Source of the DNA: an uncultured Bacilli bacterium | GTDB taxonomy: Bacteria > Bacillota_I > Bacilli_A > RFN20 > DUOF01 | Direction of reading: 5' to 3' | Assembly: GCA_934183255.1 (NCBI GenBank) | Contig: CAKPSD010000001.1 | Coordinates: 581,728-645,727, forward strand | DNA: 64,000 nt | Shown: positions 1 through 64,000 of the stretch, piece after piece | How positions within the stretch are numbered: position 1 is the first letter of the stretch | Layout of the letters: each line of letters starts with the position of its first letter | Made by a program: the position numbers and the translations under genes | The notes under the pieces: generated by a model | The model's database searches: none | What the model was told of the DNA's origin: nothing | The model's input: the letters and a program-made list of their open reading frames with translations, nothing else

Positions 1-779
1 AAATCTTTATAATCAAAAGTTAATACAATACCTATTCCCTTTGTAGAATACTTATCAGAAACATTCTTTAACTCTAAGTTCCCAGAATATGCATATTCTC
101 CTTTTACTATTCTTTTATTAATCGCAAATGGAAGCATATTATCATAAAGATCAGATAATTCTATATAAGTTATACCTAAACTACTAACATAATCATATCC
201 AGTAGAAGCATCACTATACTTTGTATTTTCTTCAATAAGTCCTAAAAGTTTTCCACTATTTTCATTAGTTCCACCCCAAGTTTCATGACTAGTAAAATTT
301 TCAACGTTTATTCCATATATCATTCTATATTTTTTTGCTATTTTCAAATATTGCTTTACACTTGTTTCATCACTATTTACTATAGTAATTGAATTTTCAT
401 CATAAATTAGATTTCTAGTTAAAGTATTATTTATAAATTTTCCATATGGATCAATTACATTATTATATTCATTACCATTTTTTAATTTTACATAATAAGA
501 ATACTCTTTTCCTAATAAGTTTCCAGAAATATATCCCATCCAAATATTTGAATTATCATTTTTTTTAATTAATGTTACTTCTCCATCACTTAAATCATCT
601 ACGATAACTTTTACTTCTTCTGCTTCTGTAGAATAAAACTTAAATATTGTTTGTGACGATGTATAAATATATCCTAATTCATCAGATACAAAAGAATCTT
701 CTGCTTTTACTACATTTGAATTAGCAAAAAAAGCTACTATTAATAAAACAAAAATATAAATATAATTTTTTAATTTCAT
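1..779 (-). CDS. Secreted pullulanase-like glycoside hydrolase (GH13), N-terminal part; gene continues beyond window start
   Basis: Minus-strand ORF missing from the track because it is truncated at the window edge. ATG at 779 then MKLKNYIYIFVLLIVAFFANSNVVKA signal peptide. CBM48-like block (YTSSQTIFKFYSTEAEEVKVIV). Block IYGINVENFTSHE...GKLLGLIEE...GYDYVSSLGITYIELSDLYD resembles the pullulanase type I region IYE.HVRDFS...GK.LG..E.GT..GLDHLKELGVTH..LLP. Confidence 0.5.
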   Translation of the reverse strand, partial: MKLKNYIYIFVLLIVAFFANSNVVKAEDSFVSDELGYIYTSSQTIFKFYSTEAEEVKVIVDDLSDGEVTLIKKNDNSNIWMGYISGNLLGKEYSYYVKLKNGNEYNNVIDPYGKFINNTLTRNLIYDENSITIVNSDETSVKQYLKIAKKYRMIYGINVENFTSHETWGGTNENSGKLLGLIEENTKYSDASTGYDYVSSLGITYIELSDLYDNMLPFAINKRIVKGEYAYSGNLELKNVSDKYSTKGIGIVLTFDYKD

Positions 780-890
780 TATAAAATCAACTCCTATTAA
801 AATTTTATCAAAATGAGGCTTTATAAACAATAAAATATTGTTTATTTACCTTAAATATATTAAAATTTTATTATGAAAGAAGTGTGTTAA

Positions 891-1835
891 ATGGATAAGC
901 AAAAATTTAAAAGTAATATAAAAACATTAGCTAAATCAACTTATAGCAACAAAGCATTATTTGAAAGAAGAAAGAACTCATTTATTGTTCCAATTATTAT
1001 CTTTCTATTAGTAATTTTTATGCTATGTGTCCCTTCATATATTTTAGCTAGAAAGGTGAAAAGTTCTAATATTATAAAAAACTTTCCAGAAATATATGCT
1101 CCTATGGAATCATTATTAACAAGAAATTTAGATTGTCATGTTAGCAATAAACTTTTAGTTTGTGATGAAAATGCAGAAAAAGTAAATATATTAGTAGGTG
1201 ATTCAATAAAATATACAGTTATAGCAAATAATCCTACTATTTCTATAGATACTAATGTTGTATACGAAAATCCAAAAGATACTGACAATATAATATTATT
1301 ACTAAGCAAATATATAAAAATTAGATATAGCCAGCGTGATTATGTAAATGGAAAAGTTAACACTTATGAAATTATAGGTGATTATAGTGATTTTGAGGGA
1401 TATGATTTTAAAGATATATCTCAAAAGATTGCAAACAATCCAAGTATATTAAACTCTGAAATAGAAAGTTTTGTTCATACAACATATCTTTCTACATTAG
1501 ATACAAAACTATTAGTAAATATATCTAGCCTACTAGTTTCATTCATTATGTTAATTCTAGTTACTTCACTTATCTTAAAAGGTCCATATTTATTTAGACG
1601 TAAAAAGGGATTTAAATTCAGTGAATGTTTAAAAATTTCTTTAACATCTTCCCTACCTGCTCTATTACTAGGAATTATAGTTTACTTTTTAACTGGTATG
1701 GATTTTGCTAATGCTTTTGGAATAATATTTATGGTAAGAATTGTGTTTATATACTTTAAGTATATATTCTCAACAAAAAATAATATATATAAATCTTTAT
1801 ATGCAGAAACAAAAGAAGAGAGGTTTAATGTCTAA
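891..1835 (+). CDS. Hypothetical polytopic membrane protein (one N-terminal TM, central extracytoplasmic region, three C-terminal TMs)
   Basis: Hydrophobic segments at aa 33-55 and in the C-terminal ~100 aa. Stop overlaps the maf start (TAATG), which suggests an operon. Confidence 0.5.
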   Translation: MDKQKFKSNIKTLAKSTYSNKALFERRKNSFIVPIIIFLLVIFMLCVPSYILARKVKSSNIIKNFPEIYAPMESLLTRNLDCHVSNKLLVCDENAEKVNILVGDSIKYTVIANNPTISIDTNVVYENPKDTDNIILLLSKYIKIRYSQRDYVNGKVNTYEIIGDYSDFEGYDFKDISQKIANNPSILNSEIESFVHTTYLSTLDTKLLVNISSLLVSFIMLILVTSLILKGPYLFRRKKGFKFSECLKISLTSSLPALLLGIIVYFLTGMDFANAFGIIFMVRIVFIYFKYIFSTKNNIYKSLYAETKEERFNV

Positions 1836-2386
1836 TGTATATATTAGCTAGTGCTTCTCCGCGAAGAAAAGAACTATTAAAAAAGATAATAGATGATTTC
1901 AAAATAATTACAAGTAATGTAGACGAAACTTACCCTGATACAATGGATAAAATGTCAGTAGCAGAATTTTTAGCTACCAAAAAAGCTTTATCTGTATTTG
2001 AAAACAATAAAAATGATATTGTTATAGGTTCCGACACTGTTATTGTTTACAACAATAAAATTTATGGTAAACCTATAAATAAAGATGATGCAAAAAATAT
2101 GTTAAAAGAATTTTCTAATAACACGCATTATGTTGTTACTGGAGTTTGTGTTGCATCACAAAAAAGAACATTATCGTTTTCTTCAATTAGCAAAGTTACA
2201 TTTTATGAACTAAGCGATAACGAAATTGATGAATATTTAAGTGATGACGAATACAAAGACAAAGCTGGTTCCTATGCAATACAGGGAAAAGCTTCCTTAT
2301 TTATAAAAAATATAGATGGTGACTATAATAGCATAATTGGTTTACCTATTTCTGAGTTAAATAGAATATTAAAGAACTTCTTTTAA
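1835..2386 (+). CDS. maf: Maf-like nucleoside triphosphate pyrophosphatase
   Basis: N-terminal LASASPRRKELL, then GSDTVIV and YGKP motifs; C-terminal AGSYAIQG. 183 aa. Confidence 0.85.
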   Translation: MYILASASPRRKELLKKIIDDFKIITSNVDETYPDTMDKMSVAEFLATKKALSVFENNKNDIVIGSDTVIVYNNKIYGKPINKDDAKNMLKEFSNNTHYVVTGVCVASQKRTLSFSSISKVTFYELSDNEIDEYLSDDEYKDKAGSYAIQGKASLFIKNIDGDYNSIIGLPISELNRILKNFF

Positions 2387-2423
2387 TAAATTGAATATAT
2401 TGTAATATAGGAGGCAAATAACT

Positions 2424-2654
2424 ATGCGTAGACCACAATATTACAATACTTATTATCAAAGTTCTTATCCTATAAACACTACTGAAGAAAGATTTATAGG
2501 GCCTGTTATACCATTTATAGGTGGAGCCTTAATTGGCTATATTGCAGGAAGGCCACAATATACTTATAATAATCCACCTTACTATCCAGTATATTATTAT
2601 CCTACATATCCTTATTATCCACAAACACCTACTAATTATACAAATATGAACTAA
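2424..2654 (+). CDS. Small Tyr/Pro-rich protein with a central hydrophobic segment
   Basis: Strong RBS AGGAGG 8 nt upstream. 76 aa; YYNTYYQSSYP ... GPVIPFIGGALIGYIAG ... PPYYPVYYYPTYPYYPQTP. Followed by an intrinsic terminator. Confidence 0.5.
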   Translation: MRRPQYYNTYYQSSYPINTTEERFIGPVIPFIGGALIGYIAGRPQYTYNNPPYYPVYYYPTYPYYPQTPTNYTNMN

Positions 2655-2659
2655 AAACA

Positions 2660-2688
2660 ATCCGCCAGTCATTCTGGTGGTTTTTTTA
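2660..2688 (+). terminator. Rho-independent terminator ending the maf operon
   Basis: Hairpin CCGCCAG-loop-CTGGTGG followed by T7. Confidence 0.6.
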
Positions 2689-3327
2689 TATTAAATATAC
2701 ATTAAAATAATGTATTCTAATTTCAAAATTTTAATAAATTTAATACTTTTTATTAACTGTAGTTAAATACTCTTTTAATACTATTTGTTCTTACGTTTAT
2801 ATCAAATATGAATATTCTAAATATCAAACAACGATCTATAACACAAATATCATTAAATAAATTCTTTGGTATGGAGAAAATTTATTTAAATACTATTTAG
2901 CATAATAAATGACAATATATTATTATAAATAATATAAAAGTATAAATTAGCTATTAAAACATCATTTTATATACAAGACTTTCTTGGTATGATAAAAAAA
3001 CTTATATTTATAATATTGAACTTTATAGCGTTTATAAACAATTATTACATTAGCTGGGGACTAATATTTTAATTTATTTATAATGGTTAAAATAGATTAA
3101 AAATACAAGTAAGATCATCTTTATCCTTTGAGGAAGAATAGCAAAATTTTTCTCACATATAAGTTTATAACAAACTCTTGGGGTTACTACTCAAATATTC
3201 TAAGAATAGTAAGAATTGTTAACAAGTAACTTATAAAATTGTATTATGAAAATATCTATTTTTATAAAAAAAGCTATTGATTTTTCGCCAACAGCCCTAA
3301 AAATACATTTACATATAATATTTTAAT

Positions 3328-3672
3328 TTATTTTATATTTTCATTTAAATACTTATAGATAATAGGTGCTTTTTTACCTATTACTAACGTTGCTTTTTTA
3401 TTAGATACAACAATGGATTCTACTCCATTATCTTTTATCTTTTCTTTGTCCAAATCTTTTTTATTTTCAAAATTAAAGCTAATTCTAGATCCATTTAAAA
3501 CTAAATTAGTGATATTATCTTTACCACCTATTGCTTCTAGTAATTCAGGAAATTCTTGACTTTCTTTAATTTTATTTTTTCTTTTTAGCAAAATGATTAA
3601 CACTATTATAAATGCAATTAATAACACTGCACTACAACCTATAATTAACCATCTCAGCTGTTCTTCAGACAT
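3328..3672 (-). CDS. Membrane-anchored protein with a degenerate PTS EIIB(Glc)-like domain (catalytic Cys replaced)
   Basis: N-terminal TM (LIIGCSAVLLIAFIIVLIILL). LLEAIGGKDNITNLVLNGSRISF aligns to the EIIB(Glc) signature [20 protein letters not shown], with Cys changed to Asn and TRLR changed to SRIS. RBS TAGGAG upstream. Confidence 0.55.
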   Translation of the reverse strand: MSEEQLRWLIIGCSAVLLIAFIIVLIILLKRKNKIKESQEFPELLEAIGGKDNITNLVLNGSRISFNFENKKDLDKEKIKDNGVESIVVSNKKATLVIGKKAPIIYKYLNENIK

Positions 3673-3760
3673 TTTAAATATTCACTCCTATATATTTTTA
3701 TTTTTATTGTTTTTATGTATAAAAGGAAGAAAATCCTTTTATACACATTTAAACAATGAA

Positions 3761-3961
3761 TTAATTGTATACTATAATTTGAATAGCTAATCCAATAATC
3801 ATTGCCGCTAATAGCAAGATAACGAAAACTTTCATAGCAATAGTAGCAAAACTATCTTTTTCCTTTGCTTTTCTTGCATCTATTCTTTCTTGTTCTCTTT
3901 TACTTATCTTATTACTACGTATGATTTTTCTTTGTTGTTGAGCCATTATTAGTATCTCCAA
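3761..3961 (-). CDS. Small tail-anchored membrane protein (66 aa), immediately downstream of rplQ
   Basis: Basic N-terminus and a C-terminal TM (VFVILLLAAMIIGLAIQIIVY). 12-nt gap after rplQ. No recognisable family. Confidence 0.4.
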   Translation of the reverse strand: MEILIMAQQQRKIIRSNKISKREQERIDARKAKEKDSFATIAMKVFVILLLAAMIIGLAIQIIVYN

Positions 3962-3973
3962 ATTTTAATTTAA

Positions 3974-4366
3974 TTAAACTAATTCAACAATAGCCATTGG
4001 AGCATTATCTCCACGTCTATTACCTATTTTAAGCATTCTAGCATAGCCACCGCTTCTATCTGCATATTTAGGTGCTATTTCATCGAATAATTTTTGTAAA
4101 GCAGTTTTAGTTTGCTCTTTATCAACATAAACATCTCTAACTACTGCAGCAGCTTGACGACGTGCGTGCAAGTCACCTCTTTTAGCTAAAGTTACCATTT
4201 CATCTGCTAATTCAACTAATTCTTTAGCTGTAGCATATGTTACTTCAACTCTACCATATGTAATTAAGTCTGTTACTACATTTCTTAACATTGATTTATT
4301 TTTACTAGTAGTGTATGGTGTTTTAAATTTTACACCAACTTTACCATGAAAAGTTTTACGTGCCAT
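3974..4366 (-). CDS. rplQ: 50S ribosomal protein L17 (with a ~20-aa N-terminal extension)
   Basis: MLRNVVTDLITYGRVEVTYATAKEL core matches L17. RBS AGGAGG. Confidence 0.9.
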   Translation of the reverse strand: MARKTFHGKVGVKFKTPYTTSKNKSMLRNVVTDLITYGRVEVTYATAKELVELADEMVTLAKRGDLHARRQAAAVVRDVYVDKEQTKTALQKLFDEIAPKYADRSGGYARMLKIGNRRGDNAPMAIVELV

Positions 4367-4383
4367 TAAAAATTTCCTCCTTC

Positions 4384-5334
4384 CTAGTTACTATCTTTGA
4401 AGCTTAATCCTAAGTTAGCAACTTTATCTTTTACTTCTTTAATTGATTTTTTACCCATATTACGAACTTTGCATAAATCATCTTCAGTTCTTAAAATTAA
4501 TTCTTGAACAGTTTGAATATTAGCTCTCTTTAAGCAATTATATGATCTTACAGAAAGATCTAATTCTTCAATTGTCATATCATTAAATTTATTAACAACT
4601 GGAGCAACTGTTTCTTGAAGAACATTTTCATATTTATCAAGATTGCTTAAATCACATAATAAACTGAAATAATCATTTAAGATTTTAGAAGCTACTGCAA
4701 TAGCTTCATTTGGAGTCATACCTCCATTTGTCCATACATCTAGGTATAGTTTTTCATAATTTGTACTTTGACCAATACGAGTTGGTTCAGTTTCATAAGA
4801 AACCTTTCTAACTGGAGAATAATTAGAATCAGTTGGAATAATTCCAAAATGTGTTCTACTACCCTTATTATTTTCAGCAGTAACATAACCTCTACCATTC
4901 TTTGCATAGATAGTCATATTAAGTGTTCCACCTGCACTAACTGTTGCTATGTATAAGTCCTTATTAATAACTTCTACATCACCTGGGCAAACAATATCAG
5001 CAGCTGTAACTACTTTAGGTCCTTTTACAGAAATTTTTAATTCTTTCTTAACATTATCATCGTCATCAATCTTCAAAATTAAATCTTTTAGGTTTAAAAC
5101 GATCGTTGTAACATCTTCTCTAACTCCATCAAGAGCACTAAATTCATGTCTAGCGCCTTCTACTTCGATAGCATAAACACTAGCACCAGGAATAGAAGAT
5201 AATAAAACTCTTCTTAAAGCATTACCTAAAGTTGTACCAAATCCTTTTTCAAGTGGTTCGATAGCAACTCTTAAGTAATTAGCTTCATTAACTTCATTTG
5301 ATGGAATAATCTTTGGTTTTTCAAACTTTCTCAT
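4384..5334 (-). CDS. rpoA: DNA-directed RNA polymerase subunit alpha
   Basis: YLRVAIEPLEKGFGTTLGNALRRVLLSSIPGA N-terminal domain. 316 aa. Position after rpsK. Confidence 0.95.
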   Translation of the reverse strand: MRKFEKPKIIPSNEVNEANYLRVAIEPLEKGFGTTLGNALRRVLLSSIPGASVYAIEVEGARHEFSALDGVREDVTTIVLNLKDLILKIDDDDNVKKELKISVKGPKVVTAADIVCPGDVEVINKDLYIATVSAGGTLNMTIYAKNGRGYVTAENNKGSRTHFGIIPTDSNYSPVRKVSYETEPTRIGQSTNYEKLYLDVWTNGGMTPNEAIAVASKILNDYFSLLCDLSNLDKYENVLQETVAPVVNKFNDMTIEELDLSVRSYNCLKRANIQTVQELILRTEDDLCKVRNMGKKSIKEVKDKVANLGLSFKDSN

Positions 5335-5374
5335 TATTATTTTTCTCCTTTACTGAATATTATTGGTCAACTTA

Positions 5375-5791
5375 TTATCCACGTGGACGTTTAGGTGGAC
5401 GACAACCATTGTGTGGAACTGGTGTTGCATCAATGATTGCTTGAATTTCTAATCCTGCAGTTTGAAGAGCTCTAACTGCTGCTTCTCTACCAGGACCAGG
5501 TCCTACGATATTAACATCAACTGTTTTTACTCCATAATCTTTTGCACTTGTAGCTGCTGCTTCAGCTGCCATTTGTGCTGCATAAGGAGTAGATTTTTTA
5601 GCACCCTTGAATCCTAATGCACCTGCACTAGACCAAGTTAATACGCTACCATTTTCATCAGTTATAGAAACGATAGTGTTGTTAAATGTTGAATGAATAT
5701 GTGCGATTCCTTTAACAACATTTTTACGAGCACGTTTTTTACGAACCGCAGTATTTGTAGCAGTTTTTCCTTTAGTTGTTGCTTTTGCCAT
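5375..5791 (-). CDS. rpsK: 30S ribosomal protein S11
   Basis: [18 protein letters not shown]...[17 protein letters not shown]. Confidence 0.9.
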
Positions 5792-5803
5792 GTTCTAACC
5801 TCC

Positions 5804-6178
5804 TTATTGTGCTGCTTTCTTCTTATTAGCAATAGTTTTACGTGGTCCCTTACGAGTACGAGCGTTAGTTTTAGTGCTTTGTCCTCTTACAGGTAAACCT
5901 TTACGATGTCTTAATCCACGATAACTACCTATTTCACTTAAACGTTTAATGTTTAAAGCTACTTCTCTACGTAAATCTCCTTCTACTCTATATTTAGAAA
6001 CTTCATTACGTATTTTAGTTAACTCTTCTTCAGTTAAGTCTTTTACTCTTTTATCTTCTGAGATATTTGTAGCTTTCAAGATATCTTGAGCTAATGGTTT
6101 CCCAATACCATATACATAAGTTAATGATATAACAACTCTCTTATCGTTTGGTATATCTACTCCAGCAATACGTGCCAT
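5804..6178 (-). CDS. rpsM: 30S ribosomal protein S13
   Basis: [26 protein letters not shown]. Confidence 0.95.
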
Positions 6179-6197
6179 TTAATTTTCCTCCTTAAAA

Positions 6198-6311
6198 TTA
6201 ACCTTGTCTTTGTTTATGTTTAGGGTTTTCGCAAATGATCATTATACGACCTTTTCTACGAATTACTCTACATTTATCACAAATTGGTTTTACTGAAGGT
6301 CTTACTTTCAT
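6198..6311 (-). CDS. rpmJ: 50S ribosomal protein L36 (zinc-ribbon type)
   Basis: Not in the ORF track (37 aa). Translates to [49 protein letters not shown] upstream. Confidence 0.85.
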
Positions 6312-6377
6312 ATTTCCTTCCTCCTTATACTTTTTTTACTTATTAATTTTACACCATTTTCCTAAATATTCCAAGCA

Positions 6378-6614
6378 TTAATTTGGTTTATAGTTTGTAG
6401 GAAAACGATACTTTATACGCCCACGTGTTAAATCATATGGGGAAATTTCAACTGTGACTCTATCACCTAGTAAAATGCGGATAGAATTGTTTCGGATTTT
6501 ACCAGAAACATGGGCAAGAATCACCATCCCATTATCTAACTTTACCTTGAATTGAGCATTTGGTAAAGTTTCAACTACTTGAGCCTCAACTTCAATTACA
6601 TCTTCTTTTGCCAC
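6378..6614 (-). CDS. infA: Translation initiation factor IF-1 (GTG start)
   Basis: [40 protein letters not shown]...[23 protein letters not shown]1-like fold. Confidence 0.9.
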
Positions 6615-6629
6615 TTAATTAACCTCCTA

Positions 6630-7379
6630 TTAGACCTTAGTTAAGATTTCATAACCTTCATCTGTTACCACAACGGTATGTTCATAATGTGCAGTTATTT
6701 TTCCATCTAGCGTTTTAACTGTCCAATCATCAAGAAGTGTTCTTGTATGATAGTCACCTAAAGTTACCATAGGTTCAACTGCTATTACCATTCCTTTAAC
6801 AATCTTAGGACCTCTTCCAGCTATTCCATAGTTTGGAATAATAGGATCCTCATGTAAATTACTGCCAACACCATGTCCAGTGTAATCTCTAGGAACACCA
6901 TAACCATGGGCTTCAACAAAAGTTTGAACGGCATGAGATATATCACTTATTCTATTTCCAGGTTTAACTTGTTCTAATCCTTTAAATAGTGATTCTTCAG
7001 TTACTTTCATTAGCTCCTTAGCCTCTTCACTTACTTCACCAACAGCATAAGTCCAAGCACTATCTCCATGATATCCTTTAAAGTTTGCGCCAATATCAAT
7101 TGAGATAATATCACCATTTTTAAGAATATGTTTTGCATTAGGAATTCCATGTACTAATACATCGTTAATTGATGTGCATATGCTTCCTGGAAATCCTCCA
7201 TATCCTTTAAATGATGGGGTTGCACCTTGGCTTAGAATAAATTTTTCTGCCAATTCATCAAGTTTTTTAGTAGAGATTCCTTCTTTTATAAATGGCTTTA
7301 AATACTGATGAGTTAATCCAACAATCCTGCCAGCTTGTCTTAATAACTCAATTTCTTTTTCATTTTTTATAGTAATCAC
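6630..7379 (-). CDS. map: Methionine aminopeptidase type I
   Basis: 249 aa. Metal ligands in D..D...H...E..E context ([23 protein letters not shown]). Position after adk. Confidence 0.9.
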
Positions 7380-8026
7380 TACTTAACACCTCCAAGTATT
7401 CTATTAATGTCTTGTGATACTTTTTCTATATCTTGAAGGGCATTGACATTTGCAAGTAGATTTCTTTTGTCATAGAAATCAATAAGTGGAACAACTTGAG
7501 TATGGTATACTTCGAGTCTTCTTTTGATACCTTCTTTTGTATCATCATCTCTTTGATATAAGGCTTGCCCGCACTTGTCACAAATGCCTTCTTTTACAGT
7601 TTTTTTGTAAATTTTGTGATATGTTTCACCACATTTACAAACTAGACGGCCACTAATTCTATCAACTATAGCTTCATCGTCTATTTCAAGATTGATAACT
7701 TTATCAATCTTCCTGTCATATTTTTTTAATAATTCATCAAGTAAATTTGCTTGATGAAGAGTTCTAGGATATCCGTCAAACAAGATACCCATATCACTAG
7801 CACAAGTTTTTACTTTTTCTTCTAGAACCTGCAAAACTATTTCATCATCAACAAGTCTTCCTTGTTTTTGCAAGGAAGCAATTTTAACTCCTATTTCATC
7901 ATTTTTATTTCTTCTTTCTCTAAGTAGTTCTCCTGTTGATATAGGAAGCAAATTGTACTTCTTTGCTGCCATTTGAGATTGGGTACCCTTACCACTAGAG
8001 ATAGGACCTAAAAATATAATATTCAT
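7379..8026 (-). CDS. adk: Adenylate kinase (zinc-lid type)
   Basis: [11 protein letters not shown]-loop. Lid CKCGETYH...CDKCG. Confidence 0.9.
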
Positions 8027-8039
8027 TATAAATTGCCTC

Positions 8040-9347
8040 CTACATGAATCCCTTGTATTCTTTACCAGCTAATTTTGCTTTAATTTGCTCATAAGTTTCA
8101 CTAGCAACCCCGACCAAGATGATAATACTAGTTCCACCAAAGGCTATTGCACTATTTAAATCAAAATAGATTGGTAACAATACTGGTAATACTGCAATTG
8201 CTGTTAGAGTAATTCCACCAACAAAAGCAACTCTATTAATAACTCTAAATAAGTATTTTTCTGTTTCTTTTCCTTGTCTAATTCCTGGTATGAATGAATT
8301 ATTCTTAGCTAAGTCTTCACTAAGTTTTTTAGAATCCATTTGCATGTTTGTCCAGAAGAATGTAAACATGATAATTAAAACGATGTAAATAATTAATCCC
8401 CAATATACTCCTCCTACTTTAGTAGAATAGTTAAATATTGCTGCTACCTTTGCTGCACCCGTACTATTAGGAAACATAGAAGCAATTGTAACTACTGCCA
8501 TCATTAATGAAGAGGCAAATATTACAGGCATAACACCTGAAGGGTTTAATTTTACTGGTAAATGATGTACATCTCCAGCTTTTATTTGTGTTGTATTTTG
8601 TGAATGCTGTAAAGGTATTTTACGAACACTATTTTCAATAAACACAACGAATATAATTACTAATAAATACGATAATACATAGATCAATAACTTTATAAAT
8701 CCTTTGAACATTTCTACACTAGTTCCTGTTAAATTAACAAAACTATAATATGCACTTAAGAATTGATTTGGAATACTAGCGATAATACCTGCAAATATTA
8801 TCATAGAAACTCCATTACCAATACCGCGTGATGTAATTCTATCAGCTAGCCACATCGTAAACATTGATCCGGCTATAAGAATTGTTGTTATGTAAATATA
8901 ATTCCAAGTTGTAAACTCTCCACCACCAATAGGCTTTAAGCCATAATTATTTTTCATTACTAGAATTGTTCCATAACCTTGTACTGCTGCAAGTAACAAA
9001 GTTAAATATCTGGTTGCGTTATCAATTTTCTTTCTTCCTTTTTCACCTTGTTTAGTTAAGTCTTCAAGTTTTGGAAGAATTCCCATTGATAACAATTGAA
9101 TAATAATTGAAGCTGTAATATATGGAGATATACCTAATGCAAATAATGAGAATGATTGTAAGTTTCCTCCACCTAATACATTCATTAGAGTGAATATGTC
9201 ACTACCGCTGAATGTAATAGAGCTAGAATCAACTCCTGGAACTATAAGTGTACATCCAAATCTGAATATAAGCATAATTCCAAGTGTGAATATAATACGC
9301 TCTCTTAGTTCTTTATTTTTAAAGATAGAGACTAATTTTCGTATCAT
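8040..9347 (-). CDS. secY: Preprotein translocase subunit SecY
   Basis: 435 aa, 10 TM. GISPYITASIIIQLL motif. Confidence 0.95.
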   Translation of the reverse strand: MIRKLVSIFKNKELRERIIFTLGIMLIFRFGCTLIVPGVDSSSITFSGSDIFTLMNVLGGGNLQSFSLFALGISPYITASIIIQLLSMGILPKLEDLTKQGEKGRKKIDNATRYLTLLLAAVQGYGTILVMKNNYGLKPIGGGEFTTWNYIYITTILIAGSMFTMWLADRITSRGIGNGVSMIIFAGIIASIPNQFLSAYYSFVNLTGTSVEMFKGFIKLLIYVLSYLLVIIFVVFIENSVRKIPLQHSQNTTQIKAGDVHHLPVKLNPSGVMPVIFASSLMMAVVTIASMFPNSTGAAKVAAIFNYSTKVGGVYWGLIIYIVLIIMFTFFWTNMQMDSKKLSEDLAKNNSFIPGIRQGKETEKYLFRVINRVAFVGGITLTAIAVLPVLLPIYFDLNSAIAFGGTSIIILVGVASETYEQIKAKLAGKEYKGFM

Positions 9348-9348
9348 A

Positions 9349-9789
9349 TTAGATCACCTCAATTGATCCACCAGCATCTACGATAGCTTTTTCAGCTGAC
9401 TTAGTAAATTTGTTTGCTACTACAGTTAGTTTCTTAGTTAATTTACCATTACCTAATACTTTTAATGTATCATACTTAGTCTTTAAAATTCCTTTTTCTT
9501 TTAATGTTTCTAATGTAACTTTAGAACCAGCTTTTAATGTTTCTAAATCACCAACATTAACTGTTGCATATTCTTTTTCAGTATAGTTAGTAAATCCTCT
9601 CTTTGGAGAACGACGATACATTGAAGTTTGACCACCTTCAAAACCGATTCTAACGCCTCCACCAGTACGAGAGTTTTGACCTTTATTACCAGTTCCACAG
9701 TTTTTACCTAAACCAGAACCATAACCTCTACCTACTCTTTTAGAAGTTTTTCTTGATCCTTCTGCACTTTTAAGTTCATTTAATTTCAC
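9349..9789 (-). CDS. rplO: 50S ribosomal protein L15
   Basis: MKLNELKSAEGSRK..KRVGRG.GSG.GK..G.G.KGQ. Confidence 0.9.
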   Translation of the reverse strand: MKLNELKSAEGSRKTSKRVGRGYGSGLGKNCGTGNKGQNSRTGGGVRIGFEGGQTSMYRRSPKRGFTNYTEKEYATVNVGDLETLKAGSKVTLETLKEKGILKTKYDTLKVLGNGKLTKKLTVVANKFTKSAEKAIVDAGGSIEVI

Positions 9790-9811
9790 TTTATTGTACC
9801 TCCCTTATAGT

Positions 9812-10441
9812 TTAAGCCAAAATTTCTTTTGGATCTTTGCCACGTAAAGCAGCAACTTTTGATACAGTTTTCATATTTTCTATTCCATTAATAGTAGCTC
9901 TAACTACATTAATAGGAGTTCTTGAACCATAAACCTTAGAGTATACATTTTCAATTCCTGCTAATTCAAGTACAGCACGAACTGGTCCTCCAGCAACGAT
10001 TCCAGTACCTATAGGAGCTGGTTTCATGAATACTTTAACAGCACCATATTCTCCCATGATATCGTGTGGGAATGTTCCACCTTTAACCATTGGTACTTTA
10101 TATAAGTTTTTCTTAGCTGCTTCTAATGCTTTCTTTATTGCATCTGGTACTTCGTTAGCTTTACCTGTTCCAAAGCCAACATATCCTTTACCATCACCTA
10201 CAACAACTAAAGCAGAGAAACGCATTTTTCTACCACCTTTTACAGTTTTAGAAATTCTATTGATTGAAACAACTCTTTCTTCGAAACGGTTGTCTTTTTC
10301 TTTTTTAGCTGGTCTAGGAGCACCTTTTTTAGCATTCTTTGTATTTTTACCTTTTTTCTCAGCTTTTTCTTCGCTTACTTCTGCTACTTCAGTATTTTCA
10401 GTTACTTCAGTTTCAACTACTTTTTCTTCAGTTTTCTTCAT
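9812..10441 (-). CDS. rpsE: 30S ribosomal protein S5 with ~45-aa Lys/Glu-rich N-terminal extension
   Basis: [43 protein letters not shown] core. RBS AGGAGGG. No rpmD between this gene and rplO (22-nt gap). Confidence 0.9.
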
Positions 10442-10454
10442 TCATTTACCCTCC

Positions 10455-10811
10455 TTAGAAATTTAATCCAGCTTCTCTAGCTGCTTCAGCTAAAGCTTTA
10501 ACTCTACCATGATATACATATCCGCCTCTATCGAATACAACGTTTGTAATATTCTTTTCTAAAGCTTTTTTAGCTATATCTGTTCCAACTTTTGTAGCTG
10601 CATCTACATTAGATGAATTTTCTAGCTTTAAAGCTAATGTTGAAGAACTTACTAATGTTGTTCCTGTTGTATCATCAATAATTTGAGCAAAGATATGAGC
10701 ATTAGAACGGTATACATTTAAACGTGGGCATGTAGAAGTTCCTGAAATTTTTGCTCTAACTCTAGCATGACGTTTTTGTCTTGTTTCATTTTTTGATGTT
10801 TTATTAATCAT
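10455..10811 (-). CDS. rplR: 50S ribosomal protein L18
   Basis: [12 protein letters not shown]...[17 protein letters not shown]. Confidence 0.9.
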
Positions 10812-10831
10812 ATTCTATCCTACCTTTCTAC

Positions 10832-11377
10832 CTATTTCTTACCTGCTTTTTTACCGACTTTACGACGGATTCTTTCGCCTTTATACATTACACCTTTACC
10901 TGAATATGGTTCTGGTCTTCTTGAATCTCTAATAGTTGCAGCCATTTGTCCAACTGCTTCTTTATCGATACCTGAAACTGTAATTTCTGTTTGGCTAGGA
11001 ACTTCAAATTTTACTCCTGCAACTGGTTCGATTGTAACTGGATGAGAATATCCAACATTTAATACAACGTTGTTACCAACTAATTGAGCACGATAACCAA
11101 TACCTTTAATTTCTAGTTCCTTTTTAAAACCATTGTGAACTCCTTCAACCATACCATTTAACAAAGCTCTTGTAGTACCATGTAATTGTTTAGTTGATTT
11201 TTCATCATTTGGTCTTGAAACTTTTACTTCGTTTCCATTAACTTTAATAGTTAATTTATCACAGAATTTTTTAGTAAGAGATCCTTTAGGTCCATTAACT
11301 GTAACTAAATTTCCTTCACCTACAGTAACATTAACACCTTCAGGTAATACGATAACTTTATTTCCTATACGTGACAT
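10832..11377 (-). CDS. rplF: 50S ribosomal protein L6
   Basis: Start moved to MSRIGNKVIVLPEGV (RBS AGGAGG). The upstream in-frame Met would overlap rpsH. Confidence 0.9.
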   Translation of the reverse strand: MSRIGNKVIVLPEGVNVTVGEGNLVTVNGPKGSLTKKFCDKLTIKVNGNEVKVSRPNDEKSTKQLHGTTRALLNGMVEGVHNGFKKELEIKGIGYRAQLVGNNVVLNVGYSHPVTIEPVAGVKFEVPSQTEITVSGIDKEAVGQMAATIRDSRRPEPYSGKGVMYKGERIRRKVGKKAGKK

Positions 11378-11388
11378 ATTGTTACCTC

Positions 11389-11781
11389 CTACCAAACATA
11401 AGCAAGAACTTCTCCGCCTGTGCCTAACTTTCTTGCTTTCTTATCGCACATTAATCCAGATGAAGTAGAAATAATTGCTATTCCTAATCCTTTTAATACT
11501 TTTGGTAATTCATCTGCTTGAGCATAAACTCTTAATCCTGGTTTAGAAATACGTTTAATTCCTGAAATAACTCTTTCTGAACCATTATATTTTAATTGCA
11601 TAGATAGTACTTTTTTGCTATCTCCTGTAACACTATAATCAGCAATATAACCTTCTTCTTTAAGAATCTTAGCTATTTCAACTTTGATTTTGCTTGAAGG
11701 CATTGTTACTGTTTCATTACGCATTTGGTTAGCATTACGAATTCTAGTAAGCATATCTGCTATTGGATCTGTCATAACCAT
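11389..11781 (-). CDS. rpsH: 30S ribosomal protein S8
   Basis: [17 protein letters not shown]. Confidence 0.9.
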
Positions 11782-11802
11782 AATTTTATTTCCTCCTTAC
11801 TC

Positions 11803-11988
11803 TTACCAGCTTGCCTTTTTAAGTCCTGGAATTTGGCCTTCATAAGCTAATTCTCTAAGACATATACGGCAAAGTTTAAATTTACGAATTACTGAATGAG
11901 GACGTCCACAACGCTCACATCTAGTATATTCTCTAACTTTATATTTTTTAGGTCTGTTATACTTTGCTATCATTGATTTTTTTGCCAT
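11803..11988 (-). CDS. rpsN: 30S ribosomal protein S14, zinc-binding type Z
   Basis: 61 aa. [25 protein letters not shown] (C-x2-C...C-x2-C). Confidence 0.9.
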
Positions 11989-12002
11989 TGTTTAATTCCT
12001 CC

Positions 12003-12611
12003 TTACTTTGTGAACGGCATACCTAATCCTTCAAGAAGACTTAAAGCTTCTTTATCAGATTTAGCCGTTGTAACAATTACAATATCCATTCCACGAATTA
12101 CATTAACTTGATCATAATTAATTTCAGGGAAAATAATTTGTTCTCTAATACCTAATGTATAATTTCCTCTTCCATCAAATGAATTTTTAGAAATACCATG
12201 GAAGTCTCTTATACGAGGCATTGAGATAGTCATTAACTTATCTAAGAATTGATACATTCTATTACCACGTAAAGTTACTTTACAACCAATTGGGTTACCT
12301 TCTCTTAATTTGAAAGAAGCAATTGATTTTTTAGCTTTAGTGATAACTGGTTTTTGACCAGTGATTGCTGTTAATTCATTTACAGATTCTTCAAGTAATT
12401 TTGCATTCTTAGTTGCATCACCAACACCAATGTTTATAACTACTTTTTCAATTTTAGGAGTTTCCATTATTGTTTTGTAATTATATTCTTTCATTAATGT
12501 AGGAACAACTTCATCTAAGTATTTATACTTTAATCTTACTGAAGTATCTCTTTCCTTATTAGCTTTTGGAGCTGCTGTTTTAGCAGTTGTTGTTTTCTTT
12601 GTTTCAGCCAT
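12003..12611 (-). CDS. rplE: 50S ribosomal protein L5 with ~20-aa Lys/Thr/Ala-rich N-terminal extension
   Basis: [20 protein letters not shown] core. RBS AGGAGG at the extended start. Confidence 0.9.
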
Positions 12612-12622
12612 AATTTACCTCC

Positions 12623-12931
12623 TTATGCTATTACAGTAGATGACTTTTTAGTCATTCTTACTTTTTTTCCATCTTTAACTTCATATTTAACTTTTGTTGC
12701 TTTCTTTGTTTTAGGATCAACATAAGCTACATTTGAAACATGAATAGGAGCTTCTTTTTCAGTAATTTTTCCTTCAGGTTCAGCTTGATTAGGTTTTACA
12801 TGTTTTTTAACCATGTTTAATCCACCAACTATAACTTTGTCTTCACGAGGAAGAACTTTTGTAATAGTTCCTTCTTTTCCTTTTTCGCTTCCTGCGATAA
12901 CTACTACTTTATCACCTTTTTTTAATCTCAT
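12623..12931 (-). CDS. rplX: 50S ribosomal protein L24
   Basis: [24 protein letters not shown] domain. Confidence 0.9.
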
Positions 12932-12945
12932 AGTTTTTTAACCTC

Positions 12946-13320
12946 CTATAATACTTCTGATGCTAGAGAAACAATTTTCATGCATCCTGCACCTTTTTCA
13001 CGAAGTTCTCTTGCTACTGGTCCAAATACACGTGTACCACGTGGAGAACCATCAGCCTTTAATAGTACTATTGCATTGTCATCAAACTTAATATGAGAAC
13101 CATCTGGACGGTTAACACCATATTTAGTACGAACGATAATACCTTTTACTACATCACCTTTTTTAACAGCAGCATTAGGAATAGCATCCTTAACTGCACA
13201 AACAACTATATCACCTATATTTGCTTTTTTTCTGAATGATCCACCGATCAATCTAAATACTCTAACGCTACGAGCTCCAGAGTTATCTGCTACAACTAAA
13301 TTTGTTTCATTTTGTACCAT
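12946..13320 (-). CDS. rplN: 50S ribosomal protein L14
   Basis: [17 protein letters not shown]. Confidence 0.92.
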
Positions 13321-13337
13321 ATTAATTTACCTCCAGA

Positions 13338-13598
13338 CTAAGCGATACTAGCCTTTTTAACAACTTCTACTAAACGGAAGTGCTTAGTAGCAGATAAAGG
13401 TCTAGTTTCCATAATTTTAACTGTATCACCCATTGATGCTACACCGTTTTCATCATGAGCTTTGTATTTTTTAGAATATTTAACTCTTTTATGGTATATA
13501 GGATGATTTTTATAAGTTTCTACTAAAACAGTAATTGTTTTATCCATTTTGTCAGACACAACAGTGCCAGTTAGTACTTTTCTTGAATTTCTTTCCAT
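13338..13598 (-). CDS. rpsQ: 30S ribosomal protein S17
   Basis: [22 protein letters not shown]. Confidence 0.9.
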
Positions 13599-13618
13599 AT
13601 CTCTCTTACCTCCCTACA

Positions 13619-13822
13619 CTATTGCGCATTGCGTTGCTCTAACACAGTAAGCATACGAGCAATAGTCTTACGTATTTTCTTTAATTCATTAGGATTTTCT
13701 AATTGTCCTGTAGCGTGTTGGAATCTTAATGTAAAATATTGTTGTTTTAAATCTTTTACTTGACTCTCTATTTCGCTAGTTTCTAATTTTCTGATTTCTT
13801 CAGCGTTCATATTACTCACCAC
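13619..13822 (-). CDS. rpmC: 50S ribosomal protein L29
   Basis: 67 aa helical. Position between rplP and rpsQ. Confidence 0.85.
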
Positions 13823-14228
13823 ACTTCCTTGTTACAACTTTACATTTAATTGGTAATTTTTGAGCTGCTAATCTTAATGCTTCACAAGCTTGTTCTGCAG
13901 GAATTTCATCCATTTCAAATAAGATTGTTCCGTTTTTAACTACAGCTACCCATTGATCTGGAGCACCTTTACCAGCACCCATACGAACCTCTAATGGTTT
14001 TTTAGATTTTGATAGATGTGGGAATATTCTAATCCAAATCTTTCCTTGTCTTTTTGTATATCTAGCTAAACAAATACGAGCTGCTTCTATTTGTCTATTT
14101 GTAATCCAAGCACCTTCAACTGCTTGTAATCCATATTGACCATATGATAATTCTGTATTTCCTTTTGCTTTACCTTCATATGAAATTTTATGAGGTCTTC
14201 TATATTTAACTCTCTTTGGTAATAACAT
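13812..14228 (-). CDS. rplP: 50S ribosomal protein L16
   Basis: [14 protein letters not shown]. Confidence 0.92.
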
Positions 14229-14233
14229 ATTAG

Positions 14234-14902
14234 TTACTCTCCTTTCGTTTCTTCAACGTTTTTAGTTTTCTTTTCAGGAAGGATTTCACCACGGCAGATC
14301 CAAACCTTAACACCTAAACGTCCATATGTTGTATGTGCTTCGCTCATTGCGTAATCTATATCAGCACGTAATGTATGTAATGGAACGATTCCATCGCTAT
14401 ATCCTTCGCTTCTAGCAATATCTGCCCCGCCAAGTCTACCTGATACTAAAGTTTTAACTCCTTTAGCTCCAGCCTTCATTACTCTTTGCATAGCTTTCTT
14501 TTGAGCTGTTCTGAATGAAGCACGGTTTTCTAATTGTTCTGCAATCCATCTTGATACAACTTTTGCATCTAAATCAGGATTTTCAACTTCGATTACATTT
14601 AATTTAACTGTCTTACCTTTAGCTATTTTTCCAATTTCTTTAGTAAGAGTTTCTACATTTTTACCATCTTGTCCAATGATGATTCCAGGACGAGCTGCAG
14701 TAACGTTTACTGTTACATTGTCTTTTGTTTTTTCGATTACGATTTTAGAAATTACTGCATCCTTTAATTTAGAATTTAATAATTTTCTAATTTTGATATC
14801 TTCATGTAAATAAGTAGCGAAATCTTTTTCTGAATACCATTTTGATTCCCAATCTTTATTTACTCCAATACGCATTCCTACTGGACTAACTTTTTGACCC
14901 AT
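14234..14902 (-). CDS. rpsC: 30S ribosomal protein S3
   Basis: [24 protein letters not shown] domain. Confidence 0.92.
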
Positions 14903-14916
14903 GTTTTGTGCTCCTC

Positions 14917-15261
14917 CTATCTTTCTGCAACAACCACATTGATGTGGCTTGTTTTCTTAACTAAACCTGATGCTCTACCTTTAGCTCTAGGCATAAATCT
15001 TTTCATTTTTATACCTTCATCAGCATATATTTCTTTAACAAATAATTTATCTTGATTCATTCCATGATTGTTAACAGCATTTGCTGCAGCTGAATTAATA
15101 AGTTTTAAGACTATTGGTGAAGCTGCTTTGTTAACATTTTTTAATATTGCTTGAGCTTCAGCTACTGATTTACCGCGAACTAAATCAATAACCAATCTTG
15201 CTTTTCTTGGAGTAACACCAACGTTACTAACAGATGCTTTTGCTTCAATTATGTTTTCCAT
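14917..15261 (-). CDS. rplV: 50S ribosomal protein L22
   Basis: [24 protein letters not shown]. Confidence 0.9.
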
Positions 15262-15272
15262 GTGTTTACCCC

Positions 15273-15566
15273 CTACTTAGCTTTGTTTGCTGCTTTATCT
15301 TCAGCAGTGTGACCTTTGTGTCCTGTGTATTTTCTTGTTGGAGAAAATTCTCCTAATTTATGACCTACCATATCTTCTGTAACATATACAGGTACGTGTT
15401 CTCTACCATTGTGAACAGCAAATGTTAAGCCAATGAATTGTGGGAAGATTGTTGATCTTCTTGACCACGTTTTGATTACTTCTTTCTTTCCTGATGCTTG
15501 CATTGCTTCAACTTTTTTCATTAAATGTTCATCACAGAAAGGTCCTTTTTTTAAACTTCTAGCCAT
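15273..15566 (-). CDS. rpsS: 30S ribosomal protein S19
   Basis: [20 protein letters not shown]...[24 protein letters not shown]. Confidence 0.92.
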
Positions 15567-15580
15567 TTCGTTTATCCTCC

Positions 15581-16414
15581 TTATTTACCATTACGTCTTC
15601 TTACTATTAATTTAGTAGAAGCTTTTTTGTTATTTCTTGTCTTAACACCTAGTGCACGTTTACCCCATGGTGTTCTTGGTGCATCATGTCCTACTGGGCT
15701 CTTACCTTCACCACCACCGTGTGGGTGATCATTAGGGTTCATAACAGATCCACGAACTGTAGGTCTTGTGCCATTCCATCTTGTACGTCCTGCTTTACCA
15801 AGTTTTACTAAGCTGTAATCTTCGTTACCTACAATACCAACTGTAGCTCTACAAGTTCCTAATACTTTTCTAACTTCTTTTGAAGTTAAACGTATTATTA
15901 CATAATTACCTTCTTTACCAAGGATTTGAGCACTAGTACCAGCAGCTCTAACTAATTGGCCACCTTTACCAGGATATAATTCAATATTATGGATAAATGT
16001 ACCTTCTGGGATATTTTTTAATGCTAATGCATTGCCAACTTTAATATCAGTTTCTTCACCAGATACAACTTGATTTCCAACTTCTAATCCTTTTGGAGCA
16101 AGGATATATCTTTTTTCTCCATCTGTATAATTGATTAATGCTATATTAGCGCTTCTATTTGGATCGTATTCAATTGCTGCAACACTTCCTACAACTCCAT
16201 CTTTATTTCTTTTAAAATCAATTAAACGATATTTTCTTTTATGTCCTCCACCAATGTGACGACATGTGATCTTTCCCTGACTATTTCTTCCACCAGTTTT
16301 ATTTAAATTAACTAATAGTGACTTTTCAGGAGATTTCTTTGTTATTTCTTCATTTGTTAATGTTGTCATATTACGACGACCATTCGAAGTAGCTTTATAT
16401 GCTTTTATACTCAT
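15581..16414 (-). CDS. rplB: 50S ribosomal protein L2
   Basis: 277 aa. [18 protein letters not shown] and HPHGGGEG. Confidence 0.95.
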
Positions 16415-16443
16415 CTTTTTTTCCTCCTATATTTTAATATTTA

Positions 16444-16836
16444 TTAATTCTTTAATAGATCAAGAGATTGACCTTCTGCTAATGTAATAACAGCTTTCTT
16501 ATAAGAACTTGTTTTACCAGAATATTTTCCAACTCTTTTATCTTTTGCTCTAACATTTGAAACATTTACTTGTTTAACTTTAACACCGAAGATTGCTTCA
16601 AATGCATTTTTAATTTCGATCTTATTAGAATTCTTATTAACTTGAACAGTAATTTTATTTAATGTTTCCATATTCTTCATTGTTTCTTCTGAAAGAATAG
16701 GTTTAACTATACATTCATAACTTTTTACAGTTGTTTTTCCAACTTTTGCTGTTTCTTTAGCAGCCTTTTTAGAAGTTTTCTTTTCTTTTACTTCAGCAGT
16801 TTTTACTTCTACTGCTTCGTTTGTTTTCTTTGCCAT
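16444..16836 (-). CDS. rplW: 50S ribosomal protein L23 with ~35-aa Lys-rich N-terminal extension
   Basis: YECIVKPILSEETM...KITVQVNKNSNKIEIKNAFEAIFGVKV. RBS GAGGAGG at the extended start. Confidence 0.88.
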   Translation of the reverse strand: MAKKTNEAVEVKTAEVKEKKTSKKAAKETAKVGKTTVKSYECIVKPILSEETMKNMETLNKITVQVNKNSNKIEIKNAFEAIFGVKVKQVNVSNVRAKDKRVGKYSGKTSSYKKAVITLAEGQSLDLLKN

Positions 16837-17468
16837 TATGCTAATACCTCCTCAATTGATTTAACTGCATCTAGAGTCATTACTACGCTATCGCTATTTG
16901 CAACATCATATACATTTACTTCATCTGCAAATAATACTAATACGTTAGGTAAATTTGACATTGATAATAAAGCTTCATAATTAACGCTATCTTCGCTAAC
17001 AACAAATAATGTTTTATTTTTTGTATTAAGAGTTTTCAACATTTCTGCCATTGCTTTAGTTTGTGGCTTTTCACATTTGATTTCATTTAATATAACTAGA
17101 TTATTATTTTTAACTTTTTCACTTAACACTGATTTTAATGCTAGTTGATATTCTTTCTTGTTTTGCTTAATAGTGAAGTTTTGAACTCCTGTAGGTCCAA
17201 ACACAACTCCTCCGCCTCTCCATTGAGGTGAACGTGTAGATCCTTGTCTAGCTCTACCAGTTCCTTTTTGTCTCCATGGTTTACGTCCGCCTCCGCTTAC
17301 TTCATCTCTCTTTTTAGTTTTAGCTGTAGCTTGACGACTATTTGCCATGTAAACTTGAATTGCATCATATACAACGTTTTCATTTGGCTTAACACCAAAT
17401 ACATTTTTATTTAATTCAACTTCTTCTACTTTAGCACCTGTTTGATTTAAAACGTCCATTGCTTTCAT
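16836..17468 (-). CDS. rplD: 50S ribosomal protein L4
   Basis: GGGRKPWRQKGTGRARQGS.RSPQWRGGG. Confidence 0.92.
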   Translation of the reverse strand: MKAMDVLNQTGAKVEEVELNKNVFGVKPNENVVYDAIQVYMANSRQATAKTKKRDEVSGGGRKPWRQKGTGRARQGSTRSPQWRGGGVVFGPTGVQNFTIKQNKKEYQLALKSVLSEKVKNNNLVILNEIKCEKPQTKAMAEMLKTLNTKNKTLFVVSEDSVNYEALLSMSNLPNVLVLFADEVNVYDVANSDSVVMTLDAVKSIEEVLA

Positions 17469-17487
17469 TTAACTTTTCCTCCTATCA

Positions 17488-18177
17488 TTACTCAGCTGCT
17501 GCTTCGTTAGAATAGTTTACTAAAGTTTTAGCTTTAGGACTTTTCTTTTGAACTTTAACAGCACTTCTAATAGTTACTAAACCTCTATTTGGTCCAGGAA
17601 TACATCCTTTTACCAAAATAGCATTCTTTGTAGCATCTACTGATACAACTTCTAAGTTTAATATAGTAGCTTGCTCATTTCCTTCATGACCTGGCATTTT
17701 CTTTCCTGGATGAATTCTGTTGTTAGTACGACCAACTGTAGCCATTGAGCCAACGCCTCTGTGGTAACCAGAACCATGTCCTTTAGGTCCGATTTTATTT
17801 CCGTGTCTTTTAACACTACCAGCAAATCCTTTACCCTTAGATGTACCAATTACATCAATTGCTTCTCCTACTTTGAATAAGTCAGCAGTAACTGTTTGAC
17901 CAACTTCATAACCTGTTAATTCGTCACCTTTAATTTCTCTAACGAATTGTTTAGTTGTTGTGTTAGCTTTAGTAAAAATTCCTTTTAATGGTTTAGAAGT
18001 AATATTTTCTCTTTTTTCTTCATATCCTATTTGAAGAGCATCATAACCATCTTTTTCAACTGTTTTCTTTTGTAAAACAACATTTGGTAGAACTTCAACT
18101 ACTGTAACAGGAATCATAGCGCCTTCAGTAGTGAAAACTTGTGTCATACCAACTTTTCTTCCTAATATAGATTTCAT
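17488..18177 (-). CDS. rplC: 50S ribosomal protein L3
   Basis: MKSILGRKVGMTQVFT. 229 aa. Confidence 0.92.
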   Translation of the reverse strand: MKSILGRKVGMTQVFTTEGAMIPVTVVEVLPNVVLQKKTVEKDGYDALQIGYEEKRENITSKPLKGIFTKANTTTKQFVREIKGDELTGYEVGQTVTADLFKVGEAIDVIGTSKGKGFAGSVKRHGNKIGPKGHGSGYHRGVGSMATVGRTNNRIHPGKKMPGHEGNEQATILNLEVVSVDATKNAILVKGCIPGPNRGLVTIRSAVKVQKKSPKAKTLVNYSNEAAAE

Positions 18178-18198
18178 ATCTAGCTTTCCTCCTTTAAA

Positions 18199-18510
18199 TT
18201 ACAGTTTGATTTCGATATCAACACCACTAGGTAAATCTAATCTAGTTAATGTATCTACAGTCTTAGCAGTAGGATTAACGATATCAATTAATCTTTTGTG
18301 AGTTCTCATTTCAAATTGTTCACGAGAATCTTTATATTTGTGTACAGCTCTTAAAATTGTATATACTTGTTTCTCTGTTGGTAGAGGTACAGGTCCTACA
18401 ACTTTTGCTCCTGTAGCTTTTGCTGCTTCAATAATTTTTAATGATGAAGCATCAAGAATTTTGTGATCGTATGCTTTTAACTTAATACGAATCTTATTTG
18501 ACTTTGCCAT
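18199..18510 (-). CDS. rpsJ: 30S ribosomal protein S10
   Basis: [14 protein letters not shown]...[35 protein letters not shown]. Confidence 0.95.
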
Positions 18511-18672
18511 TTAACATTTCCCCTTTCGTCTAAAATCTGGCTTAGACAGTGCTCAATGTGAATTCCCTGATATGCTTGGGTGGTTATGACAACCTTTATC
18601 GGCGTATCAGCAACCTCGCATTTCACAGCACATGCAAGCAAGATTATATATCACGTATGACACTATGTCAAG
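18511..18672 (-). promoter_or_regulatory. S10-operon promoter (TTGACA-17-TATAAT) plus ~125-nt GC-enriched structured 5' leader
   Basis: On the minus strand: TTGACA (complement of 18667-18672), 17-bp spacer, TATAAT (complement of 18643-18648). The leader 18511-18635 is clearly more GC-rich than the surroundings and contains complementary segments (GCTGATACGCC / GGTTGTCATAACCACCC). Confidence 0.55.
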
Positions 18673-19104
18673 AAAAATTTTATTTTTTTATTTAATCACT
18701 TTTTATATATATGTTTTTCGCTATTTTTTTAGTTTTAATAATACTATGTATTATTAAGAATGTATTTTGCATTGTTTTTATAAGTTTGTAAATTTTCTGA
18801 TTACTAATCATATAGTATATATATTTATATTGTTATTTGTTTTTTTATTTAATCATTTGTAACACTAAATTTTCAAAATTTAAATCATTTATTTGCTTTA
18901 TTTTTGTTCAAAAGTTCTCAAAAAAATAAAAAATATTAAATTAATTTATCTATAAGTTTCATGTGAAACAAACCCTTTATATATATCATTCATTGTAGTT
19001 TAGCAAAACATCAAATAAAAAAAGCAAAATTTTATATTATCACAATTTATTTATATTCGCTTATTATTTATAGTATATGCATTAAAGGGTTTCGTTAAAA
19101 ATTT

Positions 19105-19131
19105 CGTATAAAAAAAGTTGCCTATTGCAAC
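19105..19131 (-). terminator. Rho-independent terminator ending the Ca-ATPase/membrane-protein operon (bidirectional hairpin)
   Basis: AGTTGC-CTAT-TGCAACT hairpin, flanked by A7 on one side and a T-rich run on the other. Confidence 0.55.
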
Positions 19132-19922
19132 TTTTCTTTTGTTTCTTTTTCAGCGTCTTTATTAAGAACATTAATAATATCTGTATTTTCTATTTCTACT
19201 GGCAAAACCTTTTTCTTTTCTATAAACCATTTTATTGCTGTGTGACTTTTTTTTCTTTTTAAATCTATATAACTTATTATCGCCATTACTAATGCCCCGG
19301 CTGTGTCTAGCATCAAATCTTTCATTGTATCAAACAGTGCCGCTCTTCCAAGGAATGGTTTCCTTGTAACCGAATCACTATATCGTTGCATATTAGAACC
19401 AGTTATTGCATCTGCTGTAAATTCTACAAATTCCCATAACACTCCAACGGTTATAGAGAAGCAAACAACAAACAAAGCTACAAACAAGGGGTTAAGTTTC
19501 AAATCAACTTTTTCAGAATTATTTAATAATCTTATAATTGAAAATCCTAATATAGCAAGCATTGATCCAGATAAAGTATGAAGTATAGAATCGAACACTT
19601 TGCTTTTTACATACAATTCACCAATTTCTCCAACCACAAAATGTGCTAGGCAAAATACCATAAATACAACACTCATTACATTAGGAACACTTACTTTACC
19701 TGTTTTTTCTATAAACCCTGGAACAAACGTACACATTAACATCATAAACGACTGTGCCGCATTAAACATTGCTCGGCTTTTTTGACTATCATCTTTATCA
19801 GTAAAGAACGCTACAACATTCGCGACAAACAAGATTGTTATAATAACCCTTACCACCGCATACATAATTTTTGTTTTTTCTATTTTTCTTTTTCTGACTC
19901 GTTTTTCTTTTTTTGCCGTCAT
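19122..19922 (-). CDS. Hypothetical polytopic membrane protein co-transcribed with the Ca2+-ATPase
   Basis: 266 aa. Basic N-terminus and ~6 hydrophobic helices. 25-nt gap after the ATPase stop, same strand. Confidence 0.5.
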   Translation of the reverse strand: MTAKKEKRVRKRKIEKTKIMYAVVRVIITILFVANVVAFFTDKDDSQKSRAMFNAAQSFMMLMCTFVPGFIEKTGKVSVPNVMSVVFMVFCLAHFVVGEIGELYVKSKVFDSILHTLSGSMLAILGFSIIRLLNNSEKVDLKLNPLFVALFVVCFSITVGVLWEFVEFTADAITGSNMQRYSDSVTRKPFLGRAALFDTMKDLMLDTAGALVMAIISYIDLKRKKSHTAIKWFIEKKKVLPVEIENTDIINVLNKDAEKETKEKLQ

Positions 19923-19947
19923 AAATATAAAACCTCACTTCAATTAA

Positions 19948-22602
19948 TTATTTTTTCTTCTTAGAATAATAAATCAATACTATTATTTCATGCATTAATA
20001 AAACTACTAATGCAATACCTAGTATATAACACCATTCCAAAAATTGCAAATGTGTTGTTTTAAAGAAGTCATTCAAAAAAGGAACTTCAGTAACTAACAC
20101 TTGTAAAAATATACCAAAACCTACAGAAAAAAGCATTAATTTATTACTAAAAAATTCTTTTCTAACAAATGTCTTTTTGACATTTCTCATTCCTATTGCA
20201 TGAAGCAATTCACATACAGCTAATGTTGTAAAAGCAAAAGTCTGGGCTTTTTTTAGTGTTTCTCCATTTTCTAAAGACATAAGAACATTGTTATAATTAA
20301 CTTTCATTCCTATGTTTATAATTTCAGAAACAGGTATGCTAACAAAAGCAAGTAAAGTTAATAATCCAATCAATATCCCATAAAGAATTGTGCATTTCAT
20401 TCCTCCATGAGCAAATAACGATTCTTTAGGATCCCTCGGCGAGTTTTTCATTACATCACTATCTTTAGGATCACTTCCTAGCGCTAAAGCTGGAACTGAA
20501 TCCGTTAATAAATTGATCCATAATATATGAATTGCAATTAACGGTATTGGCAACCCTATTAGTATTGCAATAAACATAGTTATTATTTCTGCAAAATTAC
20601 TAGACAATAAAAACAGCACTGATTTTTTTATGTTTTCATATATTGTTCTGCCTTCTTCAATAGCTTTTTCTATAGAAGCAAAATTATCATCACTTAGTAC
20701 CATGTCAGCTGCGCCCTTTGCTACATCTGTTCCTGTTATACCCATAGCAATTCCTATATCTGCTGCTTTTAAACTAGGTGCATCATTAACTCCATCTCCG
20801 GTCATTGATACTATTTTATCATTTGCTTTAAAAGCTTTTACAATCATAACTTTATGTTCTGGAGAGACTCTAGCGAAAACTTTAAGTGCGTTTACTTTTT
20901 TGTTTAGTTCATTCTGTGACATTTTATTAAGTTCTTCACCACTAATACATTCGTTCATTGAATCAACTATCCCCAATTCCTTCGCAATAGCAAATGCAGT
21001 ATCTACATGATCTCCTGTAATCATTATTGTTGTTATGCCTGCTTCTTTAAATGTTGCCACAGCATCCTTTGCTTCTGGTCTTGGAGGGTCTATCATGCCA
21101 ACCATTCCTAAAAAGGTTAAATTTCTTTCATTTAATTCATCTATATCTTTATAAGCAATAGCTAGCACTCTTAATGCGCATTTTGACATTTCATGCATTG
21201 CTTTTTCAATCTTTTCTCTATCATTTTGCAATAGTTCTCTTACTCTTCCACCATCATATACTTTAGTACATTTTTTTAACACACTATCAACAGCGCCTTT
21301 TGTATATAATCTCTTATGACCATTATAATCATGTTGAGTAGACATCATTTTTCTTTCTGAATCAAAAGGTAGCTCATTTGTCCTTTTGTATTTATTATTA
21401 AGTATATTTTTATTTATATTAAATTTTTCTCCAAGATCTAAAAGCGCTATTTCTGTTGGATCACCAATTGCCTTATCATTTGTATCATAATATGCATCAT
21501 TACATAAAACCATACCTTCAACTATTTCATTAAAATTACCACTTTTATTTCCTGTAACTTCTTCTAATTTTCCTAAACAATATATCTTTTTTACTATCAT
21601 TTTATTTTGCGTTAATGTTCCTGTTTTATCACTGCAAACAACACTAACTGCGCCCAAAGTTTCTACACTTGGTAATTTTCTAACTATAGTATTAACTTTA
21701 ACCATTCTTTGTACTCCAAGAGCCAAAACAATTGTTACAACTGCCGGTAATCCTTCAGGTATTGCTGCTACAGCTAAAGATATTGCATTAAGTAACATTA
21801 AATATGCATTTCTTTTTTGAACTAGAGCAATTGAAAATAATACTATACATAAACCTATAGTTAAGACTCCTAAAACTTTTCCTAAATCAGATAACCTTTT
21901 CTGCAATGGGGTTGTATCATCTTTTTCATTTTTAATTAAACTAGCTATTTTTCCAACTTGAGTATTCATACCAATAGAAGTTACAATACCACCACCTCTA
22001 CCATTAACAACATTAGTGGACATAAAAGCCATATTTACTTTATCTCCTAAAGGAGCTCCTTTATTCAGTCTTTCATTACAATTTTTTAATACTGGTACAG
22101 ATTCACCAGTAAGAGAAGATTCTTCTATTTTTAAATTATTACTTTCTATAAGTCTAATATCAGCAGGTATTGTTTTACCGCTTTCTATTTCAATAACATC
22201 ACCGACAACTAATTCCTCTGCTTTTATTTCTTTTAGTTTGCCATTTCTTTTAACTATGCAAGTAGGTGAAGACATTTTTTTCAAAGCTTCTAGCGCTTTT
22301 TCTGCCTTAGTTTCTTGTATCGTTCCAATAATACCATTAAGTAACACAACAGAAATAATAATAATAGCGTCACTAATTTCCTTTAAAAGCAATGATACTA
22401 TAGTAGCTGCAAAAAGTATGTAAATCATAGGGTCATTAAGCTGTGACAAAAAAATACTAAAGACACTTTTTTTCTTTGCCTCTTCTATTGAGTTTTTACC
22501 ATTTCTTTTTAGCCTTTCACTTGCCACTTTTTCATCTAATCCTTGACTAATACTAGTATGTAATTCTTTCTCACATTCTTCTATACTTTTACATTCATAC
22601 AT
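19948..22602 (-). CDS. P-type cation-transporting ATPase, Ca2+-ATPase (P2A/P2B, YloB-like)
   Basis: 884 aa. CSDKTGTLTQN phosphorylation motif, TGDGVNDAPSLKAADIGIAMG hinge, 10 TM pattern, PEGLP in TM4. Confidence 0.9.
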   Translation of the reverse strand: MYECKSIEECEKELHTSISQGLDEKVASERLKRNGKNSIEEAKKKSVFSIFLSQLNDPMIYILFAATIVSLLLKEISDAIIIISVVLLNGIIGTIQETKAEKALEALKKMSSPTCIVKRNGKLKEIKAEELVVGDVIEIESGKTIPADIRLIESNNLKIEESSLTGESVPVLKNCNERLNKGAPLGDKVNMAFMSTNVVNGRGGGIVTSIGMNTQVGKIASLIKNEKDDTTPLQKRLSDLGKVLGVLTIGLCIVLFSIALVQKRNAYLMLLNAISLAVAAIPEGLPAVVTIVLALGVQRMVKVNTIVRKLPSVETLGAVSVVCSDKTGTLTQNKMIVKKIYCLGKLEEVTGNKSGNFNEIVEGMVLCNDAYYDTNDKAIGDPTEIALLDLGEKFNINKNILNNKYKRTNELPFDSERKMMSTQHDYNGHKRLYTKGAVDSVLKKCTKVYDGGRVRELLQNDREKIEKAMHEMSKCALRVLAIAYKDIDELNERNLTFLGMVGMIDPPRPEAKDAVATFKEAGITTIMITGDHVDTAFAIAKELGIVDSMNECISGEELNKMSQNELNKKVNALKVFARVSPEHKVMIVKAFKANDKIVSMTGDGVNDAPSLKAADIGIAMGITGTDVAKGAADMVLSDDNFASIEKAIEEGRTIYENIKKSVLFLLSSNFAEIITMFIAILIGLPIPLIAIHILWINLLTDSVPALALGSDPKDSDVMKNSPRDPKESLFAHGGMKCTILYGILIGLLTLLAFVSIPVSEIINIGMKVNYNNVLMSLENGETLKKAQTFAFTTLAVCELLHAIGMRNVKKTFVRKEFFSNKLMLFSVGFGIFLQVLVTEVPFLNDFFKTTHLQFLEWCYILGIALVVLLMHEIIVLIYYSKKKK

Positions 22603-22848
22603 TGTTTATTTCCCGCCTTTATTACTTTATATTTATATTGTATTCGTTTAAGGCATCTCTAATAACCAATAATTAAAAATATACTTTTTAATCAATATGT
22701 TTAAATTTATAATTATATTATAAATAAACAAGTATTTTATCAAATATAAATAAAGAAATAAATAGCAATTTTATAACATTTTGTGATATTATATTAATAC
22801 TATGAAATATAGTTATTATGTATACTTTTTTTGAAGGGAGATTGTTTA

Positions 22849-23976
22849 ATGAAACAAGAAATTATAGCAATGCTACTTGCTGGTGGTAAAGGTGTGCGTT
22901 TAAGTGATTTAACTAAGGCAGTTGCTAAACCAGCAGTTAATTTTGGAGGAAAATATAGAATTATAGATTTTCCCTTATCTAATTGCGCTAATTCAATGAT
23001 AAAAACGGTTGGTGTTTTAACTCAATACGAAGGTGCTAGTTTAACTGAATATATTGGTGATGGACAAAAATGGGGATTAGATGCTGTAGGTTGTTCTTGT
23101 GTTTTATTAGCTCCCGGTCAAAAAGGTGATGACTATTATTTTTATAATGGTACTGCTGATGCTATATATAAGAACCTTTCATTTATGGATAAATATGATC
23201 CTGAATATGTACTAATTTTGTCTGGTGACCATGTTTACAAAATGGACTATGCAAAAATGTTGCATTTCCATAAAAGCAATAATGCAGATATTACAATTGG
23301 TGCTATCAAAGTTTCATTAAAAGAAGCTAGTCGTTTTGGAATAATTAACGCTAATGAAGATTACTCAATTTATGAGTTTGAAGAAAAACCTGAGCATCCA
23401 AAAAGCACTCTAGCATCTATGGGAATTTATATTTTTTCTTATAAGAAATTAAAAGAATATATTTTAAAAGAAATAGCTCATACAGAGAGGGTAGAGCATG
23501 ACTTTGGTAAACACGTACTTCCTGAAATGCTAAAAGATGGCTGCAGGATGTTTGCTTATCCATTTGAGGGATATTGGAAAGATGTAGGAACTGTAGAAAG
23601 TTTATGGCAATCTAACATGGATCTATTAGATGATGATAAATTAGGCCTTCTTGATGCAAATTCTAATTGGAATATATATACTGAAGATACACTATCTGCT
23701 CCTCAATATATTTCGCCAAATGCTACTGTAAGTAATTCATTAATAAATCAAGGATGCTATATAGATGGAGAGGTTACACATTCAGTAATTTTTAATGATG
23801 TGAAAGTAGGAAAAGGTGCTAAGATAATAGATTCTGTTGTGCTTCCTGGAAGTGTAATTGAAGATGGCGCATGTGTTAAAAAATGCATTATAAATTCAAA
23901 TATGACAGTAAAAGCTAATGAAAAGATAAATATTGATGAAAAAAGTATAATATTAGTAAGTGAGGTGGAAGAATAA
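22849..23976 (+). CDS. glgC: Glucose-1-phosphate adenylyltransferase
   Basis: Start taken at ATG 22849 (MKQEIIAMLLAGGKGVRLSDLT) rather than the track's TTG at 22831. RBS GGAG. FGGKYRIIDF, SGDHVYKMDY. Confidence 0.88.
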   Translation: MKQEIIAMLLAGGKGVRLSDLTKAVAKPAVNFGGKYRIIDFPLSNCANSMIKTVGVLTQYEGASLTEYIGDGQKWGLDAVGCSCVLLAPGQKGDDYYFYNGTADAIYKNLSFMDKYDPEYVLILSGDHVYKMDYAKMLHFHKSNNADITIGAIKVSLKEASRFGIINANEDYSIYEFEEKPEHPKSTLASMGIYIFSYKKLKEYILKEIAHTERVEHDFGKHVLPEMLKDGCRMFAYPFEGYWKDVGTVESLWQSNMDLLDDDKLGLLDANSNWNIYTEDTLSAPQYISPNATVSNSLINQGCYIDGEVTHSVIFNDVKVGKGAKIIDSVVLPGSVIEDGACVKKCIINSNMTVKANEKINIDEKSIILVSEVEE

Positions 23977-23977
23977 A

Positions 23978-25090
23978 ATGGATAAGATATTAGGAATTCT
24001 TAATTTACATAGTGACTCCAATTTTGGTAATTTAACAATAAACAAAAATGTTGCTACAACTTCTTTTTTAGGTAGATATTATTTCTTAGATTTTGCACTA
24101 TCTAGATTCACTAATTGCAACATTAATAGCATTGAAGTATTAGTAAAAAACAAACCTACAGCATTATTCAAGCATTTAAGTGTTGGGGCAAAAGCTTGGT
24201 CTATAAATACGCAATTAGGTGGAATAAACTTAATGTATAATGAATTAGAAAGTAAAAGAAGTTATATGAACACTGACTTTAATACTATTCTTACTAATAA
24301 AAAGTTTTTATATAATTACTCTCAAGCATTTGTTTTAGTAGCTCCATGTGACATTATTTCTAACATTGATTATCAAGAAATGATGAGATCTCATATTATG
24401 AGTGGAAAATTAATTACAGTAGCTTATAAAGATTGTTCTGATGAACTTAACAAATATGAGGATGTTAATAAAGTTGTCTTAACTACTGATAAATTAGAGT
24501 CTAACAATAGATTGAAATATTTAACAAAAGACAAAAATAATCCTAATGTTTATATGCAAACATTTATGATTCATAGGACTAAGCTTATTGAAATACTAGA
24601 AAACTTTGATTTAGATGATGAAATTCCAACATTTAACGATATCATAAGTTATGCTGCTAGATTAGAAGATGTTAATGTTTATAAATATGATGGATTTATG
24701 CGTTATTTTAGAACATTAGAAAACTATGTTGATTATAGTTTAGAAATGTTAGACCCTAATAACTATAATAAGCTTTTTGGAGAAAACAACAAACCTATAT
24801 ATACAAGAGGCTATAATACTCCTCCTACTGTATATGGAAAAGGTTCTATTGTTAATAGATGCTTTATAGCTAATGGATGCAACATTCAAGGTAAAGTAAC
24901 AAATTCTATTATAGGTAGAAATGTAAAAATTGATAAAGATGCAGTAGTTAATAATTCTATTATTTTCTCTAATGCTCACATTAAACAAGGTAGTGTTGTA
25001 GAAGATGCTATTATTGAAAATGGCTCTACTGTTGAAGAAAAAACAAAAATAAAAGGCAATAATAAAAAGCCTGCCTACATAAAGTCTTAG
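23978..25090 (+). CDS. glgD: Glucose-1-phosphate adenylyltransferase GlgD (regulatory subunit)
   Basis: Start at ATG 23978 (MDKILGILNLH) after RBS GAGGTGG. Homologous left-handed beta-helix C-terminus. Lacks the GGxGxR catalytic N-terminus typical of GlgC. Confidence 0.8.
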   Translation: MDKILGILNLHSDSNFGNLTINKNVATTSFLGRYYFLDFALSRFTNCNINSIEVLVKNKPTALFKHLSVGAKAWSINTQLGGINLMYNELESKRSYMNTDFNTILTNKKFLYNYSQAFVLVAPCDIISNIDYQEMMRSHIMSGKLITVAYKDCSDELNKYEDVNKVVLTTDKLESNNRLKYLTKDKNNPNVYMQTFMIHRTKLIEILENFDLDDEIPTFNDIISYAARLEDVNVYKYDGFMRYFRTLENYVDYSLEMLDPNNYNKLFGENNKPIYTRGYNTPPTVYGKGSIVNRCFIANGCNIQGKVTNSIIGRNVKIDKDAVVNNSIIFSNAHIKQGSVVEDAIIENGSTVEEKTKIKGNNKKPAYIKS

Positions 25091-25110
25091 CAAAAAAAAG
25101 AGGTGTTACC

Positions 25111-25404
25111 ATGAAATCATTAAAAAGTTTATTAATATGGATTTTAGTCTCTGGTTTCTCTATCGGGTTAGGAATTGGACTAACTTTTCTTATATTTAAA
25201 GAGACAAAGAATTTTCCATTTTTTGGGTGTGGAATTGCCCTTTTAATTGCAATTATAGATTTAATAATTAGCAAAAAAAACAACTACCATTTGGATATCT
25301 TAGTTTATAATTCAGATGATGAAAAATTCATGCTTCTTAATGATATATTAATAGGTTGCCTTTGCTCAATACCTCTTACTATGTTTGTTTCAATATTATT
25401 ATAA
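25111..25404 (+). CDS. Small hypothetical membrane protein (97 aa, 3 TM)
   Basis: RBS AGAGGTG. Hydrophobic helices. Followed by a terminator. Confidence 0.45.
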   Translation: MKSLKSLLIWILVSGFSIGLGIGLTFLIFKETKNFPFFGCGIALLIAIIDLIISKKNNYHLDILVYNSDDEKFMLLNDILIGCLCSIPLTMFVSILL

Positions 25405-25436
25405 AAAAACGAAGTCATTTACTTCGTTTTTATTTT
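25402..25436. terminator. Bidirectional rho-independent terminator between the glg operon and the trxB-like gene
   Basis: AAAACGAAGT-CATTT-ACTTCGTTTT hairpin flanked by A and T runs. Confidence 0.65.
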
Positions 25437-26318
25437 ACTTATATATTTATATGCTTGAACTGCTGCTACTGCTCCTGAACTGCATGCCGTTACTATTTGT
25501 TTTAGGTTATTATTAGTACAATCACCACACGCATATATACCTTCTATTTTAGTTTCTTGATTTTCATTTACAATAACATAGTTTTTATCATTAACTAAGT
25601 TTAATCTAGATGTAATCATTGTATCTGGAATGTCACCATATAAAGGAAAAACACATGATAACTCTATATTTTTTTCTTCCCCATTAGTAGTTATAGTAAC
25701 ACTACTAACTGCATCCTCTCCATTAATAGAAACTAATTTACAGTTATTAATAACTTCTATTTTATTAGTATCTATTTCTTTATAATTTATCACTTCTTTA
25801 TCATTAAGTAAATAAACCTTACTTGCAAACTTAGTTAAATACATTGCTTCTTCAATAGCCTTATTTGAAGAACCTGCAACTGCAACTATTTTATTTTTAT
25901 ATAATGGTGCATCACATATAGTGCAATAGGAAACACCTTTTCCATAGAACTTATCTTCTCCCTTTATTCCTAGTTTTCTTTCACTAGTCCCAGTAGCAAT
26001 AATAACTACATAACTTGTATAACTTTTATCTTCTAATACAACTTCTTTATAATTATCATGATTTACTATATTTATAACATTACCTTGAATGTATTCTCCT
26101 CCAAAAGAAAATGAATGCTTAAACATTTCAAGTGCTAAATCAACACCACTAATTTCTTTTACACTTATCCAGTTTTCTATTTTACTTGTTTTAACCATTT
26201 TACCACCAGGGCAATTTTTTTCTATTACTAGTGTTTTTAAATTAGATCTACTAGCGTACAAACAAGCATTCATTCCTGCTGGGCCAGCCCCAACAATTAT
26301 AAGATCATAATCAACCAT
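25419..26318 (-). CDS. Thioredoxin reductase-like flavoprotein (TrxB family), lacking canonical NADPH-binding motifs
   Basis: FAD GxGxxG at DLIIVGAGPAGMNA. Redox CxxC as SYCTICDAP. Second dinucleotide site degenerate (VAVAGSSNKAIEEAMY versus canonical GGGNSA). HRR motif replaced by LNDKEV. C-terminal YACGDCT..Q..TA.SSGAVAA. Confidence 0.75.
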   Translation of the reverse strand: MVDYDLIIVGAGPAGMNACLYASRSNLKTLVIEKNCPGGKMVKTSKIENWISVKEISGVDLALEMFKHSFSFGGEYIQGNVINIVNHDNYKEVVLEDKSYTSYVVIIATGTSERKLGIKGEDKFYGKGVSYCTICDAPLYKNKIVAVAGSSNKAIEEAMYLTKFASKVYLLNDKEVINYKEIDTNKIEVINNCKLVSINGEDAVSSVTITTNGEEKNIELSCVFPLYGDIPDTMITSRLNLVNDKNYVIVNENQETKIEGIYACGDCTNNNLKQIVTACSSGAVAAVQAYKYISKIKTK

Positions 26319-27159
26319 TTTTCACTAATTCCTCTTTTTTCTTTTTATACTGCAATACTTTTAATGTTATAAATAACCCTACGCCTACTACAATGAATAC
26401 TGCTGACATAAACATTGACATAGACACATTTCCAAGTATTCTCATAATATAAGTTTCATCTCTCATTGGTTCCATTATTATTCTAACGATTCCATAATAT
26501 ACTAAATACATACATCCTAACTCTCCATCTGCTCTTTTAGTATAAAATTTACGAATTACTATGCTAATTAAAATAAAGCCTAATAAGGTTAATAATGATT
26601 CATATAAGAATAATGGAGTAGCGACATAACCTACTCTACAGGAAATTCTACCACCATTCATGTTATTTAAAATAAAATTAGGTATCCAAGAAACGTTTTC
26701 TTTAGAAATACAAGCTCCATATACTTCTTGATTAAAGAAATTTCCCCATCTTCCTATAGATTGAGCAATTAAAATATTAGGAACAACTATATCTACCATT
26801 CTTCTAAAAGTTATATTTACTTTTTTTACTTTTAAAACGATTAATCCTGCTAATACGCCTCCAATTACTCCTCCTTGAATAGCTATTCCACCTTCCCATA
26901 TTTTAATCATAGAAATAGGGTTTGCTAAATAGTAATCAAGTTCACTAAAAATATACCAAATTCTAGCTCCAAGTAAACCTGCTGGAAAACATATTAAAAA
27001 TAGTGTTTCTAATAAATCAGGATATGTTTTATATGCTTCATCTTTTTTATAAAAATATTTACTAACTAAATACGCTACAATAGCTCCAGTTAAAACAATA
27101 ACTGAATACCATGTAATTTCTGTTCCAAATACTGTACTACTATATGCTAAAAAGTTCAT
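26311..27159 (-). CDS. lgt: Prolipoprotein diacylglyceryl transferase
   Basis: Lgt signature IGRWGNFFNQEVYG. Multi-TM. 282 aa. Confidence 0.85.
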   Translation of the reverse strand: MNFLAYSSTVFGTEITWYSVIVLTGAIVAYLVSKYFYKKDEAYKTYPDLLETLFLICFPAGLLGARIWYIFSELDYYLANPISMIKIWEGGIAIQGGVIGGVLAGLIVLKVKKVNITFRRMVDIVVPNILIAQSIGRWGNFFNQEVYGACISKENVSWIPNFILNNMNGGRISCRVGYVATPLFLYESLLTLLGFILISIVIRKFYTKRADGELGCMYLVYYGIVRIIMEPMRDETYIMRILGNVSMSMFMSAVFIVVGVGLFITLKVLQYKKKKEELVKNG

Positions 27160-27188
27160 ATTCTACCTCCATCTACTAAAATTGTACT

Positions 27189-30023
27189 CTATCTTTTTTC
27201 ACTTTCCAATAATTTAGCCAAATATTTACCTGTATAACTTTTTTTATTTTTACTAACTTGTGTAGGAGTTCCAGTGCAAATTATTTCTCCTCCACCATCT
27301 CCACCTTCAGGTCCTAAATCAATTATATGATCTGCTAATTTAATAACATGCAAGTTATGCTCTATTATTACAACACTGTCTCCATTATCTACTATTCTAT
27401 TAATAACCTTCATTAACCTTTTTACATCATCAATATGTAACCCTGTCGTAGGTTCATCAAGAACATATAATGTTTTTCCTGTGCTTTTTCTTTGAAGTTC
27501 ATTAGCTAATTTTACACGTTGTGCTTCTCCTCCTGATAAAGTCAAAGCACTTTGTCCAACTTTTACATAGCCTAAGCCAACATCTATTAAGGTTTGTAAT
27601 TTTCTTTTTATTGAAGGAATATTTTCAAAGAACTTATATGCATCTTCAATGGTCATTTCTAAAACATCATAAATGTTTTTATCTTTATATGTTACTTGCA
27701 ATGTATCTTCACGATATCTAGTACCATGACATTCTTCACAAGTTACATAAACATCAGGTAAGAAATGCATAGGTACTCTTATAACTCCATCACCTTGACA
27801 TTTTTCACACCTTCCACCTTTTACATTGAATGAAAATCTTCCTTTTAAATATCCTCTAGCTTTAGCTTCACTAGTAGAAGCAAATAAATCTCTAATATCA
27901 TCGAATACTCCTACATAAGTTGCTGGGTTACTACGTGGTGTTCTTCCTATTGGTTCTTGTGAAACATTTATAATTTTATCAATATTTTCTAAGCCTTCTA
28001 TTTCCTTATACGCTCCTGGTTTTATTCTACTATTTTTATTTAAATACTTATAAACGGCTTTGTATAATGTGTCATTTATTAAACTTGATTTACCACTTCC
28101 ACTTACACCTGTAACTACTGTTAATTTCCCAAGTGGTATTTGAACATCAACATTCTTAAGATTATTGCAACTAGCGCCTTTAATAGTTAAGTACTTACCA
28201 TTTCCTTCTCTTACTTTAGAATTTAAAGGAATCTTTTCTTTACCACTTAAATATCTACCTGTAAGTGATTTATCATTTTGCATTATTTCACTAGGAGTAC
28301 CTGCTGCAACTATCTCTCCACCGTGCACACCTGCTTTAGGTCCTACATCTATAATATAATCAGATTGCAACATTGTATCTTCATCATGCTCTACTACAAT
28401 TAATGAGTTTCCTAAATCTCTCATTTTCTTTAAAGTAGCTATTAGTTTATCGTTATCTCTTTGATGTAAACCAATTGATGGTTCATCTAAAACATATAAA
28501 ACTCCTGTTAATCTAGATCCAATTTGAGTTGCTAATCTTATACGTTGAAGTTCTCCTCCTGATAAAGTGGAAGCCATCCTGTTTAATGATAAATAATCTA
28601 GTCCTACATCTACTAAAAAACTAAGTCTATTTCTAATTTCTTTAACTAATAAATTTGATATGTCTTTTTCACTATCGCTTAATTTTAAATCATCAAAATA
28701 CTTTAATATTTTCTTTACTGATAATTTAGTTAAATCTTGAATGTTAAGTTTTCCTACTCTCACACATAATGCTAGTTCATTTAATCTATCTCCATGACAT
28801 TTAGGACACTCTACTTCTCCCATATAATATCCATAGAAATCTCTCATCATTTGCGAACTTGTTTCATTATATAGTCTTTCTATTCTCTTCTTTATTCCCT
28901 CAATTAATCCACTACGATGCATTGTATTTCCACTTCTTGTAGTAATTGTATAGGACACAACATCTTTTGAACCATTTAATACTATATCTAATTCTTCACT
29001 AGTAAAATCTTTTAAAGGCTTGTTTCTATCAATATGATACATGTCGCATAATTTAGCAAATTCTTGCCATTCTATGTTCTCACTATCAATTATACTTTTA
29101 TAATAACTAATTCCACCTTGATTTATAGATAAATTATAATCTTTAATTAGTCTATCTACATCTACTTCTAACTTAATTCCTAAACCATGACATTCACTGC
29201 ACGCTCCTAAAGGTGAATTAAATGAAAATAATCTTGGCTCTAATGGAGGTAATGAAAAGCCACATTTTATGCAAGAATAATGTTCAGAAAATAGTTCTTC
29301 TTTCCCATCATAACAAACAATAACAAGGCCTTTTCCTTGCTCTGAAGCAGTACTAATTGAATCATATAATCTTTCTTTTGATTCATCTTTTTTTACAAGA
29401 CGATCTACTACTACATCTATACTATGCTTTTTATTTTTTTCTAGTTCAGGAACTTCCTCTATTAAGTAAGTATTACCATCCACTCTAACTCTAGTAAATC
29501 CATCTTTTAATAGCTTTTCTAAAGTATCTTTATGCGTACCTTTTTGTTCCTTTGCAACATTAGCCATGATGGTTATCTTAGTGCCATTTTCTAATTCCAT
29601 TACTCTTTCTACCATTTGAGTAATTGTTTGTGATTTTATTTCTATATTATGCTTAGGACAATATGGGTGACCAATACGTGCATATAATAATCTTAAATAA
29701 TCATATATTTCTGTTACTGTTCCGACTGTTGATCGAGGGTTATTTGAAGTGGATTTTTGATCTATTGAAATAGAAGGAGATAATCCTTCAATTGAATCAA
29801 CATCTGGCTTTTTCACGCCACCTAAAAACTGTCTAGCATATGCACTCAATGACTCAACATATCTTCTTTGGCCTTCTGCATAAATTGTATCAAAGGCAAG
29901 CGTAGATTTACCACTTCCACTTACACCTGTAACGACTACTAACTTTTCTCTTGGTATTTCTACATCTATATTTTTTAAGTTATTTTCTCTTGCTCCTTTA
30001 ATAATTATCTTGTCTTGTGCCAT
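27189..30023 (-). CDS. uvrA: Excinuclease ABC subunit A
   Basis: 944 aa. Two ABC modules ([10 protein letters not shown] / [17 protein letters not shown]), zinc-finger Cys clusters. [13 protein letters not shown]. Confidence 0.95.
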
Positions 30024-30025
30024 AA

Positions 30026-32314
30026 CTATTCATCTTCTTTCTCTTTAAAGTATCCATAGGTAAACTTTCTAGAATCTAATTCTACATCTTTTTTAAAATA
30101 AGAATCCATAATATTTTTACAATCTTCTAAATCTTCATCATTAAATTCTATTCTAACACAATTAACACCTATATATCTTAATTTATTTACATATTCTAGT
30201 AACATTAATGCTCTAGGATTTAATAATCTAATATTACAGAAATAATCTTTTATTAATGATATTTTGTACCCTTTTCTATCTTCTAAATAATATTTATTTT
30301 TCAAGCATTCTCCACATTCTTTATTATTCTTTTCTAAGCATTTATTTATAGGGCAATATTTAGTAATCATTAAATCTGTTTTGCTATAAATTAAAACTTC
30401 AATATTAGGATTAACTTTAAAATAATTTTTATAATTATTTATTAAATTAATTATCCTAGTTAGAGTCATTTCTATTGATACTGTTACTCTTTTAAAGCCT
30501 AATTTATATAAGGTATATAGAGTAAAAATATTCGTGCAATTCATATAATAGTTAGCTATCATTTCTTTATCTTTACTTATATCATGTAATTCATTTAACA
30601 AGACTTTTTCTTTAACTGTTTTTATTTTATTTTCACTAATTCTAGGGTATGGATAAGTATTGTTTTCATTGTAATAATATATATCTTTATCTAAAACATA
30701 ATTTTTCACTAAAGCATATTGAGTCTCATTACTTACCTTTACCTTTAATGTGAAGTTATCTTGCCTTACATCTACTTTTTCTAAAGATAAATCTTGTTTA
30801 CCAATTCTTTTATGTTTTATATATCTTAATTCATTTAAAGAAGCTACAAGTTCTCTTCTTAATTCATTTAAAATTGATACTGGAATTAAAACCATTTCAT
30901 CACTATCTATTTCTATTTCATTTAAGTAATAACATGTATCATTTAATTTAGATAATTGCTCTTTAATCTTCTCTTTACTAGTTGGGCTTTTATTAGCTTC
31001 AATAACAACATAGTTTGATTCTTTAGTAACACTATTATTTAAATCATCTATAAATGTAACTTCTATTTTTTCATTAATATGTGCTTTTACTTTTACATTT
31101 AATTTAAATTTTTTTCTTTTACTATTCTTTTCTATTTCTTCATTTAATTTTATATCAGTGGTTTTATATACTGGGCTATTTATTTCTACTTTACTTTTAG
31201 TAGCAATGCTAACAATATCTCCACTTATTGCTTTATTTACTAATAGTCTTTTAACCTCCATCATATTAACATAGAAACCTATATCTTCAGTTCCTACTAT
31301 TCTTATACCATCGCCTTGATTAAGCTCTTTATCAATCTTTATATATACTCTGTTGTTTCGATAATCTATTACTTTACCTATTTTAATTCCCATATTATTT
31401 GGTCTATTAATATTAACTATACTAGAATTTCTTTCATTAAATAGATATCCTTTAGTAAATTCTCTATTAAATACTTGTTTTAAGTTTTGCTCATCTTCTT
31501 TTTCTGTTAATAATTTGTGTTCTTCTTTATATTTATCAAGGTATTTTCTATATACCCTAGTAACCATTCCAACATAGGTGGCACTTTTTAGTCTTCCCTC
31601 TATTTTTAAAGAAGTTATCTTAGCATCTACTATTTCATTTAAATAATCTAAAGTATTTAAATCTCTTGTACTTAATAAGTACTTACTATCTTCAATTTTT
31701 TGATTTCCTTTATATAAAGAGTAAGGTAGTCTACATAATTGTAAACACTCTCCTCTATTTCCACTTTTTTTAGCCGAACATGAAGAAAATAAGCAATTTC
31801 CTGAATAAGAAATACATAACGCTCCATGAATAAATACTTCAACTTCTATTTTAACTTTATCTATAATCTCTTTTATTACGTCTATGCTAGTTTCTCTTGC
31901 TACTACTACCCTTTTTACACCCATTTGTTTTAATATACTTGCTTGTTTTACTGTCATTGTATTCATTTGAGTTGAAGCATGTATTTCAAAATCTGGATAT
32001 ATATTGTGTATTAGTGTTATTAATCCTAAATCTTGAACTATAACAGCATCACAATCATTATTATACAAAAAATCAATGAATTTCATTACATCTTCTAATT
32101 CATCATCATATATCAATGTATTAACAGTTACATAAACTTTAACTTCATTTAAATGAGCTTCTTTAATAATGCTTATTAATTCTTCATTTGTAAATGTCGC
32201 TTTTTCTCTAGCACCAAATTTAGTGCCCGCTAAATAGATAGCATTAGCGCCATTATCAAGAGCACTTTTAAATGCTTCAAAACTCCCTACTGGAGCAAGT
32301 AATTCAATCTCCAT
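30026..32314 (-). CDS. Peptidase U32 family protein, long form (762 aa) with Cys-rich C-terminal region
   Basis: N-terminal [34 protein letters not shown] typical of U32 (PrtC/RlhA-like). C-terminal [21 protein letters not shown] cluster. Confidence 0.8.
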
Positions 32315-32501
32315 AAAATCACCGTATCTATAATAACATATTTTTTATAAACTTATAAAATTTAATTGCTTTTTTGCTATTTTAATTATAATTAAAAATC
32401 TTATTAATTGTTAAAATTTTATTAGATGAAAAAACAGTAAGTTAACAAATGTAAAAATTTGTAATTTGCTTATAAAATTTTTTATTAATAGTGAGGGTTT
32501 T

Positions 32502-34571
32502 ATGAAGAAGTTTGTATCCATGTTTTTATTATTTATAGCTATTGTAATATCTTGTTCAAGTTGTTCATGCTCTAAAGAAGACAATCTAATTGTTTATAGA
32601 AATTTTTATGATCAAGATGTTACAACTTTTAATTACTTAATTACAAATGAATATAACAATATTATTAGAATAGCTAATTTAATAGATGGACTAGTAGAAA
32701 ATGATAAATATGGTAACATTGTTCCTTCAATTGCTAAATCTTGGAAAAGTGAAATAGTTAATGATAAACAAATATGGACATTCTATTTAAAAGATAATGT
32801 TTATTGGAGTGATTATAACGGAAATAAATATGATTTTGTAACCGCTCATGATTTTGTTTCTACATTTAAATATAGTTTTAATTATGAAACTAAAAGTGAA
32901 AATTTTAATTTACCTGCTGAGTTAATAGATAATGGGATGAATTATTACTACGCTACACTTATAAAACATTTTGATTATAATGAGATATTAAATAAAATTG
33001 ATGATTTATCTATAAATGATCCATATAATTCATTATCTTATTATGAAAATATTAAAGACATTTTTGATAAATGTAATAGCAGCAATTTGTGCATTGATGA
33101 TTTTAATACAGTTGGTGTTAAAGCTATAAATGATTTTGAACTTCAATTTACTCTTTCTAAACCTTGTGTATATTTTCTAAGTGCTTTAACTTATTATTCT
33201 TTTCTACCAGTTAGCGAAAAATTTTTACAAGAAGTTGGATTAAATAATTTTGGTACTAACAAGAAAGCTATTCTTTATAATGGCGCATACTTATTAAGTA
33301 ATTATTCACACTCTAGTAGAATAGAATATTTAAAGAATCCTAATTATTGGGATAAAGATAATGTTTTTATAGATAAATTAGTTTTTACTAAAGCTTTAAA
33401 TTATCAATCACCTAGTTATGCGAGACTTTCTTATGAATCTGGCAACATAGATGAATTTATAGTTAATGAAAAAGATGAAACTGGTTGGAATAAATATGTA
33501 GTTGGTAATAATAAGGAAGGCAATAAAGAAAATCCTGCTGGCAATAATACATACTTAACATCCAATTTTAATTACTCTACTGTTTATATGATTTTTAACC
33601 AAAATAGAACTAACTTTAAATACTCAATGCTATCAAAAGAGCAAATTAATGTTTCTAATAAAGCATTAAGCAATAGCAATTTTAGAAAAGCTTTATTCTA
33701 TGGAATACCTCGTAACTATTATTTTAAAGATTCTTTAAACTCAAAACTATCATCTGTTATTCCTTTTGAATTTATTTCATATAATGATGAAAGCTATACA
33801 AAATTATTAATTAACGAATACGCTATTAAAAATAGCATAAGTTATGAGGAAGCATTAGAAAAATATGAGAATGATTGGTTTAATAATCTAGAATTAAGTC
33901 ACTCTTATTTAGATAAAGCTATACAAGAACTTAATATTTCAAAAAATGAATTACCTATAAAAATTGAATATTCTTATTATAAGGATGAGGACTATGAAGT
34001 TTATGATAAAGTAAGAATAGAAAAATGGAATAAGCTTCTCAATGACTGCAGTGAAGATGATTCTTATTGTGAATTTAGTAAAGTTGAAATAGTGTATAAT
34101 GATACTATAAAATCATATTCTGATTATGAATATATGCTTAATAGTAAAGAATATAGCATTACTTTATTAGGTCTTTATCCTGACTATAATGATCCTACAT
34201 CATACTTAAAATCATTTTCTTTAACTGGTGAACTTTACTCATATTTAAATTATTCTTCATCTTTAAAAATAGATGAAATGCTTAATAATATAGATAATTA
34301 TTATTTAGATGAAAATATAGGTACAAGATATGAACTTTGTGCAAAACTTGAATATTATATTTTATTTGAAGAAAATCTAATATTACCTTTATCTCTTAAT
34401 GGTTCTACTAAACAAATAGTTGTTTCTAACCTAGTTCCGTTTGAAAAATTAGTTGCTAGTTATGGCTTATCACCTTTTAAATTTAAATATAGAAAGAAAA
34501 GAACTATTGATTATACACAAAATGATATTAATTCTTTACGTGAAAAATATTTGAAGAGTAGAGGTAATTAG
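32502..34571 (+). CDS. ABC transporter substrate-binding lipoprotein, oligopeptide/OppA family (SBP family 5)
   Basis: Start at ATG 32502 after RBS GAGGG. Signal peptide with lipobox (IVISCSSC). Family-5 SBP blocks (KSWK..DKQIWTFYLKDNVYWSD, NPNYWDKDNVFIDKLVF). 689 aa. Confidence 0.75.
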   Translation: MKKFVSMFLLFIAIVISCSSCSCSKEDNLIVYRNFYDQDVTTFNYLITNEYNNIIRIANLIDGLVENDKYGNIVPSIAKSWKSEIVNDKQIWTFYLKDNVYWSDYNGNKYDFVTAHDFVSTFKYSFNYETKSENFNLPAELIDNGMNYYYATLIKHFDYNEILNKIDDLSINDPYNSLSYYENIKDIFDKCNSSNLCIDDFNTVGVKAINDFELQFTLSKPCVYFLSALTYYSFLPVSEKFLQEVGLNNFGTNKKAILYNGAYLLSNYSHSSRIEYLKNPNYWDKDNVFIDKLVFTKALNYQSPSYARLSYESGNIDEFIVNEKDETGWNKYVVGNNKEGNKENPAGNNTYLTSNFNYSTVYMIFNQNRTNFKYSMLSKEQINVSNKALSNSNFRKALFYGIPRNYYFKDSLNSKLSSVIPFEFISYNDESYTKLLINEYAIKNSISYEEALEKYENDWFNNLELSHSYLDKAIQELNISKNELPIKIEYSYYKDEDYEVYDKVRIEKWNKLLNDCSEDDSYCEFSKVEIVYNDTIKSYSDYEYMLNSKEYSITLLGLYPDYNDPTSYLKSFSLTGELYSYLNYSSSLKIDEMLNNIDNYYLDENIGTRYELCAKLEYYILFEENLILPLSLNGSTKQIVVSNLVPFEKLVASYGLSPFKFKYRKKRTIDYTQNDINSLREKYLKSRGN

Positions 34572-34573
34572 AT

Positions 34574-35665
34574 ATGGTAGTTGCGTATTTTTCTATTGTA
34601 ACATTAATAGGTTTATTTCTTATAATTTATACTTTGGCTAATTTTAATTTAATATTAAAAGGTACTTCAATTAGTAATTTTTTAAAATCACCTATGCTTA
34701 AATATATAATAAATAGAATTATTTTATCTTTTTTAATTTTATTTACTGTAGCTACATGTATCTTTTTAATAATTAAAGCATTACCAGAAATAAGTTCTAA
34801 TAGTTTTAATGATCTAACATATTATGATTATAATTTAACTAATTATTACAAAAGAATACTTCCTTATCCTAAAAATGTTTGTGTAAGCACTAATTTAGTA
34901 GATGGCAATATTGTCTGCACTAGATACGAGAAAAAGATAATAGATTTTGGTTACTCACAAGTATATATGAAAAATATTAGAGTTTGGGAAATTATAAAAC
35001 AAAAATGTTCTGTTTCTTTTTCTATTGGTATTACTATCTATATCTTAGAATGTTTGATAAATTACCCACTTGGAATATATTTAGCTAGAAGAAGTAAATC
35101 GCATTTAAACAAATTAATAACTATCTTATATGCGCTTATAACAAGTATTCCAATGTCTTTAATTTATTATCTACTTTTACTAGTTTTTATGTTAGTATTT
35201 AAACTTCCAATCTCCTTTGATACAAACAATATTTTAACATACATAGCTCCAATTGCTAGTGTAATATTTACTAGTTTATCAATAGTATCTCATTGGGTAA
35301 AAATGTATATGCAAACAGAAATGAATAAAGACTATGTAAAATATGCTTATAGTAAAGGGCTAGATGAAAAAACTGTTTTTAGAAAACATATTATGAAAAA
35401 TGCTTTGATTCCTTTAGTAAGAACAATTCCTACTTCTCTTGTTTTATGTGTATCTGGTTATTATATTTTAGAAGTTACATTTAGTATACCTGGCTCTGGC
35501 TCAACATTAATATCTGCGATTAAATTAAATGATATATATTTAATTGAAGGATTAGTATTATTCTTTAGTTTTTTATCTGTGTTTGCTTACTTACTTGGAG
35601 ATATAATTTCAGTTTTAATGGATCCAAGAATAAAATATATGGAGGAACATAAAAATGAAAGATAA
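34574..35665 (+). CDS. ABC transporter permease (OppB-like)
   Basis: Six TMs. EAA-loop region YVKYAYSKGLDEKTVFRKHIMKNALIPLV. Confidence 0.8.
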   Translation: MVVAYFSIVTLIGLFLIIYTLANFNLILKGTSISNFLKSPMLKYIINRIILSFLILFTVATCIFLIIKALPEISSNSFNDLTYYDYNLTNYYKRILPYPKNVCVSTNLVDGNIVCTRYEKKIIDFGYSQVYMKNIRVWEIIKQKCSVSFSIGITIYILECLINYPLGIYLARRSKSHLNKLITILYALITSIPMSLIYYLLLLVFMLVFKLPISFDTNNILTYIAPIASVIFTSLSIVSHWVKMYMQTEMNKDYVKYAYSKGLDEKTVFRKHIMKNALIPLVRTIPTSLVLCVSGYYILEVTFSIPGSGSTLISAIKLNDIYLIEGLVLFFSFLSVFAYLLGDIISVLMDPRIKYMEEHKNER

Positions 35666-36557
35666 TAGATTTTCAACTTTTAAAGATTCTTCTTATAATA
35701 AAAAGCATAATTTTTATAAAGATTTTATCAAGTGTATTTTCAAAGATAAAGTATTTCTTTTATCTTCATTATGTTTAATCTCTTTATTTATATTTGGATT
35801 ATTTTATTCTATTTTTGCTTCTTCAGAGAAGCATTTAGCTGTTGATATAAGTAAAGAATTTTTAAAACCAAGTATTTCTCATTTGTTTGGAACAAATGAA
35901 TTTGGACAAGATATGTTTTATTTAGTAATAACTGGTATGTTTAATACTCTATGTTTTGCTATTTCAATAGCTTTAGTAAATATACTAATTGGTATAATTA
36001 TTGGTGTTTTATGGGGTAATAGTAAAAAATCGGACTTTTTTATGATCTTTATTAAAGGAATACTTGATAACATTCCAATGATTTTTATATACATGATTTT
36101 TATATTTTATTTAGGTAACTCATACAAATCTTTATTTTTAATAATTGTTTTATTTGGATGGGTTAATATAGCTTGTATTATAAGAAACAACTTAATTATT
36201 ATTAGAAATAAAGACTATAACATTTATAGTAAACTTAATAAAACTTCTTTGCTAAAGAGATCTTTATACAATTACATTCCTTCTTTATTTCCTGTTATTT
36301 TTAATTATTTTGCATTAAGTGTACCTCAAACCATTTCAATTGAAGTTACTATATCATATTTATCTTTTCCAATTGGTGAAAGTCACTCAAGTTTAGGAAA
36401 ATTATTGTATTCCTCTATTTATGCTAATAATTGCACTGCATATCCTTATTTATTAATTTTTCCATTAATATTTTTAATCATAATAAATTTATGTGTTTAT
36501 CTTATAGGTAAGTCGTTCTCTAAGCATTCTGTTATAGGTGGTGATAAAAAATGCTAA
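35655..36557 (+). CDS. ABC transporter permease (OppC-like)
   Basis: HLFGTNEFGQDMF resembles OppC GTD.LGRD. Multi-TM. Overlaps neighbouring genes. Confidence 0.75.
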   Translation: MKDNRFSTFKDSSYNKKHNFYKDFIKCIFKDKVFLLSSLCLISLFIFGLFYSIFASSEKHLAVDISKEFLKPSISHLFGTNEFGQDMFYLVITGMFNTLCFAISIALVNILIGIIIGVLWGNSKKSDFFMIFIKGILDNIPMIFIYMIFIFYLGNSYKSLFLIIVLFGWVNIACIIRNNLIIIRNKDYNIYSKLNKTSLLKRSLYNYIPSLFPVIFNYFALSVPQTISIEVTISYLSFPIGESHSSLGKLLYSSIYANNCTAYPYLLIFPLIFLIIINLCVYLIGKSFSKHSVIGGDKKC

Positions 36558-37483
36558 AAGTTAATAATTTAAGCGTATGTACTTTTGATAAAAACTATTT
36601 ATTGCGTGATATTTGTTTCAAGCTTTCTTGCGGAGATTCTCTTGGCATAATTGGTAAATCAGGAGATGGAAAATCCACGCTTGCTAAAGCCATAATTGGA
36701 ATATATGACAATGGTGTTTCTTGTGAAACTGGAAGTGTTATATATAACTCTAAACTATTTTATACTGATTTAAGAGGTAAGGTGTTTTCTTTAATGTTTC
36801 AAAATCCTAACACATACTTAAATCCTTTAATTAAAGTTGGAAAACAAATAAGTGAAATGCTTACTTATCACTATAAAGATGATAAGAAAGTTGCTAAAGA
36901 TAAAACTATTGCTTTAATGAAGAAAGTAGGGCTACCTAATCCAGAAAAATTATATAATTATTATCCATATGAATTAAGTGGTGGAATGCAACAAAAAATA
37001 TGCTTATGTATCTCGCTTATTTGCAAGCCTAAAGTTTTAATAATGGATGAAAGTACTTCTTTCTTAGATAAAGAAAGTGAAAAAGAAATTTTAAAACTTA
37101 TAAAAGAATTTCAAAAAGAATATGGTTTTATTTTAATAATGATTTCTCATGACTTTAAGCTTATTTACTCTATGTGTAATAAAATTGCTATAATGAGAAA
37201 AGGTCAAATGATTGAACTTGGAAATAAAGATGAAATAATTCTAAATCCCATTCATCCATATACAGTTGAATTATTGTGTAATTATTTTAGTTTTTATAAA
37301 GATATAGAAACTTTCGAGTGTCCTTTAATGAATATAGAATTAGAAGAGTGTCCAAGTATTGTTAATATTAGCAAAACACATTACGTCAGAAGTTTTTATT
37401 TAGATCCTAGAGCAATCAAAATTAATTATCCTAAAAACATAGAAAGTATTAAGGAGGAAATATATGAATCTCTTAGAAATTAG
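36551..37483 (+). CDS. ABC transporter ATP-binding protein (OppD-like)
   Basis: Walker A GKSGDGKST, signature LSGGMQQK, Walker B LIMDEST, H-loop ISHD. Confidence 0.85.
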   Translation: MLKVNNLSVCTFDKNYLLRDICFKLSCGDSLGIIGKSGDGKSTLAKAIIGIYDNGVSCETGSVIYNSKLFYTDLRGKVFSLMFQNPNTYLNPLIKVGKQISEMLTYHYKDDKKVAKDKTIALMKKVGLPNPEKLYNYYPYELSGGMQQKICLCISLICKPKVLIMDESTSFLDKESEKEILKLIKEFQKEYGFILIMISHDFKLIYSMCNKIAIMRKGQMIELGNKDEIILNPIHPYTVELLCNYFSFYKDIETFECPLMNIELEECPSIVNISKTHYVRSFYLDPRAIKINYPKNIESIKEEIYESLRN

Positions 37484-38081
37484 CAATTTAAATATTTATT
37501 ATAAAAAGCTTGTAAAGAAGAAATATATTGTTAATGATTTTAATTTTTCTATTAGTGATGGAGAAATAATTGCTCTTACTGGTCCTAGTGGTGTTGGTAA
37601 AACTAGTATTGCAAAATGTATTATAGGGTTGCATAAATTATATGATGGAAAAATTATTTGTCATATCAATAGAAATGAAATTGAATATATTTTTCAAGAT
37701 CCATATTCTAGTCTTAATCCATACGCTAATGTAAGTTATATTATTACTGAGGGTATGAAGTTTTCTAGTAAAGAAGAAAAAGATAATAAGATTATAGAAA
37801 TTATGAATTTGGTTAATTTAGATATTAGTAAAAGATTTTGTTTTCCTAGTGATTTTAGCGGTGGTGAAAGGCAAAAGATTGCAATTGCTAGAGCCTTAAT
37901 AAGAAAGCCTAAACTTATAATTGCAGATGAGATTACTTCTTCTATAGATTATTACTCTAAGATAATGATTGTAAATCTTTTAAAAGATTTACAAAAGAAA
38001 GAAAACTTCGCTTGTATATTAATTTCACATGATCAAGATGTTATTAATAAACTAGCCAATAAAATTGTTACATTGAGTTAA
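37464..38081 (+). CDS. ABC transporter ATP-binding protein (OppF-like, minimal 205-aa NBD without C-terminal extension)
   Basis: Walker A GPSGVGKTS, signature FSGGERQKIAIARAL, Walker B LIIADE, H-loop ISHD. Confidence 0.85.
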   Translation: MNLLEISNLNIYYKKLVKKKYIVNDFNFSISDGEIIALTGPSGVGKTSIAKCIIGLHKLYDGKIICHINRNEIEYIFQDPYSSLNPYANVSYIITEGMKFSSKEEKDNKIIEIMNLVNLDISKRFCFPSDFSGGERQKIAIARALIRKPKLIIADEITSSIDYYSKIMIVNLLKDLQKKENFACILISHDQDVINKLANKIVTLS

Positions 38082-38119
38082 AAATTGTATAATAGTTAAG
38101 GAAATGAGGTTATATTAAA

Positions 38120-40285
38120 ATGAATGAAGATTTAGTTACATTAGTTGAGGAAAAAACACATATTAAAGCTAAGCAAATAGCAGCAGTTTTATCACTTTTA
38201 GAAGAAGGAGCTACCATTCCTTTTATTGCAAGATATCGTAAGGAAGTTACTGGCAATTTGGATGAAGAGCAAATAAGAAACATTGTTGTTATTTATGAAT
38301 ATGAAGAAAAGCTTTCTACTAGAAAAAAAGAAGTATTGCAAGCAATTGCTAACAAAGATAAGTTAACTGATGAAATAGTAAAAAAGGTTAATGCTTGTAA
38401 AACATTAAGTGAAGTTGAAGATCTTTATTTACCATACAAAGAAAAGAAAAAAACTAGAGCAACTACTGCTATTAGTAATGGTCTTGAGCCTTTAGCTGAT
38501 ACTTTAATGGAGTGCAAAAATATTGATGTTGAAAGTGAAGCTAAAAAATATATAAATGACAAAGTTAAAACTATTAATGATGCTATTAATGGTGCTAAGG
38601 ATATTATTGCTGAAAGATTTAGTGAAAATGCTACTTTTAGACAAGAACTTAGAAATTCTTTGAATAAGTATGGCTTAATTAACTCTACTTTAAAAAAGGA
38701 TGCTGTTGATGAGAAAAAAGTTTATACTTTATATTATGAGAAAAGCATCCCTATTAGATATGTTGCTCCTCACCAAATACTAGCTATTAATAGAGGAGAA
38801 AAGGAAGAAATACTTAAAGTTAAAATTGATTTTAATGAAGAAATGTATCTTGATTTTGTTTGCAGAAAAACTATTAAAAATAATACAACTACTGAAGCAA
38901 AATATATTAGAGAAGCTATTGAAGATGGCTACAAAAGACTACTTTTTCCTTCAATTGAAAGAGAAGTTAGAAATGATTTAACAGAAAAAGCACAAGATCA
39001 AGCTATCAATGTTTTCTCATTAAACTTAGAGCAATTACTACTTACTCCACCTTTAAAGAATAGAGTTATTTTAGGACTAGACCCTGCTTTTAGAACTGGA
39101 TGTAAATTAGCTGTTATTAATGTTAATGGTGACTTTATATATAAAGATGTTATTTACCCTCATGAAAAAAGTGTTGGTGAAATTGTAACTGATGAAAGAA
39201 AAGAAATAAGTGAGCAAAAAGTAGTTGATATCGTTAAAAAATTTAATGTTGAATTAATTGCTATTGGTAATGGTACCGCTAGTAGAGAAAGTGAAGAATT
39301 TATTGCTGATGTTATTAAAAAATATCATTTACCTTGCTCTTATGTAATAGTTAGTGAAGCAGGTGCTTCTGTATATAGTGCTTCTGTTGAAGCAAAGAAA
39401 GAATTTCCTGATTTGCATGTAGAAGAAAGAAGCGCTATATCTATTGCTAGAAGAGTTATGGATCCATTAAGTGAATTAATTAAAATCGATCCTAAATCAA
39501 TTGGAGTTGGACAATATCAACATGATGTAAACCAAACAAAATTAAGTGATACGTTGGATTTCGTTATTTCTAAAGTTGTTAATAACGTTGGTGTTAATAT
39601 TAATACTGCTTCTATTGAATTATTAAGTTATGTTTCTGGTTTAAATAAGAAAAGTGCTAAAAACATTGTAGATTATCGTAGTGAAAAAGGATTAATAAAA
39701 GATCGTAAAGAACTTAGTAAAATTAAAGGCATTGGCGATAAAACATATGAACAAGCTGTTGGTTTCTTAAAAATTTATGAAAGTAAGAACCCACTTGATA
39801 AGACATTTATTCACCCAGATAATTATAAAGAAGTTGAAAAACTACTTAAAGATTTAAATTATGATACTAGTTATATTGGTAGTGAAGAAATAAATACAGT
39901 ATTAGCTAATAAAACATCTAGTGATTTTTCTAGCAAATATGATTTAGGAACATACACTTTAAATGATATTTTAGAAGAAATAAAAAAGCCTTTAAGAGAT
40001 ATTCGTGATAACTATCCTACTCCTGTTTTAAAGAGTGATGTTTTACATATTGAAGACTTAAAGATTGGTATGGAATTAGAAGGCACTGTTAGAAGTGTAG
40101 TCGACTTTGGGGCATTCGTTGATATTGGTTTAAAGAATGATGGTTTAATTCATAAATCTAAATTATCTAGAAATAAAATTAATCATCCATTAGATGTTGT
40201 TAGTGTTGGAGATATTATTAAAGTTTATGTTTGTGACATAGATTTAGATAAAAATAGAGTAGGTTTATCTCTTTTTAAAGATTAA
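38120..40285 (+). CDS. tex: Transcription accessory protein Tex (YqgF/RuvC-like + HhH + S1 domains)
   Basis: 721 aa. ATIPFIARYRKEVTG N-terminus. C-terminal S1 (LKIGMELEGTVRSVVDFGAFVDIGLKNDGLIHKS). Confidence 0.9.
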   Translation: MNEDLVTLVEEKTHIKAKQIAAVLSLLEEGATIPFIARYRKEVTGNLDEEQIRNIVVIYEYEEKLSTRKKEVLQAIANKDKLTDEIVKKVNACKTLSEVEDLYLPYKEKKKTRATTAISNGLEPLADTLMECKNIDVESEAKKYINDKVKTINDAINGAKDIIAERFSENATFRQELRNSLNKYGLINSTLKKDAVDEKKVYTLYYEKSIPIRYVAPHQILAINRGEKEEILKVKIDFNEEMYLDFVCRKTIKNNTTTEAKYIREAIEDGYKRLLFPSIEREVRNDLTEKAQDQAINVFSLNLEQLLLTPPLKNRVILGLDPAFRTGCKLAVINVNGDFIYKDVIYPHEKSVGEIVTDERKEISEQKVVDIVKKFNVELIAIGNGTASRESEEFIADVIKKYHLPCSYVIVSEAGASVYSASVEAKKEFPDLHVEERSAISIARRVMDPLSELIKIDPKSIGVGQYQHDVNQTKLSDTLDFVISKVVNNVGVNINTASIELLSYVSGLNKKSAKNIVDYRSEKGLIKDRKELSKIKGIGDKTYEQAVGFLKIYESKNPLDKTFIHPDNYKEVEKLLKDLNYDTSYIGSEEINTVLANKTSSDFSSKYDLGTYTLNDILEEIKKPLRDIRDNYPTPVLKSDVLHIEDLKIGMELEGTVRSVVDFGAFVDIGLKNDGLIHKSKLSRNKINHPLDVVSVGDIIKVYVCDIDLDKNRVGLSLFKD

Positions 40286-40325
40286 TTTTTAATTTTTTTA
40301 AAATTTTTCCGTAATTTTGCATGTA

Positions 40326-40358
40326 TTCCCCCTATTAAATTATAAAGGGGGTTTTTAT
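40326..40358 (+). terminator. Rho-independent terminator after tex
   Basis: CCCCC-loop-GGGGG followed by TTTTTAT. Confidence 0.65.
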
Positions 40359-40413
40359 ATGACAATAAATTACTAACCTTTATGCAATACTAATTAGAAA
40401 GGAGAAAGATGAA

Positions 40414-41193
40414 ATGATAAATAGTATATTATTATATTTAGCGATTGTTGATAAAGGGGATTGGACTGCAATTTATAAAGATGTTTTAAGAAAGAGATAT
40501 GTTAATGAAACTCAAAGGAATGAAGCTGAAGAATTATTAAAAAAAAGCAATGGTATTAAATATATTACTTTATTAGATAGTGATTATCCAGAATGTCTAA
40601 AATATATTTTTAAGCCTCCATTTGTACTATTTTATAAAGGCAATATAGAACTATTAAAATCAAATAATAAAAAGATTGCTATTATTGGGAGTAGAAATTG
40701 TAGTAGTCATGGAAAAGAGGTAACTAGAAGAATAACTAAAGAATTAGTAGAAAATAATATAATTATTATTAGTGGTCTTGCAAAGGGAATTGATTCAGAA
40801 GCGCATAAAACTTGTATAGAAAATGGAGGGAAGACTATTGCTGTTTTAGGGAATGGTGTAGATGTATTTTATCCTAAAGAAAACGAACAGTTATATAAGG
40901 ACATTATTGATAAGGGAGGATTAATTATTAGTGAATATCCTCCTAATAGTACACCTAATGGTGAACATTTTCCTGTTAGAAATAGAATTATAGCCGGATT
41001 AAGTGATGGCGTTGCAGTTATTGAAGCTAGAAGAAAAAGTGGTACAATGAATACTGTTAGTCATGCTTTAGAGAATGATAAACCTGTTTTTTGTGTTCCA
41101 GGAAGTTATAGTACATCTAGTGGATGCAATTATTTAATTAAAGAAGGTGCTAGTTTAATAGAAAATGCACAAGATATTTTAGTAGATATTTAA
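40414..41193 (+). CDS. dprA: DNA processing protein DprA (Smf), short form
   Basis: IAIIGSRNCSSHGKEVTRRITKEL...ISGLAKGIDSEAHK...GNGVDVFYPKEN Rossmann core. Conserved dprA-topA linkage. Confidence 0.85.
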   Translation: MINSILLYLAIVDKGDWTAIYKDVLRKRYVNETQRNEAEELLKKSNGIKYITLLDSDYPECLKYIFKPPFVLFYKGNIELLKSNNKKIAIIGSRNCSSHGKEVTRRITKELVENNIIIISGLAKGIDSEAHKTCIENGGKTIAVLGNGVDVFYPKENEQLYKDIIDKGGLIISEYPPNSTPNGEHFPVRNRIIAGLSDGVAVIEARRKSGTMNTVSHALENDKPVFCVPGSYSTSSGCNYLIKEGASLIENAQDILVDI

Positions 41194-41358
41194 TTAATAA
41201 AGGTTTTATTAAGGTTTCTTGTGTATTATTGTATTATAATAATATGTATTAAAAAAATAAATTTATTTAAAATTAACTAGATTAATTTATGTTAATTAAG
41301 TATTATATTAAAGCATTATTAATATTATTTATTGAAATTTTAGAAAAGGAGAGAAAAA

Positions 41359-43332
41359 ATGAAACTAATTATTGTTGAATCACCTACAAAAGCTAGAACC
41401 ATTCAAAAGTATTTAGGAAAAGATTATAAGGTCATTGCTTCTCAAGGTCATATTAGAGATTTATCTTTTAATGGGGAAGATTCTCTTGGTGTAGATATAA
41501 AAAATAATTTTACTCCAGATTATGTAATAAGTGATCGTAGTAAAGGAATTATAGGTGCATTAAAAAATGCAGTAAGTAAAGCTGATGAAGTATATCTTGC
41601 AACCGACCCTGATAGAGAAGGAGAAGCTATTGCGTGGCATTTAGCTGATGTTCTTAATTTAGATATAAGTACAACAAAAAGACTAGAATTCCATGAGATT
41701 ACTAAAAAGTCTGTTAAAGAAGCACTTGAAAATGCTAGAACTATTGATATGAATCTAGTTTCTTCTCAAGAAACAAGAAGAATACTTGATAGAATTATAG
41801 GCTTTGAACTATCTGGTCTTTTACAAAAGAAAATATATACAAGATCTGCTGGTAGAGTACAATCTGTAGCATTAAAACTAATTATTGAAAGACAAAAAGA
41901 AATTGATAGCTTTGTTGAAGAAATAAGCTATGGTATAAGTGGTAAAGTTGTTAATAAGGATAACTATGATTTTGAATTAGTTGATGATAAATTAGCTAGC
42001 ATTAGAGTTAAAGATCCTAAAGAAGTTGAAAGTATTGTAGATGTTATTAGTAATAAACTAAAAGTAAAAGATGTTACCAATGAGCTTACTACAAAAAATT
42101 CTAAAGCTCCTTTTACTACTTCTTCCTTGCAACAAGAAGCATTTGCTAAATTTAAGTTTTCTGCTTCTAAAACAAATAAGATTGCCCAAAAGTTATATGA
42201 GGGTATTAATATAGGGGAAGAAACAACTGGTTTAATTACTTACATGAGAACTGACTCTATAAGAGTTAGTAGTAGTTTTGTTTTTGCCACAAAAGATTAT
42301 ATAAAAAATGCTTATGGTGAAGATTATGTAGGATATGCTAAAGTGCAAAAAGAAGACGATAAAGTTCAAGATGCTCATGAAGCTATTAGACCTACTAGAG
42401 TAGACATTGTTCCAGATACAATTAAAGATTACTTAGATAAGGATGAATATAAATTATATAAACTAATTTGGTGTAGAGCAGTTGCTTCAATTATGAAGAG
42501 TGCAGAAATAGATACTACTAAAGTTGTATTTGAAAAAGATAAATATTTATTTTTAACTACAGGAAGTGTTATTCACTTTGATGGTTATAAAAAAGTATAT
42601 GGAGAATATGAAAGTGATAAATATGTAAAATTACCTGTATTTGAAGCAAATAAAGAATACGATGTTAAAAAGGTGGAAGTAAAAGAACATAAAACTAAAC
42701 CACCATTTAAATATAGTGAAGGGTCACTTATTAAAGCAATGGAAGAATTAGGAATTGGTAGGCCTTCAACTTATGCTTCTACTATTGAGTCATTAAAGAA
42801 AAGTTCTTATATTAGTGAAGAAAAAGGATATATTAGTCCTACATTAAATGGTTATAATGCTGATGCTAAATTAGATGAATTTTTTGATGATATTATAAAT
42901 GTAGAATATACTGCTAATATGGAAAAAGATTTGGATTCTATAGCGGAGGGCGAAAAAACTAAACTTGATGCTTTAGAAACTTTCTATGAGCCTTTTAAAG
43001 AAAAGATGGAATATGCTTATAAACATATGGGTGGTCCTGAAATTATTAAAACCGGAGAAGTTTGCCCTAAATGTGGAGGGGCATTAGTTAAAAGACAAGG
43101 CAAATATGGAGAATATATTTGTTGTGAAAATCGTCCTGAATGTGACTATATAAAGCCAAAAGAAATAGTTATTAGTGAGCATTCTAAAACTTGTCCTAAA
43201 TGTAAGGAAGGAAAACTTATTGTTAGAAAAGGTAAGTATGGAAATTTCTTAGGATGTTCTAGATTTCCTGAATGTGATTATATGGAAAGTTTTAAGAAGA
43301 AAACTTATTATAAAAAAAAGGAACAAAATTAA
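41359..43332 (+). CDS. topA: DNA topoisomerase I with three C-terminal zinc ribbons
   Basis: MKLIIVESPTKARTIQKYLG Toprim. ATDPDREGEAIAWH. Active-site region LITYMRTDS. C-terminal CPKCGG...C / C..C repeats. Confidence 0.95.
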   Translation: MKLIIVESPTKARTIQKYLGKDYKVIASQGHIRDLSFNGEDSLGVDIKNNFTPDYVISDRSKGIIGALKNAVSKADEVYLATDPDREGEAIAWHLADVLNLDISTTKRLEFHEITKKSVKEALENARTIDMNLVSSQETRRILDRIIGFELSGLLQKKIYTRSAGRVQSVALKLIIERQKEIDSFVEEISYGISGKVVNKDNYDFELVDDKLASIRVKDPKEVESIVDVISNKLKVKDVTNELTTKNSKAPFTTSSLQQEAFAKFKFSASKTNKIAQKLYEGINIGEETTGLITYMRTDSIRVSSSFVFATKDYIKNAYGEDYVGYAKVQKEDDKVQDAHEAIRPTRVDIVPDTIKDYLDKDEYKLYKLIWCRAVASIMKSAEIDTTKVVFEKDKYLFLTTGSVIHFDGYKKVYGEYESDKYVKLPVFEANKEYDVKKVEVKEHKTKPPFKYSEGSLIKAMEELGIGRPSTYASTIESLKKSSYISEEKGYISPTLNGYNADAKLDEFFDDIINVEYTANMEKDLDSIAEGEKTKLDALETFYEPFKEKMEYAYKHMGGPEIIKTGEVCPKCGGALVKRQGKYGEYICCENRPECDYIKPKEIVISEHSKTCPKCKEGKLIVRKGKYGNFLGCSRFPECDYMESFKKKTYYKKKEQN

Positions 43333-43352
43333 TTTTTGTTCCTTTTATTTTA
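43317..43352. terminator. Bidirectional terminator between topA (+) and ffh (-)
   Basis: AGGAACAAAA-TTAA-TTTTGTTCCT hairpin with A-run before and T-run after. Confidence 0.65.
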
Positions 43353-44675
43353 AGCTCCAAATGGGTTCTTCCCATTTTTCATCATACCCTTCATTTGCTT
43401 CATCATTTCTTTCATTTTTTCATGTTGATTTAATACTCTATTAACATCACTTGCTTGAGTACCACTTCCTTTAGCTATTCTTATTTTTCTATTAGCTTTT
43501 AAAATTTCAGGATGTTTTCTTTCTTCAAGTGTCATACTAGAGATAACAGCTTTTGTTTTCTTAAGTTGTTCTTTAGCTTGTTCCATTTGTTCATCACTAA
43601 TTTTAGGCATACCTGGAATAAATCTCATTATTCCTTTCATAGATCCAAGTTTATTTATTTGTTCCATTTGCATTAACATATCATCTAAAGTAAATGTTCC
43701 ATTCATCATTTTATTAACAGTCTTTTTAGCTTCTTTTTCATCTATTGCTTCTTCTGCTTTCTCAATTAAAGTTAGAACATCACCCATACCTAATATTCTT
43801 TCTGCCATTCTTTCAGGATAGAATATTTCAATATCATCTATTTTTTCACCAATTCCTGAGAACTTTATAGGAATACCTGTTAAATGCTTGATAGATAAAG
43901 CTGCTCCTCCACGTGCATCACCATCTAATTTAGACATTACTAAACCAGTTATTCTTAATTTATCGTTGAATTCTTTTGCAACATTAACACTATCTTGTCC
44001 ACTCATTGCATCTACTACTAGAAGAACTTCTTTAGGTTTTACTGCACTTGCTACATCTTTTAATTCTTGCATTAATCCCTCATCAATATGAAGTCTACCT
44101 GCAGTATCATAGATAACTAAATCATATCCATTTTCTCTTGCATAAACTAATGCACGATTTGCTATATCTACAACATTCTTACTTTCTTTATCATAGAACA
44201 CATCTACATTTATAGATTTTCCAAGTGTTATAAGTTGATCAATAGCAGCAGGTCTATATACATCTAGTCCTACTAATAAAGGCTTTTTGTTTTGTTTTTT
44301 TCTAAGTAAATTAGCAATTTTAGCACTTGTTGTAGTTTTACCACTACCTTGTAAACCTACCATCATTATTCCTGTTAAACCAGTAATATTTAAAGCGTCA
44401 TTTTCCTCACCAAGCAAAGATACTAATTCATCTTTAATAATTTTTAAAATCATTTGTCCTGGAGAAAGCGTACTTAATACATTTTGTCCAATTGCTTTTT
44501 CTTTTACATTGTTAGTAAACTCTTTTACAACCTTATAGTTAACATCAGCTTCAAGTAAAGAAATTCTTATTTCTTTAATCATTTCTTCCATATTTTGTTC
44601 TGTTAACTTAGATTGTCCTTTTACTTTCTTTATAATAGCTTGTAATTTATCTCCTAATTGTTCAAAAGCCATCAC
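43350..44675 (-). CDS. ffh: Signal recognition particle protein Ffh
   Basis: NG domain GLQGSGKTTT. DTAGR. Met-rich M domain (MMKQMKGMMK). Confidence 0.95.
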   Translation of the reverse strand: MMAFEQLGDKLQAIIKKVKGQSKLTEQNMEEMIKEIRISLLEADVNYKVVKEFTNNVKEKAIGQNVLSTLSPGQMILKIIKDELVSLLGEENDALNITGLTGIMMVGLQGSGKTTTSAKIANLLRKKQNKKPLLVGLDVYRPAAIDQLITLGKSINVDVFYDKESKNVVDIANRALVYARENGYDLVIYDTAGRLHIDEGLMQELKDVASAVKPKEVLLVVDAMSGQDSVNVAKEFNDKLRITGLVMSKLDGDARGGAALSIKHLTGIPIKFSGIGEKIDDIEIFYPERMAERILGMGDVLTLIEKAEEAIDEKEAKKTVNKMMNGTFTLDDMLMQMEQINKLGSMKGIMRFIPGMPKISDEQMEQAKEQLKKTKAVISSMTLEERKHPEILKANRKIRIAKGSGTQASDVNRVLNQHEKMKEMMKQMKGMMKNGKNPFGA

Positions 44676-44685
44676 TAATACCTCC

Positions 44686-44997
44686 TTATAACTTTTCTAT
44701 ATATTGTTTGATTTCCTCTTTAGTTAAGTCCTCAAGCTTTTCTATTAATTCATTTTTTATTTCGTCTTTCTTTAATAATTCTAACTTAGTTTCATAATCC
44801 TCTAATATATTTAAACTTCTTTTTAAAGAATCAAATACAGCATTTCTAGAAATATTTAATTCTTCACTAATTTCTTTAAGTGATAAATCTTCCATATAAT
44901 ATAACTCTAAAATATTTAATTGATTACTAGTAAGTAATGTCCCATATAAATCAATTAAATCATTAACTCTTTTTGTCTTTTCTAACTCCATAAACAA
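44686..44997 (-). CDS. ylxM: YlxM/p13-like HTH protein (UPF0122), conserved upstream of ffh
   Basis: 103 aa. sigma-70 region-4-like LSLKEISEELNISRNAVFDSLKR. Confidence 0.85.
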   Translation of the reverse strand: MFMELEKTKRVNDLIDLYGTLLTSNQLNILELYYMEDLSLKEISEELNISRNAVFDSLKRSLNILEDYETKLELLKKDEIKNELIEKLEDLTKEEIKQYIEKL

Positions 44998-45001
44998 ACT
45001 C

Positions 45002-45256
45002 CTATAAAATTGATATTATTAGAAATATTACAAAGAATATTCCGGCATTCTTATAAAACTCTGGTTCTTTAAAAGCGTTTCTTTTATATTCTCTAGGCAA
45101 ATAGATAAAGGCTGCAAAAAATCCCAATAATAAATTATATGTAATTATTAATGGTAACCCATTAAATCCTATACTCACTAAAAAATAACTAATTATATAT
45201 TGTGCTACAATAAAGCCAATTAAAACTAGAAATAACCTAGTAAAATCTATTTTCAT
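45002..45256 (-). CDS. Small hypothetical membrane protein (84 aa, 2-3 TM) between ftsY and ylxM
   Basis: Hydrophobic helices. Tightly packed in the operon (start overlaps ftsY stop). Confidence 0.45.
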   Translation of the reverse strand: MKIDFTRLFLVLIGFIVAQYIISYFLVSIGFNGLPLIITYNLLLGFFAAFIYLPREYKRNAFKEPEFYKNAGIFFVIFLIISIL

Positions 45257-46245
45257 TATTTTTCCTCCTCATCAAGAGTAGAACATAATCCATATATATA
45301 ATCTTCTAGGTCAAATTCTATCAAATCATCGATTTTTTCTCCTAGGCCTATATATTTTACAGGTATACCTAATTCTTCTCTTATTGAAAGAATTATGCCT
45401 CCTTTACTAGTACCGTCCATTTTAGTCAAAATAATAGAATCTACGCCAGTAGCATTTGCAAAGCTTGATGCTTGAATTACACCATTTTGACCAGTAGTTG
45501 CATCAATTACTAACATTACTTCATGTGGTGCTCCTTCAACTTCTTTTCCTAAAACTTTTCTCATTTTAGATAATTCATTCATTAAGTTTACTTTTGTTTG
45601 TAGTCTTCCTGCTGAATCACAAATTACAACATCCATATTTTGCTTTTTAGCTTCTTCTACTCCTCTATAGTAAACACTTGAAGGATCTTCTTTTTCATTG
45701 CCTTTTACAACAGGTATTTCAAGTCTATTAGCCCATACTTCTAGTTGTTCTACTGCTCCTGCTCTAAATGTATCTCCTGCTACTAACATAACTTTTTTGC
45801 CTTGCTTTTTTAATAGATTAGCAAGTTTAGCAATACTTGTTGTTTTACCAACACCATTTACTCCTACTACTAAAATTACAGTTAAACCATTTTCATTAAA
45901 CTTAATTTCAGTATCCATATCCTCTCCACCTTTAGCATAATAAACAAACATTTTATCCACTAAAGCTTCATTTATCTCTTTAGGTGTTTTTAGTTTAGAT
46001 AATCTAACTTCTTTTTTAGTTTCATCAATAATTTCCATGACAATCTTAACGCCGATATCTGCTTCGATAAGTATTTCTTCTAACTCATCAAAGTAATCTT
46101 CATCAATACTACGATATCTAGCTGCTAGGGCATTAAGTTTATCTGCAAAGTTTGATCTTGATTTACCTAGTGCTGCTACATATTTTTCACTTTGTTTATT
46201 TGTTTTTCCAAAGATTTTTTCTTTTAGTTTTCCAAAAAAGCCCAC
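45256..46245 (-). CDS. ftsY: Signal recognition particle receptor FtsY
   Basis: GVNGVGKTTSIAKLA. DTFRAGA. DSAGR. Confidence 0.93.
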   Translation of the reverse strand: MGFFGKLKEKIFGKTNKQSEKYVAALGKSRSNFADKLNALAARYRSIDEDYFDELEEILIEADIGVKIVMEIIDETKKEVRLSKLKTPKEINEALVDKMFVYYAKGGEDMDTEIKFNENGLTVILVVGVNGVGKTTSIAKLANLLKKQGKKVMLVAGDTFRAGAVEQLEVWANRLEIPVVKGNEKEDPSSVYYRGVEEAKKQNMDVVICDSAGRLQTKVNLMNELSKMRKVLGKEVEGAPHEVMLVIDATTGQNGVIQASSFANATGVDSIILTKMDGTSKGGIILSIREELGIPVKYIGLGEKIDDLIEFDLEDYIYGLCSTLDEEEK

Positions 46246-46260
46246 TTATAAATCTCCTTT

Positions 46261-46938
46261 CTACTTAACACACTTTTCTAATGCATTTTTTGCTGCATCT
46301 TGTTGTGCATCTTTTTTTGATTTTCCTGTACCAGTTGCAAGTACAATTTCACCATCTAATACTACTTCAAATACATAAGTAGGGTTATTAGCAGTCCCAC
46401 TTCTAGATAATTCTCTATACTCAACTGTTTTTCTTTTATCTGCTTGAACAATTTCTTGAAGTTTTGTTTTATAATCTAATAAATCATCAATTTTAATTGA
46501 TTTTACTAAAGGCAAAAATATTTTCTTTACTACTTCAAAAGATTTTTCATATCCTTGATCAAGATAAATTGCTGCCATTAAAGATTCAAAAGAATCTGCT
46601 AAAATATTTTTTCTTTCTCTTCCACCAGTCTTTTCTTCTCCATGACCTAATATCAAGTAATCACCTATATGTAATTCTTTTGCAAGTTCACATAAAGAAT
46701 CACTTCTAACTAATCTAGATCTAATTAAAGACATTTCTCCTTCTTTTAATGAAGGATATTCTTTAAATATTAGATGAGAAACAAATAGTTGAAGTACTGC
46801 ATCTCCCATAAATTCTAATCTTTCTAAATCTCCATAATTTTTATGGTGTTCGTTAATGTATGATGGATGAGTTAATGCTGTTATATAAATAGTTTTATTT
46901 TTAGGAGTAATTTTAAATCTATCTAATAATTCTATCAT
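46261..46938 (-). CDS. rnc: Ribonuclease III
   Basis: RNase III signature ERLEFMGDAVL. C-terminal dsRBD (GTGKSKKDAQQDAAKNALE). Confidence 0.93.
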   Translation of the reverse strand: MIELLDRFKITPKNKTIYITALTHPSYINEHHKNYGDLERLEFMGDAVLQLFVSHLIFKEYPSLKEGEMSLIRSRLVRSDSLCELAKELHIGDYLILGHGEEKTGGRERKNILADSFESLMAAIYLDQGYEKSFEVVKKIFLPLVKSIKIDDLLDYKTKLQEIVQADKRKTVEYRELSRSGTANNPTYVFEVVLDGEIVLATGTGKSKKDAQQDAAKNALEKCVK

Positions 46939-47909
46939 TATTTTAATTCCTCTTTGATTTTAGTAATCATATCTTTCTTTATTAGTTCATAAGTTACTCT
47001 AATTGCATGATAGAATGCTCTTGCATCACTAGAACCATGACCTTTTACTACTACTTTATTAACTCCAAGTAACATTGCTCCACCATAACTTTTATAATCC
47101 ATCTTTGATTGCATTTCTTTTATTCCTGATCTTGCAAATAAGTATCCGATTTTAGTAAAAATATTTTTCTTGAATGCTTTCTTTAATAAATTAGAAAATA
47201 ACTTAGCTGTTCCCTCAGTATTCTTTAAAACAACATTTCCATCAAATCCAGGACATACTACAACATCTGCATCTCCACTTAAAATATATCTAGCTTCCAT
47301 ATTTCCTTTAAAGCCTTCTAAGTTACTATTTTTAATTAATTGATGCGCTTCCTTAATTAAAGGTGAGCCCTTCTTTTCTTCCGCTCCATTAGACAATAAA
47401 TAAATTCTAGGTTTTTCTACATCATTGTAAACTTTAGAAAATACCTTTCCTAATTTAGCAAATTCTAGTAAATGTTCAGCAGTATTTTCGTTGTTTGCAC
47501 CTATATCTAGTAAGATTACACTTTTTTCACCCATTGTAGGGAATGGAGAAACTAATGCTGCTCTTTGTAATCCTTCGATTAATTTTAAATAAATTGTTGA
47601 TGCTGTTAAAAAAGCACCAGTAGATCCAGCACTAACTACGCCATCTAAATTATCATTTTTAGCGCCTTCGATTGCTTTAATCATACTTGTTTCTTTTTTT
47701 CTCATTACTTGTAAAGCACCATCTTCCATGCCCATTACATCAGCACAATCAACAATCTTAGTTAAACCTTCTAATTCTACTAATTCTTCTTTTTTGCCAT
47801 ACACAACAAATTCAACATCTTTATAATCATTTAAAAAGTTTTTTACTGCTTCTACTACTATTTTAGAACCATTATCTGATCCCATTGCATCTACTGCTAT
47901 TTTTATCAT
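46938..47909 (-). CDS. plsX: Phosphate acyltransferase PlsX
   Basis: MIKIAVDAMGSDNG N-terminus. 323 aa. Confidence 0.92.
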   Translation of the reverse strand: MIKIAVDAMGSDNGSKIVVEAVKNFLNDYKDVEFVVYGKKEELVELEGLTKIVDCADVMGMEDGALQVMRKKETSMIKAIEGAKNDNLDGVVSAGSTGAFLTASTIYLKLIEGLQRAALVSPFPTMGEKSVILLDIGANNENTAEHLLEFAKLGKVFSKVYNDVEKPRIYLLSNGAEEKKGSPLIKEAHQLIKNSNLEGFKGNMEARYILSGDADVVVCPGFDGNVVLKNTEGTAKLFSNLLKKAFKKNIFTKIGYLFARSGIKEMQSKMDYKSYGGAMLLGVNKVVVKGHGSSDARAFYHAIRVTYELIKKDMITKIKEELK

Positions 47910-47939
47910 AATATCACCCTCGTTTCTATTTTATCAAAA

Positions 47940-49946
47940 CTATCCTATTACTTCCATATTTTCATTTAGTTTACTTTCAATATAATCCTTATATTCTTTA
48001 AATTCTAATTTATCTAAATTAGAAAATATCATTTTACAATCTTTTCTTGCTACTTCAAGTATATGATAATCATCTATAATATTTGCTATTTTAAGATCAC
48101 TAACACCACTTTGCTTAGTACCTATGATATCTCCAACTCCTCTTTTTTGCATATCATATTTACTTATTTCAAATCCATCATTAGTGCCGCACAAAAACTT
48201 AAGTCTTTCTACACTCTCATCTTCTTCATTATCACTTAAAAGAAAACAATATCCAGTATTTCCATTTCTTCCAACTCTTCCTCTTAATTGATGAAGTTGG
48301 GCTAATCCAAAATTATTTGCTCCATAGATAACAATAGCTTCAGCTTCTTTAATATCTATTCCAACTTCTATTACTGTTGTGGAAACTAGTATTTTAATAA
48401 TTCCCTTACTAAACTCATCTAAAACTTTTATTTTTTCTTCATCAGACATTTTACCATGCAAATATCCCACACCATATTCTTTAAATATCTCTTTATATTT
48501 TTCATAAGTTTTAAGGACACTTTTTTTACTTTTTGTTTCTCCATCAATAAGAGGACAAACAACATAAACTCTTTTATTTTGACTTACAATATAGCGTATA
48601 TCACTATACATTTTTTCTTCGTTTTTACTTTCAACAAAAATAGTCTTAACATCCCTTTTTCCTAAAGGAAATTCATCAATTGTAGATATGTCTAGTTCAC
48701 CATAAATAGTATGTGCTAGAGTTCTAGGAATAGGAGTAGCACTCATTAATAATAAGTCTACTTTATCTCCTTTATTTTTTAACTCTTGTCTTTGTTTTAC
48801 ACCAAATCTATGTTGCTCATCTATGACTGCTAAACCTAGATTTTTAAATTCTACATCTTTTTGAATAACAGCATGTGTACCCACAACTATATCAATTTCG
48901 CCATTTTTTATTCTTTCTTTTATTTTTTTCTTTTCTGCATTATTTATATCACTTACTAATAATTCTACTTTTATATTAGTCTTCTCTAATAGTTTTTGCA
49001 TATTTGCATAGTGTTGTCTTGCTAACAAATCAGTTGGAGCCATAAATGCACCTTGAGAATTACTAAAAGCACACGCCACTAACGCTACTATTGCTACTAG
49101 TGTTTTACCACTTCCTACATCACCTTGAAGCAATCTATACATAATCATGCCACTTTTCATATCATCTAATATTTCTTTTATCGCTAAAGATTGGGCATTG
49201 CTTAATTTATATGGTAAATTATTAATAAAGTTTTCTATATCTTTATCATTAAATTCTTTTCCTATATTGCTAATATTACTTTTAAATAATCTTTTATTTA
49301 TTTCTAAAGTCATAACAAACTCTAAAAGCTCTTCATATTTTAAATGCCTATATCCTCTAGTAACATCTTTTATTGTACTTGGAAAATGCACTAACTCTAA
49401 TGATTTTAGTTTGCTATCTAATCTATACTTTTCTATTAAACTGTTTGGTAAAGTATTTAAGTTATTATTTCTTATTTTATAATATTCTAAGCCTTCGTTT
49501 ACTATCTTTTTAAATTCATTTTCTTTTAATCCATCTACTAATTTATAGGCTGTTATCACATTAGTATTTATATCAAAATAAATATTAGAAGCTAATATTG
49601 TTTTATGATAATAATCTAATTTACCCACAATTTTTATATATTTATTAATATATAAAAGTCGTGCTAAATAGTCGCGATTAAAGATTGTTATAGTATAAAT
49701 ATCATCATTTATTTCTACCATAAATTGCAATCTTGATAAATTATTTCTTATTCTACTTAACTTAACTTCACTATATATTCTTCCTAAACAAACAACTTTT
49801 TTATCATCTAAATCTTTACTAAGAGGCGTAACCTCTAAATTTTCATATTTTCTAGGATAATAATTAATTAGCTCATCTAAACTAGTAATTTGCATATCAC
49901 TTAAAAGAGTCATCCTTCTAGGCGTTAGTTTAATTTCTGTAATCAT
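47940..49946 (-). CDS. recG: ATP-dependent DNA helicase RecG
   Basis: GDVGSGKT Walker A. DEQHRFGV. QLHQLRGRVGR motif VI. N-terminal wedge domain. Confidence 0.92.
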   Translation of the reverse strand: MITEIKLTPRRMTLLSDMQITSLDELINYYPRKYENLEVTPLSKDLDDKKVVCLGRIYSEVKLSRIRNNLSRLQFMVEINDDIYTITIFNRDYLARLLYINKYIKIVGKLDYYHKTILASNIYFDINTNVITAYKLVDGLKENEFKKIVNEGLEYYKIRNNNLNTLPNSLIEKYRLDSKLKSLELVHFPSTIKDVTRGYRHLKYEELLEFVMTLEINKRLFKSNISNIGKEFNDKDIENFINNLPYKLSNAQSLAIKEILDDMKSGMIMYRLLQGDVGSGKTLVAIVALVACAFSNSQGAFMAPTDLLARQHYANMQKLLEKTNIKVELLVSDINNAEKKKIKERIKNGEIDIVVGTHAVIQKDVEFKNLGLAVIDEQHRFGVKQRQELKNKGDKVDLLLMSATPIPRTLAHTIYGELDISTIDEFPLGKRDVKTIFVESKNEEKMYSDIRYIVSQNKRVYVVCPLIDGETKSKKSVLKTYEKYKEIFKEYGVGYLHGKMSDEEKIKVLDEFSKGIIKILVSTTVIEVGIDIKEAEAIVIYGANNFGLAQLHQLRGRVGRNGNTGYCFLLSDNEEDESVERLKFLCGTNDGFEISKYDMQKRGVGDIIGTKQSGVSDLKIANIIDDYHILEVARKDCKMIFSNLDKLEFKEYKDYIESKLNENMEVIG

Positions 49947-49989
49947 TATTATCCCCCTTTCCTAATAAAAAAAGGGATAACCCCTTAAT

Positions 49990-51654
49990 TTATTCTACTC
50001 CAATTATATAACTATATACTGGTTGTTGACCTAACTTAACATCAACTTCAACTGGATACTTTTCATTTAAGTAGTTAACTATTTTCTTAGTTTCATCTTC
50101 TTTAGCATCTTCACCAGCAATAAGTGTTACTATTTCGCTATTTTCGTCAATCATAGAATCCAATAGTGTAATAGTTGCATCTACTTTATCTTCTTTACAA
50201 GTAATTATATTTTTACCATCTAATCCCATAAAGTAATTTTCTTTTATTTCAATCCCATTGATATTTGTATCTTTAATTGCAAATGTTACTTGTCCTGTCT
50301 TAACATTTTCAATAGCTTCACTCATTTGTTCAAAGTTTTCATCAAATTCACAATATGGATTAAACATCATACACGCTACCATTCCTTGAGGTATAGTCTT
50401 AGTAGGGATCACTTTGCAGTTAACTCCTTCTACTACTTGACTAGCTTGATTAGCAGCCATAACAATGTTTGAGTTATTAGGTAAGATAAATACATTTTCA
50501 GCATTTAATCTATTTATTGCTTCAACAAAATCTTCAGTAGATGGATTCATTGTTTGTCCTCCACTTACAATTTCATCAACTCTTAAATCTCTAAACATTT
50601 GATTTAATCCTTCACCAACTGATACAGAGATAATTGCATATTTTTTCTTTTCTTTCTTTACAACTTCTGTTTTTTCTTCTTTTTTATCATTTTCTGTAAT
50701 ATGAGAATGTTGTAATTGCATATTTTCAACTTTTAATGTTATAAACTCACCGAATTGTTGAGCATAGTTGAAAATATTACCTGGTTTTAATGTATGAATG
50801 TGTACTTTTACCATATCATCATCTTGTACTACAACTATAGAATTACCATGGTTTTGTAATACACTAGTAAATCTAGATGATACAAAGTTTTTCTTTCCTT
50901 CTTTTTCTGGAGAAAGTTTCATAATGAATTCTGTACAATAACCAAATTCTTCATTTGCAATTTTACTTTGTGCAGGAGCAGTTTTATTTTCTGTTTCATT
51001 TTGTTGAACTGTTGCTTGAAATCTTTCAATAATATGATCGTTTAAAGCACTTTCAAATCCTTCTAATACTTTAATTAAACCAGCACCACCTGAATCTACT
51101 ACTCCAACTTCTTTTAATACAGGTAGTAATTCTGGTGTTCTTTCTAGTGATGCTTTAGCTTCTTTTAATAAGATAGCCATACATTCTTTAATTGTAATAG
51201 GCTTTTCTAAATCATCTACATATTTTTTTAATGCAACTGTACTTTCTCTTATTACGGTAAGTATAGTTCCTTCAACTGGTTTCATTACAGCTTTATACGC
51301 TACATCTTTAGCAGAAATAAGTGCATCTGCAAAATCATAACAATTTGCTTCTTTTTTCCCTTCTAATCCAATTGCGAACCCTCTAAATATTTGTGATAAA
51401 ATAACTCCAGAGTTTCCTCTAGCGCCCATAAGCAAACCTCTAGAAAAGGTTTTAGCTACATCATAAATATTTGTTGTGTCTATATTAACAACTTCTTTTG
51501 ATCCAGAAGTCATAGTTAAATTCATGTTTGTTCCAGTGTCTCCATCAGGTACAGGGAACACATTCAAAGCATCTATCTCAGGATAACAGTTAAATAAGTT
51601 ATTCGCCCCAGAAATGATCATTTGCTTTAAATGATGACCATTTATAGTTTTCAT
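49990..51654 (-). CDS. yloV: DAK2 domain fusion protein YloV
   Basis: N-terminal MKTINGHHLKQMIISGANNL...FPVPDGDTGTNM characteristic of YloV/Dak2 fusion. 554 aa. Confidence 0.85.
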   Translation of the reverse strand: MKTINGHHLKQMIISGANNLFNCYPEIDALNVFPVPDGDTGTNMNLTMTSGSKEVVNIDTTNIYDVAKTFSRGLLMGARGNSGVILSQIFRGFAIGLEGKKEANCYDFADALISAKDVAYKAVMKPVEGTILTVIRESTVALKKYVDDLEKPITIKECMAILLKEAKASLERTPELLPVLKEVGVVDSGGAGLIKVLEGFESALNDHIIERFQATVQQNETENKTAPAQSKIANEEFGYCTEFIMKLSPEKEGKKNFVSSRFTSVLQNHGNSIVVVQDDDMVKVHIHTLKPGNIFNYAQQFGEFITLKVENMQLQHSHITENDKKEEKTEVVKKEKKKYAIISVSVGEGLNQMFRDLRVDEIVSGGQTMNPSTEDFVEAINRLNAENVFILPNNSNIVMAANQASQVVEGVNCKVIPTKTIPQGMVACMMFNPYCEFDENFEQMSEAIENVKTGQVTFAIKDTNINGIEIKENYFMGLDGKNIITCKEDKVDATITLLDSMIDENSEIVTLIAGEDAKEDETKKIVNYLNEKYPVEVDVKLGQQPVYSYIIGVE

Positions 51655-51672
51655 TTTATTTCCTCCAAAAAA

Positions 51673-52029
51673 TTATACATTTTTAATATCTTTTACAAAT
51701 ACATTAATTGACTTGAATTTTATATCTAGTGTTTTTTCTAACACGTATTTTACTTTCTTTTGAACTTCGCTTACTACTTCAGTAATTTTTAATCCGTAAG
51801 CTACTACAATATACATTTCTACTTCTACGCCACTCTTTGTCTCTCTAGCAAAAACTCCTTTGTTATAATTCTCAATACGTAGTAGTTCAGCTATTCCAGC
51901 TCTAAGTCCTGTTTTAGGCGCCATACCTACTACACCATAGCATTCTGTTGCAGCGTTACCTGCAATTGAAGCGATTGCATCCATAGTTATAGAAACACTT
52001 CCTTTATCACTATTTTTTTCAATTGTCAT
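51673..52029 (-). CDS. yloU: Asp23/Gls24 family envelope stress protein (YloU-like)
   Basis: 118 aa. Asp23 fold pattern. Conserved yloU-yloV pairing. Confidence 0.85.
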   Translation of the reverse strand: MTIEKNSDKGSVSITMDAIASIAGNAATECYGVVGMAPKTGLRAGIAELLRIENYNKGVFARETKSGVEVEMYIVVAYGLKITEVVSEVQKKVKYVLEKTLDIKFKSINVFVKDIKNV

Positions 52030-52177
52030 AATAAGCCTCCTACTAAATGCGATAATATTATATAAAATTGTTTTAATTTTGTAAACCTTTAACCATTAAT
52101 TTTACTATTCTTGGTAAATTATACTTATATATATTTGCTTCTTATTATAAAAAATTTATGGCGTAAGCAAAAAAATA

Positions 52178-52207
52178 TTTTACATCTATTTAATCCTAAG
52201 TTATAAT
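52178..52207 (+). promoter_or_regulatory. Sigma-A-type promoter (TTTACA-17-TATAAT) for the three-gene operon
   Basis: TTTACA at 52178-52183, 17-bp spacer, TATAAT at 52202-52207. RBS AGGAG at 52217-52221. ATG at 52230. Confidence 0.6.
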
Positions 52208-52229
52208 AATTTTAGTAGGAGTTGTAGTC

Positions 52230-54188
52230 ATGAATAGTAATTATTATTTAACATTGCTTTACAAAAAATCTTTAGAACTAAAGAAAATTCTTTCTACCAT
52301 TGATGAAAATGGATATTCTAGTGAGTATAAGAAATATTTGATATCAAGTTATATAATAACTTTAGATTCCATTTTAGAAATTGGAATTGGCGATTTACAC
52401 TCTCCTAAATTAGATGAATTAACTTCATTAATTTACTATACTAGGCAAAAAGCAGTTCACTACGGTTACTTTAATGGCATGCACAATGTTGAAAATATAG
52501 CCGCTAAAATCATTGAATTAACTGAGGAAAACTATAAAAATGAACTTGAATATTATAAAAAGCTATTTAATAGTGATAATTTTTATTGTGCTTCTAATCT
52601 CGTTATAAAGAATTCTTCTCAAATTCAATTAGATACATATTTTTATAAATTAAAGAGTAAAGATAATAACCAAGTATTATGTGTTCCATTAAGAAAAATG
52701 TTTTCTTTAACAAGTACTAGCAAAGATAAAGTTATTGAATATATAGTAGATACATCTGATCCTTTATCTTTATATTCATACGAAGAAGGCGGAAGGGTTG
52801 GAAATCACACTCTTTTATATATGGAGCAAGCTAAAGAATTTATAAAAGAAAATTTTGAAATTGTTAATGAAGATTATAATGAGCACAATAATGAAATGAT
52901 TAAAATTATTTCTAGTTTTATATCAGATCCAGTTAATTCAAATCAAATAATGGAATATGCTTCTCATGATACTTTTTGTAGGAATACAATTGATGTAATA
53001 AAAGATTTTATTGAAGAAAGAACTATGTTAAAAGCTTATTTAGATAGCAATCATTTAATTAAAGATAAATACACTGTTAGCAAAAGTCAAAAAACTGATT
53101 ATGTAAAACTTCAAAATAAATTTAAAAAATCAGCAATGCCATTTATTACACAAAGAGATGCCTTCTTTATAGATATGACCATTAAAAGAGCTACTTTTTA
53201 TAGAAATACTCTAATTGGAGATATAACTTCAGGATTAACTATAGACGATACTGTTTTGTGTCCTATTTTAATTCAATTATATGAAACAGGGCCTAAATAT
53301 TTTTCTAATCAATTTAAAAACTCTAACCCTGAATTTAGAAAGTGTTGTGAAAATTTACTCAAATATCGTATTATTTTCTCTCACTATCTACTAAATACTA
53401 AAGAATATAAAGAAAACTTACAAAACTTTAAAGAAGAATTTACTAAACTAATTCAAATGATTTCTATGATTAATACTGATGATATTAGAATACCTATATC
53501 AGAGAACTATGATACTTATAGATTAATAGAAAGAGACAAGTCAGAATTTTTCAACTATAAGCATGAGCAATTTTTACATATCAAAGGAAATACTTATATT
53601 GGTAAGAAAATATATTATTCTTCAAGAAATTCAGAAAGCAAAAATTTAATTGCTATTATTCCTAGTAATGATTCTTGTGTCTCTTACTATGAAAAAGATG
53701 CTAATGGATATTTAAATATAAAATACACAATAGATGAAAAAACTGGAAAGAAAAAGCAAATTCATAATCTTTCAAGCTCATTAAGAGGTTCAAAAGAAGT
53801 TTCAATAGACTTTAATTTATCAAATTTATTTAAGGCTTATAGTATGTTAAAAAGAATTAAATCTAATGGTGATATTTACATTGGATTTAATAGTTGCGAA
53901 GAAAATAATAAAATGGCGCATTATGATGATTTAGATAATGTTATCTTACGTTTCTATAATCAAGGATACTTGCCTGTAGAGTTATTACAACCTACTAAAT
54001 TAAGCACTACTAACTATGAAAATACAGGAATAGTGCACTTACTAGATAATAAAGATAATGTTATTGCTACTATTGTTAATAAGAAAAAATGTAAATTCAA
54101 TTTTGAATCTAAAAAAGATGAAAAGAGATTCTTCTCTAGAATAGATGATATTACTCATGATTTTTCAAGAAGGAGGCACAACAGATGA
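52230..54188 (+). CDS. Large hypothetical protein (652 aa) with N-terminal all-helical HEPN-like domain carrying an R-x4-H motif; no other recognisable domain
   Basis: N-terminal ~115 aa predicted four helices. YYTRQKAVHYGYF (R72, H77; nt 52443-52460). No Walker A, no TM, no signal peptide. Stop overlaps the next start (ATGA). Confidence 0.55.
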   Translation: MNSNYYLTLLYKKSLELKKILSTIDENGYSSEYKKYLISSYIITLDSILEIGIGDLHSPKLDELTSLIYYTRQKAVHYGYFNGMHNVENIAAKIIELTEENYKNELEYYKKLFNSDNFYCASNLVIKNSSQIQLDTYFYKLKSKDNNQVLCVPLRKMFSLTSTSKDKVIEYIVDTSDPLSLYSYEEGGRVGNHTLLYMEQAKEFIKENFEIVNEDYNEHNNEMIKIISSFISDPVNSNQIMEYASHDTFCRNTIDVIKDFIEERTMLKAYLDSNHLIKDKYTVSKSQKTDYVKLQNKFKKSAMPFITQRDAFFIDMTIKRATFYRNTLIGDITSGLTIDDTVLCPILIQLYETGPKYFSNQFKNSNPEFRKCCENLLKYRIIFSHYLLNTKEYKENLQNFKEEFTKLIQMISMINTDDIRIPISENYDTYRLIERDKSEFFNYKHEQFLHIKGNTYIGKKIYYSSRNSESKNLIAIIPSNDSCVSYYEKDANGYLNIKYTIDEKTGKKKQIHNLSSSLRGSKEVSIDFNLSNLFKAYSMLKRIKSNGDIYIGFNSCEENNKMAHYDDLDNVILRFYNQGYLPVELLQPTKLSTTNYENTGIVHLLDNKDNVIATIVNKKKCKFNFESKKDEKRFFSRIDDITHDFSRRRHNR

Positions 54189-54436
54189 TTACTAATGAAG
54201 GTTTAAAATCTATTTTTAATTCTTATAAAATAAATAATGTTGTTTTAGTGGAAAACGCTAACGAATTAAATTTTGTTATTTCTAATATGAATTCAAATAT
54301 TTCTCTAACAGAATGGGAAAATCTAGAAAACATTTTAAAAGATATTTATAAAAAAAATATTAATATAATGACTAAAAATCAATGTGTTAAATATTTAGGG
54401 AATGACTTTTTAAGTAAAGGAGTAGTGATTCTATGA
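54185..54436 (+). CDS. Small hypothetical protein (83 aa), second gene of operon
   Basis: Start overlaps the upstream stop; stop overlaps the downstream start (ATGA). No recognisable motif. Confidence 0.5.
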   Translation: MITNEGLKSIFNSYKINNVVLVENANELNFVISNMNSNISLTEWENLENILKDIYKKNINIMTKNQCVKYLGNDFLSKGVVIL

Positions 54437-54774
54437 AAAACGGGTACACTTTACTTAACACTTTAACTACTATTTTAAACAATAGTGAAAGTATAACTAA
54501 CTCTATAATTAATTGCGATAAAGAAACTTTTTCGACTAATGATACTCTTGTAAATTTAGGAATAGGATTATTATCTGAAGTTAATGACATTCTTACTAAT
54601 TTAGATGATGAAGTGTATATACTAAGTAGCAAACTATACAATCTAACATATCCTATTAAAGAATACGCTAGAACTATGTTCAATTCTTACAAATTTGTTA
54701 ATACTTATAAACTTTATGATTGTATAACTTTTGATATTTGTAATCTAAAGAATTATCTAAATTCATTACAATAA
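54433..54774 (+). CDS. Small hypothetical protein (113 aa), third gene of operon
   Basis: Translationally coupled to the previous ORF. No recognisable motif. Confidence 0.5.
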   Translation: MKNGYTLLNTLTTILNNSESITNSIINCDKETFSTNDTLVNLGIGLLSEVNDILTNLDDEVYILSSKLYNLTYPIKEYARTMFNSYKFVNTYKLYDCITFDICNLKNYLNSLQ

Positions 54775-54836
54775 ATAAAAAAAATTAAAAATACTCTTGA
54801 AATTATTGCTCATATTATATACAATAGTAGAGCAAA

Positions 54837-54910
54837 TGCAGATGTAGTTCAGTGGTAGAACACAACCTTGCCAAGGTTGCTATGGGGGTTCGATTCCCCT
54901 CATCTGCTCC
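54837..54910 (+). tRNA. tRNA-Gly (anticodon GCC)
   Basis: Cloverleaf: acceptor GCAGATG/CATCTGC, D-arm GTTCAGTGGTAGAAC, anticodon stem CAACC/GGTTG with loop TTGCCAA, T-arm GGGGTTCGATTCCCCTC, 3' CCA encoded. Own promoter (TTGAAA...TACAAT) and terminator. Confidence 0.9.
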
Positions 54911-54921
54911 ATAAATTGAAT

Positions 54922-54948
54922 TTTACCTAGAGAAATCTAGGTTTTTTT
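54922..54948 (+). terminator. Rho-independent terminator after tRNA-Gly
   Basis: CCTAG-AGAAAT-CTAGG followed by T7. Confidence 0.65.
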
Positions 54949-55115
54949 ATTATTTTTCTATTGAGGATATTTTTATTCAAAAGTAATCATTTTTATATGT
55001 GATGTTTTATTGTTGATATCTTTATGTTTTTCAAATATATCAATAAAAAAGTTAAAAAATTATGATATACTTTTTATATATAAAAAGCAAATCAATTAGA
55101 AAGAGAGGTAATATT

Positions 55116-56123
55116 ATGAAAAAGGTATATATAATAACTGGAGCTAATGGATTTTTAGGAAATAATATTGTAAGGAAATTACAGTTAAATAAAGAAAATG
55201 AAATAAGAGCGTTAGTATTACCAAATGATTCTATAAAATCATTAGATGGCTTAAATTGTAAAATTTATTATGGTGATGTAACAAAAAAAGAAAGCTTAGT
55301 TTCAATTTTCGAAGACCTTTATAATAAAGAAACATATGTAATTCATTGTGCTGGAGTTGTGTATATAAAATCTAAATATAGTCCTATTGTGTATGATGTA
55401 AATATTAATGGCACAAAAAATATTGTTGAACAAGTTTTAAAAAATAAAGCAAAACTTGTTTATGTTAGTAGTGTACATGCCATTATGGAAAAGCCAAATA
55501 ACGAATTAATTCTTGAAACTAACAATTTTGATCCTATGAAAGTAAAAGGGTTGTATTCAAAGACAAAAGCAGAAGCCACTAAGTATGTTCTTGATACAAT
55601 AAAAAGCAAAAATTTAAACGCTTGTATTGTCCACCCTTCTGGAATTATTGGCCCTTATGATTTTGGAAACAGTCATTTAACACAACTAATTAAAGAAGTT
55701 GCTAAAAAAAAGAATTTTGCAAGTGTAAAAGGGGGATATGATTTTGTAGATGTTAGAGATGTAGCAGATGCCATTATTAATGCTTGTGACAAAAAAAATC
55801 AAGGGGAATGTTATATCTTATCAAATAAATATTATACAATCAAAGAAATAACAGATTTGGTTTGTGATTTGCAGGGTAAAAAAAGAATCAAAATAATTTT
55901 ACCTATTTGGGTTGCAAAACTTGTAGCTCCTTTTTTTGAATTTCATTACAACTTAAAAAAGCAAACACCATTATTTACGAAATATTCTTTAAGTGTTTTA
56001 AAATCTAATGCTAATTTTAGTAGTAAAAAAGCTAAAGAAGAATTAAATTTTAAAAATACAGATATGAAAGATACAATTAAAGACACTCTAAATTGGTTAA
56101 AAAAAATGAATTTTATAGAATAA
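55116..56123 (+). CDS. NAD-dependent epimerase/dehydratase family protein (SDR, 3-beta-HSD/dihydroflavonol reductase-like)
   Basis: Start at ATG 55116 (MKKVYIITGANGFLGNNIVRKL, GxxGxxG) after RBS AGAGAGG. YSKTK catalytic Y-x3-K. Confidence 0.8.
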   Translation: MKKVYIITGANGFLGNNIVRKLQLNKENEIRALVLPNDSIKSLDGLNCKIYYGDVTKKESLVSIFEDLYNKETYVIHCAGVVYIKSKYSPIVYDVNINGTKNIVEQVLKNKAKLVYVSSVHAIMEKPNNELILETNNFDPMKVKGLYSKTKAEATKYVLDTIKSKNLNACIVHPSGIIGPYDFGNSHLTQLIKEVAKKKNFASVKGGYDFVDVRDVADAIINACDKKNQGECYILSNKYYTIKEITDLVCDLQGKKRIKIILPIWVAKLVAPFFEFHYNLKKQTPLFTKYSLSVLKSNANFSSKKAKEELNFKNTDMKDTIKDTLNWLKKMNFIE

Positions 56124-56149
56124 TTTAATAAAATACATTCTCTCAGTAA

Positions 56150-56180
56150 GTAAAAAAAGAACTGCTTGTTAGCAGTTCTA
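56150..56180. terminator. Bidirectional terminator between the epimerase gene (+) and the SUKH gene (-)
   Basis: AGAACTGC-TTGTT-AGCAGTTCT perfect hairpin. A7 upstream on the plus strand, which is the T-run on the minus strand. Confidence 0.6.
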
Positions 56181-56187
56181 AATAATT

Positions 56188-56715
56188 TTATTCTTCTTCC
56201 TCATCTACATCAAATGTTCCTGTATAATAATCAATTTCATACATTAGTAATTCAGGTAAGTAATCAAATTGCATTTCTTCTTCTTTTGTTTCTTTATTCC
56301 ATAAAGAATAATAATAACAATCATCTTCATCTAAGCCAATAAGAACTAGAACTCCATCTGTGCTTTCACCGATTAAAAGCATGTTATCTGGTACATTATA
56401 TTCTTTTCTAGTATCTGCAACTAAGTTTTGATAATAAATTCCATCAACATATTTTTTATCAGATGTTAAGCTAAATAATTTAATATCAAAATACTTTCCT
56501 CCATTAGATAATAAATATACTTGGAAAAAATCAGCAGGGAATTCTAAACCTATTTTTGTTTCAACTTCTGTTAACGCATCCATAACAGAATCATCTGCTC
56601 CTCTATATAAAGTTATATCATCTTCATATCCCAAAAGTGGTCTATACAAATTAATATATTCAGATCCTGATTTTTCACATGCATCAATAATCTCTTGTAA
56701 TTCTATCTTTTCCAT
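56188..56715 (-). CDS. SMI1/KNR4 (SUKH-1) family protein, putative polymorphic-toxin immunity protein (orphan)
   Basis: 175 aa. LEFPADFFQVYLLSNGG motif typical of SMI1/KNR4. Acidic C-terminus (DVDEEEE). No adjacent toxin gene. Confidence 0.65.
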   Translation of the reverse strand: MEKIELQEIIDACEKSGSEYINLYRPLLGYEDDITLYRGADDSVMDALTEVETKIGLEFPADFFQVYLLSNGGKYFDIKLFSLTSDKKYVDGIYYQNLVADTRKEYNVPDNMLLIGESTDGVLVLIGLDEDDCYYYSLWNKETKEEEMQFDYLPELLMYEIDYYTGTFDVDEEEE

Positions 56716-56831
56716 AAAATAATACCTCCTGTGTATATTTTGATTATAATTGATTTTTGTATTTTTTACATCATTTACAACATTTTTTTAGTATTTATGT
56801 TAAAATTAACAAGTAATAAAGAGGTGAAACA

Positions 56832-57770
56832 ATGTCTTTTTCAACTGATATAAAAAACGAGATAGTTAGATGTGAATATTCCCCAAGTGAAAAGATTGCA
56901 CTTCTTTCTGCTTTAATAAAAATAAATGGTACTTTAAGCATGGGAAATAAATCAATAGTTGTTGATGTTAGAACAGAAAATGCTAAGACTGCCAAACTTA
57001 TATTTTTAATTATAAAAGAAAAATATAATATTGAATGTAGACTTTTAGTTTCTAAAAAAAATAAGCTTAATAAAAACAATGTATATATAGCTCAAATTAG
57101 AAATAATAGTTTAGAAATATTAGAAGACTTAGAAATATATAAAGATGGTAGTTTAGAAGCTTTACCTACCATGAAAATATTGAAGAAAGAAAATGATAAA
57201 AGAGCTTATTTAGCCGGATGTTTTTTAGCAAGTGGAAGCATTAATGATCCTAGTTCTAAAAACTATCATTTGGAGGTTTCTACTAGTTACTTAAGACATG
57301 CTGAATATTTACAAAAAATGATATCTAAGTTTAATCTTAATCCTAAAACAATTAAAAGAAGAAACAAATATATTGTTTATTTAAAAAAGTCTGAAGAAAT
57401 AAGTGATTTTTTAAGAATTATTAACTCTCAACTTGGTGTACTTGAATTTGAAGAGGAAAGAATAAATAAAGACTATTGGAATTCTAATAACAGATTAAAT
57501 ATTTGTGAAATATCTAACGAAGTTAAAACTTTAAATTCTGCTAAAGAACAAGTTGAAGCAATAAACAAAATATATAATTATAAAAAAGAATATTTACTTG
57601 ATCAAAAAGATAAACAAATTGCAGAAATTAGATTATCTAATCCCGAAGCTAATCTTCAGGAAATAGCAGATATTTATACCGCTAAATATGATAAGCCTTT
57701 AAGCAAATCTGGTGTTAATCATCGTATTAGAAAAATAAAGCAAATAGCAAGTGAAATAAAAGGAGAATAA
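56832..57770 (+). CDS. whiA: DNA-binding protein WhiA
   Basis: MSFSTDIKNEIVRCEYSPSEKIALLSALIKINGTL N-terminus. LAGCFLASGSINDP LAGLIDADG-like. C-terminal HTH. Confidence 0.9.
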   Translation: MSFSTDIKNEIVRCEYSPSEKIALLSALIKINGTLSMGNKSIVVDVRTENAKTAKLIFLIIKEKYNIECRLLVSKKNKLNKNNVYIAQIRNNSLEILEDLEIYKDGSLEALPTMKILKKENDKRAYLAGCFLASGSINDPSSKNYHLEVSTSYLRHAEYLQKMISKFNLNPKTIKRRNKYIVYLKKSEEISDFLRIINSQLGVLEFEEERINKDYWNSNNRLNICEISNEVKTLNSAKEQVEAINKIYNYKKEYLLDQKDKQIAEIRLSNPEANLQEIADIYTAKYDKPLSKSGVNHRIRKIKQIASEIKGE

Positions 57771-57773
57771 TTT

Positions 57774-59252
57774 ATGGAAAGAAAGAGTGGAGTATTTTTA
57801 AGTATTTCTTCTTTGCCAAGTAAAGATGGTATTGGAACACTTGGTAAAAGTGCTTATAAATTTATAGATTTTTTAAAGGAAAGTGGCTTTTCATATTGGC
57901 AAATCTTACCATACAATCCAACTGGTTTTGGTAATTCACCTTATCAATCATTTTCTACTTTTGCAGGCAATCCTTATTATATAGATTTAAATCTCTTAAT
58001 AAATGAAAAAATATTATCCATGAAAGCTTTTAAAGAGTATAAATACGAAAATAGTGAAAATATTAATTATGGATTGTTATTTGAAGAAAAATTTAAAGTA
58101 CTAAGAAAAGCATACAATAAAAGTTATAAGAGATTAAAGAATGAAATAGAAGAGTTTTGTAAAGAAAATGCTTATTGGATAGAAGATTATAGTTTATTTA
58201 TGGCTATCAAAGACCTTTTGAATGGATGTAATTTTTTATATTGGCCTAGTAAGCTAAAGAAAAGAGATACTGAAGAGATAAAAAAATATAAAGAGTTATT
58301 AAGTGAAGATATTAACTTTTATAAATTTATTCAATATTTATTTTATAAACAATTTAAAAATTTAATAGGATACGCTAATGGACAAGGTATTGAATTAATT
58401 TGTGATTTACCTATTTATGTCTCTATGGATAGTAGTGATGTATGGGCTAACATAGATTTATTTATGTTTAATAGTGATTATGTCCCTAAATTAGTAGCGG
58501 GTGTTCCTCCTGATTATTTTAGTAAAACAGGTCAATTGTGGGGTAGCCCTTTATACAATTATAAAAAAATGAAAGAAGATAATTATTCTTGGTGGGTTAA
58601 TAGAGTTAAATATATAGGTAAATATTGTAAAAATATTAGAATTGATCATTTTAGAGGATTTGAAGCATTTTACGCAATAAAATATGGTGAAGAAACAGCG
58701 ATAAAAGGAAGATGGATTAAAGGTCCTGGCAAGGAACTATTTGATGAAATAGAAAAAGAATCTCCTGATATCCATATTATTGCTGAAGATTTAGGAGTAA
58801 TAACAAGATCTGTTAGAAAACTTATTAGAGAATGTAATTATCCTGGAATGAAAATACTTCAATTTGCTTTTGATGGTTCTAAAAATAATAGTTATTTACC
58901 TAAGAATCACACTCCTAATAGTGTTGTTTATATAGGGACTCATGATAATCAAACTTTGAAAGGTTTTGTTAATGATTTGGATGATGAAAAAAAAGAATAT
59001 ATAAGAAGTTGTTTTAGATATAAAGAGAAAACTATAGAAGAATTACTTATAAAAGCATTATTTAAATCAAAATCTAATTTAGCTATTATAAATGCTTGTG
59101 ATATGTTACTTAAAGATGATAATTATAGAATGAATGAGCCATCAACTTCAAATGATAAAAACTGGAGTTTTAGACTATTATCTTTAAAAGATTTACTTAA
59201 ATTAAAGAACAAATATAGAAGATTAAATAAGAAATATGAAAGGTCTAATTAA
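57774..59252 (+). CDS. malQ: 4-alpha-glucanotransferase (amylomaltase, GH77)
   Basis: RKSGVFLSISSLPSKDGIGTLGKSAYKFIDFL...WQILPYNPTG..NSPYQS. 492 aa. Confidence 0.92.
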   Translation: MERKSGVFLSISSLPSKDGIGTLGKSAYKFIDFLKESGFSYWQILPYNPTGFGNSPYQSFSTFAGNPYYIDLNLLINEKILSMKAFKEYKYENSENINYGLLFEEKFKVLRKAYNKSYKRLKNEIEEFCKENAYWIEDYSLFMAIKDLLNGCNFLYWPSKLKKRDTEEIKKYKELLSEDINFYKFIQYLFYKQFKNLIGYANGQGIELICDLPIYVSMDSSDVWANIDLFMFNSDYVPKLVAGVPPDYFSKTGQLWGSPLYNYKKMKEDNYSWWVNRVKYIGKYCKNIRIDHFRGFEAFYAIKYGEETAIKGRWIKGPGKELFDEIEKESPDIHIIAEDLGVITRSVRKLIRECNYPGMKILQFAFDGSKNNSYLPKNHTPNSVVYIGTHDNQTLKGFVNDLDDEKKEYIRSCFRYKEKTIEELLIKALFKSKSNLAIINACDMLLKDDNYRMNEPSTSNDKNWSFRLLSLKDLLKLKNKYRRLNKKYERSN

Positions 59253-59281
59253 GCCTTTTTATATTCTTTTTAGTTATAACT

Positions 59282-59315
59282 AAAAGACTTACTAGTTTAA
59301 GTCTTTTTTCTTTTC
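59282..59315 (+). terminator. Rho-independent terminator after malQ
   Basis: AAAAGACTT-ACTAGTTT-AAGTCTTTT followed by a T-run. Confidence 0.6.
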
Positions 59316-59374
59316 TGTTTTATTGTTAAAAGAATGCAGAAAATATATAATAAATAACATGGAAGGAGAAAAAT

Positions 59375-61999
59375 ATGAGTAAAAAATATGTTTATTTGTT
59401 CCATGAAGGAAATGGAACTATGCGTAATCTTTTAGGAGGTAAAGGTGCTGGTCTTGCTGAAATGTCTAATTTAGGTCTTCCTGTTCCAGGTGGATTTACA
59501 ATTACTACTGAAGCATGTATTAAATACTATGAAGACAATGAAACTTTAAGTCCTGAGATTCAAAAAGAAATTTTTGACACTTTAGCTGTTTTTGAAAAGA
59601 GTGTTGGAAAGAAATTAGGAGATCCTACTAACCCATTATTAGTTTCTGTAAGAAGTGGTGCTAGAGTATCAATGCCTGGTATGATGGATACTGTATTAAA
59701 CTTAGGTATCAACGATGAAATCGTTCAATCATTAATTAAATTTACAGGTAATGAAAAATTTGCATATGACTCTTATAGAAGATTTATTCAAATGTATAGT
59801 GATGTTGTTATAGGTTTACCTAAGAGTAGTTTTGAAAGAATCATTGATAAAATGAAAGAAGATAGAGGAGTTAAATTAGATAACGAATTAACTGCTGAAG
59901 ATTTAAAAGAGTTAGTTTCCAAATTTAAAGCTTACTATAAAGAAGCTAAAGGTGAAGATTTCCCTACAGATCCTAAAAAGCAATTGTTAACTGCTGCAGA
60001 GGCTGTATTTAGATCTTGGAATAACCCTAGAGCTATCTACTATCGTCAAATGAATGAAATTCCTCATGAATGGGGTACTGCTGTTAACGTTCAAATGATG
60101 GTATTTGGTAACATGGGTAATGATTGTGCTACTGGCGTTGCATTCTCAAGAAATCCATCTACTGGCGAAAATAAAATTTATGGAGAATTCTTAATTAATG
60201 CTCAAGGTGAAGATGTTGTTGCTGGTGTTCGTACTCCTATGAACATGGAACAATTAGGTGAGGTTATGCCTGATGTTTACAAACAATTCGTTGACACTGC
60301 TAGAAAACTAGAAAAGCATTATAAAAATATGCAAGATATGGAGTTTACTATTGAAAAAAATAAGCTTTATATGTTACAAACAAGAAATGGTAAGAGAACA
60401 GCTCAAGCTGCTTTACAAATAGCTTGTGATATGTACAATGAAGGTTTAGTTACTAAAGAAGAAGCTTTACTTCAAATAGAACCTAAACAATTAGATAACT
60501 TACTACACCCTACTTTCGATACTAAAGTATTAAAAGAAACTAAACCTCTTGCTAAAGCTTTACCTGCTTCACCTGGTGCTGCTTGTGGTAGAGTTGTATT
60601 CACTGCTGAAGAAGCTGTTGAATGGAAGCAAAAAGGTAATAAAGTTGTATTAGTAAGACTTGAAACTTCTCCAGAGGATATCGAAGGTATGCACGTTGCT
60701 GAAGGTGTTCTTACTGTTCGTGGAGGTATGACTTCTCACGCAGCTGTTGTTGCTAGAGGTATGGGCACTTGTTGTGTTGCTGGTTGTGGTGACATTGCAA
60801 TGCATGAAGAAGAAAAATATTTCACTTTAAATGGTAAAACTATTAAAGAGGGAGATTACATTTCACTTGATGGATCTACTGGTAATATTTATTTAGGTCA
60901 AATAGCTACAGTTCCTGCTACTATAAGTGGTAACTTTGAAACTATTATGAATTGGTCTAATGAATTCAAGAGACTAGGTGTTAGAACTAACGCTGATACT
61001 CCTCGTGATGCTAAACAAGCTAAAGCATTTGGTGCTGAAGGTATTGGTCTTTGTAGAACAGAGCATATGTTCTTTGAAGCAGATCGTATTAAAGCAATGA
61101 GAGAAATGATCGTTGCTAAAACTGTTGAACAAAGAGAAAAAGCATTAGAAAAATTATTACCTATGCAAAGAGGTGACTTTGAAGGATTATTCAAAGCCAT
61201 GGAAGGCGCTCCAGTTACTATAAGATATTTGGATCCACCTCTACATGAATTCTTGCCAACTGAAGAAAAAGATATCATTGAAATTGCTAAAGAATTAAAG
61301 ATTTCTACAGAAGAATTAAAGCAAGTAATTGCATCTCTTCATGAATTTAATCCAATGATGGGTCATAGAGGTTGCCGTTTAGCTGTTTCTTATCCTGAAA
61401 TTGCTGTAATGCAAACTAAAGCTGTAATTGAAGCTGCTATTAACGTGACTAAGGAATGTGGATATAAGATTGCTCCTGAAATTATGATTCCTCTAGTTGG
61501 TGAATTAAAAGAATTAGAATATGTTAAAAAGATAGTTGTAACAACTGCTGATGAACTAATCGCTAAGAGTGGTTTAGATATGCATTATAAAGTTGGTACA
61601 ATGATCGAATTACCTAGAGCATGCGTTAATGCTGATGAAATTGCTAAAGAAGCTGAATTCTTCTCATTTGGTACTAACGATTTAACTCAAATGACATTTG
61701 GTTTCTCTAGAGATGATGCTGGTAAATTCTTAAAAGATTATTATGATAAGAAGATTTACTTAAATGATCCATTCCAAAGATTTGACCAAGAAGGAACAGG
61801 AAAATTAGTAGCATTAGCTGTAGAAAAAGGTAAATCAACTAGACCTAATATTAAATTAGGTGTTTGTGGTGAACATGGTGGAGATCCTAGTTCAATAGAA
61901 TTCTTCCACAAAGTTGGATTAACTTATGTATCTTGTTCTCCATTTAGAGTTCCTATAGCTCGTCTTGCTGCTGCACAAGCTGCTATTAAGAACAAATAA
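59375..61999 (+). CDS. ppdK: Pyruvate, phosphate dikinase
   Basis: 874 aa. GGKGAGLAEM. Phospho-His region GGMTSHAAVVARGMGTCCVAG. PEP-utilising C-terminal domain. Confidence 0.95.
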   Translation: MSKKYVYLFHEGNGTMRNLLGGKGAGLAEMSNLGLPVPGGFTITTEACIKYYEDNETLSPEIQKEIFDTLAVFEKSVGKKLGDPTNPLLVSVRSGARVSMPGMMDTVLNLGINDEIVQSLIKFTGNEKFAYDSYRRFIQMYSDVVIGLPKSSFERIIDKMKEDRGVKLDNELTAEDLKELVSKFKAYYKEAKGEDFPTDPKKQLLTAAEAVFRSWNNPRAIYYRQMNEIPHEWGTAVNVQMMVFGNMGNDCATGVAFSRNPSTGENKIYGEFLINAQGEDVVAGVRTPMNMEQLGEVMPDVYKQFVDTARKLEKHYKNMQDMEFTIEKNKLYMLQTRNGKRTAQAALQIACDMYNEGLVTKEEALLQIEPKQLDNLLHPTFDTKVLKETKPLAKALPASPGAACGRVVFTAEEAVEWKQKGNKVVLVRLETSPEDIEGMHVAEGVLTVRGGMTSHAAVVARGMGTCCVAGCGDIAMHEEEKYFTLNGKTIKEGDYISLDGSTGNIYLGQIATVPATISGNFETIMNWSNEFKRLGVRTNADTPRDAKQAKAFGAEGIGLCRTEHMFFEADRIKAMREMIVAKTVEQREKALEKLLPMQRGDFEGLFKAMEGAPVTIRYLDPPLHEFLPTEEKDIIEIAKELKISTEELKQVIASLHEFNPMMGHRGCRLAVSYPEIAVMQTKAVIEAAINVTKECGYKIAPEIMIPLVGELKELEYVKKIVVTTADELIAKSGLDMHYKVGTMIELPRACVNADEIAKEAEFFSFGTNDLTQMTFGFSRDDAGKFLKDYYDKKIYLNDPFQRFDQEGTGKLVALAVEKGKSTRPNIKLGVCGEHGGDPSSIEFFHKVGLTYVSCSPFRVPIARLAAAQAAIKNK

Positions 62000-62023
62000 T
62001 TAAATACATAAAAGATTAACAAA

Positions 62024-62058
62024 AAGGAACCTACCTGCCAAAGGTTCCTTTTTTTATA
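62024..62058 (+). terminator. Rho-independent terminator after ppdK
   Basis: AGGAACC-loop-GGTTCCT followed by T7. Confidence 0.7.
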
Positions 62059-62061
62059 TGA

Positions 62062-64000
62062 TTAAAATAAAAAAGTAGGAACTAGTTTGTTTCTACTTTT
62101 AAGTCTAATTATTTTGTCGAATATTTAAGAAGTTCTGAATACTCTGTTGAGAATGCATTAGGATCAATTTGTACATTTCCCTCTTTTGTTGCTTCTTTAT
62201 ATGCATTATCTGTGATTTCTTCTGTAGTAGCAATATTATCTTTTTCACTATTTTCATTAAGAATATCATCAAAATTGAAATCTAAGTCATCAAAATTAAA
62301 GTCATCATTTGTTGATTCATTACTAGAACTTTTTTCTGAGTTATTACTATTTGTATTTATTGGTCCAATATCATCATCACTCTTTGGTTCTTCTGATCCG
62401 CCATCCGTACCAAATATATCTTCCTTATCAAGTTTTTCCATTAGGTTATCTGATGTATCTCCACCATCTTCATCATCTAAATCCTCATCATCTTTTGCCT
62501 TTCTAGACTCAATTAGTTCCTTTAAATCATATTTATTAATATCATCTATTAAATAATCAACTTCGCTTTTATTTCTAGTTACAATATCATAAAATCCATC
62601 TTTATCAAAAACAAATAAATTTGGATTCCATTTTGTTTCAATAATTTGTTCACCTTTATAATATGCTTTTGATTTCCAGAATTCAGTTTGTTTAACTTTG
62701 GCTGGTTGAGTTCTAAGCAATTTTGCAATTGAAGTTCCAACAGGCAATGTCAATAATTCACTAGGAGTAATTAATGCTCTTGCACTTAATGAGTATGATT
62801 CATTTTGCTTACCTGTTTGAGTATCCATACTTACATTAGTATCTTTAATTGTCTTTTCACCACATATTTTTGAGAAGTATTCAGCTGTTTCGTTATCATT
62901 TGTTGCTAAGAACACTTGTAAGTTACAGTTAGATCTAATAATTTCTGCTACATCTGGGCCATACTTTGCTCTAAGTTGGCTAAGTGCTTGAATGATTAAC
63001 ATGAATGATAATCCTCTTGAACGAGCAACTGTTATCTTATTATCCATACCAGGAATTACAGGCATGTTTGCAAATTCATCTATTATAAAGTTTACAGGAT
63101 GAGGACAAGCTCCTCTAATTCCTTCATCACCACTTGCAAGTTCTACTAAAGCCTTATAAGCTTGAGTAATAAACAAAGATGCAAATATATGTCTATTTTC
63201 CTTTTCATCTGGGATAATTAAGAATACTACCGTTGGTTTTCTTCCTATATCTTTAAAGTTTATATCATTATTACAAGTAATATATTGAATATCAGGGTCT
63301 GCAAATGATGTTAAGTCTGCCATAGCTGTTGCTATAATTGATTCTTGAGTACCACCTGTTGGAGCTCCTAAAGGTCCTTGTGCTATTCTTTTAGCATTTG
63401 ATGATACATCTCTTATTGCAAAGTAAGACTTTAATTGATCCACTCTTAATGATAAAGTTGATGAAACAGTACCTAAATTAAATTTTTCTGCTGTTATTCC
63501 TAAATTAGGAATTTCACTATCTTCCAACATTGCTAATAGTAAACCTTGAACTAAGTTACTAGCCGATGTTGTCCAGAAAGGGTCTTGGGCTTTTCTTTTT
63601 GATTCTGCATAAATTGTTGTAACTAAATCACTAATAGATTCTTGGGCTTTTGCTTTCATTGAACCCTCTCTTCTTTCAGCCTCTGTCATTGCTGATTTTA
63701 GATTAGCAAACGCATATCCATTAAATTCATACCACTGTTCACAAAATGCAGCTTTACTTTCTGCTAATTGAAGTTTCCCTTTATAATCTTCTAATTTATC
63801 ACCATGGAATTTTATTAAATCCTTTTGTCTTAATCCTTCTTGATATTCATCATACGCTATTCTACAAGGATTCCAACAACTTGATCTTTTTAATGGTTCT
63901 CTTAAATTTAATGTTAATACCTCATATCCTCTTTCTTGATATAATCTTGATTGTGAGTTATATAATTCTCCTTTAGGGTCTGTTACTACAATACTAGGTC
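62062..64000 (-). mobile_element. Start of a putative conjugative element (ICE/conjugative transposon): type IV coupling protein gene running off the window
   Basis: See the CDS at 62109-64000. Element boundary inferred to lie between the ppdK terminator (62058) and the coupling-protein stop (62109). Confidence 0.45.
62109..64000 (-). CDS. Type IV secretion/conjugation coupling protein (VirD4/TraG/TcpA family), C-terminal ~630 aa; N-terminus beyond window end
   Basis: The reading frame stays open upstream of the track's Met at 63689, through 64000 (…PSIVVTDPKGELY…AMTEAERR…). Walker B-like FIIDEFANM. Long acidic repetitive C-terminal tail (DDFNFDDLDFNFDD). A terminator hairpin follows at 62062-62102. 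Confidence 0.7.
   Translation of the reverse strand, partial: PSIVVTDPKGELYNSQSRLYQERGYEVLTLNLREPLKRSSCWNPCRIAYDEYQEGLRQKDLIKFHGDKLEDYKGKLQLAESKAAFCEQWYEFNGYAFANLKSAMTEAERREGSMKAKAQESISDLVTTIYAESKRKAQDPFWTTSASNLVQGLLLAMLEDSEIPNLGITAEKFNLGTVSSTLSLRVDQLKSYFAIRDVSSNAKRIAQGPLGAPTGGTQESIIATAMADLTSFADPDIQYITCNNDINFKDIGRKPTVVFLIIPDEKENRHIFASLFITQAYKALVELASGDEGIRGACPHPVNFIIDEFANMPVIPGMDNKITVARSRGLSFMLIIQALSQLRAKYGPDVAEIIRSNCNLQVFLATNDNETAEYFSKICGEKTIKDTNVSMDTQTGKQNESYSLSARALITPSELLTLPVGTSIAKLLRTQPAKVKQTEFWKSKAYYKGEQIIETKWNPNLFVFDKDGFYDIVTRNKSEVDYLIDDINKYDLKELIESRKAKDDEDLDDEDGGDTSDNLMEKLDKEDIFGTDGGSEEPKSDDDIGPINTNSNNSEKSSSNESTNDDFNFDDLDFNFDDILNENSEKDNIATTEEITDNAYKEATKEGNVQIDPNAFSTEYSELLKYSTK

Follow-up and report, generated by a model that had tools for sequence, protein, structure and literature searches.

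A conserved three-gene operon of uncultured gut Bacilli encodes a predicted dual-HEPN protein together with MNT-like and putative HepT-like partners that lack catalytic motifs

HEPN RNases work through a composite active site built from two juxtaposed HEPN domains, and in Cas13 the two HEPN domains of the protein assemble into one such RNase site. HEPN domains are marked by R-x4-6-H, which is found where helix 3 ends or the loop towards helix 4 begins; the residue following the arginine is polar, and helix 2 contributes an acidic residue (PMC3710099). The closest known systems to the locus described here are the type VII toxin-antitoxin systems HepT-MntA, e.g., Shewanella SO_3166/SO_3165 (PDB 5yep) and Aphanizomenon HEPN/MNT (PDB 7ae2), in which MntA possesses the nucleotidyltransferase catalytic motif GSx10DxD (PMC13000451). 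HEPN nucleases of defence systems are controlled by various partners, namely by RNA in the case of AbiF, by ssDNA and SSB in DARNA and by protein in PrrC.

We have analysed an operon of three genes, hereafter A, B and C, in a 64-kb stretch of DNA (the window). At present all three gene products are unannotated, with no Pfam, NCBIfam, PADLOC or PHROG family and no protein names. The cassette appears to be an unannotated offshoot of a known toxin-antitoxin family. With a probability of roughly 0.6, we interpret it as a clade-specific, vertically inherited RNase module with a HEPN-MNT (HepT-MntA) toxin-antitoxin system as its ancestor.

All three ORFs are located on the plus strand and are linked by 4-nt ATGA overlaps at both the A/B and the B/C junction (Table 1). 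A preliminary description of this DNA had listed three coupled ORFs of 652, 83 and 113 aa, their promoter and the motif R72-x4-H77, as well as a recG-yloV-yloU block on the minus strand ending at 52029; all of these were recovered at the same positions. The raw promoter scan of the region gave 31 sites against 33.5 expected, i.e., chance level, but the TTTACA-17-TATAAT site can nevertheless be regarded as real, since its −35 and −10 elements and the ribosome-binding site are conserved in seven related loci. The two promoter elements and their spacing are kept in L001, L002, L004, L005, L007, L009 and L011, the A proteins of which are 46-95% identical. In relatives, the promoter is placed after a terminator-like hairpin that trails tRNA-Val, indicating that the cassette has a promoter of its own. 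The 5' leader of A comprises only about 20 nt and thus leaves no room for a riboswitch or an antitoxin RNA. As there are also no tandem repeats upstream and nothing but the promoter is conserved in front of A, an AbiF-like RNA antitoxin was rejected. Between C and the tRNA-Gly gene no terminator-like site was found, so read-through is possible. An antisense ORF of 98 aa (54387-54683) was judged spurious, because it lies inside B and C, which are both under purifying selection.

Table 1 Features of the operon and its immediate surroundings (positions within the window)
Feature	Position	Strand	Basis
recG, DAK2 (yloV), Asp23 (yloU)	block ends at 52029	-	ORF list, Pfam labels
Promoter TTTACA-17-TATAAT, sigma-70-type, A-tract just before	52179..52207	+	11/12 match; kept in relatives
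Ribosome-binding site AGGAG, 8 nt before ATG of A	52217..52221	+	sequence; GGAG kept in relatives
Gene A, 652 aa, predicted dual-HEPN-like, helical bundle + beta-rich domain, twice	52230..54188	+	ORF and AlphaFold2 model
A residues 1-115, predicted HEPN-like four-helix bundle 1	52230..52574	+	helices 5-23, 31-53, 59-77, 87-112
First R-x4-H motif, R72-Q-K-A-V-H77, C-terminal end of helix 3	52443..52460	+	invariant, alignments A1 and A4
A residues 119-290, predicted beta-rich domain 1, no recognised fold	52584..53099	+	model
A residues 291-412, predicted HEPN-like helical bundle 2	53100..53465	+	model and hhalign to bundle 1
Second R-x4-H motif, R380-I-I-F-S-H385, end of helix 367-385	53367..53384	+	invariant, alignments A1 and A4
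A residues 416-652, predicted beta-rich domain 2, no recognised fold, holds invariant D527 and L585	53475..54185	+	
Gene B, 83 aa, predicted MNT-fold protein without nucleotidyltransferase catalytic motif (pseudo-MNT)	54185..54436	+	
Gene C, 113 aa, probable degenerate HepT-like (pseudo-HEPN) protein	54433..54774	+	sequence profiles, gene order
tRNA-Gly(GCC), neighbour rather than cassette component	54838..54911	+	
Terminator-like hairpin downstream of tRNA-Gly	54925-54942		

The AlphaFold2 model of A (pLDDT 85, pTM 0.82) consists of a four-helix bundle followed by a beta-rich domain, an arrangement that occurs twice along the chain. In this model, residues 1-115 and 291-412 adopt the up-down four-helix topology of HEPN domains, and each R-x4-H motif closes the third helix of its bundle, ahead of the loop that connects to the last one, which is where HEPN domains carry R-x4-6-H. 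An N-terminal, helical HEPN-like region of ~115 residues fused to a large unknown C-terminal region had been proposed earlier. The first part of this proposal agrees with the model, in which the region forms a four-helix bundle with R72-x4-H77 closing helix 3, while the second part had overlooked another bundle with R380 and H385.

The conservation of R72 and H77, which had been suggested as a check, is complete: both residues are invariant in 28 homologues (alignment A1) and, together with R380 and H385, in 17 sequences down to 16% identity (alignment A4). Only eight columns of the latter alignment are invariant, and these residues account for four of them. Motif 1 reads R-N-x3-H in distant relatives and has Q after R72 in A of the window; motif 2 is R-N-x3-H or R-Q-x3-H in most relatives, with I after R380 in A of the window. 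A conserved acidic residue, E50, is present in helix 2 of bundle 1, and another one, E352, invariant in alignment A1 (which also shows E50), in the helix preceding motif 2. Comparison of domain 1 with domain 3 by hhalign (E 6e-5, probability 65%) brought the two R-x4-H motifs into register, with a score that none of 120 shuffles reached. An internal duplication of the beta-rich domains was unsupported (domain 2 versus domain 4, E 0.39), as was, in profile comparisons, any relationship of B or C to these domains. Altogether, A is predicted to contain a pair of four-helix bundles of the HEPN type, in both of which the R-x4-H centre is intact.

The family of A is small, with 41 clusters at 50% identity among 1.84 billion representatives, and none of its 47 full-length homologues contains a Pfam domain. 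A itself has no significant match in Pfam, NCBIfam, PADLOC or PHROGs and hence no profile-level placement in a HEPN family; when every member of alignment A4 was scanned singly, sub-threshold matches only were obtained, the best of them to HEPN_Apea (E 0.19) in one distant member. Sequence and profile searches of PDB with A and with alignments A1, A2 and A3 returned nothing. Using hhalign, the two bundles matched HepT references with E 0.11 and 0.075, scores that were reached by 7 and 3 of 120 shuffles, respectively. Foldseek comparison of the A model with PDB gave nothing significant (best E 0.07), and the fold searches as a whole returned mostly generic four-helix bundles.

The generic fold matches and the missing profile-level match to any HEPN family would also suit a non-catalytic protein, in which R-x4-H is kept for structure or ligand binding, A serves as a helical-bundle scaffold and the operon does not encode a nuclease. 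Non-catalytic HEPN domains that merely bind substrates do occur beside nucleotidyltransferases, but they are the ones that lost R-x4-H (PMC3710099), whereas in A these motifs are the most conserved features, and the polar residue after the arginine and the acidic residue in helix 2 are present as well. Moreover, A retains the motif twice although it was lost in C (see below), a pattern that points to selection for catalytic activity of A. We therefore consider the scaffold function highly improbable.

The two small proteins had been recommended for comparison with MNT antitoxins. B has the alpha/beta fold of MNT proteins in its predicted structure (calculated from a 7-sequence alignment), with MNT proteins of HepT-MntA systems (PDB 5yep, PDB 7ae2) as best structural matches, and its profile matches that of MntA with E 8e-5. 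In the alignment with MntA references, a gap of 8 residues in B takes the place of GS and the loop behind it, and no conserved acidic pair was found among 15 family members. GSx10DxD is thus lost, and B is unable to AMPylate.

C is probably a HepT-type HEPN protein minus the catalytic arginine and histidine, as judged from its sequence. Its alignment with eight reference HepT sequences by hhalign covers 101 colinear columns (E 0.01), and the score of 19.7 lies about 4 s.d. above that of shuffles (11 ± 2), none of 120 reaching it. The Pfam family HepT-like (DUF86, PF01934) gave full-length, sub-threshold matches to two diverged C members (E 0.02 and 0.03; 14.5-15.1 bits versus the cutoff of 23.5) and no match to the remaining ones. 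The catalytic motif of HepT, R-phi-x3-H-x-Y, is absent from C: in the HepT-aligned register the arginine position is variable, the histidine is replaced by the invariant Asn84, and Tyr86 is invariant (alignment A2). B and C themselves gave nothing significant in Pfam, NCBIfam, PADLOC and PHROGs, and member-by-member scans of alignments A2 and A3 yielded sub-threshold signals at most. The gene order supports the assignment, the MNT gene lying directly upstream of the HEPN gene and overlapping it by 4 nt, in the same order as the overlapping MNT and HepT genes in all eight reference loci.

Neither the catalytic residues of MntA nor those of HepT are retained in B and C, which excludes the canonical AMPylating mode of type VII toxin-antitoxin systems and C as the nuclease. 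The toxin-antitoxin idea of the preliminary description consequently survives with respect to ancestry, given the MNT fold predicted for B and the probable HepT origin of C, and fails with respect to the canonical working.

A toxin-antitoxin or abortive infection system may still be active in another way. A would then be a toxic RNase, neutralised by B-C as a proteinaceous, non-enzymatic antitoxin and set free upon phage infection or stress; we view this as possible, albeit less than probable. To a similar, tentative degree, the module might be maintained in the clade by addiction or a defence benefit. Such a role would accord with the HEPN-MNT ancestry of B and C, the translational coupling of the three genes and the intactness of both catalytic motifs in A, and control of HEPN nucleases is known to proceed via protein binding (PrrC), RNA (AbiF) or AMPylation (HepT). 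It has to be weighed against the inability of B to perform the only antitoxin chemistry established for MNT, a gene order in which the toxin comes first and the putative antitoxin pair after it, and the lack of PADLOC and PHROGs matches.

The genomic context bears on the same question. A, B and C are found together in 9 of 10 related lineages with readable DNA downstream of A, down to 18% identity of A. In eight of these lineages the cassette is adjacent to Asp23, the place it occupies in nearly all clade members examined, and the position next to Asp23-DAK2-recG is still held where RecG is down to 56% and A down to 25% identity. B and C are missing next to the A homologues of one subgroup (L018), and in L015 the cassette resides in a different context. 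Most relatives have tRNA-Val upstream and tRNA-Gly downstream of the cassette, the latter in 6 of 9 related loci. All 80 outgroup Asp23 loci lack the cassette.

The cassette is therefore part of a conserved synteny and not a mobile insert. A genomic island at the tRNA was rejected on the basis of this synteny, a normal GC content (0.24 versus 0.25-0.29 in neighbours), the absence of an att-like repeat of the tRNA 3' end and the absence of an integrase gene among the neighbouring genes examined. A phage or plasmid origin was rejected likewise, as tblastn with A produced no matches in phage and plasmid collections. The insertion of an accessory module at a synteny break and tRNA hotspot, as envisaged before, is contradicted by the fixed location beside Asp23 down to 18-25% identity of A, by the normal GC and by the lack of att repeats and of phage or plasmid matches. 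A core fixture with an assigned housekeeping function had been named as evidence against that proposal; the cassette is indeed a conserved fixture of the clade, and no housekeeping function is assigned to it.

Relative to the nearest relative, dN/dS amounts to 0.06 for A, 0.24 for B and 0.09 for C, identifying all three as real genes under constraint. Identities with locus L002 are 58, 37 and 38% for A, B and C and 75, 86 and 91% for recG, DAK2 and Asp23; the rate of evolution of the cassette genes is two to three times that of the adjacent housekeeping genes, with a synonymous divergence 2-4 times that of the flanks.

Variable spots were observed downstream of C, and in the nearest relative a segment just after tRNA-Gly has been swapped. 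A gene of the SUKH/SMI1 immunity type is located nearby.

The fast evolution, the divergence raised against the flanks, and the variable gene content next to C with an immunity-type gene in the vicinity would all be compatible with an active toxin or abortive infection system, but the strictly syntenic, non-sporadic distribution, the normal GC and the lack of mobility signatures speak against it. Strict synteny and vertical inheritance are atypical of toxin-antitoxin and defence modules, and count against the reading of a toxin-antitoxin-derived RNase module too.

The same data raise the possibility of a domesticated housekeeping enzyme. A could be a lineage-specific RNase of RNA processing or turnover (tRNA, rRNA or mRNA maturation) that is needed for growth of reduced-genome Bacilli, a proposal we make with reservation; B and C might then be fixed structural subunits, as is Grc3 for the HEPN nuclease Las1, which is likewise conceivable rather than probable. 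The constant position beside Asp23-DAK2-recG in nearly all clade members, strong purifying selection, a conserved near-consensus promoter with a minimal leader, tRNA genes on both sides in most relatives (tRNA-Val, tRNA-Gly) and the lack of matches in PADLOC and in phage and plasmid collections are what one would expect of such an enzyme. The contig of 1.03 Mb suggests a small genome with little room for dispensable genes, and a frozen, structural function would agree with the missing catalytic residues of B and C. Less easily accommodated are the accelerated evolution of A, B and C, their elevated synonymous divergence, the tiny size of the family and the different context in L015; furthermore, absence from the 80 outgroup Asp23 loci means that no general cellular need is served. 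A more specific version, in which a domesticated toxin-antitoxin system with dual-HEPN RNase and dead MNT/HepT performs essential lineage-specific RNA processing (e.g., of tRNA or rRNA) in gut Bacilli with ~1-Mb genomes, seems rather unlikely to us. Between an addictive or defensive toxin system and a housekeeping RNA-processing enzyme the odds are roughly even.

For the preferred reading, an RNase module of HEPN-MNT descent, a mechanism can be proposed. Since a HEPN active site needs two domains, we infer that A pairs its two bundles as an intramolecular pseudo-dimer, by analogy with Cas13. Paired in this way, A would cleave RNA in a metal-independent manner, leaving 2',3'-cyclic phosphate ends, and the two beta-rich domains may supply recognition of a substrate or a signal. 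ATGA-coupled translation would yield B and C in a fixed ratio with A. As a catalytically dead MNT-HepT complex, B-C could bind A stoichiometrically and inhibit it, regulate it or serve it as an adaptor, for instance if C takes the place of a dead HEPN protomer opposite one of the HEPN domains of A. The module may matter for RNA metabolism or phage resistance of the uncultured gut Bacilli in whose clade it is fixed.

Compared with known systems, the operon shares with HepT-MntA a small MNT-fold gene immediately upstream of, and overlapping, a HepT-like gene of ~110 aa, and a HEPN RNase motif R-x4-H within the locus. It differs in that B has no GSx10DxD and C neither the arginine nor the histidine, making AMPylation-based neutralisation impossible, in that the intact motifs reside on an additional protein of 652 aa with two HEPN and two beta-rich domains, and in being a syntenic chromosomal fixture, whereas HepT-MntA is a sporadic, mobile pair. 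An MNT antitoxin and a HepT toxin that survive as dead proteins beside a new nuclease would represent a case of toxin-antitoxin parts recycled into regulatory subunits.

AbiF/AbiD (Abi_2), DARNA (PD-T7-3), ApeA and PrrC/RloC resemble A in the fusion of an N-terminal HEPN domain to a larger sensing or regulatory region. Unlike A, they possess one HEPN domain, form the active site by homodimerisation and are not encoded with an MNT/HepT-like pair; they are sporadic defence genes with no sequence match to A in Pfam and PADLOC. Las1-Grc3 and the KEN domains of Ire1/RNase L provide precedents for core, vertically inherited HEPN RNases under the control of bound partners, but these are eukaryotic and of unrelated architecture, and homology is claimed no further than the level of the HEPN superfamily.

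Among the systems compared, Cas13 alone carries both HEPN domains on one chain and, as predicted for A, each of them has R-x4-H. In A, unlike Cas13, the HEPN domains occupy residues 1-115 and 291-412 with a beta-rich domain behind each, and there is no sign of a guide RNA, the 5' leader being only about 20 nt long. The 64-kb window contains no CRISPR array, repeats or cas genes, and Cas13 was not among the fold matches, so that a Cas13/CRISPR identity was rejected. If our interpretation is correct, the A family would add to Cas13 another two-HEPN nuclease, much smaller, of apparently independent origin and with no CRISPR array nearby. Should the domesticated reading hold, it would document an independent, non-CRISPR origin of the intramolecular two-HEPN architecture, combined with two new beta-rich recognition domains.

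The preliminary description had set out three tightly coupled ORFs, A, B and C, which are all present on the same strand, with 4-nt ATGA overlaps at the A/B and B/C junctions. Its recG-yloV-yloU block was recovered upstream of A on the opposite strand as recG, a DAK2/FakA-type gene and Asp23 (yloU; names follow Pfam labels), with Asp23 ending at 52029, and tRNA-Gly downstream is served by a promoter-like site of its own and followed by a terminator-like hairpin, as claimed. Promoter-like sites in this very AT-rich sequence occur at chance level (31 found vs 33.5 expected), and the TTTACA-17-TATAAT site alone has little meaning. However, the -35 and -10 elements, their spacing and a GGAG ribosome-binding site are kept upstream of A in an alignment of seven related loci, whose A proteins are 46-95% identical to that of the window, and the promoter of A is therefore real. 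The leader of A comprises only ~20 nt.

Coordinates of features in the window, in related loci (L numbers) and in protein A
Feature	Sequence	Position	Strand	Remark
Gene A	window	52230-54188	+	652-aa ORF
Gene B	window	54185-54436	+	83-aa ORF
Gene C	window	54433-54774	+	113-aa ORF
TTTACA-17-TATAAT	window	52179-52207		promoter-like site
R72/H77 motif of A	window	52443-52460		
Imperfect tandem duplication	window	53408-53449		22 nt, in gene A
Antisense ORF	window	54387-54683	-	98 aa, inside B/C
tRNA-Gly(GCC)	window	54838-54911		downstream of cassette
Terminator-like hairpin	window	54925-54942		
Segment replaced in L001	window	54975-56154		
Epimerase/dehydratase gene	window	55062-56123		
SUKH/SMI1-KNR4 gene	window	56188-56715	-	
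Replacing segment	L001	4999-9066		~4 kb
tRNA-Val(GAC)	L002	9832-9907		
tRNA-Val(GAC)	L004	9591-9666		
tRNA-Val(GAC)	L005	5796-5871		
tRNA-Val(GAC)	L009	5829-5904		
tRNA-Val(GAC)	L011	5808-5883		
Fourth ORF	L004	12535-13599		
Fourth ORF	L005	8523-9578		
Extra gene	L013	616-3180	-	854-aa ORF
Extra gene	L016	4950-5414	-	GNAT acetyltransferase
Region with A of the P0063-65 subgroup	L018	5592-8196		
Helical bundle 1	protein A	1-112		AlphaFold2 model
Beta-rich domain 1	protein A	~123-290		AlphaFold2 model
Helical bundle 2	protein A	291-412		AlphaFold2 model
Beta-rich domain 2	protein A	~421-652		AlphaFold2 model

Because the sequence is AT-rich and the sense genes are under purifying selection, the antisense ORF is probably not a real gene; gene A also contains an imperfect tandem duplication. 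Local GC skew flips near 52000 from negative (left) to positive (right), where gene orientation turns from - to +. Since its sign also changes near 22-26, 32-44 and 44-46 kb, the skew probably follows gene strand and does not mark a replication origin.

Searches of Pfam, NCBIfam, PADLOC, PHROGs and PDB sequences gave no match for protein A. A word-indexed search returned 47 homologues, all ~650 aa long and 44-98% identical, none with a Pfam domain or informative name, and only 41 clusters turned up for the family when 1.84 billion cluster representatives were searched exhaustively with an HMM; these include full-length relatives at 16-27% identity. The confident AlphaFold2 model (pLDDT 85, pTM 0.82) predicts two helical bundles, each followed by a beta-rich domain. 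The first contains R72 and H77, on which the HEPN reading of the N-terminus had been based; both are invariant in a 28-sequence alignment, and this reading is upheld. The same alignment has a second invariant pair, R380 and H385, within LLKYRIIFSHY, and the view of A as a single-HEPN protein had missed its second HEPN-like domain. Only 8 columns, including these four residues, remain invariant in a 17-sequence alignment with distant relatives, which carry R-N-x3-H, the classic HEPN form.

In the predicted structure each R-x4-H motif is found where the third helix of its bundle ends C-terminally, just ahead of the loop that leads to the last helix. The motif has exactly the same place in the reference analysis of the HEPN superfamily (PMC3710099), where a polar residue follows the motif Arg and helix 2 contributes an acidic residue. 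A fits this pattern: each Arg is followed by Q or N, and the acidic residues are E50 and E352, of which E352 is located one helix before the motif helix of bundle 2. Moreover, the two bundles align with their motifs in register (hhalign E 6e-5; 0/120 shuffles reach the score), which points to an internal duplication. A Foldseek search of the model against PDB gave nothing significant, nor did profile comparison of the bundles with eight reference HepT proteins, and thus the HEPN assignment rests on the motif, its position, the conservation pattern and genomic company, not on family-level homology. No match was found for the beta-rich domains.

By eye, B seemed to be a minimal nucleotidyltransferase (MNT) without catalytic residues, and was tested with reference profiles built from eight annotated MNT/HepT gene pairs taken from plasmids. 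The B family matches the MNT reference over 71 columns (E 8e-5), with a score of 29.4 vs 11-14 in shuffles, none of 120 reaching it. An 8-residue gap in B falls at the references' GS and following loop of GSx10DxD, and 15 B family members share no conserved acidic pair. As MntA needs GSx10DxD for AMPylation (PMC13000451), yet the motif is missing in B, the latter is, judging by its sequence, an MNT-fold protein incapable of nucleotidyltransferase activity.

All eight reference loci have MNT followed by an overlapping HepT gene, and B-C are arranged alike. A full-length alignment of the C family with the HepT reference spans 101 columns at E 0.01 (score 19.7 vs 11 +/- 2 in shuffles, reached by 0/120), and two mutually diverged members gave full-length, sub-threshold matches to Pfam HepT-like (E 0.02 and 0.03). 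In the HepT register of C, residues at the catalytic Arg position vary, N84, an invariant Asn, takes the place of the His, and Y86 is an invariant Tyr that corresponds to the HepT Tyr AMPylated by MntA. C is a probable degenerate HepT. The small proteins had previously been left as unknown, and their pseudo-enzyme nature was missed.

Hosts of A homologues are uncultured gut 'Bacilli bacterium' MAGs; the window's own proteins are on a 1.03-Mb contig. We recovered eleven related lineages (L001, L002, L003, L004, L005, L007, L009, L011, L013, L015 and L016). Wherever downstream DNA was readable, B and C follow A, with one exception (L018). In 9 of the 11, Asp23 is the divergent upstream neighbour of A, also in lineages whose A shares no more than 18-25% identity with that of the window; for L003 the gene upstream of A was not identified, and in L015 A-B-C have other neighbours. 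In the distant relatives L013 and L016 one extra gene separates Asp23 and A, that of L013 being without Pfam match. L018 has an A of the P0063-65 subgroup (24% identity) without B or C; this A may work alone or with another partner. A 126-aa ORF without significant Pfam match precedes it, and a 70-aa putative yqfC-like ORF and yqfD (Pfam YqfD) follow; as yqfD is a sporulation gene, the host is likely a spore-former.

No A, B or C was found at 80 Asp23 loci of more distant bacteria (48-65% Asp23 identity; 39 with >2.6 kb upstream), so the cassette is a clade-specific acquisition or invention, afterwards inherited vertically. The proposed accessory island at a tRNA hotspot is contradicted by the synteny with Asp23, and island signatures are lacking at the locus: the tRNA 3' end is not repeated, GC content (0.24 vs 0.25-0.29 in neighbours) reveals no compositional anomaly, and phage and plasmid collections yielded no relatives.

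tRNA-Gly is downstream of the cassette in 6 of 9 related loci scanned. In five lineages tRNA-Val(GAC), with a terminator-like hairpin, precedes A on the same strand by ~100 nt; it is absent there from the window, L001 and L007. Its presence in these five suggests that the ancestral layout was tRNA-Val, A-B-C, (variable genes), tRNA-Gly. Gene content varies downstream of C, before or after tRNA-Gly. The real variable spot immediately follows tRNA-Gly: there a window segment with an NAD-dependent epimerase/dehydratase gene (Pfam Epimerase E 1e-29) is replaced in the 94%-identical relative L001 by a different one; judging by its translations, this would encode membrane proteins, a pair of Cys-rich paralogues and a small protein resembling CsaA. 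In L004 and L005 a fourth ORF (351-354 aa) directly follows C, overlapping it in L004; the two look mutually homologous, match no Pfam family, are absent from the window and may represent either a fourth component that is optional or just cargo carried by the variable spot. Further downstream, a SUKH/SMI1-KNR4 family gene (Pfam E 2e-8) is kept in most relatives and evolves fast (71% identity to L001 vs 99% for adjacent whiA). Such genes are often annotated as immunity proteins of polymorphic toxin systems; no cognate toxin gene was seen nearby.

Comparison with the closest relative, L001, an uncultured Bacilli MAG whose A is 95% identical, gives dN/dS values of 0.06 (A), 0.24 (B) and 0.09 (C); all three are real genes under constraint. 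Identities to L002 are 58/37/38% for A/B/C vs 75/86/91% for RecG/DAK2/Asp23. Synonymous divergence of A, B and C from L001 is 2-4 times that of the flanking asp23 and DAK2, and nucleotide identity to it (window 52000-59000) is 97-98% in the flanks, 90-94% in A-B-C, 77-89% in the SUKH gene and 92-94% in whiA-malQ. These patterns point to recombination near the variable spot, with a more distant lineage as partner, or to a different codon constraint.

A carries two intact R-x4-H centres in HEPN-like bundles and is co-translated with an MNT-fold B and a probable HepT, C, both without active site. HEPN enzymes cleave RNA metal-ion-independently at a composite site of two juxtaposed HEPN domains, and are controlled by partners through protein binding, RNA binding or AMPylation. 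A would be the nuclease and, like Cas13, would bring its two bundles together in a single chain, with its beta-rich domains recognising substrate or signal; B-C, as a dead MNT-HepT complex, would bind and regulate A stoichiometrically, control by covalent AMPylation being excluded. Besides the HEPN assignment, the toxin-antitoxin link of the preliminary description stands as ancestry; the island at the tRNA does not. As to present use, fast evolution, narrow distribution and ancestry speak for a toxin-antitoxin or defence device, whereas synteny, a small genome and a conserved promoter of its own speak for a module turned housekeeping RNase.

The closest known system is HepT-MntA: the genes have the same order, B has the same fold and C is likely of the same ancestry. 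Unlike in HepT-MntA, both defining catalytic motifs fail in B and C, and the active motifs are on a third, novel protein. With Cas13, A has nothing but architecture in common. The locus belongs to neither family and is best placed as a variant inside the HEPN-MNT world.
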